Translations under genes and position numbers: made by a program | The notes under the pieces: model-generated | Database searches by the model: none | The model's input: only the letters and a program-made list of their open reading frames with translations | Told to the model about the DNA's origin: nothing | Origin: Planctomycetota bacterium | Lineage (GTDB): Bacteria > Planctomycetota > UBA1135 > UBA2386 | Reading direction: 5' to 3' | DNA length: 64,000 nucleotides | Assembly (NCBI GenBank): GCA_965228735.1 | Contig: OZ245838.1 | Location: forward strand, 800,001 to 864,000 | Part shown: piece by piece, positions 1 to 64,000 of the stretch | Layout: each line of letters begins with the position of its first letter | Numbering within the stretch: position 1 is the stretch's first letter

Positions 1-546
1 GTCGAAGTAGGTCACCTTGAACGACTTGATCCGGTCGTGCACGAGCTGGAACGTGCCCTGGTCGCCCTGCTGGATCAGGTCGCGGTCGACGAGCGGATCT
101 TCGCGGCGGTACATCTCGATGAGATCGCGATACCGCTGGTTGGGCTTGAACCAGTAGCCGACCTCGCAGAGCGACGTGCGCTTCGGGTTGCCGTAGGAAT
201 CGAGCACGTAGCCGACCGAGTCGGTCGTCGTGAGGAAGTCCATGCGGTCGGCCTCGAAGCTGCCGACGTCCATGTCCCGCCCGCGGAAGACCGCGTTGTC
301 GTGCACGTTGAACGTCCACATGCCCTGCAGATCACGCTCGAGCAGGTTGAGGATGCGCGGTCCGGCCTCGGTCGACTCGGACAGCTCCTCGATCGCCTCG
401 CGCGCGTCGAGCATCGCGTGGAACGTCGTGCCCACGGTCAGCATCACCGTGCCGCTGATCGCGATGGCGAGCATGACCTCGACCAGCGTGAAGCCGCGGT
501 CGGTCCGGTTCGTACCCCGGCGTTGCATCATCGTTCTGCCTTGCAT
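1..546 (-). CDS. Type II secretion minor pseudopilin, GspJ-like (3' end runs off the window; not in ORF track)
   Basis: Manual translation MQGRTMMQRRGTNRTDRG|FTLVEVMLAIAISGTVML... shows a prepilin cleavage/N-methylation motif. The ATG overlaps the upstream TGA (TGATG), and it is the fourth gene of a pseudopilin run. Confidence 0.8.
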   Translation of the reverse strand, partial: MQGRTMMQRRGTNRTDRGFTLVEVMLAIAISGTVMLTVGTTFHAMLDAREAIEELSESTEAGPRILNLLERDLQGMWTFNVHDNAVFRGRDMDVGSFEADRMDFLTTTDSVGYVLDSYGNPKRTSLCEVGYWFKPNQRYRDLIEMYRREDPLVDRDLIQQGDQGTFQLVHDRIKSFKVTYFD

Positions 547-1268
547 CAGTTGCCTCCGCTGAATGGGTTGCCGCCGGCTGCGCCCGCCTCGCCGGCGCCG
601 CCGCCTTGGCCGCGCGACGCCGCGACGGCGCTCGCCTGCTCGGGCGTGAGCCCCGAGATCGCGAGCGTGCTGAGCCGCGCCTTGACCATGAGCGCGTCGC
701 GCTGATCCGGGTAGTCGGGGTTGAGCTTGGGGAAGTAGACGATGACGCCGACCTCCTCGAACTCGTCCTCGGTCGGCGCGCGCTCCTCGAGTTCGCGGGC
801 CTGCTGCTCCTCGTAGAGCTGATCCTGATACTCCATGAAGCTCAGGCCCCGCGACTTCGCCCTGCGGTACTGGTCCCGCTCGCGCTGCCACTGGTTCTCC
901 TCGATCGCCTCGCCGTCGTCACCGGCCGCCATGTTCGCGATCTCGGTCTCGGCGTCGGTCACGGCGGTCTCGCCGATCACGATCTTGTAGCTCCAACGCT
1001 CGGCGTACTTCTCCTCGAGCGAGATCTCCGTGCCGGAGTCGGGCGGCACCTCGTGGGAGCCGGCGCGCAGCTCGGACAGCCGTTCGTCCGCGATCTCGCG
1101 CGCGAGCCGCCAGTTGCGGGCGTGGGTCGCGTCGATGAGCGCGGTCGTGCGCACGCCGAGGAACGTCGTCACGACGAGCGCGACGATGCCGAGCGCGACG
1201 AGGGCTTCGAGCAGGGTGAAGCCGGCTTCATCGCCTGCCGATCGCAGAACCTCTGGTCGCTGGCTCAT
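546..1268 (-). CDS. Type II secretion minor pseudopilin, GspI-like
   Basis: C-terminal part of ORF 546..2123. Start MSQRPEVLRSAGDEAG|FTLLEALVALGIVALVV is a prepilin motif; ATG at 1268 overlaps the upstream stop. Confidence 0.8.
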   Translation of the reverse strand: MSQRPEVLRSAGDEAGFTLLEALVALGIVALVVTTFLGVRTTALIDATHARNWRLAREIADERLSELRAGSHEVPPDSGTEISLEEKYAERWSYKIVIGETAVTDAETEIANMAAGDDGEAIEENQWQRERDQYRRAKSRGLSFMEYQDQLYEEQQARELEERAPTEDEFEEVGVIVYFPKLNPDYPDQRDALMVKARLSTLAISGLTPEQASAVAASRGQGGGAGEAGAAGGNPFSGGN

Positions 1269-1840
1269 CAGAATGCTCCTTCGCCGACGTAGGGCGGGTC
1301 GGGGATCTCGCCTTCGCGGCTCTCGTGCACCGAGGTGGCGCCGGTGAGGCCACGCAGTTCGATCGCCCAGATCTCGTTGGGCTCGTCCTCGAGGCGGAGC
1401 ACGATGACCTGGTCGCTCGAGAAGCCGTACTCGTCGAAGCGCACGCGGTAGATGCCGCTCTCCGCGAGCCCGGTCCTGCCGTCGCCGACGCCGGCGAACT
1501 TGACGCCCTTCTCGAGTTCGTTCCACTCGAACCACTTCTCCTCGAGGCTCTGCGGATCCTGATCGAGCGTCAGCCGCATGTCGGCCGGCAGGATCATGCG
1601 CCAGCGCGCCCGATCGAGATCGAGCTCGAGCGACATCTCGCGGCCGCGGATCAGCGCCTCCGAACGCAGATAGTCGAGGCGCCGCAGGATCTGCTTGCCG
1701 CTGCCCTCGAGGCGCGCGCTCGGCACGAGCGCGCCGAGGTTGGGCAGGACCATCGCGAGCAGCAGCGAGATGATCGCCATCGTCACGAGCAGCTCCATCA
1801 ACGTGAAGCCGCTCACGCTCGTTCGCCCGCGAGTTCGCAC
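1268..1840 (-). CDS. Type II secretion minor pseudopilin, GspH/FimT-like
   Basis: MRTRGRTSVSG|FTLMELLVTMAIISLLLAMVLP prepilin motif, then 'LDYLRSEA'; coupled to gspG. Confidence 0.82.
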   Translation of the reverse strand: MRTRGRTSVSGFTLMELLVTMAIISLLLAMVLPNLGALVPSARLEGSGKQILRRLDYLRSEALIRGREMSLELDLDRARWRMILPADMRLTLDQDPQSLEEKWFEWNELEKGVKFAGVGDGRTGLAESGIYRVRFDEYGFSSDQVIVLRLEDEPNEIWAIELRGLTGATSVHESREGEIPDPPYVGEGAF

Positions 1841-2244
1841 TACTCCTTCGACTTGCGCGAAGAGATGTCGTCCTCGTCGCCCTCGATGCCGTTCGGGCCG
1901 CAGCTGATGACCTCGAAGTCCTTGCTGGTCTCGCCGCGCAGGATGAACTCGTTGCTCCAGGGGTCCGTCTCGAGCGACTCGATGTAGGAACGGCCACCGT
2001 CGTCGCCGCCGACGAGGTCCTCGAGCGTATCCGGCAGGCGACCCTGCTCGGCGTAGTACAGCTTGATCGCGTCGGCGATCGCGCGCGCGCTGGTCTGCGC
2101 CGTCTTCGCGCGGGCTTCGTCACTCGCGCCGATGACGTTGGTCGCGACCATGGTCGCGAGCAGGCCCAGGATCACGATCACCACCATGATCTCGACGAGG
2201 GTGAAGCCGGCTTGCGCCCGGCGGTCGTTCTTGTGCGTTTTCAT
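1840..2244 (-). CDS. gspG: Type II secretion major pseudopilin GspG
   Basis: MKTHKNDRRAQAG|FTLVEIMVVIVILGLLA, followed by DPWSNEF...ISCGPNGIEGDEDDI, typical GspG C-terminal motifs. Confidence 0.9.
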   Translation of the reverse strand: MKTHKNDRRAQAGFTLVEIMVVIVILGLLATMVATNVIGASDEARAKTAQTSARAIADAIKLYYAEQGRLPDTLEDLVGGDDGGRSYIESLETDPWSNEFILRGETSKDFEVISCGPNGIEGDEDDISSRKSKE

Positions 2245-2406
2245 AGATTCGATATCCACGCTCCAGTCTACCGCATGGGTCTGGTGAACCGTATCGGTCG
2301 TTCGGAGCCAGTTCTTGGACGGACCAGTCCCCGTGGTCTTCCGGGTGTTTCGGGAGAACGAAGGGACCATGGCATCGGGCCGCTCGGCCCGCGATGATCG
2401 CCGCCG

Positions 2407-4470
2407 ATGCGGAAGCCCATGATCATAACCTTCGTAGCCGGGGCGCTCGTCGCCCTGTCCGGCGGATTCGGCACCGGCCTGCGGGCCCAGCGCCCGATGA
2501 CGCCGGAGGACCTCGCCACGCTGTCCCGGGTCGGCGGGCTCACGCAGAGCCCGGACGGCAGCCGCCTGCTGTTCACGGTCCGGACGCCCGATCTCGCCGA
2601 GAACCGCAGCGCCGGCGCCGTCTACCACCTGCTCACGGACCTGTCGGAGCCGCCGATCCAGGTCGCGCCGGGCGGTTCGCCCGCGTTCGTCCGGAACGCG
2701 TTCTCGGCGATCGACGGCGGCAGCCTGCTGCGGATCCCGCTCGCGCCGGTGGTCGATTCCGCGCCTCGGGTCGAGGAGTTCGAGCTGCCGGCCGGCGCGA
2801 TCAACGTGCAGTGGTCGCCGACGGGCACCCACATCGCGTTCACCAGGAGCGTGGTCCTCGACCCGCCCGTGACGACCCAGCACAGCGATCTGCCCGCGGC
2901 CAACGCGCGGGCCTACGACGATCTCATGGTGCGCCACTGGGACACCTGGAACGACGGCAGCTTCAGCCACCTGTTCGTGCAGCGGCTCGGGGCCGACCCG
3001 GTCGATCTCATGGCCGGCGAACGGGTGCACACGCCGTTGCCGCCGTTCGGCGGGGCCGAGCAGATCGCGTGGTCGCCGGACGGCAAGGAACTCTGCTACA
3101 CCGCGCGGCGGGTCGGCAACCCCGAGGCGAGCACGGATAGCCAGCTCTGGATCGTGCCGGCGACCGGTGGCGAGCATCGCTGCATCACGAAGGCCAACCC
3201 GGGCTACGACGTCGAGCCGGTCTACTCGCCGGACGGGCGTTGGATCGCCTACTCGTCGATGGCGCGCGACGGCTACGAGAGCGATCGCAACCGCGTGATG
3301 CTGCACGACCGGCAGAGCGGCAAGAATCACGAGCTGCTGCCGAAGTTCGACGCGTCGCCGCACGAGCTCACGTGGCGGGCCGACAGCGGCGCGCTGTTCT
3401 TCACCGTCGACACGCGCGGCACCACGCAGCTCTACATGTGCAAGGTGGACGAGAACGGCACCCCGACGGACCCCGTGCCCGTCACCAAGGGGCGGCGGCG
3501 GCTCTCGAGTCCGGCCGTGCATCCCGATGGCAGCAAGGTCTACTGCCTGCAGACCATGACCGAGCGCGCGGCCGAGGTCGTCGAGGTCACCGTCGCGAGC
3601 GGGGCGGTGCGGACGATCACCGACGTCAACGGTCCGGCCTACGCGAAGTTCGCGCCGATCACCGTCGACGAGGAGTGGTTCGAGGCGACGGACGGGGAGA
3701 AGATCCACAGCTGGATCGTCAAGCCGCCGGGCTTCGACGAGAGCAAGAAGTACCCGTTCATCCTCTACTGCCAGGGCGGGCCGCAGAGCCAGGTCGGGCA
3801 GTGGTACTCGTTCCGCTGGAACTTCCACCTGATGGCGTCCCAGGGCTACGTCGTCGCGGCGGTCAACCGGCGCGGGCTGCCGGGTTTCGGCACGAAGTGG
3901 AACGAGCAGATCTCGCGCGACTGGGGCGGTCAGGCGATGCAGGACCTGCTGTCGGTCTGCGATGCGATGCAGGCGCGCGACTACATCGACGAGGAGCGCA
4001 CGGCCGCGGTCGGCGCGAGCTTCGGCGGCTACACGGTCTACTGGCTCATGGGCAACGGACACCTTCGGAACGGCGGTGATCGCTTCGCGTGCATGATCTC
4101 GCACTGCGGTGTGTTCAACCTCGAGAGCATGTACCTCTCGACCGAGGAGCTGTTCTTCGTGAACTGGGACCTCGGCGGACCGTTCTGGAAGTCGCCGGAG
4201 ATCGCGGCCGACTACCGCCGCTTCTCGCCGCATCGCTACATCGAGAACTGGCGCACGCCGCTGCTCGTGATCCACGGCGAGAAGGACTTCCGCGTGCCGT
4301 ACGAGCAAGGTTTGCAGGCGTTCACCGCGGCCCAGATCATGGGCGTGGAGAGCCGGATGCTGACGTTCCCAGAGGAGGGGCACTGGGTGCTGTCGCCGCA
4401 GAACGGCGTGCTCTGGAGCCGTGAGTTCTATGCCTGGCTGGATCGGTTCTGCAAGCAGGAGGAGAAGTGA
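2407..4470 (+). CDS. S9 family (acylaminoacyl/dipeptidyl) peptidase, exported, with PD40-like propeller repeats
   Basis: Signal peptide; WSPDG repeats; GASFGG nucleophile; HGEKDFRVP and EGHWVL catalytic D/H motifs. Confidence 0.92.
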   Translation: MRKPMIITFVAGALVALSGGFGTGLRAQRPMTPEDLATLSRVGGLTQSPDGSRLLFTVRTPDLAENRSAGAVYHLLTDLSEPPIQVAPGGSPAFVRNAFSAIDGGSLLRIPLAPVVDSAPRVEEFELPAGAINVQWSPTGTHIAFTRSVVLDPPVTTQHSDLPAANARAYDDLMVRHWDTWNDGSFSHLFVQRLGADPVDLMAGERVHTPLPPFGGAEQIAWSPDGKELCYTARRVGNPEASTDSQLWIVPATGGEHRCITKANPGYDVEPVYSPDGRWIAYSSMARDGYESDRNRVMLHDRQSGKNHELLPKFDASPHELTWRADSGALFFTVDTRGTTQLYMCKVDENGTPTDPVPVTKGRRRLSSPAVHPDGSKVYCLQTMTERAAEVVEVTVASGAVRTITDVNGPAYAKFAPITVDEEWFEATDGEKIHSWIVKPPGFDESKKYPFILYCQGGPQSQVGQWYSFRWNFHLMASQGYVVAAVNRRGLPGFGTKWNEQISRDWGGQAMQDLLSVCDAMQARDYIDEERTAAVGASFGGYTVYWLMGNGHLRNGGDRFACMISHCGVFNLESMYLSTEELFFVNWDLGGPFWKSPEIAADYRRFSPHRYIENWRTPLLVIHGEKDFRVPYEQGLQAFTAAQIMGVESRMLTFPEEGHWVLSPQNGVLWSREFYAWLDRFCKQEEK

Positions 4471-6539
4471 TGCTGCGTTCGTCCTGGTCGTCCCTCGCGC
4501 TCGTTCTGCTCGCGTTGCCGTTCGCGGGCTGCTGGTCCGCGGCCGACGGGGCCCCGGTGCTCGATGACGTGACCAACGGCGAAGAACGGTCGATGCAGCC
4601 GGGCGAGGTCGCGGCCGACGGTCGCCGCTACCTGCTCGACCGCGTCGACCAGACCCAGATCGTGCAGCTCTACGCCGACGGGTTCGAGCGGCTGTCGCTG
4701 CGCGACAAGCAGCTGGCCTACCACCTATCGCAAGCTGCGGTCGCCGGGCGTGACATCTTCCTCGACCAGCGGTTCGAGTACACGCTCGCGCTGCGCTGGA
4801 TCCTCGAGTCGATGTATCTCGTGCGCTACGACCTGCCGACGAACGTGCGCGTCGAGATCGAGCGCTACTGCAAGCTGTTCTGGGTGCACTCGGGCATCCA
4901 CGACAACCTGACGACGCAGAAGCGATTGCTGAACCTGACCTGGGATGAGTTCAGGATCGCGTGCGAGGCCGCCGATGCGGCGGGCCACGCGCTCGGGGCC
5001 AACGAGATCAAGCCGCTGCGGGATCTGCGCCACGCGTTCACCGTGATGACGGATCCGACGACCTACGTCTCCGTCACCGACAAGAGCACCGAGGGCGGCA
5101 ACGATCCGGTCGCTGCGAGCTGCAACAACCTCTACGTCGACGTCACGAGCGCGGACCTCGAGGGCTTCGAGGAGCAGAACGGCCTCAACTCGCGCCTCGT
5201 CAAGGCGAACGGCATGCTCGAGGAGCAGGTCTATCGGGCCGGTGACGGCCGCCACCATGCACCGGGTCGCTACTCGCCGCAGCTCGCCGCGGTCAACGAG
5301 CACCTGCGCCACGCGCTGGCCGTCGCGCCGCTACCGACGCGCAAGGCCCTGCAGCACCTGATCCGCTACAACGAGACCGGGCTCATCGAGGACTGGCGGC
5401 AGTTCAACATCGCGTGGGTCCAGGACACCGACAGCGTCGTCGACTTCATCCTCGGCTTCGTCGAGGTCTACATGGATGCGCGCGGCATCAAGGGCAGCTG
5501 GGAAGCCGTCGTGAGCTATCGCGACGAGGCCAAGACGCGCGCGATCGCGGAACTCGCCGAAGAGGCGTCGTGGTTCGAGGCGCGGATGCCGTGGGACGAA
5601 CGCTTCAAGAAGGCGGACGTCAAGGGCATCTCGGCGCGCGCGATCAACGTGATCATGGAGACGGGCGACAGCGGGCCGATCACGCCGATCGGGATCAACC
5701 TGCCCAACGAGGCCGACATCCGCCAGGACTACGGCAGCAAGTCGGTCAACCTGGCCAACGTCGTCGCGACCTACGATCTCGTCGCTTCGGCCGGGACCGT
5801 CTCCGAGTTCGCCTTCACCCCCGAAGAGGCCGACCGCGCCCGCCGCTACGGCTCCGCGATGGACGACATGCACACCAACCTGCACGAGGTCGTCGGCCAC
5901 GCGTCGGGGCAGGTGCTGCCCGAGGTCGAGAACCCGGCGCAGCTCCTCGGGCTCTATTACAGCACGCTCGAGGAGGCGCGCGCCGACCTCGTGGGGCTCT
6001 ATTGGATCGCCGATCCGAAGCTGAAGTCGATGGGGCTCGTGCCGAACGACGACGCCGTGCTCGCGAAGTACGAGGCCTACAGCCGCAACGCGCTCGTGCA
6101 GCTGCGGCGTGTGCCGAAGGGCCATCGCATCGAGGAGGACCACATGCGCAACCGGCAGCTCGTCGTGTTGTGGCTGCTGGCGAACGACGGCGGCGTGCAC
6201 GTCGAGCGGCGGGACGGCAAGACGTTCTACGTGGTGGACTCGGCCGAGCAGTATCGGAAGAAGTGCGGCGAGCTGCTGGCCGAGATCATGCGCATCAAGG
6301 CCGAGGGCGACTTCAAGGCCGGCAAGGCGCTCGTCGAGACCTTCGGCACCAAGGTCGACCCCGCGCTGCACGACGAGGTGCTCGCGCGCATCGAGTCGCT
6401 GAACCTCGCGTCGGTCACGGGGTTCGTCCAGCCCGAGCTGCGGCTCGTGACGACGCCAGGCGGCCGGGTGCTCGACGTCGAGGTGTTCCACTGCCAGGAC
6501 CTCGCCGACCAGATGCTGCGGTGGAGCGGCCGGCGATGA
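4470..6539 (+). CDS. Dipeptidyl-peptidase III (M49) lipoprotein
   Basis: HEVVGH hexapeptide zinc motif, EEARAD motif, GINLPN; lipobox-like FAGC; start overlaps the S9 gene stop. Confidence 0.9.
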   Translation: MLRSSWSSLALVLLALPFAGCWSAADGAPVLDDVTNGEERSMQPGEVAADGRRYLLDRVDQTQIVQLYADGFERLSLRDKQLAYHLSQAAVAGRDIFLDQRFEYTLALRWILESMYLVRYDLPTNVRVEIERYCKLFWVHSGIHDNLTTQKRLLNLTWDEFRIACEAADAAGHALGANEIKPLRDLRHAFTVMTDPTTYVSVTDKSTEGGNDPVAASCNNLYVDVTSADLEGFEEQNGLNSRLVKANGMLEEQVYRAGDGRHHAPGRYSPQLAAVNEHLRHALAVAPLPTRKALQHLIRYNETGLIEDWRQFNIAWVQDTDSVVDFILGFVEVYMDARGIKGSWEAVVSYRDEAKTRAIAELAEEASWFEARMPWDERFKKADVKGISARAINVIMETGDSGPITPIGINLPNEADIRQDYGSKSVNLANVVATYDLVASAGTVSEFAFTPEEADRARRYGSAMDDMHTNLHEVVGHASGQVLPEVENPAQLLGLYYSTLEEARADLVGLYWIADPKLKSMGLVPNDDAVLAKYEAYSRNALVQLRRVPKGHRIEEDHMRNRQLVVLWLLANDGGVHVERRDGKTFYVVDSAEQYRKKCGELLAEIMRIKAEGDFKAGKALVETFGTKVDPALHDEVLARIESLNLASVTGFVQPELRLVTTPGGRVLDVEVFHCQDLADQMLRWSGRR

Positions 6540-7435
6540 GACCTGTCGGTCTGCTCGCCGTCGCGTTAGCCGGCCTGGCCGCGTGCTCGAGCCCGCGCTG
6601 GCAGACCGACATCGCGCGGGCGTTGTCCGACTCCCGCGCCGCCTCGCAGGATCTCGTCGTCTACTTCAAGCTCGACGGCCGCGCGGCGAGCGACCGGATG
6701 ACGACGTGGCTCGACGATCCGGCGGTGCTCGCGGCGCTCGCGGACGGTGGGTTCGCCGCTGTCATCGTCGACGGCTTCGCGCGCAAGAACCTCTACGGCG
6801 AGTGGATCGGCGGCGGGGAAGGCATGGGTATCGCGGTGCTGGACGGTGCCGGCGAGGTCTACGCGGCCCGTCCCGGGCCGCAGGATCCGCCCGAGCTCGC
6901 GGCGTTCCTCGCGATGTGCGCCGCGGCGCGAGAACCGCTGGCAGAAGCCCGCGCGGCGATGGCCACGAGCGCCGGTCCGGCCGAGAAGCACGCGCTCGGC
7001 GTGATCCTGCTCGACCTCGGCTGCCGCGTTCGCTGCGAGAAGCTGCTCATCGACGCCGCGCTCGCCGGCATGAACGACGCGCGCCATCGGCTCGCGCGCC
7101 TCTACGCCCTGGACGGCAACGTCATCAAGGCGCGCCGTTGGCTGCAGGACGTTCACCCGACGGTGGCCGCGCGCGTGACCGAGGGCTACGTGCTCTACAA
7201 GGAACGGCGCTATCACGAGGCCGCGACGGTCCTCGGTGAGCTCCTGGATCAGGACCTCGGCCGGGATCGCCAGCGCGTCCTGCTCTACTACGGCAAGGCG
7301 TTGCACTACGACCAGCGCGACACGCAGGCGCTCCCCGTCCTCGATGCCCTGAGCAAGGAAGGCACTGGCTCCACGTTCGAAGCCGCCGCCCTCCACATGC
7401 TCGCCCACATCAACGACCCGAGCCACGAACACTGA
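6536..7435 (+). CDS. Lipoprotein with degenerate thioredoxin-like N-domain and TPR-like C-terminus
   Basis: MRPVGLLAVALAGLAA|C lipobox; ATGA overlap with the M49 gene; helical repeat pattern; no CxxC. Confidence 0.65.
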   Translation: MRPVGLLAVALAGLAACSSPRWQTDIARALSDSRAASQDLVVYFKLDGRAASDRMTTWLDDPAVLAALADGGFAAVIVDGFARKNLYGEWIGGGEGMGIAVLDGAGEVYAARPGPQDPPELAAFLAMCAAAREPLAEARAAMATSAGPAEKHALGVILLDLGCRVRCEKLLIDAALAGMNDARHRLARLYALDGNVIKARRWLQDVHPTVAARVTEGYVLYKERRYHEAATVLGELLDQDLGRDRQRVLLYYGKALHYDQRDTQALPVLDALSKEGTGSTFEAAALHMLAHINDPSHEH

Positions 7436-7444
7436 CGCGAGAGT

Positions 7445-7557
7445 GGCGGTACCGAACCCGTTTCGATTCCGCCACCCGCGCGATGACGCAACTCCTGGCG
7501 GGGCGGGTATGTCGGTCGGCGTTGCGATGGCGGCAACGAAGCGGGTTCGCTACCGCC
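7445..7557. repeat. Imperfect 30-bp inverted repeat, REP-doublet (REPIN)-like
   Basis: 7445-7474 matches the reverse complement of 7528-7557 at 26/30. Each arm is GTA(G/C) followed by an internal CGAA-N5-TTCG palindrome. It lies between convergent genes. Confidence 0.7.
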
Positions 7558-7558
7558 G

Positions 7559-7960
7559 TCAGTCGCCGGTCGGGTTCTGGGTGAGCTCCCAGATCGCCCA
7601 GATCGCGATGACGCTCATCAGGCCGAGCGCGATGTAGAGCCAGAAGTCGCGGCCGTTGGTCTCCGTCTCGACCGGTTCGAGGTCGGTCGGACCGGCGGCG
7701 AGCGCCTGGGCTTCGAGGTCGGCATCGTCGATCTGGACCTCGCCGAGCACGGCCTTGGCCCGCTCGAGGTGGTCGGCGCGGACCTTCACCTGCGTGCCCG
7801 CGAGGTTCATGATCTGGCGGCTGACGGCAAACTCGTCGGACAGGGTCCCGCCGTCGACGTAGGCAGGGATGCCCTCGGCTTCGAGCAACGCCTTGAAGAG
7901 TTTGGCCTCCGTGGGCGAGGTGGCGACGCGGGCCGTGGCGAGTTCGAAGGACTCCGGCAT
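7559..7960 (-). CDS. DUF2007-like putative signal-transducing protein with C-terminal TM helix
   Basis: EAKLFKALLEAEGIPAYV...QVKVRADHLERAKAVL pattern; C-terminal hydrophobic helix; TATGCT 6 nt upstream of the ATG. Confidence 0.75.
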   Translation of the reverse strand: MPESFELATARVATSPTEAKLFKALLEAEGIPAYVDGGTLSDEFAVSRQIMNLAGTQVKVRADHLERAKAVLGEVQIDDADLEAQALAAGPTDLEPVETETNGRDFWLYIALGLMSVIAIWAIWELTQNPTGD

Positions 7961-7988
7961 GGGCGCAGCATACCCGCCGATCGGCGAC

Positions 7989-8765
7989 TCAGGAACCGGC
8001 GGCGGCCGGGGCCTTGGTCTTCTGGTTGTGCGCCGCCTCGAGCAGCATTTCGGTCGTGTTGATCGCGGTGCGCTTCGCGATGTTGCTGATCGAGCCTTCG
8101 GTGAACGTGAATTGCGCACCCTGCAAGGCGAACGCGGATTCGAAGATCCGCCGCACCTGCGCGTCGAGCGCGTTCAGCAGGTCGCCCTCCGTGACCGTCG
8201 CGTTCTCGACGAGGTGGTCGCCGAGCAGCGCGTTCGCCGCGGCGCTCGAGTCGAGGTTCTGCTGCAGCTGATCCTCGGTGAGCGTGTTCTGCGCCACGAG
8301 GATCGTGCCGAGCCGCAGGTCGGGATCGGACTTGGTCGTGACGGCGTGGACGACCTTGCCGTCCTGGAACTCGAACGCGAACATCTCGTCCTCGAGCCGC
8401 AGGGTCAGCGTGCCGGTCTTGTGCATCGAGCTCAGCGTGCTGACGAGGTCGGGCACGTCGAGGAAGTCGGTCGTGCCGCGCAGCGTCGAGCCGACCTGCG
8501 TGGCGACCTTCGGCGGCTCGGCGGCTTGCGCCGCGGGCGTGGCCGCCGCGACGATCTCCTCGACGGCGTTGGTGAGCTCGAGCATACGCTCGAGCTTGTC
8601 CTTCACCTCGGCCATCAGCGGCTGCAGCCCGGTCAGCGCGGAGGCGTCATCGACGCACTGGTGTTTGGCCTGGCGGATGAGCTCTTCGAGCGCGAGTGCC
8701 CCGGCTTCGACCGGGCGTAGGCCAGAGAAGACTTGGAGTTGTGTATTCGATGCAGGTGTGGCCAT
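7989..8765 (-). CDS. DUF4388 (PATAN-like) domain protein
   Basis: LRGTTDFLDVPDLVSTLSSMHKTGTLTL...FQDGKVVHA...RLGTILV...LLGDHLV pattern; N-terminal coiled region. Confidence 0.8.
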   Translation of the reverse strand: MATPASNTQLQVFSGLRPVEAGALALEELIRQAKHQCVDDASALTGLQPLMAEVKDKLERMLELTNAVEEIVAAATPAAQAAEPPKVATQVGSTLRGTTDFLDVPDLVSTLSSMHKTGTLTLRLEDEMFAFEFQDGKVVHAVTTKSDPDLRLGTILVAQNTLTEDQLQQNLDSSAAANALLGDHLVENATVTEGDLLNALDAQVRRIFESAFALQGAQFTFTEGSISNIAKRTAINTTEMLLEAAHNQKTKAPAAAGS

Positions 8766-8859
8766 GCGGCGTCTCCGTCGTGTGGTCTTCCCGCCTTCGG
8801 AACGATGGGCGCCGGACCATGAGGAGCACCCCGAATCCCCGTCCCGATCCGAGACTGCC

Positions 8860-8942
8860 CCGTACGGCACCTGGTTCATCCTGCCGGCCAGCCCGCGGCT
8901 CCGCCGCGGGCTGGCCGGCAGGATGAACCAGGTACCGTACGG
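8860..8942. repeat. Near-perfect 40-bp inverted repeat with 3-nt loop
   Basis: 8860-8899 pairs with 8903-8942 at 39/40; loop TCC. Confidence 0.9.
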
Positions 8943-8977
8943 CCGCTCAGCCGAGGTACCGTACGGGCGCTCAGCCG
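8930..8977. repeat. 24-nt direct repeat x2 overlapping the tilS stop codon
   Basis: aggtaccgtacgg(c/g)cgctcagccg at 8930-8953 and 8954-8977 (23/24 identical). Confidence 0.85.
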
Positions 8978-10428
8978 CTGCCGGCGATGATCTCGACCGA
9001 GGTGCGGGTGTTGAGCTTGAGGCGCGCGGTGTGGGCGACCTCGACGCCGGGGATCCACAGGATCCGGTCGGTCGCGTCGACGACGAGCGGCAGGCGGTCG
9101 CGGTCGAAGCGCGGCACGTGGCGGCTCTGCAGGAAGCGCCGGAGCAGCATCTCGTTCTCGGCGCCGAGCGGCCAGAACACGTCGCCCGGTCGGCGGGTGC
9201 GCAGGCGCCACGGCAGCGGCGCGGCGCGCGGATCGACGAGGGCGCGCAGGCGGCCGGCTTCGTTGGGTGACGGCACGAGCGGCGGCTGCGGATGCTCGAA
9301 CGCCTCGACCCAGAACTCGGTCGCGCCGAACCGTTGGCGGCCGCTGTCGAAGCGGAAGAGCTGGCCGCCGTCGTGCGTGCGCGGCGGCGGGCCGGCGCGG
9401 TCGGGGTCGACGACGAGCAGGCCGTCGCGGATGCGCTCGACGAGCAGGCCGCCGCGGCCCGCGAGGCGCTTGCCGTCCGGCTTGTCGAGCAGCGCGAGTG
9501 CGCGGTCGAGCCACGCGGAGAGCGGCGCTTCGCCGTGCGGGTGCAGCGCGACGTGCGCCTGACGCAGGGCCTCGCGCACGAACGGCTCCGCGTCGTGGTC
9601 CTCCTGCAGCTCGCGCAGGTCGAGCTCGAGGCGCCAGTTCGTGCGGTGCCGGGCCCGCTGCGTCAGGATGCGCAGGCCCTGGGCCTCGAGGATCTCGTTC
9701 GCCGCGCGGGCCGTGCTCGCGACCGTCATGAGCGCGACGTCGAGGCCGATCCCCATCGAGTCGCGCAGCGCCGGGATCGTCTCGAGCCGCAGCCGATTGC
9801 GGGCATAGCGCCGATCGCGGTTCGTGCTGTCCTCGTGCGCGGCCTCGCCGATCCGGCGCAGAACGGACTCGAGCGTCGACCGCCGGGTCTTCAGCAGCGG
9901 TCGCAGGAGCAGCACGCGCCGCCCGTCGCCGGCCAGCCAGCGGGCTTCGGGGATGCCCGCGAGGCCGCGTGGACCCGTGCCGCGCAGCATGCGGAAGAGG
10001 ACCGTCTCGAGGTTGTCGTCGGCGTGATGCCCGGTGAGCAGCGCGCCGGCCCGGTGTTCGTCGGCGACGCGCAGCAATTCGGCGTAGCGCTGCTCCCGCA
10101 GGGTGTCCTCGGCCGGCGGGCGCGCGGCTGGGTCGAAGGGCGTAGTCGTGAGGCGCCGCACCGTGAGCGGCACGTCGAGTCGATCGCACAGGTCCGCGAC
10201 GTGCTCGGCCGTCTCGCGGCTGTCTGCACGCACGCCATGGTCGACGTGCACCGCATGCAGCTGCCCCGGCAGCCGCCCCTGGCGCGCGAGTCGTTGCAGC
10301 GCGAGCAGCAGCACCGTGCTGTCGGTCCCGCCGGACACCGCCGCCACGACGGGGCGGTGCGTCGTCACGCTCTCGTAGCGCACCAGGCAGCGGGCGCAGG
10401 CGTCCTGCAGACGGGCGAAACTGTCCAT
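8971..10428 (-). CDS. tilS: tRNA(Ile)-lysidine synthase
   Basis: AVSGGTDS PP-loop, VDHGVR, GHHADDNLET, RGTG, LLRPLL, EDSTN...YARNRLR, and a TilS C-terminal domain (RTRRPGD...RDRLPLV). Confidence 0.95.
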   Translation of the reverse strand: MDSFARLQDACARCLVRYESVTTHRPVVAAVSGGTDSTVLLLALQRLARQGRLPGQLHAVHVDHGVRADSRETAEHVADLCDRLDVPLTVRRLTTTPFDPAARPPAEDTLREQRYAELLRVADEHRAGALLTGHHADDNLETVLFRMLRGTGPRGLAGIPEARWLAGDGRRVLLLRPLLKTRRSTLESVLRRIGEAAHEDSTNRDRRYARNRLRLETIPALRDSMGIGLDVALMTVASTARAANEILEAQGLRILTQRARHRTNWRLELDLRELQEDHDAEPFVREALRQAHVALHPHGEAPLSAWLDRALALLDKPDGKRLAGRGGLLVERIRDGLLVVDPDRAGPPPRTHDGGQLFRFDSGRQRFGATEFWVEAFEHPQPPLVPSPNEAGRLRALVDPRAAPLPWRLRTRRPGDVFWPLGAENEMLLRRFLQSRHVPRFDRDRLPLVVDATDRILWIPGVEVAHTARLKLNTRTSVEIIAGSG

Positions 10429-10503
10429 TGGCTTCGACTCGTTGCGCCGTACACTGCTTGCCCGAATCGCCAGCGATCGAGACTGGCAGCGGGGCTGCAA
10501 TAA

Positions 10504-11574
<1,071 letters not shown>

Positions 11575-11601
11575 AACACCACCGCCGAGCAGGCTCCCGC
11601 C

Positions 11602-12858
11602 ATGACCGAGTTCCGTCGACTCTCCGATCTCGCCCTCCAGGGCAACCGCGTCCTGATGCGCGTCGACTTCAACGTCCCCCAGGACAAGGCGACCGGTGCG
11701 ATCACCAACAACCAGCGCATCGTCGCCGCGTTGCCGACGATCCGGCACGCGCTCGCCGAGGGCGGTTCGGTCGTGCTCATGTCGCACCTCGGGCGGCCGA
11801 ACGGTGAGCGCCAGGAGAAGTTCTCGCTGCGCCCCGTCGCCGCCGAGCTCGAGAAGCTGCTCGAGCGCCCGGTCCAGTTCGTCGACGCGTGCGTCGGCGA
11901 ACGCGTCGCGGCGGTCTGCGGTCCGGACAAGCTCGAGCCGGGCAGCGTCGTGCTGCTCGAGAACGTGCGCTTCCACATCGAGGAGGAAGGCAAGCGCAGG
12001 GTCGAGAACGCGGACGGTTCGACGACGACGATCGCGGCGGACAGCGGCGCGATCGACGCGTTTCGCGCCGCGTTGGCGCAGAACGGCGACGTGTTCGTCA
12101 ACGACGCGTTCGGCACGTCGCACCGCGCGCACAGCTCCGTCGTCGGGCCGCCGGCGCACATCCCGGGCGCCGCGGGACTGCTGCTGCAACGCGAGCTCGA
12201 GGCGTTCGGCAAGGTTCTCAGGGCGCCGGAGCGCCCGTTCGTCGCGATCCTCGGCGGCGCCAAGGTCAGCGACAAGCTGCCCGTAATCGAGAACCTGCTC
12301 GAGAAGGTCGACACGCTGATCATCGGCGGCGCGATGGCGTACACGTTCCTCGCGGAGGCCGGTCTCACGACGGGCAAGTCGCTCGTCGAACCGGACCTGC
12401 TCGACGCCGCGGGCCGGGTCGTCGGGCTGGCGAAGTCGATGCAGAAGCAGCTGCTGCTGCCGTCCGATCACGTCTGCGCGCCGGAGTTCGCGGCCGACGC
12501 GCCGGCCACGATTCACGAGACCGAGGTGCCCGAAGGCCTAATGGGGCTCGACATCGGGCCTCAGACCGTGGCGCGCTACGTCGAAGCGCTGCAGGGCGCG
12601 CGCTCCGTCGTGTGGAACGGGCCGATGGGCGTGTTCGAGATGGACGCGTTCAGCAAGGGCACCGAGGCGGTCGCGCAGGCCGTCGCGGGAGCGACCGCCG
12701 CGGGCGCGTTCACCGTCGTCGGCGGCGGCGACTCGGTCGCCGCGGCCGAGAAGCTCGGCATCGTCGACCGGCTGTCGCACGTGTCGACGGGCGGCGGCGC
12801 GAGCCTCGAACTGCTCGAGGGCAAGTCGCTGCCGGGCGTCGCCGCGCTGAGCATCTGA
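11602..12858 (+). CDS. pgk: Phosphoglycerate kinase
   Basis: RVDFNVP, SHLGRP, NDAFGTSHRAHSS, GGAKVSDK, WNGPMGVFE, HVSTGGGASLELLEGK. Confidence 0.98.
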   Translation: MTEFRRLSDLALQGNRVLMRVDFNVPQDKATGAITNNQRIVAALPTIRHALAEGGSVVLMSHLGRPNGERQEKFSLRPVAAELEKLLERPVQFVDACVGERVAAVCGPDKLEPGSVVLLENVRFHIEEEGKRRVENADGSTTTIAADSGAIDAFRAALAQNGDVFVNDAFGTSHRAHSSVVGPPAHIPGAAGLLLQRELEAFGKVLRAPERPFVAILGGAKVSDKLPVIENLLEKVDTLIIGGAMAYTFLAEAGLTTGKSLVEPDLLDAAGRVVGLAKSMQKQLLLPSDHVCAPEFAADAPATIHETEVPEGLMGLDIGPQTVARYVEALQGARSVVWNGPMGVFEMDAFSKGTEAVAQAVAGATAAGAFTVVGGGDSVAAAEKLGIVDRLSHVSTGGGASLELLEGKSLPGVAALSI

Positions 12859-12866
12859 GTCCTCGC

Positions 12867-12890
12867 GCGGCCGCCGGCGCCGGCGGCTGC
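12867..12890. terminator. GC-rich hairpin between convergent pgk and HAD genes (possible bidirectional terminator)
   Basis: 10-bp stem gcggccgccg/cggcggctgc with loop gcgc; no U-tract. Confidence 0.4.
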
Positions 12891-12897
12891 TCGAACC

Positions 12898-13476
12898 TCA
12901 GATCTTCAGCGAGTACTCGAACTGGTTGAGCCGCGCGACGGCGTGCCACACGTCGTCCTCGGTGAAGTGCGGCTCGACGTAGAACTCGCCGTCCTGGCCG
13001 GCCTGGCCCGTGCGCACGAGGATGGTGCCGAGCTCGGCGCGCTGCGCCGCGAGGATGTCGCTCGTCGTGTGACCGATCATCCAGCAGCGCCTGAGGTCGA
13101 GGTCGAACTCCTGCTGCGCCATCTTGTAGATGCCGGGCCCGGGCTTGCGGAACACGCTCTCGCGCTTGAAGCGGCCGCGGCCCTTCGGGTGGTAGGGGCA
13201 GCTGTAGATCTTGGTGATCGGGATGCGCTCGTCCTGCATGCGGGCCAGGAAGGCCTCGCAGAACTTGGTGAACTCGCGTTCCTTGAGCTTGCCGAACGCG
13301 ATGTCGAGGCGGCTCGTGGCGATGAACAACCGGAACTGCTCGGTGTCGATGCGGCTCAAAGCCGTGACGGCGCGGTCGAGGAACGGCACGGTGCCGTCTT
13401 CTTGCAGGCGGGCCGTCTCGACGACGACGCCGTCGAGTTCGAAGAAGACGCCTTGCTGGTCGGGGATCTTGGCCAT
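12898..13476 (-). CDS. HAD-IIIA GmhB/histidinol-phosphatase-like protein with degenerate catalytic motifs
   Basis: CPYHP...RKPGPG and DLRRCWMIG..SDILAA...ILVRTG are GmhB hallmarks, but motif I reads FELDG and motif IV reads IGHTTSD. Confidence 0.85.
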   Translation of the reverse strand: MAKIPDQQGVFFELDGVVVETARLQEDGTVPFLDRAVTALSRIDTEQFRLFIATSRLDIAFGKLKEREFTKFCEAFLARMQDERIPITKIYSCPYHPKGRGRFKRESVFRKPGPGIYKMAQQEFDLDLRRCWMIGHTTSDILAAQRAELGTILVRTGQAGQDGEFYVEPHFTEDDVWHAVARLNQFEYSLKI

Positions 13477-13752
13477 CGGATCGTGGGGGATTCGGAGTCG
13501 TCGGTCGGCGGGTGGGAGGCGCCCGCGGTCGGGCGCTCAGGTGCCCATGGCATCGGCGCGATCCGGCCGCACCTTGATCGGCATGGAAAAATGCCTGGAT
13601 CCCCCTCTAGCCTGCCGCATTGGCAGGGTCCATTCCGGGCCAATGCGGTCGAAAGCAGACGTTTCTCCACGAATGGTGACCAGACCGCCCCAACTCCGCG
13701 TAGTGGCTGGCATACTGCGCGGACCGAGATCCTCGCAGCCCGTTACGCGACC

Positions 13753-14391
13753 TTGACCCGGCATCACGACAACGCCCTGATGAGACGCGTACAGGCTGGG
13801 GACCTGGAGGCGTTCGCGCACCTTGTCGAACGGTTCCAGAACATGGTGTACGGCCTGGCTTGTAGCATCTTGCGGCGACGCGAAGATGCCGAGGAAGCGG
13901 CGCAGGACGCGTTCCTGAAGCTGTATCGGGCCAGGGATTCGTTCGACGAGACCAAGAAGCTCGAGCCGTGGCTGCTGCGGATCGCGGGGAACGCGAGCCG
14001 GGACAAGTTGCGCCGGCGCCGCGTCGCCGAGCCCGCACGGACCCGCCAGGCCGCGGAACTGCCGGATCTCGCCGATCCGCGCACCGTCGGCCGCGGCGAG
14101 CACGACGGCCTGGATCGAGAACGGGTGCAGCAGGCCCTTGCCGACCTCAGCGAGAAGGTCCGGGTGCCGCTCGAGCTCAAGTATCTGCGCGGGCTGACGA
14201 ACGCCCAGATCGCGGCGTCGCTCGAGGTCTCCGTGAGCAACGTCAAGGTGCAGATCGCACGCGGCAAGGACATCCTGGCCAGCCGGCTGGGCGATGTCGT
14301 CGGCCGGAACGCTGCGAGCCGGAACGCTGCGGGCCGGAACGCTGCGGGCCGGAACGCCGAACGACGCGATGACGCGGGGGGGCAACGATGA
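13753..14391 (+). CDS. ECF RNA polymerase sigma factor (start TTG 13753 or ATG 13780)
   Basis: GDLEAFAHLVERF...DAEEAAQDAFLKLY...PWLLRIAGN (region 2) and LTNAQIAASLEVSVSNVKVQIARGK (region 4). Confidence 0.9.
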   Translation: MTRHHDNALMRRVQAGDLEAFAHLVERFQNMVYGLACSILRRREDAEEAAQDAFLKLYRARDSFDETKKLEPWLLRIAGNASRDKLRRRRVAEPARTRQAAELPDLADPRTVGRGEHDGLDRERVQQALADLSEKVRVPLELKYLRGLTNAQIAASLEVSVSNVKVQIARGKDILASRLGDVVGRNAASRNAAGRNAAGRNAERRDDAGGQR

Positions 14392-17054
14392 CGCGTCCGC
14401 TGCCGCAACCGCCCAACCCGGACGACCTCCGGCGTTACCCGCCCGCGTCGGCGGAGTGCGCGCGCATGCGCGGACTCATGCGCGACTTCGTGGATGGCGA
14501 CCTCCCGCCCGCGACCTATGGCGCGGTCGAAGAGCACGTGCACGACTGCCGCGACTGCGGCCTGGCGCTGGCGCGCGCCGAGCACGAGTTGCTGCAGGTG
14601 AAGCGGGTGTTCGCGGCGGGCGATGCCGAGGCCGAAGCGGCCCCGACCGGCTTCGTCGGCGCGGTCCTCGGGCGCCTCGTCGAATCGGGTGAAGCGCGGC
14701 TCGATGATTTCGAGGAGCTGGATGCCGAGGATCTGGATGCCGAGGATCTGGATGCCGGGGATCTGGATGCCGGGGAGCTGGCTGGCGATACGGCCGACGA
14801 GGAGTTCGTCGGTGCCGCGGACGCGCGCGACCCGGTGAGCCGCGACTCAGGAAGCGACTCAGGGCGCATCGCGGCATTGCTCGGCCGGTTCGTCGTGTCG
14901 ATGCCCGGCATCCTGACTGCCGCGGTCCTCGTGCTCGCAACGCTCGTCGTCGTGCAGAACTACCGGGCGGCGACGGCGATCGTGACGCCCGAACGGCTGC
15001 CGCGGCTCGTGATCACGAGCGCGGCGGACACCCACACCTTGTTCGGCGAGACCGACGTCCGGCTGCGTTCGGGTGACGGTGTCGGGAACGAGCACCTCGT
15101 CTGGGTCGGCGCGGACGGTCAGGCCAGGGCCGATTGGCACGACGCGACGGAGCAGAAGCAGCCCGCGGCCACGCTGCAGTTCGGCGGCAACTCGGCGGTG
15201 CGGCTCGTCGACGGCAAGCCCGTGCTCGTCAACGGCAAGCTGCAGGTCGCGGCGCGGCGCGCGTTCGGCTTCGCGGTGGCCAACGGCAGTCACCTCTCGC
15301 TCAGCGAGGGGACGTATCTACTCTCGGCGACGAGTGCGGCCGGTGAGCGCTGGGATCCGAAGCGCGGCGCGCCGATCGATCTCGAGGTTCGACTCGAGGT
15401 CCTCGATGGCGGCAGCGCGCTGATCGAGCGGGACGGCGCGACGATCGGCTTCGTCGGCGCGAGTTCGGTCGGCGTCTACAGTGACGGCTACGCCACGGTC
15501 GAGCGGTTGCCGTCGGCGTCCGCACCGGGGCCGGTGCGCGGCGAGGCGGGCGGCGCGATCGCGACGAACCAGGCCGGGCCGGGGTCGTTCACCGGTGCGG
15601 TCTACGAACGCAACGGTCACGTGGCCGGTGGCTCGAACGTGCTCGCGTCCTACCGCAGCGATCTGCAGGCGCACGCGCACGCGGCAACGGTTGGGCCGTC
15701 GGGGCTCTTCACGTTCGTCACCGGGATGGCGGGCCAGCCGGCGCTGTGCGACTCGGACTTCGCCGTGCTGCAGGTGCAGCCGCCGGCGGGACGTTCGGAC
15801 CTCGGTTTGCTGCCGCCCGATGCCTACCGGCTCGACCACAGCGGTGCGCACGCGCGCGTGCGCGGTTCGATCATCCTCGACGCCGCGCCGCCGTTCCTCG
15901 GTCGCGTAGTCATGAACGGCATCGGGGTGCGCGGGGCGCGCCTCGTGCCCGTCGTCGTCGACGAACTGTTCGGCGGCGTGCTGCCGTGGGCCGGTGGGGC
16001 CGTGGCGACGGACGACACCGGGCACTTCTCGGTGCGCGGGTTGCCGGCCGAGATGCCGGTGCACCAGCACATCGCGGTGGTCGTGGTGCATCCCGATCTC
16101 GAGCCGGCCGTGGTGCCCGTTCCGGATCGCGGGTCGGCGGCCGCGGGCCTGTTCGATGGCGTGATCGAGGTTCGGCCGCTGCGCTACGTGCGGCTCGAGT
16201 CGGTGTCGGCGGCGAACCAGCGGATCGAGATCTGGCAGGAGCTGCCGGGGTTGCCGGGAAGCTCCGCGGCGCGGTTGTTCACCGCGCAGGTGAACGCGTT
16301 CGGTTCCTTGCCGGCGGTACGCGTCGCACACCACGGCCGGTTGTACTTCCGCCGCGTGGATTCGAGCCAGGGTGACCTGCGACCACTCGTGCTCAGCAGT
16401 CCGATCGGGATTCCGACCTACCGGCCGGCGAACGGTGCACCCGTGCCGTTCCACTCGGTCTTCGCGATGTCGCAGGTGCTGCCCGGGACCCAATTGGCGT
16501 TCTCGCACGGCTACCGCCATCAGCACATCGCGGCGACGGCGTCCATCCAGGCTCGGCGCGAGATCTACGTGACCGAGGCGCTGTCCGGCAGCGTGGTCGG
16601 CGGGGCGCAGGTCTTCGCGCTCCAGCCGGGTGGGCCGCAGGATCGTTCGCGCGCCCGCTTCCTCGGGTTCACGTCGATGACCGGGGCGCTGAAGTACGAC
16701 ATTCAGGCCCACGACCTCGGCATCCACGTCGTGACCGCGGACGGTGCCGGGGTCACGGTCGGGCTCGGCGAGCTGCTCGCGGCGGACGGTTGGATTCGCA
16801 TGCCGGTCGCCGGTCGCGTGCTCGTCAACAGCAGCCTGCGGCCGCCGGTCGGTGAGCAGCAGTTCGTCAGCGCCCGCTTCGAGCGGATCGATCCGGAGCT
16901 CGGGGTCCGGCCCGCGTTCCACCGGTTCACGGGTGCGGGTCTGCCGGACGCGTGGGCGATGGGCGAGCTGCCGCCGGCGCTCTACCGCGTGACGCTGCGG
17001 GGCCAGCAGTTCGAGGTCACGGTGCGTCCGGGTCAGCTGACCGTGCTGCAGTAG
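14388..17054 (+). CDS. Large zinc-finger (zf-HC2) transmembrane anti-sigma factor with beta-rich periplasmic domains
   Basis: HVHDCRDC (HxxxCxxC) motif; one TM helix near aa 170-190; FecR-like and carboxypeptidase-regulatory-like segments; ATGA overlap with the sigma gene. Confidence 0.8.
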   Translation: MTRPLPQPPNPDDLRRYPPASAECARMRGLMRDFVDGDLPPATYGAVEEHVHDCRDCGLALARAEHELLQVKRVFAAGDAEAEAAPTGFVGAVLGRLVESGEARLDDFEELDAEDLDAEDLDAGDLDAGELAGDTADEEFVGAADARDPVSRDSGSDSGRIAALLGRFVVSMPGILTAAVLVLATLVVVQNYRAATAIVTPERLPRLVITSAADTHTLFGETDVRLRSGDGVGNEHLVWVGADGQARADWHDATEQKQPAATLQFGGNSAVRLVDGKPVLVNGKLQVAARRAFGFAVANGSHLSLSEGTYLLSATSAAGERWDPKRGAPIDLEVRLEVLDGGSALIERDGATIGFVGASSVGVYSDGYATVERLPSASAPGPVRGEAGGAIATNQAGPGSFTGAVYERNGHVAGGSNVLASYRSDLQAHAHAATVGPSGLFTFVTGMAGQPALCDSDFAVLQVQPPAGRSDLGLLPPDAYRLDHSGAHARVRGSIILDAAPPFLGRVVMNGIGVRGARLVPVVVDELFGGVLPWAGGAVATDDTGHFSVRGLPAEMPVHQHIAVVVVHPDLEPAVVPVPDRGSAAAGLFDGVIEVRPLRYVRLESVSAANQRIEIWQELPGLPGSSAARLFTAQVNAFGSLPAVRVAHHGRLYFRRVDSSQGDLRPLVLSSPIGIPTYRPANGAPVPFHSVFAMSQVLPGTQLAFSHGYRHQHIAATASIQARREIYVTEALSGSVVGGAQVFALQPGGPQDRSRARFLGFTSMTGALKYDIQAHDLGIHVVTADGAGVTVGLGELLAADGWIRMPVAGRVLVNSSLRPPVGEQQFVSARFERIDPELGVRPAFHRFTGAGLPDAWAMGELPPALYRVTLRGQQFEVTVRPGQLTVLQ

Positions 17055-17202
17055 TCCTCGGGGCGATCGCAGGGGTCAGAGGCGATCGCAGGGTCAGAAG
17101 AGGCGGCCGGCGCGGAAGATAGCGCGACGCGATTACCGAACTGGCACGTTCCCTGTCCGGCGACCGGTGGCGGTTCGGCCAGCGATGCGGTTGACTGATC
17201 CC

Positions 17203-18684
17203 ATGAGCGTCTCGCGTCGGCAATTCTGCACCACCGCGGCCGCGGGCCTCGCCGGGGCTTCCGCAGCCCGGGCGGGTGCCCTGGCCAGCTCCGCCGTTCC
17301 GTTCACTGCCGCGTCCCGCGCCCGCATCGTCGGCGCGAACGAGGCGCTGCGCGTCGGCGTCATCGGGTTCCGCAGCCGTGGCAAGAACCACATCGGGGGG
17401 CTCACCCGCCTCGCCGACGTGCGGCTCACCGCGCTCTGCGACGTCGACCGCAAGGTGCTCGGCACCGGCGTCGAGAAGCGCAAGGCGGCCGGCGACGACG
17501 TCGAGGGCTTCGTCGACGCGCGCAAGCTGCTCGACAGCGGCCGCTGTGACGCGATCGCCGTCGCGACGCCGAACCACACGCACGCGCTGCTCGGGGTCTG
17601 GGCCGCGCAGCGCGGCATCCACAGCTACCTCGAGAAGCCGATTGCGCACGACGTGTGGTCCGGCCGGCAGCTCGTCGCGGCGAGCAAGCAACACGAGGTC
17701 GTGATCCAGACCGGGTCGCAGTGCCGCAGCATGAAGTCGAACCACGACGTCATGGAGTTCCTGCGGCCCGGTGCGTCGAGTTCGGGCGGCACCGGGGTCG
17801 GCGAGCTCGGCCGCATCCTGCTCGCGCGCGGCCTGTGCTACAAGCCGCGCGGCAGCATCGGCAAGGTCGACGCGCCGCTCGATGCGCCGGAGCACGTCGA
17901 CTACGACCTGTGGCTCGGCCCGGCACCCGAGCAGAAGGTGCGCCGTCGGCAGTTCCACTACGACTGGCACTGGCAGTGGCACTACGGCAACGGGGACCTC
18001 GGCAACCAGGGCGTGCACCAGATGGACCTCGCGCTCTGGGCGATCGGCGAGGAGCGCATGCCGAAGCAGGTGCTCGGCGTCGGCGGGCGCTTCGGTTACG
18101 TCGACGACGGTGAAACGCCGAACACGCAGGTCGTCTGGTGCGACTACGACACCGCGCCGGTCGTGTTCGAGGTGCGTGGGCTGCCGAAGGGCAAGGGCAA
18201 GAAGGGTATGGACCGCTTCCTCGGTGCCGGGATCGGCGTCGTGATCCACTGCGAGCACGGCTACGTCGTGCTGACGTCCTACAACCGCGGGCACGCCTGC
18301 GACCTGCAGGGCAACGTCATCAAGAAGTTCGAGGGCGGCGGCAACCACTTCGAGAACTGGGTCGAGGCGATCCGGAAGAACGACCCGTCGCATCTCAACG
18401 CCGGCGTCGAGGTCGGGCACCGCAGCGCGGCGCTGTGTGACCTCGGCAACGCGAGCTACCGTGAGGGCGGTCAGCACCCGCGCGAGTCGGCGGCGAGCCG
18501 ACTCGCCGCGCTGCCGGAACTCAACGAGGCGTTCCTGCGCATGGAGCGGCACCTCGCGAGCAACGCCGTCGCGATGGACGGCGAGTGGCTGCGCGTCGGT
18601 GCGCTGCTGCGGCCGAAACCCGACGGCTCGGATCGGCCGCGGCCGAAGCAGCGTCCCGAGTTCGCGATCCCGGAGCTGTGCTGA
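17203..18684 (+). CDS. Tat-exported Gfo/Idh/MocA oxidoreductase
   Basis: SRRQF twin-arginine signal; VGVIG, ATPNHTHA, YLEKP, DYDLWLGPAP, GNGDLGNQGVH. Confidence 0.92.
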   Translation: MSVSRRQFCTTAAAGLAGASAARAGALASSAVPFTAASRARIVGANEALRVGVIGFRSRGKNHIGGLTRLADVRLTALCDVDRKVLGTGVEKRKAAGDDVEGFVDARKLLDSGRCDAIAVATPNHTHALLGVWAAQRGIHSYLEKPIAHDVWSGRQLVAASKQHEVVIQTGSQCRSMKSNHDVMEFLRPGASSSGGTGVGELGRILLARGLCYKPRGSIGKVDAPLDAPEHVDYDLWLGPAPEQKVRRRQFHYDWHWQWHYGNGDLGNQGVHQMDLALWAIGEERMPKQVLGVGGRFGYVDDGETPNTQVVWCDYDTAPVVFEVRGLPKGKGKKGMDRFLGAGIGVVIHCEHGYVVLTSYNRGHACDLQGNVIKKFEGGGNHFENWVEAIRKNDPSHLNAGVEVGHRSAALCDLGNASYREGGQHPRESAASRLAALPELNEAFLRMERHLASNAVAMDGEWLRVGALLRPKPDGSDRPRPKQRPEFAIPELC

Positions 18685-21266
18685 TCGTGCGCATCCCGCC
18701 GCCTTTCGGTGCCGTCCTCGTTGTCACGTTCCTCTGCGGTGCTCTGGTCGCGCAACGCGGCGACCGCAAGAACGATCCCCAGACGATGTTGCCGGACACC
18801 GTGCAGGTGCCGCCGGCGCCGGCACTCTCGCCGCAGGACGAGCTCGCGACGTTCGAGATCGCGGACGGCTACCGCGTCGAGCTCGTCGCGAGCGAGCCGC
18901 TGATCCAGGATCCCGTCGTCGCGACGTTCGACGCCGCCGGCAACCTCTGGGTCTGCGAGTGGCGCAGCTACATGCGCGACATCGTGGCGACGAACGAGAA
19001 CTCGCCCGAGAGCCGCGTCGTCGTGCTGCACGACCGGGACGGCGACGGGGTCATGGACGACTCCACGGACTTCCTCACGGGGCAGGTGCTGCCGCGCGCG
19101 GTCCTGCCGATGCGCGGCGGCGCGCTCGTGATCGAGCCGCCGAGCCTGTACTGGTGCCCGGATAGCGACGGCGACCTCGTCGCGGACGGCAAGGAGAAGA
19201 TCTGCGACGGCTTCCAGGCCGGCATCGACAACCCCGAGCACTCGGGCAACGGTCTGCTGTGGGGGCTCGACCACCGCATCCACCTCGCGAACGACAAGCG
19301 CCTGCTGCGCTGGACCGGCGAGGTCGGCAAGTTCGCGATCGAGAACGGCAGCGGCGGCGGGCAGTGGGGCATCGCGCACGACGACCGCGGCCGCGTCTAC
19401 TTCAACTTCAACTCGGACTGGCTGCGCGCGAACCTGATTCCGTCGCGGTTCGCGGGCGTGATGGGGGCGACGTTGCCGGGGCACAACCACCGGGTCGTGC
19501 AGGACCAGTCGACGTTCCCGATCCGGATGACGCCCGGGATCAATCGCGGCTACCAGAAGCACATGCTGCGCGAGGACTACACCTTGAAGCGCAACACGGC
19601 CGTGTGCTCGCCGCTGGTCTATCGCGGCGATGTGCTGTCGTGCGACGGCGACGTGTTCGTCTGCGAGCCGGCCGGCAACCTCGTGCGGCAGTTCGACGTG
19701 ACCGACGATCACGGGATGCTCGCCGGGGCGAACGCTTGCGGCGAACGCGAGTTCCTCGCCTCGACGGACGAACGCTTCCGCCCGGTGCACCTGTTCGGCG
19801 GTCAGGACGGCGGCCTCTACCTCGTGGACATGTATCGCGGGGTGATCCAGCATCGCAACTACGTGACGTCGTTCCTGCGCGATCAGGTCGAGAAGCGTGG
19901 CCTCGAGCAGCCGATCGGTCGCGGGCGCATCTGGCGCGTCCTGCCGACGGATCACGAGCGCACCGTGCAGCCCCCGGTGCGCGCTGCCGATGCCGCGGGT
20001 CTCGTGGCGGCGCTCGCCAGCGACTGCGGCATCACGCGCGATCTCGCGCGCCAGGAGGCGGTCCAGCGCCAGGATCAGGCGCTCGCCGCGCCGCTGCGCG
20101 CGGGCTTGCAGAACCACGATCGGCCGGCGACGCGCATCGCGTTGCTGTCCGTTCTGCAGGGACTCGGGCAGCTGACCAAGGACGACGTGCTGCGCGGGCT
20201 GCGCGATCCCGACGCCGGCGTCGTGTGCACGGCGTTGCAGTTCGCGCCAGAGCACCTGATCGCGGGCGCCGGTTTCGTGTGGCTGCTCGTGGAAGCGAAC
20301 TGCATGGCGGCCGAAGGTGACGTCGCGTGGCACACCGCGATCGCGCTCGGCGAGGTGCTGCAGCGGCGGTCGGCCAGAAAACTGCACGACCGCGCCCTCG
20401 CCGGCCTCGCGCAGCTCATCGGCACCGAGGACGCGATGCTGCGGCGGCTCGTGGCTGCGTGCGCCCGTCGGCACGAGATCGCGCTCGCGACCCTCGTTGC
20501 GGCCCGCGGACCGTTCGACCCGGGCGTGATGCGCGGTCGGCTGATGACGAAGCCCATGACCGCCGCGGCGCTGACCGAGCTCGCGCGCCAGGCGGTCAAG
20601 ACTCGCGACCGCGCGGTGCAGACCGCGTTGTTCGAGCTGATCAGCAAGCACGACGATCCGGCCGAGCAGGTGGCTCTGCTGCGCGGTGCGGTGGGTGCCT
20701 TGCCGAAGAAGGCGCGGCAGCGGGCCGGCTGGCTCAAGTTCGCGGCGACGCCGCCGGCGCTGCTCGCGGTCGTTCGGGCCGGCAACGCCAGGACCCAGAA
20801 GCTGGCCAACGAGCTGCTCGGCGCCGTCGCGCTCGAGACGCCCGGTGGTGCGGGTGCGGCCGGCGCGACGCTCTCCGCCGCGGATCGCAAGTTCGTCACC
20901 GCGGGGCAGCAGGTGTTCTCGGCGGTTTGCGCGGCGTGCCACCAGCTCGACGGCAACGGCATGCAGGGGCTCGCGCCGCCGCTCAAGGACTCGGAATGGG
21001 CGACGGGCGATGCGCGGACGCTGATCCGGATCGCGCTGCACGGCGTGCGCGGACCGATCGAGGTCGGCGACCAGGAGTGGAATCTGGAGATGGCCGGGCA
21101 GGCGCACCTGTCGGATCAGGACCTCGGTGCGGCACTGAGCTACATCCGCCGCGCGTTCGGCCACGAGTACTCGCTGATCCGGCCGGCCGACGTCAAGCGA
21201 GAACGCGAGGCGCAGAAGGCGCGCAACGTGCCGTGGACCGCCGCCGAATTGCTCGACGGGCAGTAG
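18678..21266 (+). CDS. PVC-type membrane-bound dehydrogenase-like protein (propeller, HEAT-like repeats, cytochrome c)
   Basis: ELVASEPLIQDPV, DRDGDGVMD, FLASTDERFRPV, DMYRGVIQH, GRIWRV; C-terminal CAACH heme motif and GLAPPL. Confidence 0.88.
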   Translation: MLIVRIPPPFGAVLVVTFLCGALVAQRGDRKNDPQTMLPDTVQVPPAPALSPQDELATFEIADGYRVELVASEPLIQDPVVATFDAAGNLWVCEWRSYMRDIVATNENSPESRVVVLHDRDGDGVMDDSTDFLTGQVLPRAVLPMRGGALVIEPPSLYWCPDSDGDLVADGKEKICDGFQAGIDNPEHSGNGLLWGLDHRIHLANDKRLLRWTGEVGKFAIENGSGGGQWGIAHDDRGRVYFNFNSDWLRANLIPSRFAGVMGATLPGHNHRVVQDQSTFPIRMTPGINRGYQKHMLREDYTLKRNTAVCSPLVYRGDVLSCDGDVFVCEPAGNLVRQFDVTDDHGMLAGANACGEREFLASTDERFRPVHLFGGQDGGLYLVDMYRGVIQHRNYVTSFLRDQVEKRGLEQPIGRGRIWRVLPTDHERTVQPPVRAADAAGLVAALASDCGITRDLARQEAVQRQDQALAAPLRAGLQNHDRPATRIALLSVLQGLGQLTKDDVLRGLRDPDAGVVCTALQFAPEHLIAGAGFVWLLVEANCMAAEGDVAWHTAIALGEVLQRRSARKLHDRALAGLAQLIGTEDAMLRRLVAACARRHEIALATLVAARGPFDPGVMRGRLMTKPMTAAALTELARQAVKTRDRAVQTALFELISKHDDPAEQVALLRGAVGALPKKARQRAGWLKFAATPPALLAVVRAGNARTQKLANELLGAVALETPGGAGAAGATLSAADRKFVTAGQQVFSAVCAACHQLDGNGMQGLAPPLKDSEWATGDARTLIRIALHGVRGPIEVGDQEWNLEMAGQAHLSDQDLGAALSYIRRAFGHEYSLIRPADVKREREAQKARNVPWTAAELLDGQ

Positions 21267-21286
21267 CGGGGGCGTAGGCTCTCGGC

Positions 21287-22465
21287 ATGAGCGCCTTCGA
21301 TCCCGTCCCCGAGGACAAGTTCACGTTCGGACTCTGGACGGTCGGCAACCCCGGTCGCGACCCGTTCGGGCCGTCGGTCCGGCCCACCATGAAGCCGACC
21401 TACATCGTCCAGAAGCTCGCCGAGATCGGTGCGTTCGGCGTCAACCTGCACGACAACGACCTCGTGCCGTTCGAGGCGACCGCGAGCGAGCGCGACGCGA
21501 TCGTGCGGGAGTTCAAGCAGGCGCTCGAGGATCACGGGCTCGTCGTGCCCATGGCGACGACCAATCTGTTCTCGCATCCGATCTTCAAGGATGGCGCGTT
21601 CACGGCGAATGATCCGCAGGTCCGGGCGTTCGCGCTGCAGAAGACGATGCGGGCGATCGATCTCGGCGCCGAGCTCGGTGCCAAGATCTACGTGTTCTGG
21701 GGCGGTCGCGAGGGCGTCGAGGCCGACGCGTGCCGCGACCCGCGCGTCGCGTGGGAGCGCTTCCGCGAGGCGATCGACTTCCTCTGCGGCTACGTGAAGG
21801 CGAACGACTACGGCATGAAGTTCGCCCTCGAGGCCAAGCCCAACGAGCCGCGCGGTGACATCTATCTGCCGACGACCGGGCACATGCTGCACTTCATCAG
21901 CACGCTCGAGAACGAGGAGATGGTCGGGGTCAATCCCGAGGTCGCGCACGAGACGATGGCCGGGCTGTCGTTCGCGCACAACGTCGGGCAGGCGCTCGCG
22001 TGCGACAAGCTGTTCCACATCGACCTCAACGGCCAGAAGATCGGGCGCTACGACCAGGACCTGCGCTTCGGCAGCGAGGACCAGAAGGGCGCGTTCCTGC
22101 TCGTTCGGCTGCTCGAGGGCACGCTCGGCGGCACGCGCTACGATGGGCCGCGGCACTTCGACGCCCACGCCTACCGCACCGAGGACGAGGCCGGCGTCTG
22201 GGAGTTCGCCAAGGGCTGCATGCGCACCTACAAGATCCTGCAGGCGCGGGCCGAGGCGTTCGACGACGACCCCGAGGTCAAGGCGCTGATCGCCGAGCAG
22301 GAGGACCGCGCGCTCGATCCGCTGCTGAGCGGCGGCTTCACCGTGCAGAAGGCCGGCAAGCTGAAGGAACTCGACATCGACGTCGACGCGGTGGCGAGCC
22401 GCGGTCTCGGCTACGAGAGGCTCGATCAGCTGCTCGTCGAGCACCTGCTCGGCGTGCGCGGGTAG
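21287..22465 (+). CDS. xylA: Xylose isomerase (short, class I type)
   Basis: [63 protein letters not shown]. Confidence 0.96.
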
Positions 22466-22470
22466 CGTTC

Positions 22471-23922
22471 ATGGGAGAGCTCTTCCTCGGGTTCGACGTC
22501 GGCACGCAGAGCGTCAAGGCGCTCGTGATCGACGCCGCGCAGGAGTCGATCGTCGCGCGCGCGCAGGTGGCGATCGATCTGCTGCCCGGTCTGCCGCCGG
22601 GGCACATGGAGCAGCACCCCGATACCTGGATCGATGCGGTGCGCGCGACCGGGCGCGAGGTCATCGAAGAGGTCGGAGCGGAGTCGATCGCCGGCATCGG
22701 GGTATCGGGGCAGCAGCACGGCTGTGTCGTGCTCGACGGCGACGACCGCGTCGTGCGGCCGGCCAAGCTGTGGTGCGACACCGCGACCGCGGCGGAGGCG
22801 GCGCGGCTCGGCGTGCCGACGGGGTTCACCGCGAGCAAGCTGCTCTGGCTGAAGGAGCAGGAGCCGCAGAACTGGGCGCGCGGGCGGCGCGTGCTGTTGC
22901 CGCACGACTACGTCAATTTCGTGCTCACCGGGACGGCGACCATGGAGGCCGGCGACGCGTCGGGGTCGGGGTTCTTCGATCCGCGGCAGCGCGCGTTCGA
23001 CTCGGACGCGATGGCGGCGATCGACGCCGGGTTGCCGGCCCTGCTGCCGCCGCTCGTCGAGGCCGGCGCGCTGGCGGGAACGCTCTCGGAGTCCGGCGCC
23101 GAGTTGCTCGGTCTGCGGGCCGGCATCCCGGTGGCGGCTGGCGGCGGTGACAACATGATGTCGGCGATCGGCGCGGGCGCGACCCGGGCCGGCGTCGTCG
23201 TGGTGAGTCTCGGCACTTCGGGAACCGTGTTCACGCGGACCGATGCGCCGATCGTCGATCCGGAGGGCCTGATCGCGCCGTTCTGCAGCAGCGACGGCGC
23301 GTGGCTGCCGCTCCTCTGCGTGATGAACCTCACGGGCGTGACCGAGGAGGTGACCGCGCTCACCGGCCAGGATCACGCGGCGCTGACCGCGGCGGCGCGT
23401 GCCGTGCCGGCGGGCTGCGACGGTCTCACGTGGCTGCCGTTCCTCATGGGCGAACGCGTGCCGGACCTGCCGAGCGCGACCGGCACGCTACTCGGGATGC
23501 GATCGGGCAACCTGTCGGCGGGGCACCTCTATCGCGCGGCCCTCGAGGGCACGTCGCTCAACCTCGCGGCTGGTCTCGATCGCATGCGAGGGCTCGGGAT
23601 CGCGGTCGAAGAGGTCCGGCTGGTCGGCGGCGCTGCCGCGAACCCGCTGTGGCGCGAAGTGCTGGCCGCGGCGTTCGGCGTGCCCGTCGAGCCGCTCGTC
23701 GAGACCGAGTCGGCCGCGCTCGGTGCGGCGCTGCAGGCGCAGTGGGCCGTGCGCCGGAAGGATTCGCCGGGGCTGGGCATCGACGAGGTGGCCGCGCCGT
23801 TCGTCCGGTTGACCGGCGACCGGGTGGTGCCGAACGCGGCGAGCGTCGCGACCTACCGGGAACTCGGCGCTCGTTTCGGCAAGGCCGTGGCGCGGCAATA
23901 CGGCGCGGATCGCGGCAGCTGA
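22471..23922 (+). CDS. xylB: Xylulokinase (FGGY family)
   Basis: GFDVGTQSVK, GVSGQQHG, KLWCD, GGGDNMMSAIG, SLGTSGT, GERVPDLP; directly follows xylA. Confidence 0.93.
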   Translation: MGELFLGFDVGTQSVKALVIDAAQESIVARAQVAIDLLPGLPPGHMEQHPDTWIDAVRATGREVIEEVGAESIAGIGVSGQQHGCVVLDGDDRVVRPAKLWCDTATAAEAARLGVPTGFTASKLLWLKEQEPQNWARGRRVLLPHDYVNFVLTGTATMEAGDASGSGFFDPRQRAFDSDAMAAIDAGLPALLPPLVEAGALAGTLSESGAELLGLRAGIPVAAGGGDNMMSAIGAGATRAGVVVVSLGTSGTVFTRTDAPIVDPEGLIAPFCSSDGAWLPLLCVMNLTGVTEEVTALTGQDHAALTAAARAVPAGCDGLTWLPFLMGERVPDLPSATGTLLGMRSGNLSAGHLYRAALEGTSLNLAAGLDRMRGLGIAVEEVRLVGGAAANPLWREVLAAAFGVPVEPLVETESAALGAALQAQWAVRRKDSPGLGIDEVAAPFVRLTGDRVVPNAASVATYRELGARFGKAVARQYGADRGS

Positions 23923-24001
23923 GCGCATCGTTCCGCGGGGGCGGCGGCTGTCGGGCACCGTCCCCATGGCATGGGCCCTGCGGGGGCCGTAACTTGCCCA
24001 C

Positions 24002-26044
24002 ATGCTGAATCGCCAGATCGGCTCCATCCTGCGCGGCAAGGCCACGCGCCTGCAGGTGCTGCTCGCCACCACGCTCGGCGGCATGCTCGGCTTCGTGCCC
24101 GGCTTCTTCCTCGCCGAAGACGTCGGGGGCGGGTTCGCGCAGGCGCCGGGCCTCATCCTCGTCCTGATCTGTCTCGCGCTGGTCGCGAACGCCAACCTCG
24201 CGATCTTCGGCATCGCGACGCTCGTCGCCAAGCTCCTCAGCATGCTGCTGCTGCCCGCGTCGTTCGCGGTCGGCACGTGGTTGCTCGACGGGCCGCTGCA
24301 GGGCCTGTTCGCCTGGCTCTGCAACACGCAGGTGACCGCGTGGTTCGGGCTCGAACACTATGCGACGACCGGCGGTCTCGTGCTCGGTCTGCTGTTCGGC
24401 ATCGGCCTCGGAGTCCTGCTCAACGGGATGCTGCAGCGGATCCGGCTGCGCATGGCGAACGTGGAGGAGAACAGCGAGCAGTATCAGAAGTGGTCGAAGA
24501 AGGGTTGGGTGCGGTTCTGCAGCTGGCTCTTCCTCGGCAAGAGCAAGGGCAAGAAGCACACGTGGCGCGAGCTCGCCGAGCGCAACAAGCTCGGCCTGCC
24601 GATCCGGATCTCGGGTGTCGTCGTGTCGACGCTGCTGATCACGGGGATCGTCGTGTTCCAGGAGTTCTTCTCCACGCCGCTGCTCACGTCGAACGCGAAG
24701 TTCGCGCTCGAGTCGACGAACGGCGCGACGGTCGACCTCGACCAGGCGTCGCTGAGTCTCGCGCAAGGCCAGATCCGAGTGTCCAAGTTCGCGATGGCCG
24801 ACAAGGCCGAGCTCGACAAGAACCTGCTCGAGGCCGAAGAACTCGTGATGACGGTGGACGTCGCCGAGCTGCTGCGCCGCCGCCTCGTCATCGACGAGGT
24901 CAAGGCCGTCGCGGCGAAGGCCGGCACGCGGCGGGCGACCCCGGGCGTGATCATTCCGCCGAGCGAGCCCCAGCCGGAGCCCGAGCCCGCGCCCGAGGGC
25001 GTGCCGACGATCGAGGACTACCTCGAGCAGTACGAGGTCTGGAAGAACCGGCTCGAACAGGCCGGGGAGTGGTTCGAGGACATCTTCGCCGGCGGTGAAG
25101 CGCCGCCGGCGCCGTCGACGCCCGAGGAGATCGAGGCCGAGCGCGAACAGCAGATCGAGGAGCACGGGCTCGCCGGCGTGGTCGCGACGCACCTGATCCA
25201 GGAGCGGCCCCGCGTCGTCATCCGGCGGATCGACATCGAGGGCATCACGTGGACCCGCGACGGTGTCGAGGATCAGCTCGCGCTGCGGCTGCGCAACCTC
25301 GCGTCGAATCCGTGGCTGCTGCAGGAACCGGCGACCATGTCACTCGCGACGAGTTCGGCGAACTTCGCGCTCGATCTCAACGGCCCGAGCGGCGCGGGTG
25401 ACGGCATCGGGATGCGGCTGCAGATGCAGGCCGTGCCGGTCGACACGCTGTTCGCCGGGTTGTCGATCGACGGCAAGAAGCCGCTGCAGGGCGGCACGGT
25501 CGACATCGACGTCGGCGGCAAGCTGCGGGCGCCGCTCGGTGCAGCGATGACGATGGACCTGCCGCTGTCGGTCACGCTGCAGAACACCACGCTCGCGCTC
25601 GGCAGCAGCCAGACGCCGATCGAGAGCCTCGTGCTGCCGATCGGGCTCAAGGGCGCGTTGACGCGGCCGTCCGTGTACTTCGAGAACAAGGCGTTCGCGC
25701 GCGCGCTGCTCGAGGCCGGCAAGACCGAGCTGAGCAACTACGTGAAGGACAACGCGGGCAAGCTGCTCGAGGGGCTGCCGAGCGACCTCGGGGTGATCAA
25801 GGACGTCCTCGATCCTTCGAAGAGCCCCGAGCAGATGGCCAAGGACGCGCAGCAGAAGCTCGAGGACGCGGCGAAGAAGAAGCTCGAGGAAGAGGGCAGC
25901 AAGCTCGAGAACAAGGCCAAGAAGGAGCTCGAGAAGGCGCTGCCGGGACTCGGCGGACTCCTCGGCGGCAAGAAGGAGAGCGCGAAGGAGAAGGGCGGCA
26001 GCGGCAATGGCGGCAATGGCGGGAATGACTACCTGGAGGACTGA
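24002..26044 (+). CDS. Membrane-anchored AsmA-like protein (apparent TIGR03546-type plus TIGR03545-type fusion)
   Basis: N-terminal multi-TM block (LGGMLGFVPG...TTGGLVLGLL), then a beta-rich region (ALESTNGATVDLDQASLSL...LLRRRLVIDEV) and a charged coiled tail. Confidence 0.6.
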   Translation: MLNRQIGSILRGKATRLQVLLATTLGGMLGFVPGFFLAEDVGGGFAQAPGLILVLICLALVANANLAIFGIATLVAKLLSMLLLPASFAVGTWLLDGPLQGLFAWLCNTQVTAWFGLEHYATTGGLVLGLLFGIGLGVLLNGMLQRIRLRMANVEENSEQYQKWSKKGWVRFCSWLFLGKSKGKKHTWRELAERNKLGLPIRISGVVVSTLLITGIVVFQEFFSTPLLTSNAKFALESTNGATVDLDQASLSLAQGQIRVSKFAMADKAELDKNLLEAEELVMTVDVAELLRRRLVIDEVKAVAAKAGTRRATPGVIIPPSEPQPEPEPAPEGVPTIEDYLEQYEVWKNRLEQAGEWFEDIFAGGEAPPAPSTPEEIEAEREQQIEEHGLAGVVATHLIQERPRVVIRRIDIEGITWTRDGVEDQLALRLRNLASNPWLLQEPATMSLATSSANFALDLNGPSGAGDGIGMRLQMQAVPVDTLFAGLSIDGKKPLQGGTVDIDVGGKLRAPLGAAMTMDLPLSVTLQNTTLALGSSQTPIESLVLPIGLKGALTRPSVYFENKAFARALLEAGKTELSNYVKDNAGKLLEGLPSDLGVIKDVLDPSKSPEQMAKDAQQKLEDAAKKKLEEEGSKLENKAKKELEKALPGLGGLLGGKKESAKEKGGSGNGGNGGNDYLED

Positions 26045-26709
26045 TGGACCTGCTCGACAAGACCGAACAGCGCATCGTCGGCGTCCTGATCGAGAAGCAC
26101 CTGACGGTGCCCGACAGCTACCCGCTGACCGAGAACGCGCTCGTCGCCGGCTGCAACCAGTCGAGCAACCGCGATCCCGTGCTGGCGCTCGAGACGTTCC
26201 AGGTCGCGGGCGCGCTCATGGCATTGCACGAGAAGGAGTGGGTCGCGCGCGTCGAGGGCGCCGGCCGCGTCCCGAAGTACCGCCACCGGACCGAGGAGCG
26301 CACGGGCGTGGAGGCGCGCTTCCTGCCGCTGCTGTGCGAACTGCTCGTTCGCGGACCGCAGGCGCCGGGCGCACTCAAGCCGCGCGTCGCGCGCATGGGC
26401 CTCTCGGCGACGCCGGCCGAGATCGAGGCCGCGTTACGCGAGCTCGCCGCGTTGCCGCGCCCGCTCGTCGAGCAGCTGCCCAGGCGCCCGCGCGAGCGTG
26501 ATCACCGGTGGGGTCACCTGCTCGGCGACGCGGCCAGTCGGGAGGAGCAGGCCGCAGCACCGACCGCGGATGCGGCTGCCGCACCAGCATCGCCACCGGC
26601 TGCGCGACCGCCGACGCCAGCCGCGGAGCCGGGCCTCGCCGAACGCGTCGACGCGCTCGAGACCCGCGTCGGCGAACTCGAACGCATCCTGCGCTCCCTG
26701 ACCGACTGA
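26044..26709 (+). CDS. DUF480 / YceH family protein
   Basis: EQRIVGVLIEK..TVPDSYPLT.NAL..GCNQSSNRDPV, RVPKYRH, LLVRGPQ, RWGHLL; TGATG overlap. Confidence 0.92.
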   Translation: MDLLDKTEQRIVGVLIEKHLTVPDSYPLTENALVAGCNQSSNRDPVLALETFQVAGALMALHEKEWVARVEGAGRVPKYRHRTEERTGVEARFLPLLCELLVRGPQAPGALKPRVARMGLSATPAEIEAALRELAALPRPLVEQLPRRPRERDHRWGHLLGDAASREEQAAAPTADAAAAPASPPAARPPTPAAEPGLAERVDALETRVGELERILRSLTD

Positions 26710-26714
26710 CGGCC

Positions 26715-26764
26715 CCCGTACGGAAGGCCCGTACGGAAGGCCCGTACCGAAGGCCCGTACCGAA
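26715..26764. repeat. 13-nt tandem repeat x~4 (cccgtac[g/c]gaagg)
   Basis: Units at 26715, 26728, 26741 and 26754 (partial); intergenic between convergent genes. Confidence 0.9.
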
Positions 26765-26806
26765 CGCGGTCCGTGTTGCCGGTCGGTCGGCTACCGTACG
26801 CCGGAG

Positions 26807-27706
26807 TCAGCTGTCGGCGGTGAGGCGTTCGACGGTGCGTTCGCACCAGGCAGCGTCGCGCGCGCCCGGAGCGATCACGTAGGTCCACGACAGCTGCAGC
26901 GGTTCGTCGGCGGGCACGGTGTGGGTGAACGTCGCGCCGAAGCGGCCGTACGGGCGCGTCGACCACGTCGTCGGGCCGGGGTTGCTCGCGCCCTCGAGGC
27001 GGAGCACGGTGACGGGCTCGTCGGGCAGCGGCAACACGGCGGCGATCCACTCGCAGTCGGTCCACACGTCGTTGCCGTGCGGCACCGCGCTGGCCGGGCG
27101 CACGTACGCGACCTCGGGGCCGTCGTCCTCGGCGAACATCTGGAGCGCGCGGAACTGCTGGCCGGCGTGCTGCGGGTCGCCGGCGAGACGGGTCTCCTTC
27201 GGGAAGCGCAGGTTGGCGCCCAGATCGAGGACGATCGCCTCGCCGAGATCGCGCGCCGTGATCGAGCGGGTCTCCGAGCACACGCGGTCACCGTTCGGGC
27301 CGCGCCACTCGATCGCGACGACCTGATGGCTCGGGTCGACCGTCTCCGGGGTCGACACGATCGCGCGCAGCTGCTGCGTCTCGTTCTTGTTGCAGTGCCA
27401 GAAGTCGAACCCCTGGCCGTTCGTCCGCAGCCGGTTCCATCCGAGGAACAACCCACGATGGTGGCCGAACTTGCCCCCGACGCCCTTCGTGATCACGCGG
27501 CCATCCGGCGCATGAACGTGATGGAAGACCTTGCTCGTCTCCTGATGCCGCTCGGCATCGTGCGGCTCGGCGATCAGCCGGGCCGCGAGGCGACCGGACG
27601 GCGTGATCACGTTCTTGGGATCGCTCGCCGGGTCGGGGCCGCTGGCGCAGCCCGCGAGGCCGAGCAGAACGGCGAGAAGTGTGAGACGCGAAAGGAGGCC
27701 GAACAC
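26807..27706 (-). CDS. DUF6807/'PmoA family'-like lipoprotein (not methane monooxygenase)
   Basis: LLAVLLGLAG|C lipobox; HHRGLFLGWN, DFWHC, GDPQHAGQQFRA, RPYGRFGA; TAAAGT 7 nt before GTG 27706. Confidence 0.7.
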   Translation of the reverse strand: MFGLLSRLTLLAVLLGLAGCASGPDPASDPKNVITPSGRLAARLIAEPHDAERHQETSKVFHHVHAPDGRVITKGVGGKFGHHRGLFLGWNRLRTNGQGFDFWHCNKNETQQLRAIVSTPETVDPSHQVVAIEWRGPNGDRVCSETRSITARDLGEAIVLDLGANLRFPKETRLAGDPQHAGQQFRALQMFAEDDGPEVAYVRPASAVPHGNDVWTDCEWIAAVLPLPDEPVTVLRLEGASNPGPTTWSTRPYGRFGATFTHTVPADEPLQLSWTYVIAPGARDAAWCERTVERLTADS

Positions 27707-27789
27707 GGCGGTGACTTTAGTGTCGGCAGGCCCGAAGTTCTGCGCCGTTCTGCGGCGTGCCACCGGTCCCGTCGCTACGGTTTCTGGCC

Positions 27790-28962
27790 ATGCAGCTCGC
27801 GGTCTACGCGCACCCGTTCGATCTCGCCGCGCTCGCCGATCACGGCGGCCTCGACCGGCTGAAAGGACTCGGGATCTCCGAGATCGCGATGGCCGTCAGC
27901 TACCACGACGGCCGCTGGCTGCAGCCGTGGAACGACGCGACGCGGGTGCGCTTCCTCGAGGACGGCACGGTGCACTACCGCCCGGACTCCGAGCGGGACT
28001 ACGGCCGGTTGCAGCCGTTGCCGTCGAGCTTCGTACCGGCTCAGAACGACGAACCGTCACCGCTCGCGCGCCTGGGCCTCGACGCCGGCCGCGCGGGCCT
28101 CGCGGCGCGCGCGTGGACGGTCTTCACCCACAACACCCGGCTCGGCGAACTGCATCCCGACCTCGCGATCGAGAACGCTTTCGGCGACCGGCACGTGTAC
28201 GGGTTGTGCCCGGCGCGCCCCGCGGTGCAGGACTACATCACCGGGATGGTCGGCGACCTGGCGTCGCACGACGGTCTGTCGACGATCGAGCTCGAAGCGC
28301 TCGGTTGGATGGGGTGGAAGCACGGCAGCCACCACGACAAGGCCAGCTTCCAGCCGCGCGGTCGGCTCGGCTACGCGTTGTCCGTCTGCTTCTGCGACTC
28401 GTGCATGGCCGCGATGACGACGGCCGGCGGCGACCCGGTCGCGATCCGGGCCTTCGCCAGGAACCTGATCGCCGAGCACATCGAACGGGCGGACGCGATG
28501 GCGCCGACCGAGGCGAGCGACGACGACGACGTGTTCGGGCCCGTCCGAGCCGCGCGGGTCGCGACCCTCGAAGCGCTCGGGGCGCGCGTCCGCGAGGCGG
28601 CGGCGGAACGGTCGCAGCTGGCGGTCCAGGTGCACCGCGATCCGCTGTTCACCGGCAGCCAGCTGTCCGCGTCCCAGGCCGGCGGGCTGCCGGCGGCCGA
28701 ACGGGTGGTCACCGCGTACGGCGAGGATCCGGCCGCGATCGCCGCCCATCTCAGCGACCCGGCTACGTGGGCGACCGGCGGCGCGGACGCGCCGCGCCGG
28801 CTGTCGTTCTGGCCGAAGGCGCCGCAGTTCACGTCCGACGAGGATCTCGTGAAGGTTCGCGAGCTGTGCCGCGAGCATGGCGTCGAGTCGATCGCGATCT
28901 ACCATCTCGGATTGCTGCCGTGGCGCACGCTGGAACGCGCCGCGCGGGTGCTGCAAGCATGA
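27790..28962 (+). CDS. Putative glycoside-hydrolase-like TIM-barrel protein
   Basis: YAHPFDL, AVSYH, AWTVFTHNTRLG, NAFGD..YGLCP..PAVQDY, IELE, SVCFCDSC (Zn-like Cys cluster). Confidence 0.6.
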   Translation: MQLAVYAHPFDLAALADHGGLDRLKGLGISEIAMAVSYHDGRWLQPWNDATRVRFLEDGTVHYRPDSERDYGRLQPLPSSFVPAQNDEPSPLARLGLDAGRAGLAARAWTVFTHNTRLGELHPDLAIENAFGDRHVYGLCPARPAVQDYITGMVGDLASHDGLSTIELEALGWMGWKHGSHHDKASFQPRGRLGYALSVCFCDSCMAAMTTAGGDPVAIRAFARNLIAEHIERADAMAPTEASDDDDVFGPVRAARVATLEALGARVREAAAERSQLAVQVHRDPLFTGSQLSASQAGGLPAAERVVTAYGEDPAAIAAHLSDPATWATGGADAPRRLSFWPKAPQFTSDEDLVKVRELCREHGVESIAIYHLGLLPWRTLERAARVLQA

Positions 28963-30647
28963 TCGCCACATCGACCCTCCGTTCGTTCCTCGCGCTGGCC
29001 CTGGCCGGCGTGACTCTCGGTGTCACGACTGCGGCGCAGCAGGCGACCGGCGCGATCGCGAATCCGGCGCGGCCGCGCCTCGTCGTGCTCTGCGGCGTCG
29101 ATCAGCTCGCGCGGTGGGTGTTCGACGCGGGGCGGCCGTTCTTCGCCGAGGACGGCGGGTTTGCCGAGCTGCAACGCCGCGGCGCGACGTTCACCAATTG
29201 CGCGTTCGAGCACGCGTGCACGGAGACCGGGCCCGGCCACGCGACGATCGGCACGGGTGCTCCCGCGGCGCTGCACGGCATCGCGCGCAACCGTTGGTAC
29301 TCACCGCAGAGCAGGCGCGCCGTCTACTGTGCCGGGGCCGCGGCGGCGCCGCTCCCCGGGCTCGACGAGGGCAAGAATCGCGGCGCCGGTCGGCTGCTCG
29401 CCCCGACGCTCGCGGAGGTCATGGAGCGCGAGATCCCCGGCACCAGGACCGTCGGGGTCTCCTGGAAGGACCGGTCGGCGATCCTCATGGTCGGCGATCA
29501 CGCGGACACCGCCGCGTGGATCGAGACCGGCACCGGGCGGCTCGTGACGAACCGGACCTGGGGGCCGCAGGTACCCGAGTGGGTGGCGCAGTTCAACCGC
29601 GACGGCGTGATCGATTCGTTCTTCGATTGGGAATGGACCCGCACGGGACCGGCCGCAGCCTACGACGGACTCGTCGACGACCGGCCCTACGAGTCGAAGC
29701 ATGGCGCGAGCGACAGCCGGAGCCTGCCGGCCCGCCTCGTCGGCAAGGGCGGCCGTGATCGCGCGTTCTACAGCCAGGTCTACAACTCCCCGGCCGGGAA
29801 CGAGATCATCCGGATCGCGGCGACGCGCGCCGTCGACGGCATGCAGCTCGGGCAGGACGACACGCCGGACCTGCTCGCCGTGAGCTTCTCGTCCACCGAC
29901 GTCGTCGGGCACTACTTCGGGCCGGATTCGGTCGAATCGCGGGACGCGTTGCTGCGCCTCGATCGCGAACTCGCGACGCTGTTGACGTTCCTCGACGAGC
30001 GCGTCGGGCGCGACCGCTACGCGTTCTTCCTGACCGCGGACCACGGCGTCGGGCCGACGCCGGAGTGGGCGAAGGAACGCGGTCTCGACGCCGGTCGTGG
30101 GGTGCTGCAGGTGCAGGCTCGCGCCGCCGCCGAACGCGACATCAAGCGGGAGCTCGGTGACCCACCCGCGGGGCAGCGCTACATCGCCCACGTCGGCGAG
30201 TGGGCGCTGGTGCTCAACGGCGCCGCGTTCGCGGGCGAGGACGGCGAGCTTCGCCGCGCTCGAGCCGCGCAGGTCGCGGCTGCCGCGGTGGGCAACGTGC
30301 GCGGCATGAAGGCGGGCTACACGACTGCCGAGATCCTGGCCGGAGCCCATCCCGACGATGCGATCGTGAACGCGCTGCGGGCCGCGCTGCATCCGGATCG
30401 CGCGGGCGACGTGCAACTCGTGCCGCAGCCGTACTGGCTCGACGGTTCGATCACCGCGTCGCACGGCACGCCGCACGACTACGATCGCGAGGTCGTCGGG
30501 TTGGTGTTCGGCCCCGGCGTGCCGGCCGGCGTGACGATCGACGATCCCGTCACGCCTGGTCTCGGCGCCGTGCTGTTTGCGCGGATGCTCGGCATTCCGA
30601 TCCCGGCGCTGGCGACGGCCGCGGTGCCGGCCGCCCTGAACGACTGA
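28959..30647 (+). CDS. Alkaline phosphatase superfamily protein, PafA-like
   Basis: VDQL, TETGPGHATIGTG (Thr nucleophile), KDRSAIL, DVVGHYFGP, TADHG, HGTPHDYD; signal peptide; ATGA overlap. Confidence 0.9.
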   Translation: MIATSTLRSFLALALAGVTLGVTTAAQQATGAIANPARPRLVVLCGVDQLARWVFDAGRPFFAEDGGFAELQRRGATFTNCAFEHACTETGPGHATIGTGAPAALHGIARNRWYSPQSRRAVYCAGAAAAPLPGLDEGKNRGAGRLLAPTLAEVMEREIPGTRTVGVSWKDRSAILMVGDHADTAAWIETGTGRLVTNRTWGPQVPEWVAQFNRDGVIDSFFDWEWTRTGPAAAYDGLVDDRPYESKHGASDSRSLPARLVGKGGRDRAFYSQVYNSPAGNEIIRIAATRAVDGMQLGQDDTPDLLAVSFSSTDVVGHYFGPDSVESRDALLRLDRELATLLTFLDERVGRDRYAFFLTADHGVGPTPEWAKERGLDAGRGVLQVQARAAAERDIKRELGDPPAGQRYIAHVGEWALVLNGAAFAGEDGELRRARAAQVAAAAVGNVRGMKAGYTTAEILAGAHPDDAIVNALRAALHPDRAGDVQLVPQPYWLDGSITASHGTPHDYDREVVGLVFGPGVPAGVTIDDPVTPGLGAVLFARMLGIPIPALATAAVPAALND

Positions 30648-30828
30648 ACAGCGCGCGCCGTGGCGCCCGTGGCATCGCGGTTGCGGCCGCGCGTCGCCGC
30701 CTCGCGCTGGAGCGGCCGACCCGGGATCCGAATCCGGGCTACACTTGAGCACCCCCGAACCGTTCTCGGCCCTCGAGAGCGGGCCCTCCGCCGTGCGCCT
30801 GGCCCAGGTAGCGCACGGGTCATCTCCC

Positions 30829-31476
30829 ATGGACCGACTCTCCGAACGCTTCCCCCTCGAGCGAGGCAGTCACGACTCGCGCGAGCAAGGCATGTGTGCC
30901 ATGGAAATGGTCGCGTGGCTCGCCGGCGAACCTCATAGCGACGAACCCCGGTGCGCGTGCCCCGTGATCGCGGCGTTCGTGCGCGCGGCCAACGACGTGA
31001 TGGGTGGCGACGAGCGCAACGTGCATCTGCGACCGCTCGTGCCCCAGCTCGTGAACACCCGCCGCGGCTTCGCAGTGCAGCAGCGGCGCGGCTGGCTCGT
31101 CCTCGACTGCATGCTGCGCGAGCTCGTGCCGATGTGGCTCGAGCAACGCGGCCGCACGACCGCGGCGCGCGCGTTCCGGAGCCTCGGTTCCGTGCGTTCT
31201 GCGGTCGCCCTCGAGCGCGCCGCGGGTGCGCTCGGCGAGCACGGCGTGGAGCTCCGCGCCGCCCGTTGGGTCGTGCAGCGGGCCCGCGAGGGCCGGTCAC
31301 CGGCGCGCTTCGTGGCGGGCGCGGTGCAGATCGCGCGCGGCATCGCCGACGAACGGGCGTGGCCCGCGGTCGCGCGGACGATCGCCGCGATGGCAGCCGT
31401 CGGCCGGAACCCGCACGACGGCCGAACGCCCGAGGGGCGTCCGGTGTCGTCGGACCCTGCGGCTGCCGGGGCCTGA
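30829..31476 (+). CDS. Hypothetical Cys/His-motif protein (alternative start TTG 30745)
   Basis: GSH...CAMEMVAWLAGEPHSDEPRCACPVIAAFVRAAND motif block. TACACT at 30740-30745 favours the downstream ATG. Confidence 0.7.
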   Translation: MDRLSERFPLERGSHDSREQGMCAMEMVAWLAGEPHSDEPRCACPVIAAFVRAANDVMGGDERNVHLRPLVPQLVNTRRGFAVQQRRGWLVLDCMLRELVPMWLEQRGRTTAARAFRSLGSVRSAVALERAAGALGEHGVELRAARWVVQRAREGRSPARFVAGAVQIARGIADERAWPAVARTIAAMAAVGRNPHDGRTPEGRPVSSDPAAAGA

Positions 31477-31534
31477 TCCGCGGCGACGGGCCGTGCTCTC
31501 AGGTTGATCGACCGGCGTTGCCGATGGAGTCGGC

Positions 31535-32107
31535 ATGTCAGGGCGGGCAGCGTGGTGGGTGATACCGGCGGCAATCGCCGTGTTCGTCGCCGTGGCGCGC
31601 CTCGGTTCGGATCCGAACGCCGCCCAGCCGATCGCGCTCGATGCGAGCGCCACGACTGCGGCGGCAACGAACCCCGTCGCGCGGCAGAGCGAGATCGTCG
31701 CCGAGCCGCGCGATGCCGCGGCTCGCGGCGCGATTCGTGACGCGGCCGGGCCCGTGCCGATCGTGCGGCTGCGGGACGTCGCGGGGCAGGACCTCGGCAC
31801 GACCCTGATCGCGGCGACCCCGGACCTCGAACTCGTGCTGCCGCCGGCCGTCGCGAACCAGCGCGTAGCGTTCACCCTCAGCCGTCTCACGGGTGACGCC
31901 GAGGCGGCGTCGACGCCGTTCCTGGCCGGCAAGCTGCGGGTGCCGGCGTCCGGCAGGGCCGCGATTCGCGGCCTCCCGGCCGGCGAGTATTCGATCGTGA
32001 TCGACTGGGGCACAGCTGGCGCCGAACGCCGCATCAACAGCCCGCGGTTCCGGGTGCCGGGGAGCATCGATCTGCGTTCGTCCGCAGCCGCGGCGCCGCC
32101 GCGCTGA
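31535..32107 (+). CDS. Hypothetical membrane-anchored protein with Ig/prealbumin-like C-terminus
   Basis: N-terminal hydrophobic helix; IRGLPAGEYSI motif; fills the gap between neighbours. Confidence 0.55.
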   Translation: MSGRAAWWVIPAAIAVFVAVARLGSDPNAAQPIALDASATTAAATNPVARQSEIVAEPRDAAARGAIRDAAGPVPIVRLRDVAGQDLGTTLIAATPDLELVLPPAVANQRVAFTLSRLTGDAEAASTPFLAGKLRVPASGRAAIRGLPAGEYSIVIDWGTAGAERRINSPRFRVPGSIDLRSSAAAAPPR

Positions 32108-32171
32108 TCCCACGGCTCGTCGTCGCGACCCGGACTCCGCCGGCGGCGCCGGACGCGCTACGCTCGCGCCT

Positions 32172-34526
32172 GTGAGTATCGCCCGGAGTATCCGTTTCGT
32201 CCTCGCTGGCTCGACGCTGACGTTCGCCTTGATGTCACAGGGCGGCGGCGAGGCCGCACCCGTGCCGGACCAGGGGCGTGGTCGGCTCGACGCGCGCCGG
32301 GTCACGTCGGGAGAGTTTGCACCGGCGCGCTTCGGCCCGGCCCGGTGGCTCGACGGCGCGCACTACGCGACGCTCGAGCGGAGCGCTGCGGGTCCGCTCG
32401 AACTCGTGCGTTACGACGCGGTCTCCGGCGCCCGTGACGTGCTCGTCAGCAGCGCGATGCTGTGGCTGAGCAAGCGCGGGGATGCGCTGCGGATCGAGGA
32501 CTACGCGTTCTCGCCGGATCGCTCGCGGTTGCTCGTCTTCGCTGACAGCGAACGGGTCTGGCGGGCCAACACGCGCGGTGACTACTACGTGCTGCCGCTC
32601 GACGGCAGCTCGGAGCCGCACCGACTCGGCGGGCAGCTGCCGAAGTCGAGTCTGATGTTCGCCAAGTTCTCGCCCGACGGCCGCAAGGTCGGCTTCGTAT
32701 CGGGCAACGATCTCTACGTCGAGGACCTCGAGAGCGGCAAGCTGCTGCAGCTCACGACGGACGGCTCGGAGACGGTGATCAACGGCACGTTCGACTGGGT
32801 CTACGAGGAGGAGTTCGACTGCCGTGACGGCTTCCGCTGGAGCCCTGACGGTCGATCGATCGCATACTGGCAGCTCGATTGCGAGGGCGTGGGCGAGTTC
32901 TACATGATCGACAACCTGTCGGATCGCTACGCGCAGGTCGTGCCCGTGCAGTATCCGAAGGCCGGCACGACGAACTCGTCGTGTCGGATCGGCGTCATCG
33001 CGGCGAACGGCGGCAAGACGCAGTGGATGAAGACGCCGGGTGATCCGCGCGAGACGTACCTGCCGCGCATGGAGTGGCATCCGGCTGGCCAGGAGCTCAT
33101 GGTGCAGTGGCTGCCGCGGCAGCAGAACCACCTGCAGGTGCTCGGTTGCGACGTCAGGACGGGCGCGGTCCGCGTCGTTCACGAGGAACGCGACCGGGCC
33201 TACGTCGACGTGCGCGAGGACTTCCAGTGGGTCGAGGGCGGGGAGCGGTTCTTCTGGACGACGGATTCCGGGTTTGGCGATTCCGGGTTTGGGGATGGCG
33301 GGTCGGGCGGCGCGGGATCGGGCGGGGCGCGTGACAAGGCATGGCGTCAGGCCGGCACCGTGTTCTGGGACACGCGCGGCAAGCACGTGCTCGTCACGGA
33401 GCTGCCGCTGACGCGCGGGTTCGACGTCATGGGGGTCGCCTACGCCGACATCGATCGCAACGTGCTCTACGTGCACGCGAGTCCGGAGAACGCGACGCAG
33501 AAGTATCTCTACCAGGCGGGTGGCCCCGACGGCGTCCGGCGGGTGACGCCGGCCGACCAGCCGGGCTGGCACGACTACTCGGTCTCGGGCGACGGCTCGC
33601 TCGCGATCCACACCTACTCCGCGTTCGACCAGCCGCCCGTCGTCGACCTCGTTCGCTTGCCGTCGCACGAACGGGTGCGGGTGCTCGTCGACAACGCGGG
33701 CCTGCGGGAGCGCTACGCCGCGGTCGACAAGGGCCGCTCCGAGTTCTTCCAGGTGCAGACCGAGAACGGCGACACGCTCGACGGCTGGGTGATGTATCCG
33801 ACCGGGTTCGATGCAGAGCAGCGCTGGCCGGTGCTGTTCCACGTCTATGGGGAACCGTGGTCGCAGACCGTCAAGGACACCTGGTTCCTCGGGCATCACC
33901 TGTTCCATCGCTGGGTGTGTCAGCTCGGCTACGCCGTCGTGTCGATCGACGCGCGCGGCACGCCAGCACCCAAAGGGCGTGACTGGCGCAAGGCGCTCTA
34001 CCAGAAGATCGGGATCGTGAGCTCGTCGGACTGGAACCAGGCGGTCTCGAAGCTCTACGACGACTGGTCGTGGATCGACCGCGAGCGCACCGCGATCTGG
34101 GGCTGGTCCGGCGGCGGCGCGATGACCCTGAACATGCTGTTCCGGTATCCGGAGCTGTTCGCCGCCGGCATGTCGGTCGCGCCCGTGACCGACATCCGGC
34201 TCTACGACACGATCTACCAGGAGCGGTACTGCGGCGACCCGCGGCAGTTCCCCGACGTCTATCGCGAGTGCTCGCCGATCCACTTCGCGAGCCACCTGCA
34301 GGGCAAGCTGCTGCTCGTGCACGGCACGGGCGACGACAACGTGCACTTCCAGAACAGCGAACGCCTGTTCGACGCGCTCGTCGCCGCGGACAAACAGTTC
34401 GAGTATCTCGCGTACCCGAACCGCACGCACTCGATCCGCGAGGGCAAGAACACCCGCAAGCACCTCTACGGCGCGCTCGCCGACTTCCTGCAGCGGCGCG
34501 TGCCGGCCGGTCCGAAGCAGCCGTGA
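32172..34526 (+). CDS. Dipeptidyl-peptidase IV (S9B)
   Basis: NGTFDWVYEEE, YPKAGTTN, GWSGGG, YDTIYQERY, HGTGDDNVHFQN, YPNRTH. Confidence 0.95.
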   Translation: MSIARSIRFVLAGSTLTFALMSQGGGEAAPVPDQGRGRLDARRVTSGEFAPARFGPARWLDGAHYATLERSAAGPLELVRYDAVSGARDVLVSSAMLWLSKRGDALRIEDYAFSPDRSRLLVFADSERVWRANTRGDYYVLPLDGSSEPHRLGGQLPKSSLMFAKFSPDGRKVGFVSGNDLYVEDLESGKLLQLTTDGSETVINGTFDWVYEEEFDCRDGFRWSPDGRSIAYWQLDCEGVGEFYMIDNLSDRYAQVVPVQYPKAGTTNSSCRIGVIAANGGKTQWMKTPGDPRETYLPRMEWHPAGQELMVQWLPRQQNHLQVLGCDVRTGAVRVVHEERDRAYVDVREDFQWVEGGERFFWTTDSGFGDSGFGDGGSGGAGSGGARDKAWRQAGTVFWDTRGKHVLVTELPLTRGFDVMGVAYADIDRNVLYVHASPENATQKYLYQAGGPDGVRRVTPADQPGWHDYSVSGDGSLAIHTYSAFDQPPVVDLVRLPSHERVRVLVDNAGLRERYAAVDKGRSEFFQVQTENGDTLDGWVMYPTGFDAEQRWPVLFHVYGEPWSQTVKDTWFLGHHLFHRWVCQLGYAVVSIDARGTPAPKGRDWRKALYQKIGIVSSSDWNQAVSKLYDDWSWIDRERTAIWGWSGGGAMTLNMLFRYPELFAAGMSVAPVTDIRLYDTIYQERYCGDPRQFPDVYRECSPIHFASHLQGKLLLVHGTGDDNVHFQNSERLFDALVAADKQFEYLAYPNRTHSIREGKNTRKHLYGALADFLQRRVPAGPKQP

Positions 34527-35032
34527 GCGGGTTCTTCGACCCGGCGGACCTGCCGTTCACGGGCCTGCTCGAGCGCGCGTTCGACGACGTGCTGGCCGAG
34601 CTGCAGGCGCTCGGCGCGGGCGCGTTCGTCGAGGCGCCGGACTCCCTGACGACGGTCGAGGACGGCTACGACGAGCGCGGCTGGCGCTACTTCGATCTCG
34701 TCGGCGGCGCTGCCGCGTCGTCGTCCGGCGAGCGCTGCCCGCGAACGATGGCGGTGCTCGCCGAGGTGCCGGGCCTCGTGAACGCGGGGTTCTCGCGCTT
34801 CGCTCCCGGCACGCACCTCTACCCGCATCGGGGCGAACTCGCCGGTGTCCTGCGGTGTCACCTCGCGCTCGTCGTGCCGCCCGGCGACCTCGGCATCCGG
34901 ATCGGCGACGAGACCCGGCGCTGGGAGACGGGCCGCTGCATCGTCTTCGACGACACGCTCGAACACACTGCGTGGAACCACGCGGCGGGTGACCGCGTCG
35001 TCCTCCTCGTCACGTTCGCCCGACCGACGTAG
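34523..35032 (+). CDS. Aspartyl/asparaginyl beta-hydroxylase family dioxygenase
   Basis: CPRT, AGFSRFAPGTHLYPHRG, LRCHLAL, FDDTLEHTAWN, DRVVL; GTGA overlap. Confidence 0.88.
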   Translation: MSGFFDPADLPFTGLLERAFDDVLAELQALGAGAFVEAPDSLTTVEDGYDERGWRYFDLVGGAAASSSGERCPRTMAVLAEVPGLVNAGFSRFAPGTHLYPHRGELAGVLRCHLALVVPPGDLGIRIGDETRRWETGRCIVFDDTLEHTAWNHAAGDRVVLLVTFARPT

Positions 35033-35058
35033 CGAGAGTGGGGCCGGGCCCCTGCCCG

Positions 35059-37965
35059 CTACTGCGTGAACAGGTTGAGGTGCTGGTTGCTCGTCACGAT
35101 CTCGAAGTTGGCGTCGATCGTCACGACCTGGCTGTACCACACGAGGCCGGTGAGCGGGACGCCGGGCGGAGCCGTGATGGGCAGCGAGTAGTTGCCGCTG
35201 CCGTTCGTGTAGTCGAACAGGCTGATCGGGTTGCCACCGACGAGGATCGGCGGGACGCCCGGGAAGAGCGTCGGGCCGCCGTCGAGGCCGATCACCCAGA
35301 TGAACGGCTGGCTCGCGGGCGTCGTCACGTCGAGCGTGAGGTTGCTGCCCTGCTGAGCCATCGGCGGATCGAGGTGCAGTCGGGTCGACAACGGCGCGGC
35401 GCTCGTCGACGTGAGCACTTCGATGTCGTCGATGCCCCAGCCGCCGCCCTGCACGGTTGCGTCACTGTCGAGCCGGAACTCGAGCACGAGGTTGGGGCTG
35501 TTGTCGACGCTCGGCGGCAGTGACTGTTCCCAGGTCGTCCAGCCCGTGTCCTGGAGCGGTTGCTGCGGGCTGAAGTAGACCGGCACGCCGTTGACCCAGA
35601 TCGACAGGCGATCGAGGAAGCCGACGTCGACGCTCGCCCAGCGCTTGAAGCGCAGCCGCAGGTTGCTGTAGGCCGAGCAGTCGATCCCCGGGGACCGCAG
35701 GTACGAACTCGTGGACGGCGGGTAAGCGCCGGCCAGGTTGTTGCCCGCGCACGACGTGCCGCTCGCGGCACCCGCGGGGTCCTGCCACCACGAGCCGGCC
35801 GCCCCGGTCGGCGTGCCGATCTGCCAGTCGTCGACTCCCACCGTGGCGCCGTGCGTCCAGCCCGGTCCGCCCGCTTCGAAGTCCTCCGTCCAGATCGTCT
35901 CGTCGGCGTACGTCGCGTACTCGAACTCGCCGGTCACCGGCAGGCGATACGTCGTCGAGCCGCTGTGGACGGCCTCGAAGTGGTACGTGAGCGTCTGCGA
36001 CGACGGCATGCCCGGCAGCAGCGCGCGCCAGCCGTCCGGGGTCCCGCTCGGGATCATCACCTGCTGTCGCGGCTGACCGTCGTCGTAGTGCACGCGCACT
36101 TCGGTGAAGGAGCCGAAGCTCGGCACCGCGCGGCACTCGACGAGGCGCGGCGTGAGCGGCTGGTCAGTGCGCTCGAGCGGCGCATCGTGCGCGAGGAACC
36201 CCGGCAGAATCGGCGGATACGGCAGGCTGTGCGAGTTGCACGCGGCCGCGAGCTGCGCGTGGTGCGGCGTGCCGTTGACGATATTGCCGTCGTCGTCGTC
36301 GGCGATGAAGACCTGCGTGACGGCGGCCGGTTGGTTGATCGCGTTGGCGACGACGGACGCGAGCACCGTGTTGTTGCTGATGTCGATCGCCTGCGCGGTG
36401 CCGAACGCGCTCCGCAGGTTCTGCCGGTACTTCCAGGCGAAGCCCATCCAGGTCTGGCCCTGACGGTGCACGCCGCCGCCGGCCGGGTACTGGCGGCTGT
36501 TGTTGCCGGTCCGGAGCCCGCCGCCGCTGCTGTAGAAGCCGTGGCCGATCGTCGGGTCGTCGAGCAGATAAATGCTGCAGATGTCACCCCAGCCTTCGCT
36601 GAGGCCGTCGACCTGCGAGATGCCGCCATAGCGATCGTCGAGGCCGTGACCCCACTCGTGCGCGATCACCGACGCGCTCGCCGTGTTGTTGCAGCTGCCC
36701 TGCGCGCGGTAGAAGTTGATCGAGTTGCCGCTGTAGTAGGCGTTGCATGATGCCTGGATGTTGACCGTCGGTTGCACGCGGCTCGCGAGATCGAGCTCCG
36801 GCGTGTTGCCGAGCACGCTGCGCAGCAGCTCGTTGATGCGATCGACCCAGTAGAAGCACGTCGTGTGCGCGAGTTCGTTCTGCGTGCTGTTCACCGCGCC
36901 GAACTGCAGGGTCTGCGGCACACCCGGCTGCAGCGTCGTCGTCACGGTGAGCGCGTTGCTGCCGATGATCCGGTTGCAGTGGATGCCGTCGAGCTCCAGC
37001 GTCGCGAGCACGGGACTCGTGAGGTCGACCGTGAACTGCCCGTTCTGATCGGTGACGAAATCACCGATCCCGGCGAGCGCGATCTCGAGGCCGACGAGCG
37101 GCTCATTGGTCGGCGTCGTGGCGGGGGAGAACTGGGTGTGGACCCAGCCCATCACGGTGAACGTGGTGGGCACCGGTGCGGCGGTAGCTGCGCTGGCCGA
37201 GGGAGTCGGCCGATGGATCGAACACCCGAACCCGCACTCGTGCTTGTCGGAGCGCCAGGCCAGCACGCCGCCGGTGTGCGCGTCGACGTAGACGCGGCCG
37301 ATCGGGCCGTCGCCCTGCCGATCGACCGCGGCGATCGGGATCTCCCACGCGAGGGCCGGAGCGACCGGTGTCGCGCTGCCGTGATCGGCCCAGATCACGA
37401 GGCGACTCTTCTTCGCCGTGCCCGGTTGCGGCACCGCCGTGGGGGTCACGCCGCGGTCCTGCCACGCGATCGCCGTGGCGGCCTCGACCGTGATGCGCGG
37501 CTTGCCGTCGAAGGTCTTCGGGATCGGCACCGCCGTGCTGCCGAGGAAGCTGATGCGCCCGCGCATGTGAACCCGGACGTCGGCGCGGCCGCCGATCACG
37601 GGCAGGCCCGCGTGCGACTGCGCATACGTGAACGACCAGGTCCGGCCCATGCGCGCGCCCGTCCGCTCGACGAACGTGCTGGTGCCGAGCCCGAGCAGCT
37701 CGGACCAGCGATGCAGCTCGACGTCCGCGTGCCGCCTGGCCTCGGTCAGCGAGTTCGCGCGCCAGTCGACGAGGTCGTAGCCGCGACCGAAGACCTCGAG
37801 CGGTGTGCCCGTCGCGCCGTGCCAGCGCACGAGCCAGGGGCCCGGAACGGCGCTCTGGAATCGGGCCCAGGCCGCCGCGGTCGCGGGCGTTGGTTCCTGG
37901 GCCGGCAGGAGCGGACCGAGCAGAGCGGTGGCGGCGAGAGCACGAATGGCGAGGGAAGCGGACAT
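35059..37965 (-). CDS. Secreted M4/M36 (thermolysin/fungalysin-like) metalloprotease with accessory C-terminal domains
   Basis: Signal peptide; FTP/PepSY-like propeptide (VYVDAHTG); CNAYY, HEWGH, SEGWGD; EDFE...GWGIDDI jelly-roll domain. Confidence 0.88.
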   Translation of the reverse strand: MSASLAIRALAATALLGPLLPAQEPTPATAAAWARFQSAVPGPWLVRWHGATGTPLEVFGRGYDLVDWRANSLTEARRHADVELHRWSELLGLGTSTFVERTGARMGRTWSFTYAQSHAGLPVIGGRADVRVHMRGRISFLGSTAVPIPKTFDGKPRITVEAATAIAWQDRGVTPTAVPQPGTAKKSRLVIWADHGSATPVAPALAWEIPIAAVDRQGDGPIGRVYVDAHTGGVLAWRSDKHECGFGCSIHRPTPSASAATAAPVPTTFTVMGWVHTQFSPATTPTNEPLVGLEIALAGIGDFVTDQNGQFTVDLTSPVLATLELDGIHCNRIIGSNALTVTTTLQPGVPQTLQFGAVNSTQNELAHTTCFYWVDRINELLRSVLGNTPELDLASRVQPTVNIQASCNAYYSGNSINFYRAQGSCNNTASASVIAHEWGHGLDDRYGGISQVDGLSEGWGDICSIYLLDDPTIGHGFYSSGGGLRTGNNSRQYPAGGGVHRQGQTWMGFAWKYRQNLRSAFGTAQAIDISNNTVLASVVANAINQPAAVTQVFIADDDDGNIVNGTPHHAQLAAACNSHSLPYPPILPGFLAHDAPLERTDQPLTPRLVECRAVPSFGSFTEVRVHYDDGQPRQQVMIPSGTPDGWRALLPGMPSSQTLTYHFEAVHSGSTTYRLPVTGEFEYATYADETIWTEDFEAGGPGWTHGATVGVDDWQIGTPTGAAGSWWQDPAGAASGTSCAGNNLAGAYPPSTSSYLRSPGIDCSAYSNLRLRFKRWASVDVGFLDRLSIWVNGVPVYFSPQQPLQDTGWTTWEQSLPPSVDNSPNLVLEFRLDSDATVQGGGWGIDDIEVLTSTSAAPLSTRLHLDPPMAQQGSNLTLDVTTPASQPFIWVIGLDGGPTLFPGVPPILVGGNPISLFDYTNGSGNYSLPITAPPGVPLTGLVWYSQVVTIDANFEIVTSNQHLNLFTQ

Positions 37966-38213
37966 GGGCCGCGCCGATGATGCGTTCTGCCCGGGCCGTT
38001 GTCACCTCCCTGGCGCCACCGAGGCGGGGCTCCGCGCCAGAAGCGACCATGCCGAGGCGGGGTCCCGAGATGCTGTCCACCGTGTTCTCCGCGTGGCGGC
38101 GACCGTCGGCGACTCCCGGCCGATCAGCGCCGCCAGATCGGCGCGCGGGCTCGCGCGGCCCGGCGTCGGCTTGCGATTCGGCTGCCCGTGCGTAGATCGG
38201 GTGCTGAAGAGCC

Positions 38214-39548
38214 ATGACGTGGTCCGCACACTCGCTTCTCTCGACGCTGCCGCAGGGTGCCGGCCTGTTCAAACCGAGCGAGCAGGCGCAGGCGCCGCAG
38301 GAGCCCGAAGGGTTCTGGTTGTGGCTCTACGAGCACCAGCTCACGGCGCAGTGGATCGGGCTCGGTGGGCTCGTCGCGGCGGCCGTGCTCACCTGGTTCG
38401 TCACGTGGCTGCTGCTGCTGCCGCTGCTCGGCCGCCTCATCAAGCGGAGCAAGTTCACGTGGGATGACGCGTTCCTCGACGCGCGCTTCTTCCGCTGGCT
38501 CGTGAAGCTGTTCCCGGCGCTCGTGATGTTCTCGGGCGTCACGGTGGTGCGCGATCACTTCTATCTCGCCGACACCGCGTACGGCGCGATCCGCAACCTC
38601 GCGGCGGCCGTGATGATGATCTGCGCCGTGCTCGCGATGTGCGGCCTGCTCAACGCGCTGCAGTCGATCTACGCGGCCAGGGCCGGCAGCGCGCGGCGGC
38701 CGATCAAGGGCTACGTCGAGCTCGTCAAGATCTTCCTCGTCGTCGTCGGCGGCCTCGTCGCGATCGCGCTGCTGCTCGGCCGTGACGTCGGTGGGCTGTT
38801 GACGGGCGTCGGCGCGATGACCGCGGTGCTGATGCTGATCTTCAAGGACACGATCCTCTCCGCGGTCGCGTCCGTGCAGCTCGCGAACCAGAACATGCTG
38901 CGCATCGGTGACTGGATCGAGATGCCGAGCGTCGGCGCGGACGGCGACGTGATCGACATCGCGCTGCACACGATCAAGGTGCAGAACTTCGACAAGACGA
39001 TCTCGACGATCCCGACCTATCGCCTCGTCAGCGACACGTTCAAGAACTGGCGCGGCATGAGCGAGAGCGGCGGGCGGCGCATCAAGCGCAGCGTCGTGAT
39101 CGACGTCTCGACGATCCGCTTCCTGACCGACGAGGAGGTCGAGAGCTTCGGTCGGTTCGGGTTGCTGAAGAGCTACATCCTCGACAAGAAGCGGCGGCTG
39201 AAGAAGGAGAACGAGGGCAAGGATGCGGCGTCCTGTGACCTCGATCGGCTGCGGCTCACCAATGTCGGCACCTTCCGCGCCTACATGGTGCGCTACCTGC
39301 GCAGCCTGCCGAAGGTCCACAGCGGCATGACGTTCCTCGTGCGACAGCTGCCGCCGTCCGAGAACGGGTTGCCGATCGAGATGTACCTGTTCACCAACAC
39401 GACGGCGTGGGGCGAGTACGAGGACGTGCAGGCCGACATCTTCGACCACCTGCTCGCAGCGCTGCCCGAGTTCGGGCTGCGCGCGTTCCAGCGACCGACC
39501 GGGGCCGACCTCGCCGGGTTCGTGCGGGCGGAGCAGCAGGCCCCCTGA
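38214..39548 (+). CDS. Mechanosensitive ion channel, MscS family (YbdG-like)
   Basis: GVGAMTAVLMLIFKDTIL, GDWIEMP..GADGDV, VQNFDKTI, NWRGMSESGGRRIKRS, LTNVGTFRAY, EFGLRAFQ. Confidence 0.95.
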   Translation: MTWSAHSLLSTLPQGAGLFKPSEQAQAPQEPEGFWLWLYEHQLTAQWIGLGGLVAAAVLTWFVTWLLLLPLLGRLIKRSKFTWDDAFLDARFFRWLVKLFPALVMFSGVTVVRDHFYLADTAYGAIRNLAAAVMMICAVLAMCGLLNALQSIYAARAGSARRPIKGYVELVKIFLVVVGGLVAIALLLGRDVGGLLTGVGAMTAVLMLIFKDTILSAVASVQLANQNMLRIGDWIEMPSVGADGDVIDIALHTIKVQNFDKTISTIPTYRLVSDTFKNWRGMSESGGRRIKRSVVIDVSTIRFLTDEEVESFGRFGLLKSYILDKKRRLKKENEGKDAASCDLDRLRLTNVGTFRAYMVRYLRSLPKVHSGMTFLVRQLPPSENGLPIEMYLFTNTTAWGEYEDVQADIFDHLLAALPEFGLRAFQRPTGADLAGFVRAEQQAP

Positions 39549-39564
39549 ACTCTCGATCGGGGCG

Positions 39565-39918
39565 TCAGCCGCCGAAGTGCTCGGCGTAGGCGTCGGCGTG
39601 GAACCCGACGTGCCACGTCTTGCCGGTGCGGATCGCGGGCGCGCGCAGGTTGCCCGATGGACCGATCACCACCGAGCGCAGCTCGTCGATGTCGAACTCC
39701 GACTTCTTCGGCTGGAACACCAGCGTCTTCTTGCCCTTCGCGACGACGATCTTGCTCGCGTCACCGAACAGCTCCTCGACCGTGTCGGGGCCGAAGCGCT
39801 CCTTGGCTGCGTTGACCGTCTCCCGGACGGTCGTGCCGGTGCCCTCGAGGGCGGCGTCGGCACGCTTGCAGCTCGTTCAACCCTTGCGGTGGTAGTACCA
39901 GTCGATCTTCTTGGCCAT
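39565..39918 (-). CDS. ArsC/Spx-like thioredoxin-fold selenoprotein candidate (Sec at codon 14, UxxC); absent from ORF track
   Basis: Manual translation MAKKIDWYYHRKG-TGA-TSCKRADAALE...VVAKGKK...GPSGNLRAPAIRTGKTWHVGF... gives 117 aa. The in-frame TGA at 39879-39877 is the first position of CxxC. Confidence 0.88.
39814..39864 (-). promoter_or_regulatory. Candidate SECIS hairpin(s) downstream of the ArsC-like UGA
   Basis: Hairpin 1 starts 13 nt after UGA: CGUGCCG/CGGCACG lower stem, GCCC/GGGC upper stem, UCGA loop. Hairpin 2: GACCGUC-CGGGA-GACGGUC (39832-39814). Confidence 0.5.
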
Positions 39919-40062
39919 GGTATCGATGGATAGCGCGGCGCGTTCGGCTGGTCCACGGTCGATCCTGCGCGTTCGGAGTCGCCGGTCCCGGGGCTCCCAC
40001 CCCTCGCCCGTCGGCGGTACCCTCTCTACGGGGGAGCTTCGACTCGCAACTCAGGAACTACC

Positions 40063-43000
40063 ATGCCCGCCGTCCGCCTCATCGTCACATCGATCCTGGC
40101 CGGAGGTGCGCTCGCACCGCTCACGGCCCAGAATCTGATCGCCAATCTGCAGCCGGCCGGGGGGAGTGCGTCCGGCGGGTTCTTCGAGGGGTTCGCCGTC
40201 GCGGGCAACGGGGCGTTCGCGGTCTTCAGCGCCAACGGGCGTCACGGCCGTGAGCTCTGGGTGACGGACGGCACGCAGGCCGGCAGCGACCTGCTGGTCG
40301 ACCTCGAGCCCGGCGCGAGCGGGTCGTTTCCCGGTGAGTTCGCCGTGCTCGGGAACGAGGTGCTGTTCGCGGCGACCGTGCCAGGGCTCGGTCGTGAGCT
40401 CTGGATCACGGACGGCACGGTTCACGGCACCCGCCTGCTGCGTGACCTCGACCCCGGCTCCGGATCGAGTTCGCCGGACGAGCTCACGACGTTCGGAGGC
40501 TTCGTGTACTTTGCGGCCAACGTTCCCGGGGCCGGGATCGAGTTGTGCCGAACGGATGGCACGACGGCTGGCACCGGGATCTTCGCCGACCTGACGGTCG
40601 GCAGTTCGTCGCCGCGTGAGTTCGCGGTCGTGGGGAACGAGCTCTACTTCACCGCGATAATCGCAGGGGCGGGGCGCGAGCTGTGTCGCACGGACGGCAC
40701 CGCCGCCAACACGGGCCTCGCGGTCGACGTCGTGCCGGGGTCCACGGGTTCGACGCCGACCGACATCGCGCCGTTCGGGAGCGGGCTGCTGTTCAGCGCG
40801 TTCGCCTCCGCGACCGGCCGGGAGGCCTACTTCTCCGACGGCACGGCGGCAGGCACCGTGTTGCTCGCCGACCTGAATCCCGGGCAGAACTCCAACCCGA
40901 TCGAGTTCACGGACCTCGGCGGGCTCGCCGTGTTTCGCGCGACGGGGCCGGCCGGCCGTGAGCTCTACGTCACGGACGGGACGCCGGCGAACACCGCCCT
41001 GTTGCGCGATATCCGGGCCGGGATCAGCAGCGGGGTCACCACCGAGGAGTTCGTCCAGTATCAGGGGCGGGCCTACTTCAGCGCCGACGACGGCGCGATC
41101 GGTCAGGAGTTGTGGAGCACCGACGGCACGCCGGCCGGAACCGGCCCGGTTCTCGATCTGCGGCCCGGCAGTCCGGACTCCGCCCCGGCCGGGTTCGTCG
41201 AGATTGGCGGCGAGCTGTGGTTCGTCGCCACCGATGCCGGCGGTGATCGGGAGATCTGGAAGACGGACGGCACGGCCACCGGAACGGTTCAGGTCATCGA
41301 TCTCGAGGCGTCGTTCTCCGCCCAGCCGGAGGATCTCGTGCCGTTCGGTGGCGGCGCCGTTCTGTGTTCGGCCATCGCGCCGGGCACCGGACGCGAACCG
41401 TTTCACGTCGACGGGACCGTGCCCGGGAGCTATCTGCTCGTCGACACCAGGCCCGCCGCCGGCGACTCGAACCCGGAGGGTTGGACGGAGTTCGCGGGAG
41501 GCGCGTTCTTCGCCGCCAGCGTCACCGGGGTCGGCACGGAGGGATACGTGACGGACGGCACCTCGGCCGGTACGGCCGTCGTCGACCTGCTGCCGGGTGG
41601 CGGCAGCGGTAGGCCCGAACACGCCGTGGCGTTCGGGGGGCGCATCGTGTTCGAAGGCGACGACGGACCGAGCGGTCGTGAGCTGTTCTCAACGGATGGG
41701 ACGCTGGGCGGAACCATCCAGCTCAGTGATGTTCCGGGCGGCAACGGAGTGCAGCCGCGGTTCATGGTCGCAACGTCGACCCATGTGTTCTATCGCGGCA
41801 GCGAGGCGCAGTATGGCAGCGAGTTGCACGTTTCCGACGGGACCCCGGCGGGCACCGGTCGGTTGGCGGATCTGAACCCGGGCTCGCTGTCGTCGAATCC
41901 GAGCGACTTCGCCGTGGCCGGTGATCGCGCGTTCTTCGTCGCCAACGACGGGGTCAGCGGGAGCGAACTCTTCTCCAGCGATGGTTCGCTCGCCGGGACC
42001 GTCTTGCACGACATTCGCCCCGGCACCGTGGGCTCGTCCCCGGACGAGCTCGTCGATCTCCAGGGCAAACTCGTGTTCGTCGCGAACGATGGTTCGCAGG
42101 GTCTCGAACTCTGGTGCTCGGACGGCTCGGTGGCCGGGACCAATCCGATTGCGGATCTCGTGCCCGGTATCGGTAGTTCCTCTCCCCGCGACCTCACAGT
42201 TGCGGACACCCGAGTGTTCTTCACCGCCGCCATCCCGGGGGCCGGTCGGGAACTCTGTGTCACCGATGGTACGGCTGCCGGCACGGGACTCGTCGTGGAC
42301 CTCGTGCCCGGCGGTGTTGGCTCCGTGATTCGTGACCTCCGCGGCGTCGGATCGCGTGCGTTCTTCCTCTACGACGATGGTTCGGGGACGGGCGCCGAAC
42401 TCTGGACCAGTGACGGCACCGCGGCCGGAACGCATCTCGTGCGCGACATCGGCCCGGGCGCGATCGATGGTCCGATCCCGGGTTCGTTGACGTCGATCCT
42501 CGACGGGCAACTGCTGTTGTTCGCGGCGAGCGACGTCGCCAGCGGCATGCAGTTGTGGATCAGCAACGGCACGACTGGGGGAACGCTGCCAGTGACATCT
42601 TTCGGTGTCGGGGGGCGCGGTGCCGTCTCACTCGGACCGTTCCTCGATACCGGCAGCCGCGTGTTCTTCGCCGCCGATGACGGGCTCCAGGGCAACGAGC
42701 CGTGGGTCTTCGACCTCAACGGTTCGGGCGCGGCGTTCGTGCTCAACTACGGCCATGGCTGCTCGACCACTCCCACGACGGTGCCCCGGATCGGCTCGAC
42801 CGGCGGCCTCCCCTCGCCGGGGACCACGACGTTCGCCGTGACCCTCACGAACGCACCCGCGACGACCGCGGCGTTCCCGCTCGTGGCGTTCACGCCGGGA
42901 TCGTTCCTGCTCGGCTCGGGCTGTCGCCAACTCATCGGAGTGCCCTACATCGCGCTGCCGCTCCGCTTCACGGACCCGGTCGGTGACGCCCAGATCCCGA

Positions 43001-43131
43001 TCGGTTTGCCGAACGACCCGAGCTACATCGGGGTCAACCTGTTCTGTCAGTGGGGCGTCATCGCGACGCCGGGACGCTTGCTCGGCGCATTCGATCTCAG
43101 CGACGGGCTGCAGGCCCAGATCGGGAACTGA
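40063..43131 (+). CDS. Secreted ELWxxDGT-repeat (beta-propeller) protein
   Basis: Signal peptide; more than 15 G.EL(W/Y/F/C)..DGT..GT repeats; distinct C-terminal domain. Confidence 0.93.
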   Translation: MPAVRLIVTSILAGGALAPLTAQNLIANLQPAGGSASGGFFEGFAVAGNGAFAVFSANGRHGRELWVTDGTQAGSDLLVDLEPGASGSFPGEFAVLGNEVLFAATVPGLGRELWITDGTVHGTRLLRDLDPGSGSSSPDELTTFGGFVYFAANVPGAGIELCRTDGTTAGTGIFADLTVGSSSPREFAVVGNELYFTAIIAGAGRELCRTDGTAANTGLAVDVVPGSTGSTPTDIAPFGSGLLFSAFASATGREAYFSDGTAAGTVLLADLNPGQNSNPIEFTDLGGLAVFRATGPAGRELYVTDGTPANTALLRDIRAGISSGVTTEEFVQYQGRAYFSADDGAIGQELWSTDGTPAGTGPVLDLRPGSPDSAPAGFVEIGGELWFVATDAGGDREIWKTDGTATGTVQVIDLEASFSAQPEDLVPFGGGAVLCSAIAPGTGREPFHVDGTVPGSYLLVDTRPAAGDSNPEGWTEFAGGAFFAASVTGVGTEGYVTDGTSAGTAVVDLLPGGGSGRPEHAVAFGGRIVFEGDDGPSGRELFSTDGTLGGTIQLSDVPGGNGVQPRFMVATSTHVFYRGSEAQYGSELHVSDGTPAGTGRLADLNPGSLSSNPSDFAVAGDRAFFVANDGVSGSELFSSDGSLAGTVLHDIRPGTVGSSPDELVDLQGKLVFVANDGSQGLELWCSDGSVAGTNPIADLVPGIGSSSPRDLTVADTRVFFTAAIPGAGRELCVTDGTAAGTGLVVDLVPGGVGSVIRDLRGVGSRAFFLYDDGSGTGAELWTSDGTAAGTHLVRDIGPGAIDGPIPGSLTSILDGQLLLFAASDVASGMQLWISNGTTGGTLPVTSFGVGGRGAVSLGPFLDTGSRVFFAADDGLQGNEPWVFDLNGSGAAFVLNYGHGCSTTPTTVPRIGSTGGLPSPGTTTFAVTLTNAPATTAAFPLVAFTPGSFLLGSGCRQLIGVPYIALPLRFTDPVGDAQIPIGLPNDPSYIGVNLFCQWGVIATPGRLLGAFDLSDGLQAQIGN

Positions 43132-43237
43132 CGCGGAACGTGCCGGCGCGCGTCGGCCGGTCCCGAAAACGCGAGAATTCCGGTCGGTTCGGAGTCTTGC
43201 CTGCGTAGCGCGGCGGGATCGTCGGGTCCCACCAAGC

Positions 43238-44374
43238 ATGAAGCGTTTCCTCCTCGCGGTCGGCATGCTGCCTTGCCTCCTGTCGGTCCTGGCAGCGCAG
43301 TCCTACGTCGTCGACGTCAACAGCGGGCCCAATACCGCGTTCACCGCGCTCGACACGGCAGTTGCGGCGGCGCCCAACGGCGCGACGTTGCTCGTGCGGC
43401 CGGGGAGCTACCAGGCTTTCCACATTTCGGGGAAAGGTCTCACCATTCTCGGTGAGCCCGGCGCGGTCATCGATGGCAGTGCGCCGGGGGCGCTCTGCAA
43501 GGTCAGCTCGCTGCACCCGGGCCAGCGGTTCGCCATGCGCGGCGTCGCGCTCGGGAACGTGCTGGGGCCCGTCGCGGTCGATCTGCACAGCAACGTCGGC
43601 CCGGTGATCCTCGACTTTCCACCGATGGCGCCGGTCGCGGCGCGCTGCGTCGTCAATCAGAGCCACCAGGTGCACGTTCGTGGGCTGCGGATCGACTTCC
43701 CGCACCTGCCCGCGCTCGCGGTCGGGAACGGCGTCTACAGCTTCGTCGACTGTTCGTTCGTGAGTGAGCGCGCGGCCGTCGAGATCGGCGATGCCTACGT
43801 GCAGCTGACGGACTGCTACCTGTCCGGCTACCAGCAGCCGACGCTCGGCCCGGCGCACGCCGTGGTCAGCCTGCAGATCAACTCGCGCGTCGAGATCCGC
43901 GGCGGGCAAATCGACGGCTGGACGGCCCTCGGGGTGCCGTATGCGTTCGCGGGGATCGGGTTCGCGCAGCTCGATGCGGCGACCCAGGTCACGAACGTGA
44001 CGGGCATGACCAACGGGTTCGTTACCCTGACCGTGGCCGGCGCCGCGCGGTGCCGGGCGAGCACCGCGCCGATTCCGAACGGCGCGACGCCGGCGTTCGC
44101 GACGGCGCGCGCGACCGGGCCCGCGGGCAGCGTGGTCGCGCTCGTGGTCGGTCACCCGGGGTTGCCGCAGATCGTCGCCGGGGTGCAGTATCCAACCTGG
44201 CTCGCGCCCCAGACCGGGTTGCTGCATGCGATCGGTGCTGGATCGGTCACGGGCGGCTATGCGGTGCCGAGCGCCACGTGGCTGCGCGGCGTCGATGTCG
44301 CGTGGCAGGGGCTGAGCTTCGACGCGGCGAACGGGCTGCAGTTCAGCAACGCGGCGACCTACGTCCACAACTGA
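43238..44374 (+). CDS. Secreted hypothetical protein, beta-helix-like N-domain plus C-terminal beta domain
   Basis: Signal peptide LAA|Q; AVAAAPNGATLLVRPGSY beta-helix cap motif. Confidence 0.75.
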   Translation: MKRFLLAVGMLPCLLSVLAAQSYVVDVNSGPNTAFTALDTAVAAAPNGATLLVRPGSYQAFHISGKGLTILGEPGAVIDGSAPGALCKVSSLHPGQRFAMRGVALGNVLGPVAVDLHSNVGPVILDFPPMAPVAARCVVNQSHQVHVRGLRIDFPHLPALAVGNGVYSFVDCSFVSERAAVEIGDAYVQLTDCYLSGYQQPTLGPAHAVVSLQINSRVEIRGGQIDGWTALGVPYAFAGIGFAQLDAATQVTNVTGMTNGFVTLTVAGAARCRASTAPIPNGATPAFATARATGPAGSVVALVVGHPGLPQIVAGVQYPTWLAPQTGLLHAIGAGSVTGGYAVPSATWLRGVDVAWQGLSFDAANGLQFSNAATYVHN

Positions 44375-44455
44375 CGCGACGGTGTTTGGTTCCCGTTCGG
44401 GTGCGCGCTACGCTGCCGGCATGGGTGGATACGGCAAGCGGCGCGGGGTCCCGTC

Positions 44456-46825
44456 GTGGACCTGAGCACGTTCGTGCAGCGACTGCGCGACAATCGCGAG
44501 GACGGACCGGGCGTCGTCGATGCCTGGCACCGCACCGAGGCGCGCGCGGCGCGGATGCGACCGGTGCCCGAGTGGCTGCACGAAAAGCTCGTGGATGCGC
44601 TGCGCGCGCGCGGCATCCAGGAGCTCTACAGCCACCAGCGCGAGTGTGCCGACGCGCTGCACGGCGGCAAGAACGTCGTCATCGCGACCTCGACCGCGTC
44701 CGGCAAATCGCTGAGCTACCAGCTGCCGGTGCTCGACGCGCTGCTGCGCGATGGGCTCGATGCGCGCGCGCTGCACCTGTATCCGACCAAGGCGCTGGCG
44801 CGCGACCAGATGGCGGATCTCGAGCAGCTCATCGCGGCCGCGGGCCTCGGTGACGAGCTGCCGGTCGCGGTCTACGACGGCGACACGCCGCCGTCGGTGC
44901 GGCAGGCGATGCGCGAGAAGGGCGCGTGCGTGCTGACCAACCCGCACATGCTGCACCAGGGCATCCTGCCGAACCACACCAAGTGGCAGGGTCTGTTCAC
45001 CGGTCTGCGCTACGTTGTCGTCGACGAGCTGCACACGCTGTCGGGGATCTACGGCTCGCACGTCGCCAACGTGCTGCGGCGGCTGCGGCGGATCTGCCGG
45101 CACTACGGCAGCGATCCGGTGTTCTGCGGCGCGTCCGCGACGATCAGCAACGCCGGTGAACACGGCCGGAAGCTGTTCGAGCAGCCCGTCGAGGTCGTGG
45201 ACGACGACGGCAGCCCCGCGGGCCGCAAGCACTACGTGTTCTTGAACCCGCAGCTCGTGTCCGCCGCGTCCGGCATGCGCGTGCCCGCGAGCGAGTCGGC
45301 GCGCCAGCTCGGCGGCGAATTGCTCGGCAGCGACCTGCAGACGATCTTCTTCGCGCGGTCGCGCAACCAGACCGAGGTGCTGCTCAAGTACCTGCGCGAC
45401 GAGGCCAAGGCGCGCAAGATCGACCAGGGGCGGGTCGCGGGCTACCGCGGCGGCTACCTGCCGAACCTGCGGCGCTCGATCGAGAAGGGGCTGCGCAAGG
45501 GCGAGATCCGGACCGTCGTCTCGACGAACGCGCTCGAGCTCGGCGTCGACATCGGCAGCCTCGACGTCTGCGTGCTCGTCGGCTACCCGGGGACGGTCGC
45601 GAGCACGTTCCAGCGCGCGGGTCGCGTCGGGCGCCGCACGCAGGAGAGCGCCGTCGTGATGGTGGCGCGCTCGTCGGCGATGGATCAATTCCTCGTGCAG
45701 CATCCGGACTACCTGTTCGGCACCCGGCGCGACGCGGTGAGCATCGATCCCGACAACGCGATCATCCTCACGAACCACATCCGCTGTGCTGTGTTCGAGC
45801 TGCCGTTCGATCGCGGCGAGATGTTCGGCGAGGCGGCGGACACCGCCGCCGTTCTCGAGTTCCTGACCGAGGACCTCGGGGTGCTCGTCGAGCAGGGCGG
45901 GCGCTTCCACTACGCCGACCGCACGTATCCGGCCGAGGGCGTGAGCCTGACCGCGGCCGACATGGACAACGTCACGATCCAGGACGTGGAGACGCAGAAG
46001 ATCCTGGCCGAGATCGATCGGCCGTCGGCGATCACGGAGGTGCACGACGGCGCCATCTACGGCCACCAGGGCGACACGTATCTCGTCGAACGCTTCGACT
46101 ACGAGGATCGGCGCGCGTTCGTGAAGCGCATCGACTCGGACTACTACACCGAGGCCGACGTCGAGACCGAGGTCAAGATCCTGCACCTCGACGAGCAGCA
46201 GGATCACCGCGGCTACGTCGCGCACCGCGGCGAGGTGCACGTGAGCACGGTCGCCAAGGCGTTCAAGAAGATCAAATACTACACGCGCGAGAACGTCGGC
46301 ATCGGGCCGATCGAACTGCCGCCCGAGGAGTTCGAGACCGAGGCGACCGCGCTCGTGCTGCAGCCGGAGCTGATCGCCGATCTCGGGCTCAAGCGCGGCG
46401 GCGAGGCGGCGTGCCTGCAGGGCGTCGGCGAGCTGCTCAAGGGGCTCGTGCCGCTGTTCGTGCGCGTCGATCCGGGCGATGTGCGCGTGCTCGCCGAGGC
46501 GCTGCAGCCGCACTTCGAGGCGCCGACGCTGATCCTCTACGACCGCATCCCCAACGGCGTCGGGCTCGCCGAACGCATCTATCGCGTGCACCGCGAGATC
46601 CTCGGCGCGGCGCTCGAGCTCGTGCAGCGCTGCCAGTGCCGCTTCGGGTGCCCGTCGTGCGTCGGCCCGAGCAGCACGCTCGGGGCGCGCAGCAAGGCGG
46701 TCGCGATGGCGATCCTCACGGGCATGCTCGGCGATGGCGCGACGTCGGTGCGAGCGCGGCCCTTGCCCGACAACGGCGCCCAGCTGTCTGGTGAGGGTGC
46801 GGCGGGTGAGGGTGCGGCGTGGTAG
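44456..46825 (+). CDS. mrfA: DEAD/DEAH-box helicase with DUF1998 (MrfA/Hrq1-like)
   Basis: LYSHQ, TSTASGKS, YPTKALARDQ, YDGDTP, DELH, SAT, TNALELGVDIG, QRAGRVGR; C-terminal CQCRFGCPSC. Confidence 0.9.
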   Translation: MDLSTFVQRLRDNREDGPGVVDAWHRTEARAARMRPVPEWLHEKLVDALRARGIQELYSHQRECADALHGGKNVVIATSTASGKSLSYQLPVLDALLRDGLDARALHLYPTKALARDQMADLEQLIAAAGLGDELPVAVYDGDTPPSVRQAMREKGACVLTNPHMLHQGILPNHTKWQGLFTGLRYVVVDELHTLSGIYGSHVANVLRRLRRICRHYGSDPVFCGASATISNAGEHGRKLFEQPVEVVDDDGSPAGRKHYVFLNPQLVSAASGMRVPASESARQLGGELLGSDLQTIFFARSRNQTEVLLKYLRDEAKARKIDQGRVAGYRGGYLPNLRRSIEKGLRKGEIRTVVSTNALELGVDIGSLDVCVLVGYPGTVASTFQRAGRVGRRTQESAVVMVARSSAMDQFLVQHPDYLFGTRRDAVSIDPDNAIILTNHIRCAVFELPFDRGEMFGEAADTAAVLEFLTEDLGVLVEQGGRFHYADRTYPAEGVSLTAADMDNVTIQDVETQKILAEIDRPSAITEVHDGAIYGHQGDTYLVERFDYEDRRAFVKRIDSDYYTEADVETEVKILHLDEQQDHRGYVAHRGEVHVSTVAKAFKKIKYYTRENVGIGPIELPPEEFETEATALVLQPELIADLGLKRGGEAACLQGVGELLKGLVPLFVRVDPGDVRVLAEALQPHFEAPTLILYDRIPNGVGLAERIYRVHREILGAALELVQRCQCRFGCPSCVGPSSTLGARSKAVAMAILTGMLGDGATSVRARPLPDNGAQLSGEGAAGEGAAW

Positions 46826-47736
46826 CCCCGGAGCGCAACAAACTCGGGCGTGACAAACTGCGGCGCGCGTTCCAGGGCGAACGCCAGCGCCGTGGCGGCT
46901 CGGCGGAGCCCGAGCAACGCACCGAACCCGCCGCACCGCCGCGTGGCAACGTCCGCGCGTTCCTCGCGCAGCGTCGCAAGAAGCTCGCGGCTGGCCAGGA
47001 CCCCGACGCGCGACCGGCCGTCGAGCTGCCGCCCGGCGAGGTCGTGCTGAGTCGCGACGGACCGTTGTGGCGCCGCGAGCTGCGCTATCCGCTCGATCAC
47101 GTGCACGGCCGCTTCCGCCTCGACGCGGCGCTCGAGCTCGACGGCGACCACCTCGCGACGATCGCCAAGACCGACGACTTCAGGGCGATCGACCCGCGCC
47201 AGTGCCTGTTCCTCGACACCGAAACGACGGGGCTGTCCGGTGGGGCGGGGACCGTGGTCTTCAACTACGGCTTCGCGTTCTTCCGCGGCGACGAGCTCGT
47301 CGTCGAGCAGCTGTTCCTGCGCGACTTCAGCGAGGAGGCGGCGATGCTGCGACACGTCGCGGCCCGGCTCTGGCAGTATCCCGTGCCCGTCACGTTCGTC
47401 GGCAAGAGCTACGACCGCCACCGCATCGCGACGCGCATGGCGCTGCACAAGCTGCGTTCGCCCGTGCTCACCGCGCCGCACCTCGATCTCTACTACTGCG
47501 CCCGCCGCGCGCACGGTCACGAGCTGCCCGACACGCGGCTCAGGACGGTCGAAGAACGCTTGCTCGCCGTGCACCGCGAGGACGACCTGCCGGGCAGCGA
47601 GGCGCCGGCGGCGTTCCTCGACTGGATCCGCAACGGCCGCGGCCCGGTCGACCGGGTGCTCGAACACAACCGGATCGACGTGCTGAGCCTCTGCACCCTG
47701 CTCGGTGTCCTGGCGGGAGCGGCGCGCGGGGCGTAA
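46819..47736 (+). CDS. mrfB: RNase H-like DEDD exonuclease (YprB/MrfB-like)
   Basis: FLDTETTGLSGGAG, TFVGKSYD, HLDL, DDLPGSEAP, HNRIDVLSL; overlaps the helicase gene. Confidence 0.85.
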   Translation: MVAPERNKLGRDKLRRAFQGERQRRGGSAEPEQRTEPAAPPRGNVRAFLAQRRKKLAAGQDPDARPAVELPPGEVVLSRDGPLWRRELRYPLDHVHGRFRLDAALELDGDHLATIAKTDDFRAIDPRQCLFLDTETTGLSGGAGTVVFNYGFAFFRGDELVVEQLFLRDFSEEAAMLRHVAARLWQYPVPVTFVGKSYDRHRIATRMALHKLRSPVLTAPHLDLYYCARRAHGHELPDTRLRTVEERLLAVHREDDLPGSEAPAAFLDWIRNGRGPVDRVLEHNRIDVLSLCTLLGVLAGAARGA

Positions 47737-47750
47737 TCTGGCGGCTGCAC

Positions 47751-48884
47751 ATGCAGCACTTGTCAGAACCATCGATCGCGCGACGGCTCACAGCGGGCCT
47801 GCTCGCTTCCACCCTGGCGCTCGGCGCCGCCGCGCAGGACGCGCGCCAGCCGACGAAGTCCCTGCCGGACTTCGAGGAGCTCGTCGCGGACTGGAAGGCG
47901 GCGAACCAGGAGTACCACGAAAAGTCCGCGGCGATCCGCGAGACGGCGGACTACCGGGCCGCCGTGAAGGCCAAGGATCGAGCGGCGATGCGCAAGCTCC
48001 TGAGCGCGGTCGAGCGGCCGGACCCCGGTGAGTTCGGGGAGCGCGCGCTCGCGATCGCGGCCGACTACCCGCCGGACCACGCGCTGCGGGTCCTCACGTT
48101 CGTGGCCAACAACCTCTACGACAAGGCGGTGTTCGCCACGATGATGGAGCGCATCGAGGAGGACTTCATCGCCAGTCCCGAGCTCGACGGGATCCTCAAG
48201 AACGGCATGATGATCGCGTCATTCGTCGGCCCGGAGAAGGCCAACGCCGTGTTGCAGAAGGTCATCACGGACAACCCGGCCGGGCTGCCGAAGGCGTGGG
48301 CGCTCTACTGGCAGGGGATGATGCTGCGGCGTCAGGGCGGTTCGAAGGCGACCGCCGAGAAGCTCTGGGCGCGCGCGGCCGAGCTCGCGCCGGGGAGCAT
48401 CGTCGCCGACAAGATCCACGGCCCGAAGTTCGAGGCGGACCGACTCCAGATCGGCATGGTCGCGCCCGACATCGAGGGCACCGACACACAGGGCGCGCGC
48501 TTCAAGCTCAGCGACTATCGCGGCAAGGTCGTCGTGCTCGACTTCTGGGGCTTCTGGTGAGGCCCTTGCGTGGCAATGATCCCACACGAGCGGTCGCTCG
48601 TGGCAAAGCTCAAGAACAAGCCCTTCGCGCTGATCGGCGTCAACAGCGACAAGGACCTCGACTACTACCACGCCGAAGCCAAGGAGAAGCAGGTCACGTG
48701 GCGGTCGTTCTGGTGCGGTGAGGACGGCACCTCGGGCGCGATCCCGTCGAAGTGGAACGTGACCGGATGGCCGACGATCTACGTGCTCGACCACAAGGGC
48801 GTGATCCGCTTCAAGAACGTCCGCGGCAAGGCCATGGACGACGCGGTGGAGACGCTGCTCGCCGAGATGGCGGGCGACCGGTAG
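47751..48884 (+). CDS. Exported TlpA/peroxiredoxin-like thioredoxin-fold selenoprotein candidate (377 aa, Sec270, WUGPC); split in two by the ORF track
   Basis: ORFs 47067..48560 and 48570..48884 are in the same frame, separated only by TGA 48558-48560. Read-through gives LSDYRGKVVVLDFWGFW-U-GPCVAMIPHE...IGVNSD...WNVTGWPTIYVLDHKGVIR; N-terminal signal peptide. Confidence 0.92.
48585..48602 (+). promoter_or_regulatory. Bacterial SECIS-like hairpin
   Basis: Perfect 7-bp stem CACGAGC/GCUCGUG with a GGUC apical loop; 31 nt separate the UGA from the loop. Confidence 0.8.
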
Positions 48885-48891
48885 CCCGGCG

Positions 48892-49425
48892 ATGACCGGT
48901 CCCGTGACGCCCGGTCCCGTGACGCCCGATGCGGCGGGGGATCGGCCGCCGCTGGCGTCGCGGCTGTCGATCACGTTGCCGGTCGTCTGGGGTGTCGGTT
49001 GCCTGCTCGGCTTCGCCGATCCGGGCGACGAGTACGCGCTGTGGGCGGTGGGCTCGATGCTCGGCACGTGGACCGCGCTGCTCTTCCCGATCGGGCATCC
49101 CCAGGACGCCGTCGCGCCGACACTCGTGGTCGGCTGCGCTCTCATGTGGGGGTTCGGCTGCCTGCTCCAGCGCCAGCGCGTGCCGGCTGCGCTCTGGCTC
49201 GGCGCCTGGGTGTCCGCCAGTGCGGCATTCTTCCTGGCGCTGCACGGCGCCCACAGCGACCACGCCGCGGCGGTGCAGAAGCACGGCTCGACGGCCGCAT
49301 TCGTGGCCTGCGCGTCACAGCTGGGGGTCTACGCGGCCACGGCCATCGCGTTCGGGGCGGCGGTGGTCCGGTTTTTTCTGGAGCTGCGGCGACGGAATCC
49401 GGCGGTGGTGGCGTCGAGGGGGTGA
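48892..49425 (+). CDS. Hypothetical multi-pass membrane protein
   Basis: About 5 hydrophobic segments; starts 8 nt after the selenoprotein gene. Confidence 0.65.
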   Translation: MTGPVTPGPVTPDAAGDRPPLASRLSITLPVVWGVGCLLGFADPGDEYALWAVGSMLGTWTALLFPIGHPQDAVAPTLVVGCALMWGFGCLLQRQRVPAALWLGAWVSASAAFFLALHGAHSDHAAAVQKHGSTAAFVACASQLGVYAATAIAFGAAVVRFFLELRRRNPAVVASRG

Positions 49426-49484
49426 ACGAACGATCCACCGCGATCACGGACAGAACAAAGAGAGCCACGAGAGAGAGCCACGAG

Positions 49485-50213
49485 ATGAGTCAGAACCACG
49501 AGAGCCGTTTCCTCCCCGCCCTGCTGGCCGCGACGCTCGCGCTCGGCAGCAGCCCCGCGTTGGCCCAGGAGGCCGAGCCCCGGCGCGCCGACTACACCCA
49601 GCCGCCGATCGTCTCGCTCGAGTTCGACGGCGGCACGCTGGCGCACTTCGTGAAGGCGCTCCGCCAGGCCGAGCCGAAGATCAACATCGTGATGGGCGCG
49701 GACGCCGCGAGCGCGATGGTGCCGGCGATGGAGATCCACGCGGCGGGCGTCGATCAGATCCTCGAAAGCGCGTGCTCCGTCGCGAAGTCGGACAAGCGCA
49801 TCACCTACTCGCAGAACCGCGGGTCGGGTGAGCCGGTGTTCGCGATCATCGCGATCGGCAACCCGAAGAAGAAGGCGACGACGAAGAACGTCGACCGCGA
49901 ATCGTCGTCGAACGAACGCACGCTCGTGCTGTCGCTCAACCGCCTCATCGACGGCATCCCGTCCGCGGGTGTCGACGGCATGAAGGTCGAGACGGTCCTG
50001 TCGGCGCTCGAGGTCGGCGCGACGTTCGCGGGCAAGGAGCCGACGATGAAGTTCCACGAGGACTCGGGACTGCTGTTCCTGCGCGGCTCAACGCGGCAAC
50101 TCGGGCTCGCGTCCGAGGTGCTGTCGATCCTCGAGCGCGACCTCCAGCAGCGCGCGATGTCCGGCGCCGCGAAGCGGAAGCCGACCTCGACGTCGACCAA
50201 GAAGAGCCGCTGA
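49485..50213 (+). CDS. Exported protein with secretin-N/STN-like segments
   Basis: Signal peptide ALA|Q; VSLEFDGGTLAHFVKALR..INIV and FHEDSGLLFLRGS.RQL..ASEVL patterns. Confidence 0.6.
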   Translation: MSQNHESRFLPALLAATLALGSSPALAQEAEPRRADYTQPPIVSLEFDGGTLAHFVKALRQAEPKINIVMGADAASAMVPAMEIHAAGVDQILESACSVAKSDKRITYSQNRGSGEPVFAIIAIGNPKKKATTKNVDRESSSNERTLVLSLNRLIDGIPSAGVDGMKVETVLSALEVGATFAGKEPTMKFHEDSGLLFLRGSTRQLGLASEVLSILERDLQQRAMSGAAKRKPTSTSTKKSR

Positions 50214-50226
50214 GCGGAGCGCGCGT

Positions 50227-50853
50227 TTGCCCGCGGCCCGCGACCACGCCGGCGATCCGACGATCGCGCGGGATGGCGCGGCCTTGTCGAAGGCCATCGC
50301 GGCCGGTGACGAGGCCGCGTTTGCGGCGTTCTACGAGGCCTGGTTCCCCGCGACGCTGGCGCTCGCGCGCCGCGCGTCGGGCCGCGACGAGGCCTTCTGC
50401 CTCGACCTCGTCCAGGACGTGATGCTCAAGGTGGCGAACAAGATGCCGGCACTCCGGGACGACGCGGCGGTCGGCGCGTGGATGCGGCAGACGGTGCTGC
50501 GCGCGGCCGCGGATCGCAACCGCCAGGAGGCGCGCGAGCGCCGTCGGGCGGAGCGACGGCAAGAACAGCAGCCGGACCCAGCGCCTCCCGAACCGTGGCA
50601 GGAGCTGGCCGATGGCGAACACCGCGCCTGGCTGCAGGCCCAGCTCGACGACCTGCCGGCGACCGACCGCGAACTGCTCGTGGCGCGGTTCTCGCCGGCG
50701 ATCAGCGTGACCGCCGCGGGCGCGCTGCTCGGCCTCGGCCCGAACGCGGCGCACAGCCGATTGCGGCGCGTGCTCGACCGGCTGCGCGAGCTCGCGACGG
50801 CCTTCGGTGGACCTGACGACGGGGCGCGTAGCCCAACGGAGAACGAACGATGA
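50227..50853 (+). CDS. ECF RNA polymerase sigma factor
   Basis: GDEAAFAAFYEAW...DLVQDVMLKV...AWMRQTV, and a region-4-like LP.TDRELLVARF...AAHSRLRR. Confidence 0.85.
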   Translation: MPAARDHAGDPTIARDGAALSKAIAAGDEAAFAAFYEAWFPATLALARRASGRDEAFCLDLVQDVMLKVANKMPALRDDAAVGAWMRQTVLRAAADRNRQEARERRRAERRQEQQPDPAPPEPWQELADGEHRAWLQAQLDDLPATDRELLVARFSPAISVTAAGALLGLGPNAAHSRLRRVLDRLRELATAFGGPDDGARSPTENER

Positions 50854-51335
50854 CCGACTTCGAACTCTCACCCTCGGCCCAGGCGCATCGCGACGCGATG
50901 CTGCCCGGACTCCTCGGCGCCGTCCGCCGGCGCCGGCAACGCCGCGCGATCCGGCGAGCGGTGGCGGTGCTCCTGCTCGTCGGTGCTGCGGCCACGCTGC
51001 CGTTCGTCGATTGGCAACGCGGCGCGAAGGGCTCCGGCGACGGCGCCCACGGTGGCGGGACCGCCACTGACGTGGCGAGCGCGAACGAGCCCGCGTTCCG
51101 CATCGAACGCGTGCCGTCCCCCGCGACCGGCAGCTGGTCCACGGTCCGCAACGACCCCGGGACCGTCGCCCGCTACGCGGTGACGACCGTCCGCCGCGCG
51201 GAGTGGTTCGTCGACGACCGCGGCCTCAATCAGCTGCTCCACGGCGCCGACCGCCGCGCCGGGGTGGTGCGTACGGCGAGCGGCGTGTTCGTGAATCCGC
51301 AGGCGGTCGATCCGTGGCCGCGGAGCGGGGAGTAG
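50850..51335 (+). CDS. Small single-TM protein, putative anti-sigma factor
   Basis: ATGA overlap with the sigma gene; Arg cluster then one TM helix. Confidence 0.6.
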   Translation: MTDFELSPSAQAHRDAMLPGLLGAVRRRRQRRAIRRAVAVLLLVGAAATLPFVDWQRGAKGSGDGAHGGGTATDVASANEPAFRIERVPSPATGSWSTVRNDPGTVARYAVTTVRRAEWFVDDRGLNQLLHGADRRAGVVRTASGVFVNPQAVDPWPRSGE

Positions 51336-51341
51336 ACCGGG

Positions 51342-51608
51342 TCAGCCCTCGGGATGCGACGCGACCGGCGGCACGGGATCCTCGCCCGGTTCGCAGAACG
51401 GCTGGCAGCGCGCGATGCGTTTGACGGTCAGCCAGGTCCCGCGGATGGCGCCGTGCCGCCGCAGCGCGATCATCGCGTACTCGGAGCACGTCGGCCGGAA
51501 GCGGCACGTCGGCGGCTTCATCGGGGAGATCACGCGGCGGTAGAACCACACCGGTGCCATCAGCAGCCATTTCGGTTGCAGCCAGACGAGCGCGCGCGAG
51601 ACGCTCAC
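51342..51608 (-). CDS. yidD: Membrane protein insertion efficiency factor YidD
   Basis: [30 protein letters not shown]...[15 protein letters not shown]. Confidence 0.95.
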
Positions 51609-52171
51609 GATGCACCGCTGTCGGGTTGGCGGTCGTCGCCGCGCTTGCCGCGCCGGCGCTCGGCGCGGCGGCCGCCCAGGGGCAGCTTCGCCGCCGCGGG
51701 CGTCGCGGCCGCGTCCTTGCCCTTGCGGCCAGCTGGCGAACGGCGGTTGGGCTTGCCGCCCGCGAGGACCTTGCCGATCAGCCGCACGAGTTCGGAACGG
51801 AGTTCCGCGAGCGGGAAGTTCTCGTCGCGCTGCTTCGGAATGAGCACGACGTCGAGGCCCGCGGGCAGCCGATACCGTTCGTGGCGGAACGCCTCGCGCA
51901 GGAGACGCTTGAGCTTGTTGCGCCGCACGGCACCGCCGTGGCTCTTGCTCACGGACAGGCCGACGCGCGCGGCGTCTGGGCTGCGGCCGAGATGCCCGAC
52001 CACGGTGAGCCAGCGGCCGGAGGCGCGGTGGCCGCGGCGATAGACCCGGCGGAAGTCGCGCTGGGTCTTGATGCGACAGGTCGCCGGCAGCGTCCGCGCG
52101 CCGGCGGGCAGGTCGTCGGTCGTAGCACTCGCCACGGTGGCGCGTCGCCGATTGTTCTCGCCGTCGGTCAC
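51605..52171 (-). CDS. rnpA: Ribonuclease P protein component (basic C-terminal extension)
   Basis: [49 protein letters not shown] overlap with yidD. Confidence 0.92.
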
Positions 52172-52226
52172 GGAATCGTGAACTACCTCGTGCGCGCGCC
52201 CGTTCGCGAGCGCGACTCCGCGCGCA

Positions 52227-53222
52227 CTATTTCGTGATCTGAGCCGCGGCGAACATCGCCTTCTCGCTCGTCGCCGGCAGATCGGTCGTCGCGAGGAACT
52301 TGCGGAAGTCGGAGCGCGCCTGCTCGTTCTCGCCGAGATTGAGCAGCACGCGGCCGCGGTTGTAGTAGTCCGAGCTGCGCGACGGATCGATCTCGAGGAT
52401 GCGGTTCAGCATCGGCAGCGCCTCCTTGAACTGGCCGCGCGCGTAGAAGTACTCGGACATCAGCGTGCGGGCGCCGAGCTCCTCGCGCATGAGGCTGGCG
52501 CGCTGCCGCTTCTGCTCGAGTTCATAGCCGGGCTCGACCGTGGCAGCGATGCGCTGCTCGGTCAGTTCGTGGGCGCGCTGCACCTGCTCGAAGTAGGCCT
52601 TGCTGTGCTTCATCAGCGCGTCGTGATCGCCGGTGTCGCGCGCCGCCAGGGCCAGGTGGTAGTGCGCGAGGCGGAGCACTTCGCCGCGGTCGACGAGGTG
52701 CTCGAGCAGCTGCTTCGCACGGCCGTAGTTCCTCGCGGCGAGCTCGCGATCCTCGGTGACGGTATCGCGGGCCTCGTCCGCGTCGTCGACGAGGCCGCGC
52801 TCGATCTGCGCCGCGAGTCGCGTCGCCTCACCGGCGTGGCGGCGCGCCTGCTTCTGCAGCGCGAGGGCGAAGTTGAACAGTAGCGCCGGGTTGTGGTACG
52901 CGTCGGACCGCGTGTCGTAGACGTCCTCGAAGATCGCCGTCGCGCGGTCGAGCAGCCGGTGGTCCGTGCCCTGCGAACTCGGGCTCTGCTTCAGGTAGAT
53001 CGAGGCCTGCAGGTTGCGCAGGTTGTAGTCGTCCGGCTCGAGCTCGAGACCCTTCTCGATCATGATCAGGGCCTGGCCGTACTTGCCGCCTTCCCAGAAC
53101 AGCTTGGCGCGCTGCTGGTAGTTGGCGAGCTGGTCCTGATCCGCGCTCGACAGGCTCGAGCAGCCGGCGAGGAACGGGCAGGCGGCAGCGATGAGGAGGC
53201 AGGCGATGAAGCGGGCGACCAT
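52227..53222 (-). CDS. TPR-repeat lipoprotein
   Basis: FLAG|C lipobox; TPR patterns (GLELEPDD, ILEIDP...YYNRGRVLLNLG). Confidence 0.8.
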   Translation of the reverse strand: MVARFIACLLIAAACPFLAGCSSLSSADQDQLANYQQRAKLFWEGGKYGQALIMIEKGLELEPDDYNLRNLQASIYLKQSPSSQGTDHRLLDRATAIFEDVYDTRSDAYHNPALLFNFALALQKQARRHAGEATRLAAQIERGLVDDADEARDTVTEDRELAARNYGRAKQLLEHLVDRGEVLRLAHYHLALAARDTGDHDALMKHSKAYFEQVQRAHELTEQRIAATVEPGYELEQKRQRASLMREELGARTLMSEYFYARGQFKEALPMLNRILEIDPSRSSDYYNRGRVLLNLGENEQARSDFRKFLATTDLPATSEKAMFAAAQITK

Positions 53223-53390
53223 GCGGGATGGGGGGGCTACGGAGTTGGTGCGCATCGTCTGGGGGCAGTGGGATCGATGGCGATGGCCGTCGGGGAGCGC
53301 GATGGCTCCAGGGGGTCTGCCGACCGGCCGGGACGGCGTGAGGATAGCGATCTTGTCGTGTCTTGGCACCCGGTTAGGCTCTCAACCGCC

Positions 53391-54704
53391 ATGACGACGT
53401 CCCGACCCTCTCGCCGTTCCTTCCTCAAGACCGCGTCGACCGGGGTCACCGCGGCCGCCGCGACCGCTGCGGCGGGCTCGGGCTCGCTCTCGGCGCTGCG
53501 GGCCGCCTCGCCCGTCCATCAGGGCACGGGCCAGCTCAAGATCGGCATCGTCGGCATCGGCGGGCGCGGCTCGGGGGCGACCGTGCAGGCGCTGCGCGCG
53601 CACCCGGAGAACATCCTCTGGGCCGTCGGCGACGCGTTCGTCGAGCGCGTCGAGGACAACCTGGCCAACGTGATCGAGGCCGTCGGGGAGACCGCGAAGG
53701 TCCAGGTGCAGGTGCCGAAGGAGCGTCAGTTCGTCGGTCTCGACTGCATCGACAAGGTGCTCGCGTCGGGCGTCGACGTCGTGCTGCTCGCGTCGCCGCC
53801 GGGGTTCCGGCCGATGCAGATCGAGAAGTGCGTCGAGCAGGGCGTGCACGTGTTCGCGGAGAAGCCGGTCGCCACGGACGCGCCCGGCGTGCGGCGCGTC
53901 GCGGCGGCCTGCGAGGCGGCCAAGAAGAAGGGGCTGACCGTCGTGAGCGGGCTGTGTTACCGCTACCACCACGGCCGCCGCGCGATCATCGACCGGCTGC
54001 AGAACGGCGGCGTCGGCGAGATCCTCGCGATCCACGGCAACTACATCACCGGTGAGCTCTGGAGCTTCCCGAAGCGGCCGGAGTGGACCGAGATGCAGTG
54101 GCAGCTCAAGAACTGGCTGTACTACCCCTGGCTGTCGGGCGACCTCATCGCCGAGCAGCACATCCACACGCTCGACGTCATGGCGTGGATGATGAAGGAC
54201 ACGTATCCCAAGTTCGCCGCGTCACTCGGCGGTCGGCAGAAGCGCACCGATCCGAAGTACGGCACCGTGTTCGACCACTTCGCCACGATGTACGAGTGGG
54301 ACAACGGGACACGCGGCTTCAGCTACTGCCGGCAGCAGAACGGCTGCTGGCGCGAGGTCAACGAGCACGTGATGGGGACCGAGGGCAAGGCCAACGTGTT
54401 CCAGCACACGATCACCGGCAAGCACGAGTGGCGCTTCGACGGCAACGCCGGGAACATGTACCAGAACGAGCACGACGAGATGTTCGCTGCGATCCGCGCC
54501 GGCAAGACGATCAACAACGGCGAGTACATGTGCAACAGCACGCTCATGGCGCTCATGGGTCGCATGGCCGCCTACACCGGCAAGCGCATCACGTGGGAGC
54601 AGGCGTGGAACAGCAAGGAACAGCTGATGCCCGACGACCTGGATCTCACGAAGGCGCCGCCGAAGAGCGAGGTCGCGGTGCCCGGCATCACGAAGTTCGT
54701 CTGA
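53391..54704 (+). CDS. Tat-exported Gfo/Idh/MocA oxidoreductase
   Basis: SRRSFLK signal; IGIVGIGGRGSGA, SPPGFRP, HVFAEKPVATD, EQHIHTLDV. Confidence 0.93.
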   Translation: MTTSRPSRRSFLKTASTGVTAAAATAAAGSGSLSALRAASPVHQGTGQLKIGIVGIGGRGSGATVQALRAHPENILWAVGDAFVERVEDNLANVIEAVGETAKVQVQVPKERQFVGLDCIDKVLASGVDVVLLASPPGFRPMQIEKCVEQGVHVFAEKPVATDAPGVRRVAAACEAAKKKGLTVVSGLCYRYHHGRRAIIDRLQNGGVGEILAIHGNYITGELWSFPKRPEWTEMQWQLKNWLYYPWLSGDLIAEQHIHTLDVMAWMMKDTYPKFAASLGGRQKRTDPKYGTVFDHFATMYEWDNGTRGFSYCRQQNGCWREVNEHVMGTEGKANVFQHTITGKHEWRFDGNAGNMYQNEHDEMFAAIRAGKTINNGEYMCNSTLMALMGRMAAYTGKRITWEQAWNSKEQLMPDDLDLTKAPPKSEVAVPGITKFV

Positions 54705-54855
54705 GCCATCGGCTCGTTCGGCCGGCGAGCCCGCGGTCACGGGTCGCCGAAATCCGGCGTCCGGAGTATCGCGTCGAGACCGATGGCATGGGGGCTACGG
54801 GCCGCGGCCGCGGGATGCCCCTGGGGCGTTCGGTCCGGTGTGCTAGCGTTCCTGC

Positions 54856-55374
54856 GTGACGAATCTCGTGGAGACCCGGAGTCCTGCGGCGGCAGGACTC
54901 GCCCCGTCCCCGGCCACCGTCGCGGCGCTGTCCTACGAGCGCCGGGTCGGCGACCGCCGGCATCGTCCGACGCCGATGTTCAGCCGCTACACCTTCTTCG
55001 GTGGGCGCCGGCAACAGGCGCGGCGGGAGCACGAGCGCGAGGGTTCGTTCGTCGACCTGCACGGCACCCGGGTCTTTCTCGTCGTGATGGCGATCGTCGT
55101 GCTCAACCTCGCCGACGCGTGGTTCACCCTGCTGTTCCTGTCCTACGGCGGCCAGGAGCTCAATCCGTTCGTCCAGGCGGTCCTGGACCTGTCCGATCAT
55201 CATTGGCCGTTCCTCGTGTTCAAGACGATCGGGATCGGCGCCGCGTGCGCGTTCCTCACGCTCACGAAGAACTTCCGCAGCGCCCGCATCGGTCTCTGGG
55301 TCGTGTTCGTCGGCTACCTCGCGCTCCTCGGCTGGCACCTCTACCTGCTGAGCTGGCTCGGTCTGATCGCGTAG
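54856..55374 (+). CDS. DUF5658-like membrane protein
   Basis: ERR..DRR, LNLADAWFTL...GGQELNPF, FKTIG; three TM helices; extended -10 TGCTAGCGT 6 nt upstream. Confidence 0.75.
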   Translation: MTNLVETRSPAAAGLAPSPATVAALSYERRVGDRRHRPTPMFSRYTFFGGRRQQARREHEREGSFVDLHGTRVFLVVMAIVVLNLADAWFTLLFLSYGGQELNPFVQAVLDLSDHHWPFLVFKTIGIGAACAFLTLTKNFRSARIGLWVVFVGYLALLGWHLYLLSWLGLIA

Positions 55375-55409
55375 CTGCAATCGCCGCCGCGGCCGCGTAG
55401 GCTGCGGTC

Positions 55410-56579
55410 GTGCGCGTGCTGCGAATCCTGACGCGGCCCAACCTCGGCGGGCCGACCCGACAGGCGATCGCGTTGTGGCACGCGCATCGCGAGCAGGGCG
55501 TCGCGACGCTGCTCGTCACCGGCGCGGTCGATCCGACCGAGACCGCGTTGAGCCCCGCGGCGCACGGGGTGCCGCGGTTGTCGTTCGTGGAGGTCGTGCA
55601 GACGGGCGGCGAGTCGTTCCCCACGGGCTGGGTCGAGGTCGACGCGCTGACGCGCGGGATCGCGCCGTTCTCGGATCGGCGCGCGACCCGGGCGCTCGAA
55701 CGGCTGATCCGGGCCGTGCGTCCCGACGTCGTGCACACGCACACGAGCAAGGCCGGTGCGCTCGGTCGCCGGGCCGCCGCGCGGGCCGGCGACGCGGTGC
55801 GGCCCACGGTCGTGCACACGTTCCATGGCCACGTGCTGCGGGACTACTTCAGCTGGCCGTTCGCGGAGCTGCTGCGGCGCGGCGAACGCCGGCGCGCGCG
55901 CGCGACGACGCACCTCGTCGCGGTGAGCCCGAGTTGCGCGGACGAACTGGCCGAGCTCGGGATCGCTGCGCGCGAGCGGATCACCGTCGTGCCGCCGGCG
56001 GTCGCCGTTCCGGAGCCGCTCACGCGCGAAGCAGCCCGGCGCGCCCTCGATATCCCGCAGGACGAGTTCCGGCTCGTCACGGTCGGTCGTTGTGTGCCCG
56101 TGAAGCGTCAGTCCGACTTCATCGCGGCGATCGCGAGCGCGTCGACGCTGCGCGGCGACGTCGTCGGTTCGGGGCCGTTGCTCGCGGGGTTGCGGCGCCA
56201 GGCGGCGGCCGTGGCGCCGGATCGGCTCACGTTCCGCGGCGCCGTCCCGGCGATCGCCGAGCACCTCGCGGCCTATGACGCGCTCGTTCTGCCGAGTCGC
56301 CGCGAAGGGTGCCCCCTGGTCGTGATCGAGGCGTTCGCGGCGGGCGTGCCGGTCATTGGCTATGACGTTCCCGGGGTGCGCGACGTGCTCGCGACGTGGG
56401 GGCGCGGCGCGCTCGTGCCGGGGGCGAAAGGCCCCGCCGGGCTGGCCGCGGCGGCGCAGGAACTGCGGTCTTCCCCGGCTCTGCGCGCCGAATACGTCGC
56501 AGCGGGGCACGCTGCCACGGGGCAGTTCGCGCCGGCCGCGGTGGCCGCCCGGTTGACCGCCATCTACGCCCAAAAATGA
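55410..56579 (+). CDS. Glycosyltransferase family 4
   Basis: TRPNLGGP, PDVVHTHTSKAG, VHTFHGH, PSRREGCPLVVIEAFAAGVPVI. Confidence 0.92.
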   Translation: MRVLRILTRPNLGGPTRQAIALWHAHREQGVATLLVTGAVDPTETALSPAAHGVPRLSFVEVVQTGGESFPTGWVEVDALTRGIAPFSDRRATRALERLIRAVRPDVVHTHTSKAGALGRRAAARAGDAVRPTVVHTFHGHVLRDYFSWPFAELLRRGERRRARATTHLVAVSPSCADELAELGIAARERITVVPPAVAVPEPLTREAARRALDIPQDEFRLVTVGRCVPVKRQSDFIAAIASASTLRGDVVGSGPLLAGLRRQAAAVAPDRLTFRGAVPAIAEHLAAYDALVLPSRREGCPLVVIEAFAAGVPVIGYDVPGVRDVLATWGRGALVPGAKGPAGLAAAAQELRSSPALRAEYVAAGHAATGQFAPAAVAARLTAIYAQK

Positions 56580-56628
56580 GTTACGCTCCCCGCCGCGCGT
56601 GACTACGCGCAACCGGCCCCAGCTTCCC

Positions 56629-57381
56629 ATGCGACGCGCTCTTCCCACGGTCCTCGTCCTGTTCGCCGCCACCCTCGCGCCGGCGTGTGGGGGCTTCAAG
56701 ATCACCTCGTCGCGGAACGACGTGCCCACGGCGCTGCTCGGCGCCTGGCAGGGTGATTGGGAGTCGGACGGGGAGCAGGGCGACGGCTTCATCAACGTTC
56801 AGGTGCAGGAGTTCGATTCCAAGCCGGTCATCAGCATCGAGCTCGACAACCCGTGCATCGCGCCGCGCGAGTATCAGCTCGCGTTCCAGAACGGCGGCTT
56901 CGAGCTGCGGGCCGGCGACGTGCTGCTCCGCGCGGAGTTCACCCCGGCAGGCGAGCTGGCTGGCGTCTATTCGTGTCCTGACGACACGGGGACGTGGCGG
57001 GCCACACGCTTCGGCGATCTGCCCGAGATCCTCGATCTCAGTGGCAGCTGGGACGGTACGGTGGCGGCCAACGGCCTGCAGGAGGCGCTCCAGCTCGAGT
57101 TCGGGCAATCGGTCGGTGGCGGTGCCGTGCGCCTGCAGGCGTCGGTGCTCGTGCCGGAGTTCATGCCCAGCGCGCTGCCGATGCTCGGCTTCGCGCGCTT
57201 TCGCGAGGACGAGTTCGAGGTGCTGTTGAGCACACCGAACGGCGTGCTCCCGGCGATCCAGGCCATGGGGGTCGGTGATCGTGAGACCCGCGAGATCCAG
57301 GACGGCGTGATGGTCATCTCGGGTGGCGTGGGCCTGCCGTTCGCGAGCGCGGTGTGGAGCGCCACGCAGCAGCCCCAGTGA
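56629..57381 (+). CDS. Hypothetical lipoprotein with two related beta domains
   Basis: LAPA|C lipobox; internal repeat LLGAWQGDW / LSGSWDGTV. Confidence 0.7.
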   Translation: MRRALPTVLVLFAATLAPACGGFKITSSRNDVPTALLGAWQGDWESDGEQGDGFINVQVQEFDSKPVISIELDNPCIAPREYQLAFQNGGFELRAGDVLLRAEFTPAGELAGVYSCPDDTGTWRATRFGDLPEILDLSGSWDGTVAANGLQEALQLEFGQSVGGGAVRLQASVLVPEFMPSALPMLGFARFREDEFEVLLSTPNGVLPAIQAMGVGDRETREIQDGVMVISGGVGLPFASAVWSATQQPQ

Positions 57382-57478
57382 TCGGGGGCCCAGTGAACGG
57401 GGGCCCAGTGAACGGGGGCCCAGTGATCGGGAGCTCAGTGATCGGGGGCCCAGTGATCGGGGGCCCAGCGATCGGGGG
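57374..57478. repeat. 15-nt tandem repeat x7 (cccagtgatcggggg)
   Basis: Seven contiguous units with no spacers; the first contains the lipoprotein TGA stop. Confidence 0.95.
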
Positions 57479-57522
57479 CGAAGGGTTCGCTCGCCCCCGC
57501 GTGATCGCGTAGAGGTGTCGCG

Positions 57523-58026
57523 ATGGCCGATCCCGAGTCCGCAGGCCCGCCGTCCGACGCCGAGGTCGCGCCCGAGATCCCGCCCGATTTCCTCGGGGCG
57601 TTCGCCGTGGTCGAACGCCCCGACGGTGCGATCCTGTTCGTCGGCAACGACCGCCACATCGGCGGGCGAGCGGTCCGGACCTGGGACCTGCCCGGCGGCC
57701 AGGTCGAGCGCGGTGAGCTGCTGACCGAGGCGCTCGTCCGCGAACTGCGCGAAGAGACCGAACTCGTCGTTCGCGGCGAGCCACGCTTCCTGTTCGTCCA
57801 GGACGGCGAGCGGCGCCGCGGCGGCGAACGCATTCAGGCCTGGCGCTCGTTCTTCTTCGCCGTCGACGTCGAGCCCGGCGAGCCACGGCCCGGTCACGAG
57901 GTGCGCGCGGTGCGCTGGCTCGGCGAGGCGGCGATGACGGCCGAGCTCACGGCGCCGTATCACGACAGCTTCTTGCGGTGGCGGCGAGAGGGCGGCCAGC
58001 TCTTTCGCTCCACCTGGTCCGACTGA
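57523..58026 (+). CDS. NUDIX hydrolase
   Basis: WDLPGGQVERGELLTEALVRELREETEL Nudix box. Confidence 0.92.
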   Translation: MADPESAGPPSDAEVAPEIPPDFLGAFAVVERPDGAILFVGNDRHIGGRAVRTWDLPGGQVERGELLTEALVRELREETELVVRGEPRFLFVQDGERRRGGERIQAWRSFFFAVDVEPGEPRPGHEVRAVRWLGEAAMTAELTAPYHDSFLRWRREGGQLFRSTWSD

Positions 58027-58054
58027 GCTGATCCACACGCATGACATCAGCCTC

Positions 58055-58124
58055 GGGGGTGGGGGCGGGGTTGGGCAGAGAAGGTAGGGTGGGCCGGGCA
58101 GAAAAGGTGTGGGGGCGGGTCGGG
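58055..58124 (+). other. G-tract cluster with G-quadruplex potential
   Basis: G5-T-G5-C-G4-TT-G3 at 58055-58075, plus six more tracts of 3 or more G up to 58124. Confidence 0.55.
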
Positions 58125-58133
58125 TAGAAAAGC

Positions 58134-59717
58134 GTGGAGGCCCTACCCCCGGTCGCCCCACCGCCTTGCGTGGGGGTTCTCGTCGCAGTTCTCGTTCAGA
58201 GCGTCCTGACCGTGCCGGTCGACGCGGGACGCAGCGGACCGTCGGGGCGACCGGTTCGCTTCGGCGTCGCGGTGCCGGCGGCCCATCTCGAGCACGGCTT
58301 GAGCCTGCGTGGTCCCGGGCAGCTGTCGTGGCGGCGGCTGCCGATCGGTGGGCGGGACGCGGACCCGGTGTGGGTCGAGGTCGCGCTGTGTGGGGTGCGC
58401 GGTCGCGCGGTGGTCGCGGCCGGATCGTCGCGGGGTTCGCGGACGGGGCGTACGGGGTCGGGCGGCGCTGCGGTCGAGCGCAGTCGTACGGTCGAGAACG
58501 TCGAACACGGGGAACGCATCGCAACGACGTGGCGCTGGGCGGACGGGACGATCGATCGGTCGGTTCGGACGCGCTTTCGCGAGGCGACGACGATCGGCGG
58601 CGCGACGTTCGCGGCGTCGGAGGTGCGGCGCAGTTGCCGGGTGCCGAGCGCCCGGCACGCCGTCGTCGCGGCGTTGCCGCGGCGGCTGTGGGAGCGCGCC
58701 GGCGTGCTGCCGGAGCGTGACGGCTCGGCCGCGCGGTTGCCGCGGTTGTTGCGGCGGGAGCTGCAGCGGGCGGCGCGCCAGCTCGTCGAGTTGCCGGGGG
58801 AACGCGGCGCCGGTGACCACGCGCGCGGTGATGGCACGGTCACCAACAACGAGTTCGATACCGGGCTCGCGCTGTTGCGGCTCGGGTTGGCGATCGGGGA
58901 TGCCACGATCGTCGCGCGCGGCGTGCGTTGCGCGCACCACCTCGTCGACTGTGATCTGGACCGGGCCACCGGATTGCCGTTCCCGCACGGTCCGGGCCAC
59001 CGCACAGGAATGCCCGAACCGGGGCACGTCTGGTTGCAGGGGCTGTTGCTCGCCGGGTTGCTCACGGCCGACGACGAGCTGATCCACGCGGCGCGGGCGA
59101 TGGGGCGGGCGTTGGCCGCGCGGCCGCCGATGGCGATCGGCGGGGGCACGGGGGACGACGCGTGGCGCGAACGGGCGCGCGACTTCGCCTGGCCGCTGCT
59201 CGAGCTCGAGGGCCTGCTGCTCGTGGATCCGGATCCCGTGGTGGCGGCGGCCGCGGATCGCCTCGCGACGGCGATCGGATACCGGTTCGACGAGGACGCC
59301 GCGACGTTCCGGTTCGGCGAGGGCGAGGTCGGACCGCACGTCTACTTCGAACGGGCGTGGTTGACGGCGGGGCTCGTGCTGCCGGCGCTGCGTCGGCACC
59401 TGGCGCGGCGGCCGGATCCGGGGCTCGCCCAGCAGGTCGCGGCGGCCGAGAACCGGATCCTCGAGCAGGTCGGCGGCGCCCGCGGCGGGGTGCCGACGCA
59501 CTGGCGCGTCGTCGCTGGCCGCGTCGTCGCGGAGCATCGCGTCGAGCACGACGCCCGCGCGGTCTTCCTGCTCGCGGGCCTGTCACCGCGCGCGCGGCGG
59601 CGGTTGCTGCGGCGGGAGGAGCTCGGTGACGCGCTGCGCGACGTCGTGCCGCTCGATGACCCGGATCTGCCGACGACGTTCACGCTCGTCGCGCGGACGT
59701 CGTGGGTCTACCGCTGA
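58134..59717 (+). CDS. Hypothetical protein, possibly PcRGLX/YetA-like (alpha/alpha toroid)
   Basis: PVRFGVAVP N-terminal motif; GDH...TNNEFD, HLVDCD, GHVWLQGL, RDFAWPL; start uncertain. Confidence 0.5.
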   Translation: MEALPPVAPPPCVGVLVAVLVQSVLTVPVDAGRSGPSGRPVRFGVAVPAAHLEHGLSLRGPGQLSWRRLPIGGRDADPVWVEVALCGVRGRAVVAAGSSRGSRTGRTGSGGAAVERSRTVENVEHGERIATTWRWADGTIDRSVRTRFREATTIGGATFAASEVRRSCRVPSARHAVVAALPRRLWERAGVLPERDGSAARLPRLLRRELQRAARQLVELPGERGAGDHARGDGTVTNNEFDTGLALLRLGLAIGDATIVARGVRCAHHLVDCDLDRATGLPFPHGPGHRTGMPEPGHVWLQGLLLAGLLTADDELIHAARAMGRALAARPPMAIGGGTGDDAWRERARDFAWPLLELEGLLLVDPDPVVAAAADRLATAIGYRFDEDAATFRFGEGEVGPHVYFERAWLTAGLVLPALRRHLARRPDPGLAQQVAAAENRILEQVGGARGGVPTHWRVVAGRVVAEHRVEHDARAVFLLAGLSPRARRRLLRREELGDALRDVVPLDDPDLPTTFTLVARTSWVYR

Positions 59718-59781
59718 CGATGTGACCACCGAGATGGCCGCAGCCAGCCGCGAGGCGTGGGCCGCGGCTGCACCGCGACGG

Positions 59782-61263
59782 TCAGTCCCGCAGGATCGAG
59801 CGCACTTCGAGCGTGGTGTAGAAGTCGCGGTCCGCACGCGCGACGGCGAGCTTGATCGCGCGACCGTCGCGCCGGCGCAGCGCATCGAGGAGCGCGCGTT
59901 CGTCGGTCAGCGGCCGCTCGGGCTCGCCGAAGCGGCTGCGTTCCACGTAGGCGAAGATGAGATCGCCCACCTCGAGCAGGCCGGCTGCCGGCGACTCGGG
60001 CTGCACGACGGTGACCCGCAGCGTGCCGCGCAGGAGCGGCACCGTGCGGCGGCCGCGGCCGCGGTAGTAGGCCCGGGTCGCACGTTCGAGCGCTGTGCGA
60101 TCGTCGGGCGGCGTGAGTTCCTCGATCTCGATGCCGATCGCGCGCAGCACGACGTAGGCGCTGCGGGTGGTCGGCACGGGGCGCAGTTCGAGTTCGCGGC
60201 CGTCGCGCTGCACGCGCAGTTCGATCGGACGGTCCCACGGCGCTGACACGAGCTGCCGCTGGTAGTCGAGCGACGTGCGGATCGGCTGGCCCTGCACGCG
60301 CGTCAGGATGTCACCGGGTTCCGCGCCCGCGCGGTCGGCCGGGCTGTCCATGAGGACCGACGAGACCATCGTCGACGTGCCGCGGTCGACGACCTCGAGG
60401 CCGAGCCACGGCGCGTCGATCGCCATCGCGAAGCTGCCGCTCCGCGAGAGCTCCTGGTCGAAGACCTCGCGCACGGTGTCCATCGGAATGGCGAAGCCGA
60501 TGTTCTCGGCGCCGACCGCCATCGCGTTGTTGATGCCGACGAGCTTGCCCGTGATGTCGAGCAGCGCGCCGCCGCTGTTGCCCTGGTTGATCGCGGCGTC
60601 GGTCTGCATCAGCCCCGAGTACTCGCGGGGCTGATTGTCCGGCGCCCGGACCTTGATCGTGCGGCCGGTCGCCGAGAGCACGCCCGTCGTGACCGTGTTG
60701 GCGTGGCCCTGCGGGTTGCCGATCGCGATCAACGTCTCGCCGATCATCAGGTCCTGCGACCGGCCGATCTCGATGGGGGACACCTTCTCGTCCGGCTGCA
60801 GCTGGATCTGCAGCAGCGCGAGGTCGTGGGTCTTGGAATGACTGAGAACCGCTGCGGGCCGTGACCGGCCGTCGCGCAGCTTGACCTCCGCGGACAGTTC
60901 GCGCGCGCCGACGCTCGCCCGGACGAGCGGCCAGATCACGTGCCAGTTGGTGATCACGAGGCCGGATTCGTCGAGCAGGACGCCCGAGCCCTGGCCCTGC
61001 GTGACGGGCTGGCTGTTGACCAGTCGGGTGTCACTGACGACGTAGATGCTGACGACGCTGTCGGCGGCGCGCTGGACGGCGCGCACGACGGGCGTCATCC
61101 GCAGTTCGATCTCCTCGGCGTCGGGTTCGACGACCTGCAGGGTCGAGCCCCGTTCGGTGACGCGGGGTTCGTCCTGCGCGTGAGCGAACGCGGCGCTGGC
61201 GAGAACACCGCCGAGTCCCAGCGTGAGCCGGGCGGCGATCCATGGTGTCGTGATCCTTGGCAT
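59782..61263 (-). CDS. HtrA/DegP-like serine protease with PDZ domains
   Basis: ITNWHVI, DLALL, QTDAAINQGNSGGAL triad motifs; SPADRAG..PGDIL PDZ; signal peptide. Confidence 0.93.
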   Translation of the reverse strand: MPRITTPWIAARLTLGLGGVLASAAFAHAQDEPRVTERGSTLQVVEPDAEEIELRMTPVVRAVQRAADSVVSIYVVSDTRLVNSQPVTQGQGSGVLLDESGLVITNWHVIWPLVRASVGARELSAEVKLRDGRSRPAAVLSHSKTHDLALLQIQLQPDEKVSPIEIGRSQDLMIGETLIAIGNPQGHANTVTTGVLSATGRTIKVRAPDNQPREYSGLMQTDAAINQGNSGGALLDITGKLVGINNAMAVGAENIGFAIPMDTVREVFDQELSRSGSFAMAIDAPWLGLEVVDRGTSTMVSSVLMDSPADRAGAEPGDILTRVQGQPIRTSLDYQRQLVSAPWDRPIELRVQRDGRELELRPVPTTRSAYVVLRAIGIEIEELTPPDDRTALERATRAYYRGRGRRTVPLLRGTLRVTVVQPESPAAGLLEVGDLIFAYVERSRFGEPERPLTDERALLDALRRRDGRAIKLAVARADRDFYTTLEVRSILRD

Positions 61264-61450
61264 GGCGTCGTCCTGTCCTACGAACGTTCGTCAGAATAGC
61301 TCCCGCGGATGATCGCTTCCCGAACTCCGACGAGATCGGCCGTCAGCGTGTTGGAAAGCGGCCGAACGCCGGTGCGATCGGGTCATCGATCCCGGGTGCA
61401 GGGCGGGTCCGTCTGTTACGGGCCGTCGCGGGCGAATGCGGAAGCCGGCT

Positions 61451-61483
61451 GGGAATCCGGGTTGGGAATCCGGGTTGGGAATC
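61451..61483. repeat. 13-nt tandem repeat x2.5 (gggaatccgggtt)
   Basis: Units at 61451, 61464 and partial 61477, in the divergent intergenic region. Confidence 0.85.
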
Positions 61484-61537
61484 GGTGCGGGGAAACCCGG
61501 GATCGATTCCGAAGCGCCGATCGCCGACGATCAGGAG

Positions 61538-61942
61538 ATGCTCTACCGGTTCATCGTGGACGTGCCGCTGCGCTGGGTCGACGTCGACAGCGAGGGGGTC
61601 GTCAACAACGCGGTCTATCTCAGCCTCGTCGAACAGGCGCGTTTCCTCTACTTCGAGGAGCTCGGGCTGCTGCAGAACCATCGGGTGGAGTTCCTGCTCG
61701 CCGAGGTCACGGTGAAGTACCTGCGGCCGGCGCGCCTCGGGATGCAGACCAAGGTCGCGGCCGCGGTGACGAAGCTCGGGAACACGAGCTTCCAGATGCG
61801 CTACGAGGTGCAGGTGGGGGAGCAGGTGCTCGCGAAGGCCGAGGCGGCGCTCGTCTACGTCGACGAGGTCAACAAGCCGCGGCCGATTCCGGACGCGGTG
61901 CGCGAGACGATCTCGTCGTTCGAAGGGCTCGACGAGGACTGA
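61538..61942 (+). CDS. Acyl-CoA thioesterase (4HBT/YbgC-like hotdog fold)
   Basis: LRWVDVDSEGVVNNAVYLSLVEQAR, KLGNTSF, PRPIPD. Confidence 0.9.
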   Translation: MLYRFIVDVPLRWVDVDSEGVVNNAVYLSLVEQARFLYFEELGLLQNHRVEFLLAEVTVKYLRPARLGMQTKVAAAVTKLGNTSFQMRYEVQVGEQVLAKAEAALVYVDEVNKPRPIPDAVRETISSFEGLDED

Positions 61943-61994
61943 GCGCCGGCGCGGTCGCGAGACCGCCGTTGCTGCCCACCCGGGGCCTGGCGCC

Positions 61995-62651
61995 TCATTC
62001 CGGCATCGCGGGCCGAGCGCGTTCGAACGCGGCCCGGCGCGGCAGCGCGTCGGCGGTGTCGAGGGCCAGCAACGCGGCCACTGCCGCCCGGAGTTCGCGC
62101 GTGTCGGGTTCGGCATCGCCGGCGCGGTTCACGGCGCCGGCCCCGAGCGCCGTGGTCGCTCCCAGTCCGATCGCGAACGCCTCGTCGTCGCGCGGCACCG
62201 GGACCCGGGCGGTCAGGGCGCGATCACAGGCCGTCGCGTCCGCGCTCGCGAGCGCGCGGCAGGGCAGCGGTCGGGCGTCGTATGCCGCGCACCGGCCGGC
62301 GTCGAGCAGCGGGCATCGCAAGCCGGCGAGCCTGGGCCACGGCGTGCTCGCGGTCGCCTCGGCGGTGGAGCGCAACTGCGCTGCGACATCCGGGCGATCG
62401 GCGAGCTCCCGCGCGAGCAGCTCGGCTTCGGCGAACGTTACGCCGACGGGGAAGTGGCAGCACGCGGTGCATCCGGCGCCGCACGCGCGCGCACCGGACG
62501 ATGCCATCGCGGTGGCGTCGAGCAGCGGCTGGACTGCCGCGTGCACGGCCCGCGCCAGTTCCGCGGGTGCCGGCGTTGCCCCGGACGCCGAGCTGTCCGC
62601 GAGCGCGCGCTGCGCCGTCGCCAGCCCGCGGTAGAACTCGGTGTGCGTCAC
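61995..62651 (-). CDS. YkgJ-like (CxxCC) zinc/iron-chelating domain protein
   Basis: CGAGCTACC...CPLL...CAAYDARPLPCR. Confidence 0.85.
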   Translation of the reverse strand: MTHTEFYRGLATAQRALADSSASGATPAPAELARAVHAAVQPLLDATAMASSGARACGAGCTACCHFPVGVTFAEAELLARELADRPDVAAQLRSTAEATASTPWPRLAGLRCPLLDAGRCAAYDARPLPCRALASADATACDRALTARVPVPRDDEAFAIGLGATTALGAGAVNRAGDAEPDTRELRAAVAALLALDTADALPRRAAFERARPAMPE

Positions 62652-62717
62652 GCTGGTCGACCGTAGCAGGCGCTTCGGCAGTTGACGACCTCGGGCTGGC
62701 CCGCGAACTTGGTCGCC

Positions 62718-64000
62718 ATGATTCCCGCCGCGCGCGCCGCCAGCTTCGTCCTGCCGTTCTCATGCGTCACGCCGGCCGCCGGGTTGATGACCGCCGCTCT
62801 GCTGCTGACTCTCGCCGCGGCGCTGCCGGAACGCGTCGTCGCGCAGACCCCGACCGTGAACGTATCGGGTGAGGCGATGCGGCTCGCCAGCTGGTCGGTC
62901 ACGCCGACGGGCGGCAGCAACTACGACGTCACGTTGCGGATGGCGGACGACAACAACAACGGCAGCCTGCCGAACAGCTTCCGCCGCTGGTGGCACTGCG
63001 AGATCGCGCAGATCGCACCGACCGGTGTGACCCTGACCGTCACGATCACGAACGCGGGCTACACCGACATCATCCTGCCGACGTGGGCGCGGTCGACGGA
63101 CGGCGGTCAGACGTTCACGCCCTACACGCGCATGCCGACGAGCGCCGTGCCGACGCGGCCGACGTCGACGTCGCATCGCTTCACGATCACGACGCCAGCC
63201 GGCGTCGATACGATCCGGATCGCGAAGTTCTTTCCCTACACCGTCGCGCGCAAGAACGCCTATCTCGCGAGCCTCGCGACCCACCCGCACGTGCGGTCGA
63301 TCACGACGATCGGCAACTCGGTGCTCGGTCGCCCGATCGAGATGGTCGAGATCACGGATGCGAGCGTGCCGGACTCGGGCAAGGAGCGCGTCTGGATCCA
63401 CACCGCGGTGCACCCGGCGGAGACGACGGCCTTCTTCCAGATGGAGGGCCTGATCGACTGGCTCGGTTCCAGCGATCCGGATGCGGAGGCGCTGCTCGAC
63501 CGCGTGATCTTCGACATCGTGCCGATGGCCAACCCCGACGGCGTCTGGCTCGGCAACTACCGGACGAACGCCAACTCGGTCAATCTCGAGAACGAGTGGA
63601 CCGCGCCCTACAACAGCCCGCAGCCCGAGATCGTCGCGATGCGGACGCAGATCGAGGGGTTCATGGGCACGCCGGCCGCGCCGGGCAGCAACCCGATCCG
63701 CGTCGTGCTCAACCTGCACGCGACGCACAACGTCGGGCTGCCGTTCCATTTCCGGCACACGAGCAACCCCAACTGGAGCGCTGGCGGCAACAACTCGGGC
63801 GTGATCCCGGCGGTGCACGCGCTCGAGAACGACTGGATCCAGGCCTACATGAATAGCAGCGCGTTCGTGGCGATGGGAACGACGCAGAACAGCTCGGCCG
63901 GCGCGCCGTCCCGGCCGTTCGTGGAGTCGATGATGCACGACCGTTGGTCGGCGAATCCGCAGTGGACCGGTTCGCCGGCCTTCGAGGACGAGGTGATGGC
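62718..64000 (+). CDS. Secreted M14 zinc carboxypeptidase-like protein (3' end runs off the window; not in ORF track)
   Basis: Manual translation shows a signal peptide, RIAKFFPY, IGNSVLGRPI, VWIHTAVHPAE (HxxE), VPMANPDGV, NYRTN and VLNLH. Start is 62718 or 62787. Confidence 0.85.
   Translation, partial: MIPAARAASFVLPFSCVTPAAGLMTAALLLTLAAALPERVVAQTPTVNVSGEAMRLASWSVTPTGGSNYDVTLRMADDNNNGSLPNSFRRWWHCEIAQIAPTGVTLTVTITNAGYTDIILPTWARSTDGGQTFTPYTRMPTSAVPTRPTSTSHRFTITTPAGVDTIRIAKFFPYTVARKNAYLASLATHPHVRSITTIGNSVLGRPIEMVEITDASVPDSGKERVWIHTAVHPAETTAFFQMEGLIDWLGSSDPDAEALLDRVIFDIVPMANPDGVWLGNYRTNANSVNLENEWTAPYNSPQPEIVAMRTQIEGFMGTPAAPGSNPIRVVLNLHATHNVGLPFHFRHTSNPNWSAGGNNSGVIPAVHALENDWIQAYMNSSAFVAMGTTQNSSAGAPSRPFVESMMHDRWSANPQWTGSPAFEDEVM

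Follow-up and report, generated by a model that had tools for sequence, protein, structure and literature searches.

A predicted Ig-like tail domain recurrent on unrelated signal-peptide proteins of a Planctomycetota bacterium: a candidate surface-docking module

The stretch of DNA analysed here, 64,000 nucleotides from a Planctomycetota bacterium (hereafter the window), encodes three signal-peptide proteins whose tails had been flagged in an earlier note as a candidate sorting or anchoring domain, and the three ORFs are present at the coordinates given there (Table 1). The M4/M36-like metallopeptidase has two Pfam matches below cut-off (PF02128, E 0.0015; PF01447, E 0.01), a HEWGH motif that is invariant across 75 orthologues, and an AF2 model with a pLDDT of 90.8. 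The beta-helix body of the third protein is probable as read from sequence, and its NCBIfam match to TIGR04247 NosD (E 4e-5) lies far below cut-off; 43238 (MKRFLL...) is the most likely start of its gene, in preference to the GTG at 42983. The bodies of the three cargoes are unrelated, as had been stated, with no significant pairwise BLAST between them (best E 0.09). An M14 carboxypeptidase gene regarded as truncated does end in the same domain, and it is intact, being merely cut by the window edge.

Table 1. Cargo genes, tail domain copies and a context gene in and next to the window
Feature	Position	Strand	Evidence
GspH-like T2SS pseudopilin (context only)	1268..1840	-	PF07963 E 9e-7; PF12019 E 0.001
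Cargo 1: M4/M36-like zinc metallopeptidase with signal peptide, 968 aa	35059..37965	-	
Tail domain copy 1 (cysteine-less variant, on cargo 1)	35062..35421	-	HMM E 1.4e-8, envelope 35077-35421
Cargo 2: ELWxxDGT-repeat protein with signal peptide, 1022 aa	40063..43131	+	TIGR04534 E 5e-210, 18 stretches
Tail domain copy 2 (two-cysteine variant, on cargo 2)	42727..43128	+	HMM E 8.4e-11
Cargo 3: signal-peptide protein, probable beta-helix body, 378 aa	43238..44374	+	
Tail domain copy 3 (on cargo 3)	44033..44371	+	HMM E 2.9e-7
Cargo 4: M14 zinc carboxypeptidase, 593 aa	62718..64000 in window, on to 64499	+	PF00246 E 2.5e-17
Tail domain copy on cargo 4	64122-64493, beyond window		HMM E 1.3e-6
Stand-alone gene (signal peptide + tail domain), 144 aa	after M14 gene		domain E 5.4e-13

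The pattern P-x6-G-x5-Q-x12-16-S[ND]-x7-8-end matches all three tails literally, and profile evidence makes them one domain of ~125 residues (roughly 100-130 aa had been proposed). BLAST finds no significant pairwise similarity between the tails (best E 0.19), and homology could therefore not be established from the three sequences by themselves. An HMM built from them finds 28 ORFs at E<0.001 and 0 reversed decoys in the source genome (G000, 93% complete), and 28 out of 28 matches end ≤15 aa before the stop. Of 9007 coding-like ORFs, 44 carry the strict end-anchored pattern, and every one of them belongs to the domain set; when the last 60 residues are shuffled, none of 20 rounds gives a match. 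All three tails are found again (E 6e-10, 6e-7, and 8e-7) by an HMM rebuilt without the window proteins, a test that is not fully independent given that window sequences seeded the first model. The larger genome-wide census gives 293 ORFs at E<0.001, 321 at E<0.05, and 0 out of 9007 reversed decoys; frames with the domain span about 8% of the source genome (~7.6%, 277 stop-to-stop frames). Each protein has one copy, the sole double match among the 321 being overlapping halves of one copy. Pairwise identity between copies is low at 26%, and 285 bodies fall into 117 clusters. Signal peptides were called by eye and with our own heuristic, which is positive for 197 of 260 domain ORFs vs 1162 of 3269 background ORFs. 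Several genes encode a signal peptide and the tail domain only. Among the 293 copies, 270 are C-terminal, 12 lie near the C-terminus, 10 directly follow the signal peptide, and 1 is internal; the C-terminal position is thus the rule, though not a strict one, with 11 copies located elsewhere. N-terminal copies are also found in the distant genome G162, and one group of related bodies (L165) carries the domain at the N-terminus in G162 and at the C-terminus in the source genome. Copies right after the signal peptide argue against a sorting signal that requires a free C-terminus. What survives of the linear C-terminal motif is a terminal domain on diverse cargo; the unit is a folded domain that can also be N-terminal.

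Two tails modelled on independent alignments show the same Ig-like strand order, in agreement with the common fold anticipated. The strands of copy 1 occupy residues 862-967 of its cargo (block pLDDT 92-97, AF2), and the AF2 model of copy 2 is all-beta with a pLDDT of 92.9. These models predict a separately folded Ig-like beta-sandwich in which two covarying cysteines, missing from the M36 orthologue family, are predicted to form a disulfide. The P, G, Q, and SN residues probably constitute a structural signature of the fold and possibly double as a recognition patch. The best of 50 structural matches listed is PirB (6grq, Z 9.1, rmsd 2.6 over 97 residues). The Ig-, FN3-, and macroglobulin-type matches are generic beta-sandwiches with the same overall topology as the tail domain; they show 7-16% identity, none stands clear of the others, and they allow no transfer of function. 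The domain is uncatalogued, as had been supposed: 43 members have no match in Pfam or NCBIfam, PDB sequences give nothing significant (best E 0.024), and no description was found in the main texts of Creative Commons PMC papers and bioRxiv.

Foldseek searches of PDB and BFVD returned nothing at E<0.001, and the weak rows include the lipid-binding ML-fold proteins NPC2 and Der f 2 (E 0.009 and 0.034). These two rows would fit a domain that binds envelope lipid or polysaccharide, or that self-associates as a surface layer with the stand-alone proteins as filler subunits, in either case with no protein receptor. The Pro/Leu/Gly-rich composition with few charged residues, the several stand-alone genes, and the lack of a co-occurring partner gene in our searches (see below) point the same way. 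Ligand-binding and layer-binding modules, however, are often tandem whereas the tail domain is single-copy, and none of the Foldseek rows reaches significance, most being generic Ig folds; we consider this explanation unlikely.

The tag was proposed to be lineage-specific, and the distribution agrees: 33 out of 161 sampled Planctomycetota genomes contain the domain, and G021 is the only genome of the source order found without it. Public data contain 25,145 protein clusters (50% identity) with the domain. Searches with the M36 and M14 bodies gave solely same-lineage proteins among the 120 matches listed. Among these listed homologues the domain is kept at E<0.01 in 110 of 120 for M36 (the remaining 10 show the tail pattern by eye) and in 118 of 120 for M14 (the other two are fragments). 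Such retention speaks against the idea that the tail is a passive cap for folding or stability that plays no part in sorting and became widespread through duplication and shuffling; so do the strict single copy and the swap for dockerins on shared cargo described below. The tail is less conserved than the body (column conservation 0.57 vs 0.65 in M36 orthologues and 0.52 vs 0.75 in M14 orthologues), and Gly, Pro, and Cys make up most of its conserved positions, as a passive cap would have it; even so, we regard a mere cap as very unlikely.

Neither a T9SS CTD nor a PEP-CTERM signal had been recognized in the tails, and the absence of library matches, the N-terminal copies, and the lack of a membrane helix bear this out. 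PEP-CTERM, GlyGly-CTERM, and MYXO-CTERM signals consist of a short motif, a transmembrane helix, and a basic tail. PEP-CTERM/exosortase, GlyGly-CTERM/rhombosortase, and MYXO-CTERM resemble the tail domain as many-to-one terminal tags, and their known cargo includes M36 peptidases; NF038111 and NF038112 weakly match the catalytic part of the M36 cargo. The helix layout is nevertheless missing from 277 out of 277 domain frames (none has a 19-residue hydropathy >1.8 within its final 40 aa), so the domain is not a PEP-CTERM signal. TIGR04183 and PF18962 matched 0 of the 43 members at E≤1 in Pfam and NCBIfam, a genome-wide TIGR04183 search gave 0 matches with a positive control that was also silent, and none of the 50 structural rows listed is a T9SS CTD. 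In the source genome PorV has 0 matches with the positive control detected, and SprA has 0 matches with the positive control silent. Like the tail domain, the T9SS CTD of Bacteroidota sits terminally on proteins with a signal peptide, shows low pairwise identity, and has hundreds of copies per genome; its fold is Ig-like, as predicted for the tail domain. It is always C-terminal, however; the N-terminal copies of the tail domain (10/293, plus 1 internal) and the missing PorV argue that the latter is not a T9SS tail. Among the CTDs treated in PMC11285876, which are folded Ig-like signals, the cleaved ones measure 67-88 aa and the uncleaved PorZ and PorU CTDs 96 and 108 aa; the tail domain is longer than these and has no conserved lysine in its last strand, unlike the CTD described in that source.

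The source genome encodes one divergent C25-family protein and one exosortase (an exosortase is also present in G066, a domain-negative genome), which might suggest a transpeptidase substrate that is cleaved so that the cargo is linked covalently to the envelope, as in PorU-, exosortase-, or rhombosortase-type systems. The C25 protein has no match to the PorU model at E<0.001 and no tail domain, PorV was not found there, the tails have no membrane helix or basic tail, and N-terminal copies could not be processed in this way. Attachment by such a transpeptidase is thus extremely unlikely. An ester or thioester cross-link at the near-invariant Gln of the tail is another conceivable form of attachment.

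On shared cargo the tail domain takes the place of a dockerin. Nine out of 12 M4/M36 homologues from domain-negative genomes terminate in a module of dockerin type (two with NF041540 and two with PF00404 above cut-off, three more with PF00404 below it, and two recognized by eye), and the other three are cut by the locus edge. Among eight complete homologues from the domain-positive genomes G032 and G067, five score for the tail domain at E<0.01, three show its pattern by eye, and none has a dockerin ending. Both modules are N-terminal on a Kelch-type body: a G032 protein carries an N-terminal dockerin and its source-genome homologues an N-terminal tail domain. Dockerins (PF00404/NF041540) are likewise single terminal modules on many unrelated exported proteins, but they are calcium-loop helical modules; the all-beta tail model lacks their duplicated calcium-binding loop-helix, and the domain has no PF00404 or NF041540 match. 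PF00404 has no match in the source genome. None of the 34 domain-positive genomes has more than 3 dockerin matches (24 have none), G021 has 39, and no genome among those searched has expanded both modules; this anti-correlation is confounded by kinship, absence of dockerins is common since 37 out of 46 domain-negative genomes have ≤4 matches, and three of the nine dockerin-rich genomes were added to the sample at a later stage. Cohesin PF00963 gave 0 matches in the source genome with the positive control detected, although diverged cohesins could be missed. It also has no match in the dockerin-rich G021. The tail domain shows no sequence match to PF00963, and no cohesin appears among its 50 structural rows listed.

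Occupation of the dockerin slot of related bacteria suggests that the tail domain likely places cargo at the cell surface via a partner. The explanation we prefer, at about even chances, is an uncleaved docking handle for ~300 proteins at a common cell-surface site. Cargo with a signal peptide is predicted to be exported by Sec; it would then fold in the periplasm and cross the outer membrane folded through a secretin-type channel, and one shared envelope partner would bind it non-covalently through the tail domain. A shared slot on the cargo does not separate docking from export signalling.

The partner search compared 2.52 Mb of the ~2.58-Mb genome G162 with the source genome at the level of signal-peptide proteins and gave 258 common candidates. 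The Pfam scan covered 68 hand-picked proteins, 62 of the 258 and 6 from a beta-barrel scan. Neither this comparison nor gene profiling across genomes yielded a specific partner, and the phylogenetic profiling advocated earlier produced no gene that tracks the domain specifically in up to 80 genomes profiled. Several candidates were rejected: a twin-secretin/ExbBD cluster is found in 65/80 genomes including 32/46 domain-negative ones, the window M14 peptidase in just 6/80, two unannotated exported proteins are present in domain-negative genomes, and the C25-family protein lacks the domain. The repeat scan found no scaffoldin-like tandem-repeat protein common to G162 and the source genome, and the barrel scan, run with approximate hand-set weights, found nothing specific to the domain.

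A T2SS-like machine at the window start had been suggested to serve the tag. A GspJ-like gene, read by eye, adjoins the GspH-like pseudopilin gene. A specific T2SS link is not upheld: the genes there are pseudopilin genes, their gspD/E/F partners are 1.4 Mb away, and the genome has seven secretins. Cargo export through a secretin is possible, and the seven secretins also suit a tail domain that, like a T9SS CTD, acts as an export address. A secretin-based channel would recognize it, either the T2SS or a minimal lipoprotein secretin plus a small Skp-like protein, and the cargo would then be released or held in some other way. Single copies that are 92% strictly C-terminal (270/293) resemble the T9SS CTDs covered in PMC11285876, though the N-terminal copies do not. 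In 33 out of 34 domain-positive genomes a Skp-like gene immediately precedes a short (minimal) secretin gene, as scored with profiles built from five domain-positive and two domain-negative genomes, and in G049 this pair is followed by a dockerin-tailed protein. Against an export address, the pair occurs in 8/46 domain-negative genomes; the Skp-like gene may just mark a clade, because it is present in 11/46 negatives and missing from 6/9 dockerin-rich genomes. The domain-rich genome G129 (96% complete, at least 26 matches) has neither the Skp-like gene nor a minimal secretin, its five secretins all being in frames of at least 684 aa. We therefore rate an export address as doubtful, if conceivable.

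A broader and quite improbable proposal is that several uncultured or barely cultured Planctomycetota classes possess an undescribed display system in which a beta-sandwich or a dockerin serves as an interchangeable folded tag that sends hundreds of proteins to the surface by way of a platform-less minimal secretin and a Skp-like protein. If true, it would be a functional counterpart of type IX secretion made from different parts; a dedicated channel or receptor, if found, would make it a new sorting system. It becomes testable how these bacteria deliver enzymes and adhesins to the exterior, apparently lacking a T9SS, and the dockerin exchange bears on what the numerous planctomycete dockerins for which no cohesin is detected may do. 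With a tail domain model, much of the exoproteome annotated as "hypothetical" in whole Planctomycetota classes would be labelled probable surface cargo. In the ESM Atlas the domain matches 30 unnamed clusters, with Planctomycetota as the commonest taxon, and the protein names in 10 clusters examined are "hypothetical" or "PKD repeat protein".

All three window proteins that head the table below carry the C-terminal pattern (P-x6-G-x5-Q-x12-16-S[ND]-x7-8) proposed in the earlier note as a common signature on unrelated secreted proteins, and their bodies show no mutual alignment. The three tails are too diverged for a significant pairwise match; a profile built from them recovered 28 ORFs, all 28 ending at the stop, and no decoys, which bears the proposal out. 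The pattern itself closes 44 of 9007 coding-like ORFs (shuffles 0), and all 44 belong to the set bearing a terminal domain of about 125 residues. The M14 zinc carboxypeptidase gene at the window end, which the note asked to be checked for the same ending, is complete in the genome (the window sits inside one 7.19-Mb contig) and does end in the domain; the 144-aa gene directly after it bears a copy too.

Features in the window and elsewhere in the Planctomycetota genome under study (G000); positions after a colon count within the locus
Feature	Position	Strand	Remarks
M4/M36-like peptidase gene	window 35059-37965	(-)	Pfam matches below cut-off
ELWxxDGT-repeat protein gene	window 40063-43131	(+)	TIGR04534
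Probable beta-helix protein gene	window 43238-44374	(+)	weak NosD match
Twin-secretin cluster	L187:3699-18599 (G000 6769699-6784599)		two long lipoprotein secretins flank two TPR-like proteins, ExbB and two ExbD genes
Skp-like + short secretin cassette	L188:4058-6011 (G000 3403055-3405104)		best correlate of the domain among profiled candidates
C25 (gingipain-family) protein	L046:313-2895 (G000 3598143-3600809)		860 aa, signal peptide, without domain; sole C25 in genome, divergent
Pseudopilin cluster	L196 (G000 1397583-1412829)		1735-aa GspK-like protein and PilM-like gene, without secretin

The domain family is real, large and uncatalogued. Iterated models detected 257 domain ORFs in G000; with distant-genome sequences added the count rose to 293 at E<0.001, or 321 when the limit is E<0.05 (reversed decoys 0/9007). 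Copies share a mean pairwise identity of 26%. Each protein has one copy, which in the 293 ORFs lies within 15 residues of the stop (270), is followed by 16-50 residues (12), stands straight after the signal peptide (10) or is internal (1). The 285 bodies long enough for comparison form 117 clusters. By a home-made heuristic, 197 of 260 domain proteins have a signal peptide versus 1162 of 3269 other proteins. In 277 domain proteins scanned, the last 40 residues never contained a hydrophobic helix; a covalent sorting signal is an extremely improbable reading of such a domain. Several short genes in G000 code for little beyond signal peptide and domain. That the domain is a passive cap seems very unlikely. 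Lysine is very scarce (bodies 0.5%, domains 0.2%). Ala/Gly/Ser-Gln occurs just after the hydrophobic N-region in 209 of 234 domain proteins that have one; this raw count suggests that Gln may be the mature N-terminus, akin to the Bacteroidota Q-rule. In an RCC1-like repeat gene (L187:8252-9372) the C-terminal copy is in a different frame, a frameshift or assembly error.

The domain was found in 30 of 31 same-order genomes, most with dozens of matches or more (the exception, G021, has none), and in 33 of 161 genomes of a phylum-wide sample, reaching families outside the order. It matches 25,145 clusters at 50% identity; the match is C-terminal in all 150 clusters among the matches listed. Source names point to Planctomycetota. 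No entry in Pfam, NCBIfam or PDB covers it, and no description of it was found in the literature covered, Creative Commons PMC papers and bioRxiv preprints. The words 'secretion' and 'signal peptide' are absent from the main text of bioRxiv 10.1101/817700, and parts of PMC11495043 describe many Planctomycetota signal-peptide proteins of unknown location. One domain copy has a sole match in the searched genome contigs, L047, at 54% identity; its record is titled Brocadiaceae MAG, which may not reflect the true lineage.

AlphaFold2 with a 43-sequence alignment gave a confident all-beta model (pLDDT 92.9), predicted to be Ig-like. The full M36 protein, folded from its own 75 orthologues, has tail strands in the same order, although the short helix and the short initial strand are missing; the expectation that the tails fold alike is thus supported by models for two of the three. 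The best structural relative has Z 9.1, with no close solved relative, and Foldseek returned nothing at E<0.001. The most conserved positions (Pro 95%, Gln 93%, Ser/Thr 89%, Gly 84%) are kept inside M36 and M14 orthologue sets alike. Given these positions and the predicted fold, the motif is real but is best read as a piece of a folded domain and not as a linear tag. Two cysteines covary (both 145, neither 74, one 46), being almost invariant in M14 orthologues and missing from the M36 consensus, a pattern consistent with an optional disulfide.

The M4/M36 body was searched in 80 genomes (77 domain-negative) and has homologues in 9, with a readable ORF from 22 of 24 loci. Of 12 homologues from domain-negative genomes, 9 have a dockerin-type module at the end and the other 3 are cut by the locus edge. 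The domain-positive genomes G032 and G067 gave 8 complete homologues, all without a dockerin, and the domain scores in 5 of them. PF00404 matches number 0-3 in each of 34 domain-positive genomes, 39 in G021 and at least 12 in 9 of 46 domain-negative genomes, a comparison in which the other 37 are dockerin-poor as well, three dockerin-rich genomes were chosen after the body search, and relatives are not independent. Cohesin matched in 6 of 30 genomes searched, with none in G000 or G021, and shares a protein with dockerin in 4 of 6 loci read. Non-cellulosomal dockerins are treated in parts of bioRxiv 10.1101/2023.11.21.568195.

The domain is thus single-copy, position-tolerant, on diverse cargo and trades places with dockerins. 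It works like many-to-one terminal tags, yet is set apart from the T9SS CTD, CTERM and dockerin families; the size, cleavage and conserved lysine of the T9SS CTD are treated in sections of PMC11285876. Cargo is predicted to be exported by Sec and would dock non-covalently at the surface via one common, putative partner, a reading to which we give about an even chance. That the domain is an export address is possible, if doubtful; neither excludes the other, and both may hold.

PorV was not found in G000 (search control positive), and SprA and T9SS tail searches gave no match, but their controls were silent as well. The T2SS-like machine suggested at the window start is present there as pseudopilin genes, but gspD/E/F lie elsewhere and the genome has seven secretins, their neighbourhoods by eye being T2SS-, type IV pilus-, Tad-like and other clusters. 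The L196 pseudopilin cluster is conserved in G162, a small distant domain-bearing genome, and in G051 shares a contig with the twin secretins.

Partner candidates were drawn from a comparison of G000 with G162 and then profiled across genomes. In the Skp-like/secretin cassette the first gene encodes a 128-aa exported protein that resembles OmpH/Skp weakly (E 0.0005, a score below cut-off). The second encodes a 511-aa secretin, which has a lipoprotein-type signal and whose periplasmic part is short. The two genes are adjacent in 41 genomes examined, 33 of 34 domain-positive and 8 domain-negative. G129, domain-rich and 96% complete, has neither gene, so a requirement for the cassette is not supported and it may merely mark a clade. 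Direct lipid binding or self-assembly by the domain appears unlikely. In G000 the cassette is followed, 1.1 kb downstream, by a GspK-like gene. The twin-secretin cluster was rejected as partner on its phylum-wide distribution (65 of 80 Planctomycetota genomes have a homologue of the N-terminal part of its secretin); it is weakly related to the Amuc_1098 family and is possibly a secretin machine driven by proton-motive force.

A separate C-terminal region ending N-Y-D-W-x-x-F or similar occurs in 9 proteins of G162 (L061, L101, L145, L146, L155), has no match in G000 and may be an ordinary paralogue family. At window 44456-47736 a DEAD/DEAH helicase that includes an MrfA zinc-binding domain is followed by a gene that looks nuclease-like by eye; the two look like an ordinary MrfA/MrfB pair.

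Follow-up and report, generated by a model that had tools for sequence, protein, structure and literature searches.

A selenoprotein gene of the ArsC-related family NF041106 in a planctomycete, with a predicted SECIS-type hairpin placed far downstream of the UGA behind a probable folded spacer

The window analysed here is a stretch of 64,000 nucleotides from a contig of a Planctomycetota bacterium. In the gap between mscS (38214-39548, plus strand) and a gene with ELWxxDGT repeats (40063-43131, plus strand), the minus strand carries a frame that consists of an ATG, 116 further codons and a terminal TGA, and that is broken by a single internal TGA at codon 14 (Table 1). The internal TGA stands in the context YYHRKG*TSC, and the frame ends in ...GNLRAPAI...VGF.... 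By a genome-trained dicodon model, the frame scores +1.22 upstream of the TGA and +0.70 downstream, while the five other frames of the locus score from -0.23 to -1.61; the GC3 of the gene is 0.93. An earlier note on this DNA had described a 117-codon frame in this very gap, with a lone TGA, host-like codon usage and the same C-terminal motif, and had added that the frame escaped the ORF caller; re-reading the window bears out this description, and the frame is absent from the plain list of open reading frames of at least 60 amino acids.

Table 1. Features of the gene and its mRNA (positions in the window).
Feature	Position	Strand	Evidence
Coding sequence of a 117-aa NF041106 ArsC-family (seleno)protein, U14-T-S-C17	39565..39918	minus	122.2 bits, profile 1-107/107; coding score
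In-frame TGA, codon 14, predicted selenocysteine	39877..39879	minus	conserved column; TGC/TGT in Cys homologues; selA co-occurrence
Hairpin 1 (nt 17-47), predicted spacer, without G[G/U] loop	39833..39863	minus	MFE; pairing; synonymous null
Hairpin 2 (nt 48-66), 7-bp stem, loop CGGGA (39825-39821), predicted SelB-binding SECIS	39814..39832	minus	RNAalifold; conservation
Invariant motif G86-P-x-G-x-L-R-A-P94; the thioredoxin-fold Pro follows Ala/Ser and in no case Arg	39637..39663	minus	122 genes

The TGA at codon 14 is unchanged in the contigs of four out of four assemblies from four studies, which span all 801 bases; three of these are possibly a source of the same DNA, while the fourth, from a slightly different strain, departs at three other letters. 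A sequencing error can thus be set aside. No match to a sigma-70 promoter or to a minus-strand terminator was found at the gene, and an Rfam scan of 39400-40200 returned no family near its gathering score. Elsewhere in the window (44456-47736, plus strand), a MrfA-type DEAD/DEAH helicase is followed by a MrfB-like RNase_H_2 gene.

When read through the TGA, the protein matches the NCBIfam family NF041106, "ArsC family (seleno)protein", over its full profile and well above the cut-off of 85 bits. The genome encodes selA, selB and selD, all above cut-off, as well as a tRNA-SeC(tca), so the Sec machinery that the earlier note wished to see is present; selD itself contains a TGA. A gene of the same type occurs in 33 of the 61 genomes searched (own genome included), with one TGA in each, and the TGA falls in the same alignment column in 30/30 loci. 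Among the 32 relatives with the gene, selA was missed only in G028, whose genome is 73% complete. The NF041106 cut-off is exceeded in 85 of 301 genomes across the phylum; among the 84 other than our own, a selA match is present in all 72 that have the TGA form and missing in 10 of the 12 that have only the Cys form, although these genomes are kin and the counts are not independent. The family was assembled as 122 distinct genes from 131 loci, leaving out seven duplicates, one Asp copy (L107) and one further far-type locus (L132); the partial matches L060 and L061 stand outside the set. It comprises 97 genes with TGA and 25 with Cys, the homologues that the earlier note had proposed to look for, and the TGA alternates only with TGC or TGT, one Asp copy excepted. 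This copy (L107, G120:C12) is the second family member of its genome, has D-x-x-C in place of the Sec/Cys motif, and is accompanied by a TGA copy. The nine codons upstream of the TGA show 90% amino-acid identity across 29 relatives.

Homology extends to either side of the TGA, Cys homologues exist, relatives conserve the TGA and the Sec machinery is present; all of this supports the earlier inference of a true selenoprotein, and selenocysteine is almost certainly what the in-frame UGA encodes. It is extremely improbable that the TGA truly stops translation, arose as a pseudogene lesion, encodes Trp or is an error: although some database proteins have W at this place and most are truncated to 82-94 aa, the same TGA recurs in 97 genes, alternates with Cys codons (and once Asp), tracks selA, follows well-conserved codons, is identical in four assemblies, and is found in a gene that is also terminated by TGA. 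Public gene calls (P0002, P0003, P0099-P0121 and most others) either translate the TGA as Trp or start after it, in which case the entries are the fragments of 82-94 aa just mentioned. As a result, most database entries of the family lack its redox motif.

The protein is not of a new kind. The 2008 GOS survey (PMC2398784) lists an 'Arsenate reductase 2' with UxxC under cd03032, and a table in a 2026 review (PMC13188914) cites that survey for an 'Arsenate reductase-like protein, UxxC'. The unannotated selenoprotein candidate of the earlier note therefore belongs to a family already catalogued.

In the AlphaFold model of the protein (pLDDT 88), the core is of the glutaredoxin type and carries an alpha-beta-beta-alpha insert. 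Among known structures, Spx and YffB come closest, with TM of about 0.5 (the best VIA match, to YffB, has Z 7.7 and rmsd 5.0 with 93 aligned), and the core also matches glutaredoxins and GST N-domains over about 72-76 residues. Only ArsC/Grx-labelled clusters were returned from the ESM Atlas, and glutathione synthetase is present in the genome. Across the 122 genes, Arg11, U/C14, Cys17, Ala37, Gly86, Gly89, Leu91, Pro94 and Gly105 are invariant, and the residue before Pro94 is Ala in 118 and Ser in four. The equivalent place is occupied by Arg-Pro in Spx and in the classical ArsC-type protein of the same genome; we take this Arg to be ArsC Arg107. The moderately favoured function is that of a stand-alone selenol/thiol-disulfide oxidoreductase, using U14 and C17 on a glutaredoxin-like core. 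The protein is probably no classical arsenate reductase.

No conserved neighbourhood was found among close relatives, and synteny is restricted to one tight Planctomycetaceae clade with Cys. Redox genes are scattered among the neighbours of related genes (TrxB-like in one case, DCC1-like in two, molybdopterin oxidoreductase in three), as are mscS in three and a MIP channel in one. Six longer hits are fusions, of which the sole recurring informative partner is DUF3052-like, in three near-identical proteins.

Two other functions were considered. A redox-sensing transcription regulator similar to Spx is unlikely: Spx gives the best sequence match in the PDB (E 9e-9) and the best Foldseek match, it shares the xTSC motif, and the conserved surface of the family is basic, but the Spx HMMs score 14 bits against cut-offs of 123/152, and where Spx has its all-helical domain, an alpha-beta-beta-alpha insert is predicted (TM about 0.5, rmsd 7-8 A). 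A predicted complex between a Cys homologue and the alpha CTD of its own RNA polymerase scored 0.00, which counts neither for nor against this reading.

A Sec-type arsenate reductase is slightly less likely still. The family name and a match to Pfam ArsC (E 0.0015, 19.2 bits, below the cut-off of 24) speak for it, and an oxyanion site could be formed by the His at -4 (100/122 genes), the invariant Arg11 and Arg92, and Lys/Arg61. One neighbour of a related gene is a MIP channel, and some MIPs transport arsenite. Against this, the 96 flanking ORFs, 66 of which have a Pfam hit, include no ars-operon family, and the genome has a separate classical ArsC-type gene. In a weak hhalign alignment (probability 56%), Lys/Arg61 may stand for Arg60 of ArsC. 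According to PMC3169414, classical ArsC requires HX3CX3R and the triad Arg60/94/107; the query has H-X3-U-X3-K plus a second Cys, and Ala or Ser stands in place of the Arg before the Pro in 122/122 genes.

The unusual feature of this gene is the position of its SECIS, which the earlier note had left unexamined. Nucleotides of the mRNA are numbered here with the U of the UGA as 1. The bSECISearch model, as presented in section 5 and Fig. 2A of PMC13188914, has 16-37 nt between UGA and loop, and the canonical criteria are a loop of 3-9 nt with G[G/U], a stem of 4-16 bp and an MFE of -7.5 kcal/mol or lower. In the MFE fold of the query, two hairpins stand side by side, the second abutting the first directly. 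Hairpin 2 is the only one with a SECIS-type G[G/U] loop, and its loop sequence, 7-bp stem and energy (-11.7 kcal/mol) all agree with the canonical values; its loop begins at nt 55, 51 nt after the UGA, and is thus well outside the spacing of the model. Hairpin 1 nearly fits the published model, since it lies at 24 nt and its loop begins with G, but it has no G[G/U] and its upper stem is 3 bp long instead of 4-16.

Hairpin 1 was tried as the SECIS and given up in favour of hairpin 2: its folding is under selection (p=0.0025 in the query), but it has no conserved G[G/U] loop. The query sequence alone is not decisive for a distal SECIS. The same peptide would give the loop and a 6-bp stem with a chance of 0.08, the energy of hairpin 2 has p=0.054, and against shuffles the first 60 nt have z 0.38 and the first 80 nt z -2.2. 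Hairpin 2 was recognised only after comparison with the other Sec sites of the same genome.

These sites are numerous. A non-exhaustive scan with selection by hand gave 36 in-frame TGA sites genome-wide, a very large candidate selenoproteome; deep-Sep gives 43 as the record for known families. The candidates include SelD, four TlpA/ResA UxxC proteins, two BCP/PrxQ, MsrA, two deiodinase-like proteins, a SelW-like protein, AhpD-like, SelL-related, VPGUxxT (with two TGAs), Grx and HMA proteins. The second UxxC gene in which the earlier note saw mutual support does exist, about 8.7 kb away, but beside this number it lends little weight. This gene, a TlpA/ResA-like UxxC candidate at 47763-48884 of the window (plus strand; TGA at 48558-48560), has a GGUC-loop hairpin at nt 35, as do its three paralogues. 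Of the 35 hand-picked sites other than the query, 30 are followed by a hairpin whose G[G/U] loop falls at nt 21-35, compared with 15% of random windows, and three of these near hairpins have the loop CGUGA that is found in most far-type genes of the family (see below). The five Sec candidates without a qualifying near hairpin show no clear copy of the far architecture.

Several candidates are of interest in their own right. Three proteins with FG-GAP/VCBS-like repeats, as judged by eye (L147, L153 and L167; G000:C1 406817, 3065085 and 5872224), have an in-frame TGA followed by Cys in the motif U-C-x-[S/G/F]-x-x-PQFVD and an AGUUC-loop hairpin at nt 23 in each; they have no NCBIfam hit at 1e-6 and are possibly an undescribed selenoprotein family. 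Four paralogues with the motif [N/D]GHPLG[C/Q]T-U-[G/N]NG (L154, L162, L170 and L171; G000:C1 3484699, 4855623, 6929513 and 7087946) have SECIS-like hairpins and likewise no NCBIfam hit at 1e-6. A small exported-looking protein (L146, G000:C1 1929-2561, minus strand) has two GxGU motifs, hence two TGAs, with a G[G/U] hairpin after each and no NCBIfam hit.

Within the NF041106-type family, the SECIS-type hairpin is found at one of two places. The 97 TGA homologues comprise 53 with a near hairpin only, 38 with a far hairpin only, four with both and two with neither; among the 25 Cys homologues, the far hairpin is found in none and the near hairpin in one. Near-type genes mostly have a GUU-containing loop that starts at nt 25-28. 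To avoid the circularity of groups defined by their loop, the genes were also grouped by absence of the near hairpin: in every one of these 40 TGA genes, nt 56-57 read G[G/U] and at least 5/6 stem pairs form, where genome codon usage would be expected to give about 9.6 far hairpins from the same 40 peptides. The letters of the far loop occur in 7/57 near-type genes and in 0/25 Cys genes. The same fixed rule, applied to a held-out metagenome set (5/32 of which are duplicates), assigned 18 of 26 TGA genes to near only, three to far only, none to both and five to neither; the rule is strict, and these five all keep GUU at the near place, three of them with a 4-bp stem. One gene, L182, is a possible intermediate, with an intact near AGUU hairpin and a far CGUGA loop on a broken stem.

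The far hairpin is conserved as RNA. RNAalifold found it unaided in 42 far-type genes, with four compensatory (two-sided) pairs; 95.9% of its cells are paired in these rows, which were selected for the stem, and 87.1% in an unselected alignment of 30 genes, a value reached in 0/500 shuffles. G56 is invariant in 42/42 far-type genes. The stem is kept despite changes of the encoded peptide (TVRETV, ATGTVV, TAREVV), and pair 51:63 varies by synonymous third-position swaps (CG in 36 genes, GC in three, UA, UG and GU in one each). Against synonymous recodings, nt 46-69 fold with z -1.78 in far-type genes (43/44 below 0), as opposed to -0.09 in both near-type and Cys genes. When this genome was scanned with a covariance model of the far-type region, no hit came up but the gene itself (next E 0.07); being tied to its own coding sequence, the model does not bear on other families.

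RNAalifold gave no consensus for hairpin 1, whose register varies among genes, nor any useful consensus for 30 mixed near and far genes; in the 42 far-type genes, 82.5% of its cells are paired. Its folding is nevertheless strong, as nt 13-48 have z -2.65 against synonymous recodings in far-type genes (44/44 below 0), -1.64 in near-type and -0.53 in Cys genes, although 7/25 Cys genes also fold well here (z<-1.645). In constrained folds of far-type genes, the folded region ends 0-4 nt before hairpin 2. Between near and far genes, the loop G is shifted from nt 26-27 to nt 56, about ten codons, which is the length of hairpin 1. If hairpin 1 is counted as one step, which is a simplification, the path from UGA to loop is 18-25 in far-type genes (21 in the query), compared with 21-24 nt in near-type genes. 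The letters GUU are retained at nt 26-29 in 14/42 far genes.

How often the hairpin has moved is less clear. In quick, poorly resolved trees the far type needs 8-13 changes, yet a test for a single origin does not reject it (p-AU 0.6). Well-supported branches carry just one independent near/far pair. Hairpin 2 is missing in the two Cys genes next to far-type genes on a starred branch. Because the homologous genes are kin and a single origin is not rejected, the exclusivity of near and far hairpins may rest on one switch, possibly a single evolutionary event.

These observations can be combined in a mechanism. With the UGA in the A site, the first 11-13 nt or so downstream would be held in the ribosome; the account of decoding in PMC4513850 gives about 11 nt of occluded downstream mRNA and leaves only structure outside the ribosome available to SelB, a figure that may carry over to the query gene. 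Because hairpin 1 starts just past the mRNA so covered, it would remain folded and loop out about 30 nt. Hairpin 2 adjoins it without a gap, so that the G[G/U] loop would come to lie about 21 steps from the UGA, within the 21-24 nt of a near SECIS, where SelB-GTP-Sec-tRNA would bind the loop and decode the UGA. That hairpin 2 is a distal SECIS is probable. For the mechanism as a whole, in which the UGA is read as Sec and the folded spacer brings the distal SECIS within reach of SelB, we estimate a probability of roughly 0.7; from the computed folds, their conservation and covariation, and the mutually exclusive distribution of the two hairpin places, we infer Sec insertion, SelB binding and the role of the spacer.

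Hairpin 2 could also be a SelB site that acts at a distance, without any spacer, hairpin 1 being a leftover of the ancestral near SECIS or having another role. Hairpin 1 does cover the place of the near SECIS, its register is variable and it lacks a consensus; this is nonetheless an unlikely reading, since nt 13-48 beat their synonymous recodings in every far gene, and do so more strongly than in near genes, and the folded region ends within a few nucleotides of hairpin 2. In addition, spacing is normal at the remaining Sec sites of the genome, which gives no hint that its SelB can act over a longer distance.

Conversely, hairpin 1 might be a SECIS with an atypical loop, and hairpin 2 might serve in ribosome pausing, in mRNA stability or as an enhancer. 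The distance of hairpin 1 is the usual one, its loop in the query starts with G, and two TGA genes (L089, L118) have a mismatched hairpin-2 stem. This is the more improbable of the two: the loops of hairpin 1 are not conserved while G56 is invariant, the loop of hairpin 2 matches those of normal-distance hairpins in the same genome, and hairpin 2 is lacking in Cys genes and in most genes of the near type.

The protein finding amounts to an annotation correction, and the RNA signal matters more. What is probably new is the far-placed SECIS-type hairpin with its folded spacer, the protein family being known already. The literature searched, which covered few subscription journals, contained no earlier account of a bacterial SECIS that is distal or built of two hairpins; PMC1794560 and two preprints add nothing on the point. 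Some bacterial selenoprotein genes fit no SECIS model, as stated in section 5 of PMC13188914 and in PMC12013277, PMC9312934 and PMC10778597, and BSepDB (PMC13326102) counts 87.4% of its entries as having a canonical SECIS and terms the remainder uncharacterised. If it is true, the split architecture would explain some of the catalogued bacterial selenoprotein genes, approximately 13%, that lack a canonical SECIS. It is about an even bet that a bacterial SECIS can move some ten codons downstream within one family, with a spacer hairpin looping out the mRNA and SelB reading the folded distance, and that this constitutes a general second class. Should the spacer model hold, SECIS predictors will need a rule for folded distance. 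Engineers could then move the SECIS away from active-site codons, and the design of recombinant selenoproteins would be freer because the sequence of the spacer is much less constrained than the SelB loop. The family offers a natural three-way comparison in the same gene, between a near SECIS, a far SECIS and Cys with none, which pinpoints the bases to mutate.

At the protein level, nothing distinguishes the query from NF041106 (ArsC_rel_Se_1), which it matches over the full length and above cut-off, with UxxC and Sec/Cys pairs; the far SECIS-type hairpin is absent from the features described for that family in the record available. With Spx (PDB 1z3e, 6gho) and YffB (1rw1) the protein shares a thioredoxin-type core, the xTSC motif and the C-terminal ...P...G[FY] motif, but its insert is predicted to be alpha-beta-beta-alpha where theirs is all-helical, and it has Ala for Arg before the Pro and Sec for Cys. 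At the RNA level, hairpin 2 resembles the bSECISearch consensus in its 7-bp stem, its 5-nt loop, its energy below -7.5 kcal/mol, and a loop with G within its first two positions and G/U next; it differs in its spacing of 51 nt, as opposed to 16-37, and in the separate hairpin that stands in between. As in the SECIS of E. coli fdhF, following the description in PMC4513850, the structure available to SelB would be the part that lies outside the ribosome when the UGA is decoded. In fdhF, this part belongs to a single stem whose lower portion unwinds, whereas the query has two side-by-side predicted hairpins, the first of which would act as a spacer.

Follow-up and report, generated by a model that had tools for sequence, protein, structure and literature searches.

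A gene in a planctomycete genome carries an in-frame UGA codon that is very likely read as selenocysteine (Sec), giving a predicted exported enzyme of 377 amino acids (P0001), likely a disulfide reductase acting on envelope proteins. We found the gene in a 64,000-nucleotide stretch of contig OZ245838.1 (positions 800,001 to 864,000, hereafter the window, to which coordinates refer unless a contig is named). P0001 is a member of an already catalogued kind of selenoprotein, and the result is mainly a correction of annotation.

Predicted architecture of P0001

The frame from 47751 to 48884 contains a single internal stop, the TGA at 48558-48560, in the context DFWGFW-TGA-GPC. The features of the locus are as follows.

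47751..48884, + strand: single coding sequence from ATG 47751 to TAG 48884, 377 aa upon read-through of the TGA (P0001)
47751..47834, + strand: predicted cleavable export signal, residues 1-28 (basic, hydrophobic, AAA/Q; sequence and hydropathy rule)
47865..48443, + strand: all-helical N-terminal domain, residues 39-231, helical-repeat-like (AlphaFold2 model)
48444..48881, + strand: TlpA/ResA/DsbE-type thioredoxin-fold domain
48558..48560, + strand: in-frame UGA at the attacking position of UxxC (U270)
48567..48569, + strand: resolving Cys273 of U-G-P-C, invariant in alignment A1
48585..48602, + strand: likely SECIS, a 7-bp stem with a GGUC loop at 48592-48595, encoding H-E-R-S-L-V

TGA, rather than TGC or TGT, stands at 48558-48560 in contigs from each of four public sequencing runs. 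Three of these assemblies are identical over the stretch and are possibly the source of this DNA; the fourth is a strain variant with nine listed substitutions and a 15-nt deletion, all away from the TGA codon and the hairpin. A 15-nt direct repeat (48896-48925, TGPVT-PGPVT) occupies the start of the membrane-protein ORF that follows, and one copy is absent in run X7. Among RNA runs, the highest share of sequence words found was 0.06, in one run.

The original prediction had described two same-frame ORF halves split by one TGA at the attacking-Cys position of a TlpA motif, a 377-aa read-through protein with a signal peptide and a helical N-terminal domain of about 200 residues joined to a TlpA-like domain, and a gene that annotation pipelines would split. 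Each of these points held. Translation through the TGA gives 377 residues with the motif U270-G-P-C273 (extended motif, WGFWUGPC), and the two halves are entered separately in databases. The signal is predicted by a hydropathy rule, which finds a comparable hydrophobic N-terminus at 58 of the 64 TGA family sites whose start lies in the locus. The position of Cys273 is Cys in 82/82 TGA members found by a motif search that includes this Cys in its definition; because that search missed 63 of 148 loci, a tblastn count is used instead for family totals. Two Cys homologues, P0002 (53% identity) and P0003 (45%), are full length and align to 88-89% of P0001, and the two closest Cys homologues are named "TlpA family protein disulfide reductase" by NCBI.

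The N-terminal domain is modeled by AlphaFold2 as entirely helical (mean pLDDT, 93.7). It matches TPR_6 at E 0.0056 with 17.7 bits, below the cut-off of 26.3, and this match is seen in 3/55 family members. A PDB sequence search with the domain returned only an annexin at E 0.85, and the fold-search lists, including that of the Cys homologue P0107, are occupied by the thioredoxin domain, with no hit reaching the N-terminal domain. The C-terminal domain has a TlpA/ResA/DsbE-type thioredoxin fold according to Pfam, the structure model, and the fold search. P0001 reached no cut-off in the NCBIfam equivalog search, scoring 63.4 bits against 170 for ResA (NF002854), 47.9 against 230 for TlpA (NF047696), and 32.7 against 123.15 for DsbE (TIGR00385); it therefore at most works like these proteins and is not filed under them. 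Identity with the ResA-like WAxxUGC selenoprotein (NF041054) was rejected, as P0001 scores 34.6 of the required 300 bits and has WGFWUGPC instead.

P0001 could also be a real selenoprotein that acts as an isomerase or chaperone-oxidoreductase, or scavenges peroxide directly, rather than serving as a TlpA-type reductant fed by DsbD. We consider this unlikely. The helical domain, at 200 aa, could serve as a binding site for unfolded clients, the best Pfam match of P0001 is AhpC-TSA, and 14/55 family members weakly match GSHPx. The Glu that ResA carries three residues after the second Cys (C77/E80 in entry titles) is Met in P0001, and there are no cytochrome c or Sco genes near the window gene. 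The original reading of P0001 as an extracytoplasmic seleno-oxidoreductase is supported by the Sec machinery, the interchange of Cys and Sec, the conserved hairpin, the TGA in independent assemblies, the helical N-terminal domain, and the TlpA/ResA fold, and none of the observations named beforehand as refuting it was made.

Distribution of Sec and Cys forms in Planctomycetota

The names of the homologues point to Planctomycetota. Of the protein homologues, 120 of which were listed, at least 32 terminate precisely at the UGA site (FWGxW), at least 67 besides the query have CxxC there, and 2 have other residues; 19 were not parsed by the motif. Three close paralogues in the genome share the TGA at this position along with an identical 18-nt hairpin.

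Across the phylum, the domain was matched in 96 of 401 genomes (E ≤ 1e-25), and one TGA occurs in 146 of the 150 matches listed, out of 197 in total (47 not listed). The selA gene is present in 290/401 phylum genomes versus 92/96 family-bearing genomes, a comparison made by eye and given no P value because related genomes are not independent. Of the four family-bearing genomes without selA, three have Cys forms and no selB match; the fourth is a TGA carrier with selB and is 84% complete.

A tblastn search of 223 loci plus the genome gave 246 unique sites, of which 124 family sites were kept at ≥130 bits. The break was always TGA at the catalytic Cys column (96 sites) and never TAA or TAG; the remaining 28 sites have Cys, and since the Cys set was partly picked by a pattern upstream of the hairpin, 96:28 is not a prevalence. 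Cys and TGA forms thus align at the same column, in line with the predicted interchange of Cys and Sec among homologues. In G157, a genome of the same family, the syntenic gene carries TGC and its hairpin has decayed; in G224 the syntenic gene carries TGA and its hairpin is intact. A FastTree phylogeny with the trait columns masked requires at least eight Sec/Cys changes and is poorly resolved; it offers only two independent Sec/Cys pairs on starred branches, too few to test for joint change of Sec and the hairpin core. One row was dropped from the tree, and its 11 outgroup rows include one TGA gene.

Three loci (L047, L187, and L206) encode fused double-Sec proteins: the helical-plus-TlpA unit occurs twice, and there are two UGA codons. 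The database entries P0063, P0070, and P0011, which start after or end at one of the UGA sites, look like pieces of fused forms. Separate tandem family genes occur at L050, L193, and L204.

A likely SECIS element within the coding sequence

The hairpin CACGAGC-GGTC-GCTCGTG at 48585-48602 has the sequence given in the original prediction, but the distance of 31 nt stated there applies to the start of the loop; the stem itself begins 24 nt downstream of the TGA. The hairpin falls within the bacterial SECIS consensus (loop of 3-9 nt, stem of 4-16 bp, G in loop position 1 or 2, spacing of 16-37 nt, and minimum free energy ≤ -7.5), with a 4-nt loop, G first, a 7-bp stem, a spacing of 31 nt, and a folding energy of -10.5 kcal/mol for the 18-mer. 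In the E. coli background, G23 and U24 of the apical loop are described as conserved bases (PMC8659212).

Stability as proof of a SECIS was rejected: the 63-nt region does not exceed shuffled sequence in stability (z = -0.49; 58/200 shuffles fold as well), and a consensus-passing hairpin with a stem of at least 7 bp follows 86 of 1,000 random TGA triplets in this genome of 69% GC. The hairpin alone is therefore weak evidence, whereas its conservation is strong evidence. The 12-nt core is exact in 71/96 TGA members versus 1/28 Cys members. Its codons are nearly fixed in the TGA forms: CGG for Arg in 71/73 TGA members versus 8/27 Cys members, CTC for Leu in 87/90 versus 11/22, and TCG for Ser in 72/72, with Ser itself kept by just 3/28 Cys forms. 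Flanking Pro and Ala codons vary freely (adjacent Pro, CCG in 46/93). The five H-E-R-S-L codons have a probability of 0.037 under genome codon usage, and the core was found in 63/63 sequences compared with a mean of 1.6 and a maximum of 6 under synonymous shuffling.

We found no compensatory changes in the class I core, which is invariant, so the pattern is one of conservation and not of covariation. The class I hairpin has no lower-stem extension (29-45% pairing), and Rfam gave no matches at E ≤ 1 over 47400-49300. From this conservation, the hairpin at 48585-48602 is likely a SECIS. A single Cys member, from a metagenome contig (L182), has the whole hairpin core, possibly after a recent Sec-to-Cys change.

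Selenocysteine machinery and reading of the UGA codon

The genome (7.19 Mb, 93% complete) contains all four of the selA, selB, selC, and selD components on which the prediction depended, over curated cut-offs. These are selA (454 bits; cut-off, 268), selB (337 bits; cut-off, 242) with its wing-3 SECIS-binding domain, selD, which itself has a TGA, and tRNA-Sec (76.6 bits; cut-off, 47; RF01852). UGA is the commonest stop, ending 931 of 1,411 long high-GC3 ORFs of the genome, and the code is therefore not reassigned.

The prevalence of UGA stops, like the separate database entries for the two halves, would also fit a true stop, either in a pseudogene or in a gene for a secreted 269-aa helical part plus a 102- to 104-aa fragment starting at GTG 48570 or ATG 48576. 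Some termination is expected even in a real selenoprotein, with recoding of 30-40% reported in E. coli (PMC4513850). A true stop is nevertheless highly improbable: it would not account for a break that is TGA at every interrupted family site, the thioredoxin fold would be split within its active site, with a C-terminal half lacking both Cys273 and a signal, and the downstream codon freeze would have no reason. There is equally little to recommend a reading as Cys or Trp through a UCA-anticodon tRNA-Cys (Cys insertion was a caveat of the original prediction) or a reassigned code, because although the aligned homologue residue is Cys and a missing tRNA is conceivable at 93% completeness, the only UCA anticodon among 67 tRNAs called by ARAGORN belongs to a tRNA with the tRNA-Sec shape, tRNA-Cys and tRNA-Trp have the anticodons GCA and CCA, and UGA terminates ordinary genes (gcvH, uppS, pyrE, and ftsH).

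Proposed mechanism and the genome's DsbD

With the UGA read as Sec, we propose the following sequence of steps. SelB with Sec-tRNA would almost certainly bind the GGUC-loop hairpin and recode the UGA, as suggested by the conservation and by the established E. coli mechanism. The chain would then, with high probability, be exported by its cleavable signal, judging from its sequence. The fold and motif suggest that the selenolate of Sec270 would attack a client disulfide or oxidised thiol and that Cys273 would resolve it. The resulting selenenyl-sulfide may, on balance, be re-reduced by the genome's only DsbD; the gene is present, and the coupling is proposed by analogy. Re-reduction by DsbD is established for the Cys-containing TlpA/DsbE class. 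A probable role of the helical domain is to select or hold clients, which four paralogues with divergent helical domains would divide among them.

The single DsbD_TM match of the genome lies at G000:C1:4263182-4266046 (- strand; L285/L286), with a TGA at 4263499. Its ORF has two alpha-type domains, assigned by eye, and a C-terminal thioredoxin domain with NFTGFN-U-GSC. One TGA is present in 46/63 DsbD matches of the phylum sample, and it falls at the attacking Cys in 29 of the 30 top loci checked.

The genes around P0001 gave no conserved redox neighbour hinting at a client or donor in the loci compared. Upstream, at 44456-47736, lie an MrfA-type DEAD helicase with a Zn domain and then an RNase_H_2 gene; downstream are unnamed ORFs and an ECF-like sigma factor. 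Because the RNase H neighbour recurs in only 2/32 loci, both in same-family genomes, no functional link is claimed. Most other recurring neighbour pairs across loci were rejected as antisense shadows of the family gene, and a promoter and terminator scan at the locus gave nothing above shuffles. Further upstream, a 1,022-aa ORF (40063-43131) with no Pfam match at E ≤ 0.001 has a signal-like start and many ELW/ELYxTDGT repeats.

Candidate hairpins at 38 and 44 nt

Nineteen TGA members, with Leu or another non-Met residue at +13, lack the core. Fifteen of them form a second hairpin with 6-7 of 7 pairs, whose loop lies at +39 to +43 and whose 5' strand is the old 3' strand. Such pairing occurs in 4/27 Cys members and 21/71 class I members, and the pairs vary among G-C, A-U, G-U, and U-A. 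A loop-and-stem test at 38 nt, in a register chosen after seeing the same sequences, was passed by 12 of the 19 (shuffle mean, 4.2; maximum, 10). Hairpins at this position, 7 nt further downstream, have CGUGA, CGUCG, or CGUGG loops (L037, L045, L050, L194, L195, L198, L199, L214, L217, L221, L223, and others). Six TGA members with HEK(E/A)MV fit neither the 31-nt nor the 38-nt hairpin.

Among close DsbD homologues, a hairpin at 44 nt with a GGUC, AGUU, or CGUG loop follows the codon in 25/29 TGA genes (mean, 9.4, and maximum, 15, in 500 shuffles); the other four have a hairpin at 20-24 nt. In a held-out set of 33 DsbD loci, four of which were not parsed, 15 were distant TGA genes. The 44-nt hairpin was present in 4 of them, a number that shuffled sequence also reached at its maximum, and in none of 14 further Cys genes. 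Six of these distant TGA genes have a hairpin at 16-37 nt and five have none. A 44-nt SECIS in distant DsbD genes was thus not confirmed.

The 38-nt and 44-nt candidates lie outside the spacing range of the bacterial SECIS consensus (PMC13188914). In a literature search largely confined to papers outside subscription, we found none on spacings of 38-44 nt. Taken jointly, the data could mean that selenium is used at both ends of an envelope reducing relay and that SelB reads one N-G-(G/U)-loop hairpin type at widely different distances from the UGA, a reading to which we assign even chances. Sec-DsbD would then supply a set of exported Sec-TlpA paralogues, of which some contain two Sec, and SelB would accept spacings of 31 nt here, 38 nt in relatives whose hairpin has moved 7 nt downstream with compensatory changes, and 44 nt in DsbD. 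If so, SECIS elements at 38 and 44 nt would be missed by SECIS-based searches and could explain part of the 12.6% of BSepDB entries without a canonical SECIS (87.4% have one). With these candidates, it can be tested directly how far bacterial SelB reaches.

Relation to known selenoproteins

UxxC selenoproteins of the TlpA/Prx-like type have been catalogued since 2005, and extracytoplasmic types are catalogued as well (PMC1088965, PMC2398784). The "thiol-disulfide isomerase-like protein" family (cd02966, TlpA-like, UxxC), which goes back to a Sargasso Sea list (PMC1088965) and is included in table 1 of PMC13188914, shares with P0001 a TlpA-type thioredoxin fold, UxxC, one Sec, and widespread Cys homologues. 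The family descriptions in those sources mention neither the 200-aa helical domain and export signal of the P0001 clade nor its expansion into paralogues and its fused double-Sec forms. P0001 shares UxxC with the "Prx-like thiol:disulfide oxidoreductase" (PF00578) and "Redoxin family protein" (PF08534) selenoprotein families (PMC13188914, PMC2398784) and passes both Pfam cut-offs; those families are domain-level bins. The name "Trx-like 2" (cd02953) is given for DsbD-gamma in PMC1088965 and PMC2398784. Compared with the Cys enzymes Bacillus ResA, Bradyrhizobium TlpA, DsbE/CcmG, and Bacteroides BVU_2223, P0001 has Sec in place of the attacking Cys and a soluble helical domain instead of a simple membrane anchor.

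For planctomycete P1, a 2016 paper (PMC4807772, S9 Table) gives two Sec candidates with a split annotation as "thiol-disulfide isomerase-like thioredoxin". Going by the identifiers in that table, they resemble P0001 in phylum, split annotation, a Cys homologue in Singulisphaera, and presence in two copies. They differ in that bSECISearch gave no SECIS for them. The main texts of PMC12013277 and PMC13326102 name neither Planctomycetes nor TlpA, and their supplements may list the clade. The same literature search found no paper on a TlpA-like clade with a helical domain.

Our analysis corrects a systematic annotation error affecting a multi-copy family in about one-quarter of sampled Planctomycetota genomes, deposited as a 260-aa truncated protein plus a fragment. 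It introduces no new mechanism. For the evolution of a SECIS embedded in a coding sequence, the family is a clean natural experiment, with frozen codons, decay after Sec-to-Cys change, and a slid hairpin.

Other predicted selenoprotein genes of the genome

Scanning 67,467 TGA sites by coding score left 146 candidates, 42 of which were tested. For 18 of these, a match to a family falls on the TGA or runs across it, with the TGA in a Cys position; 8 were ordinary stops, and 6 were undecided. Together with SelD and four paralogues, the 18 make at least 23 family-supported selenoprotein genes, and about 9 more are plausible. The genes (L245-L284) encode Grx, two BCP, AhpC, MsrA, deiodinase-like, SelL-related, VPGU, and DG ribbon proteins, two HMA proteins (one with two UGA), Trx7-like, DsbD, five TlpA-like proteins, and SelD; many appear to be exported. 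A hairpin with an N-G-(G/U) loop is present at 31/34 Sec sites of the genome versus 27% of random TGA.

Several candidate Sec genes have no Pfam or NCBIfam match (G000:C1:4855623(-), 7087946(-), 3484699(+), 5497385(+), 5150736(+), and 2372 and 2123(-)). Three are GHPLGCT-U paralogues, two are single genes, and one contains two UGA codons; each has a loop hairpin of the type seen in the other Sec genes. Three FG-GAP repeat genes (G000:C1:5872224(-), 3065085(+), and 5458926(+)) have a TGA beside a Cys and a loop hairpin; FG-GAP Sec candidates are also given for planctomycetes in the S9 Table of PMC4807772.
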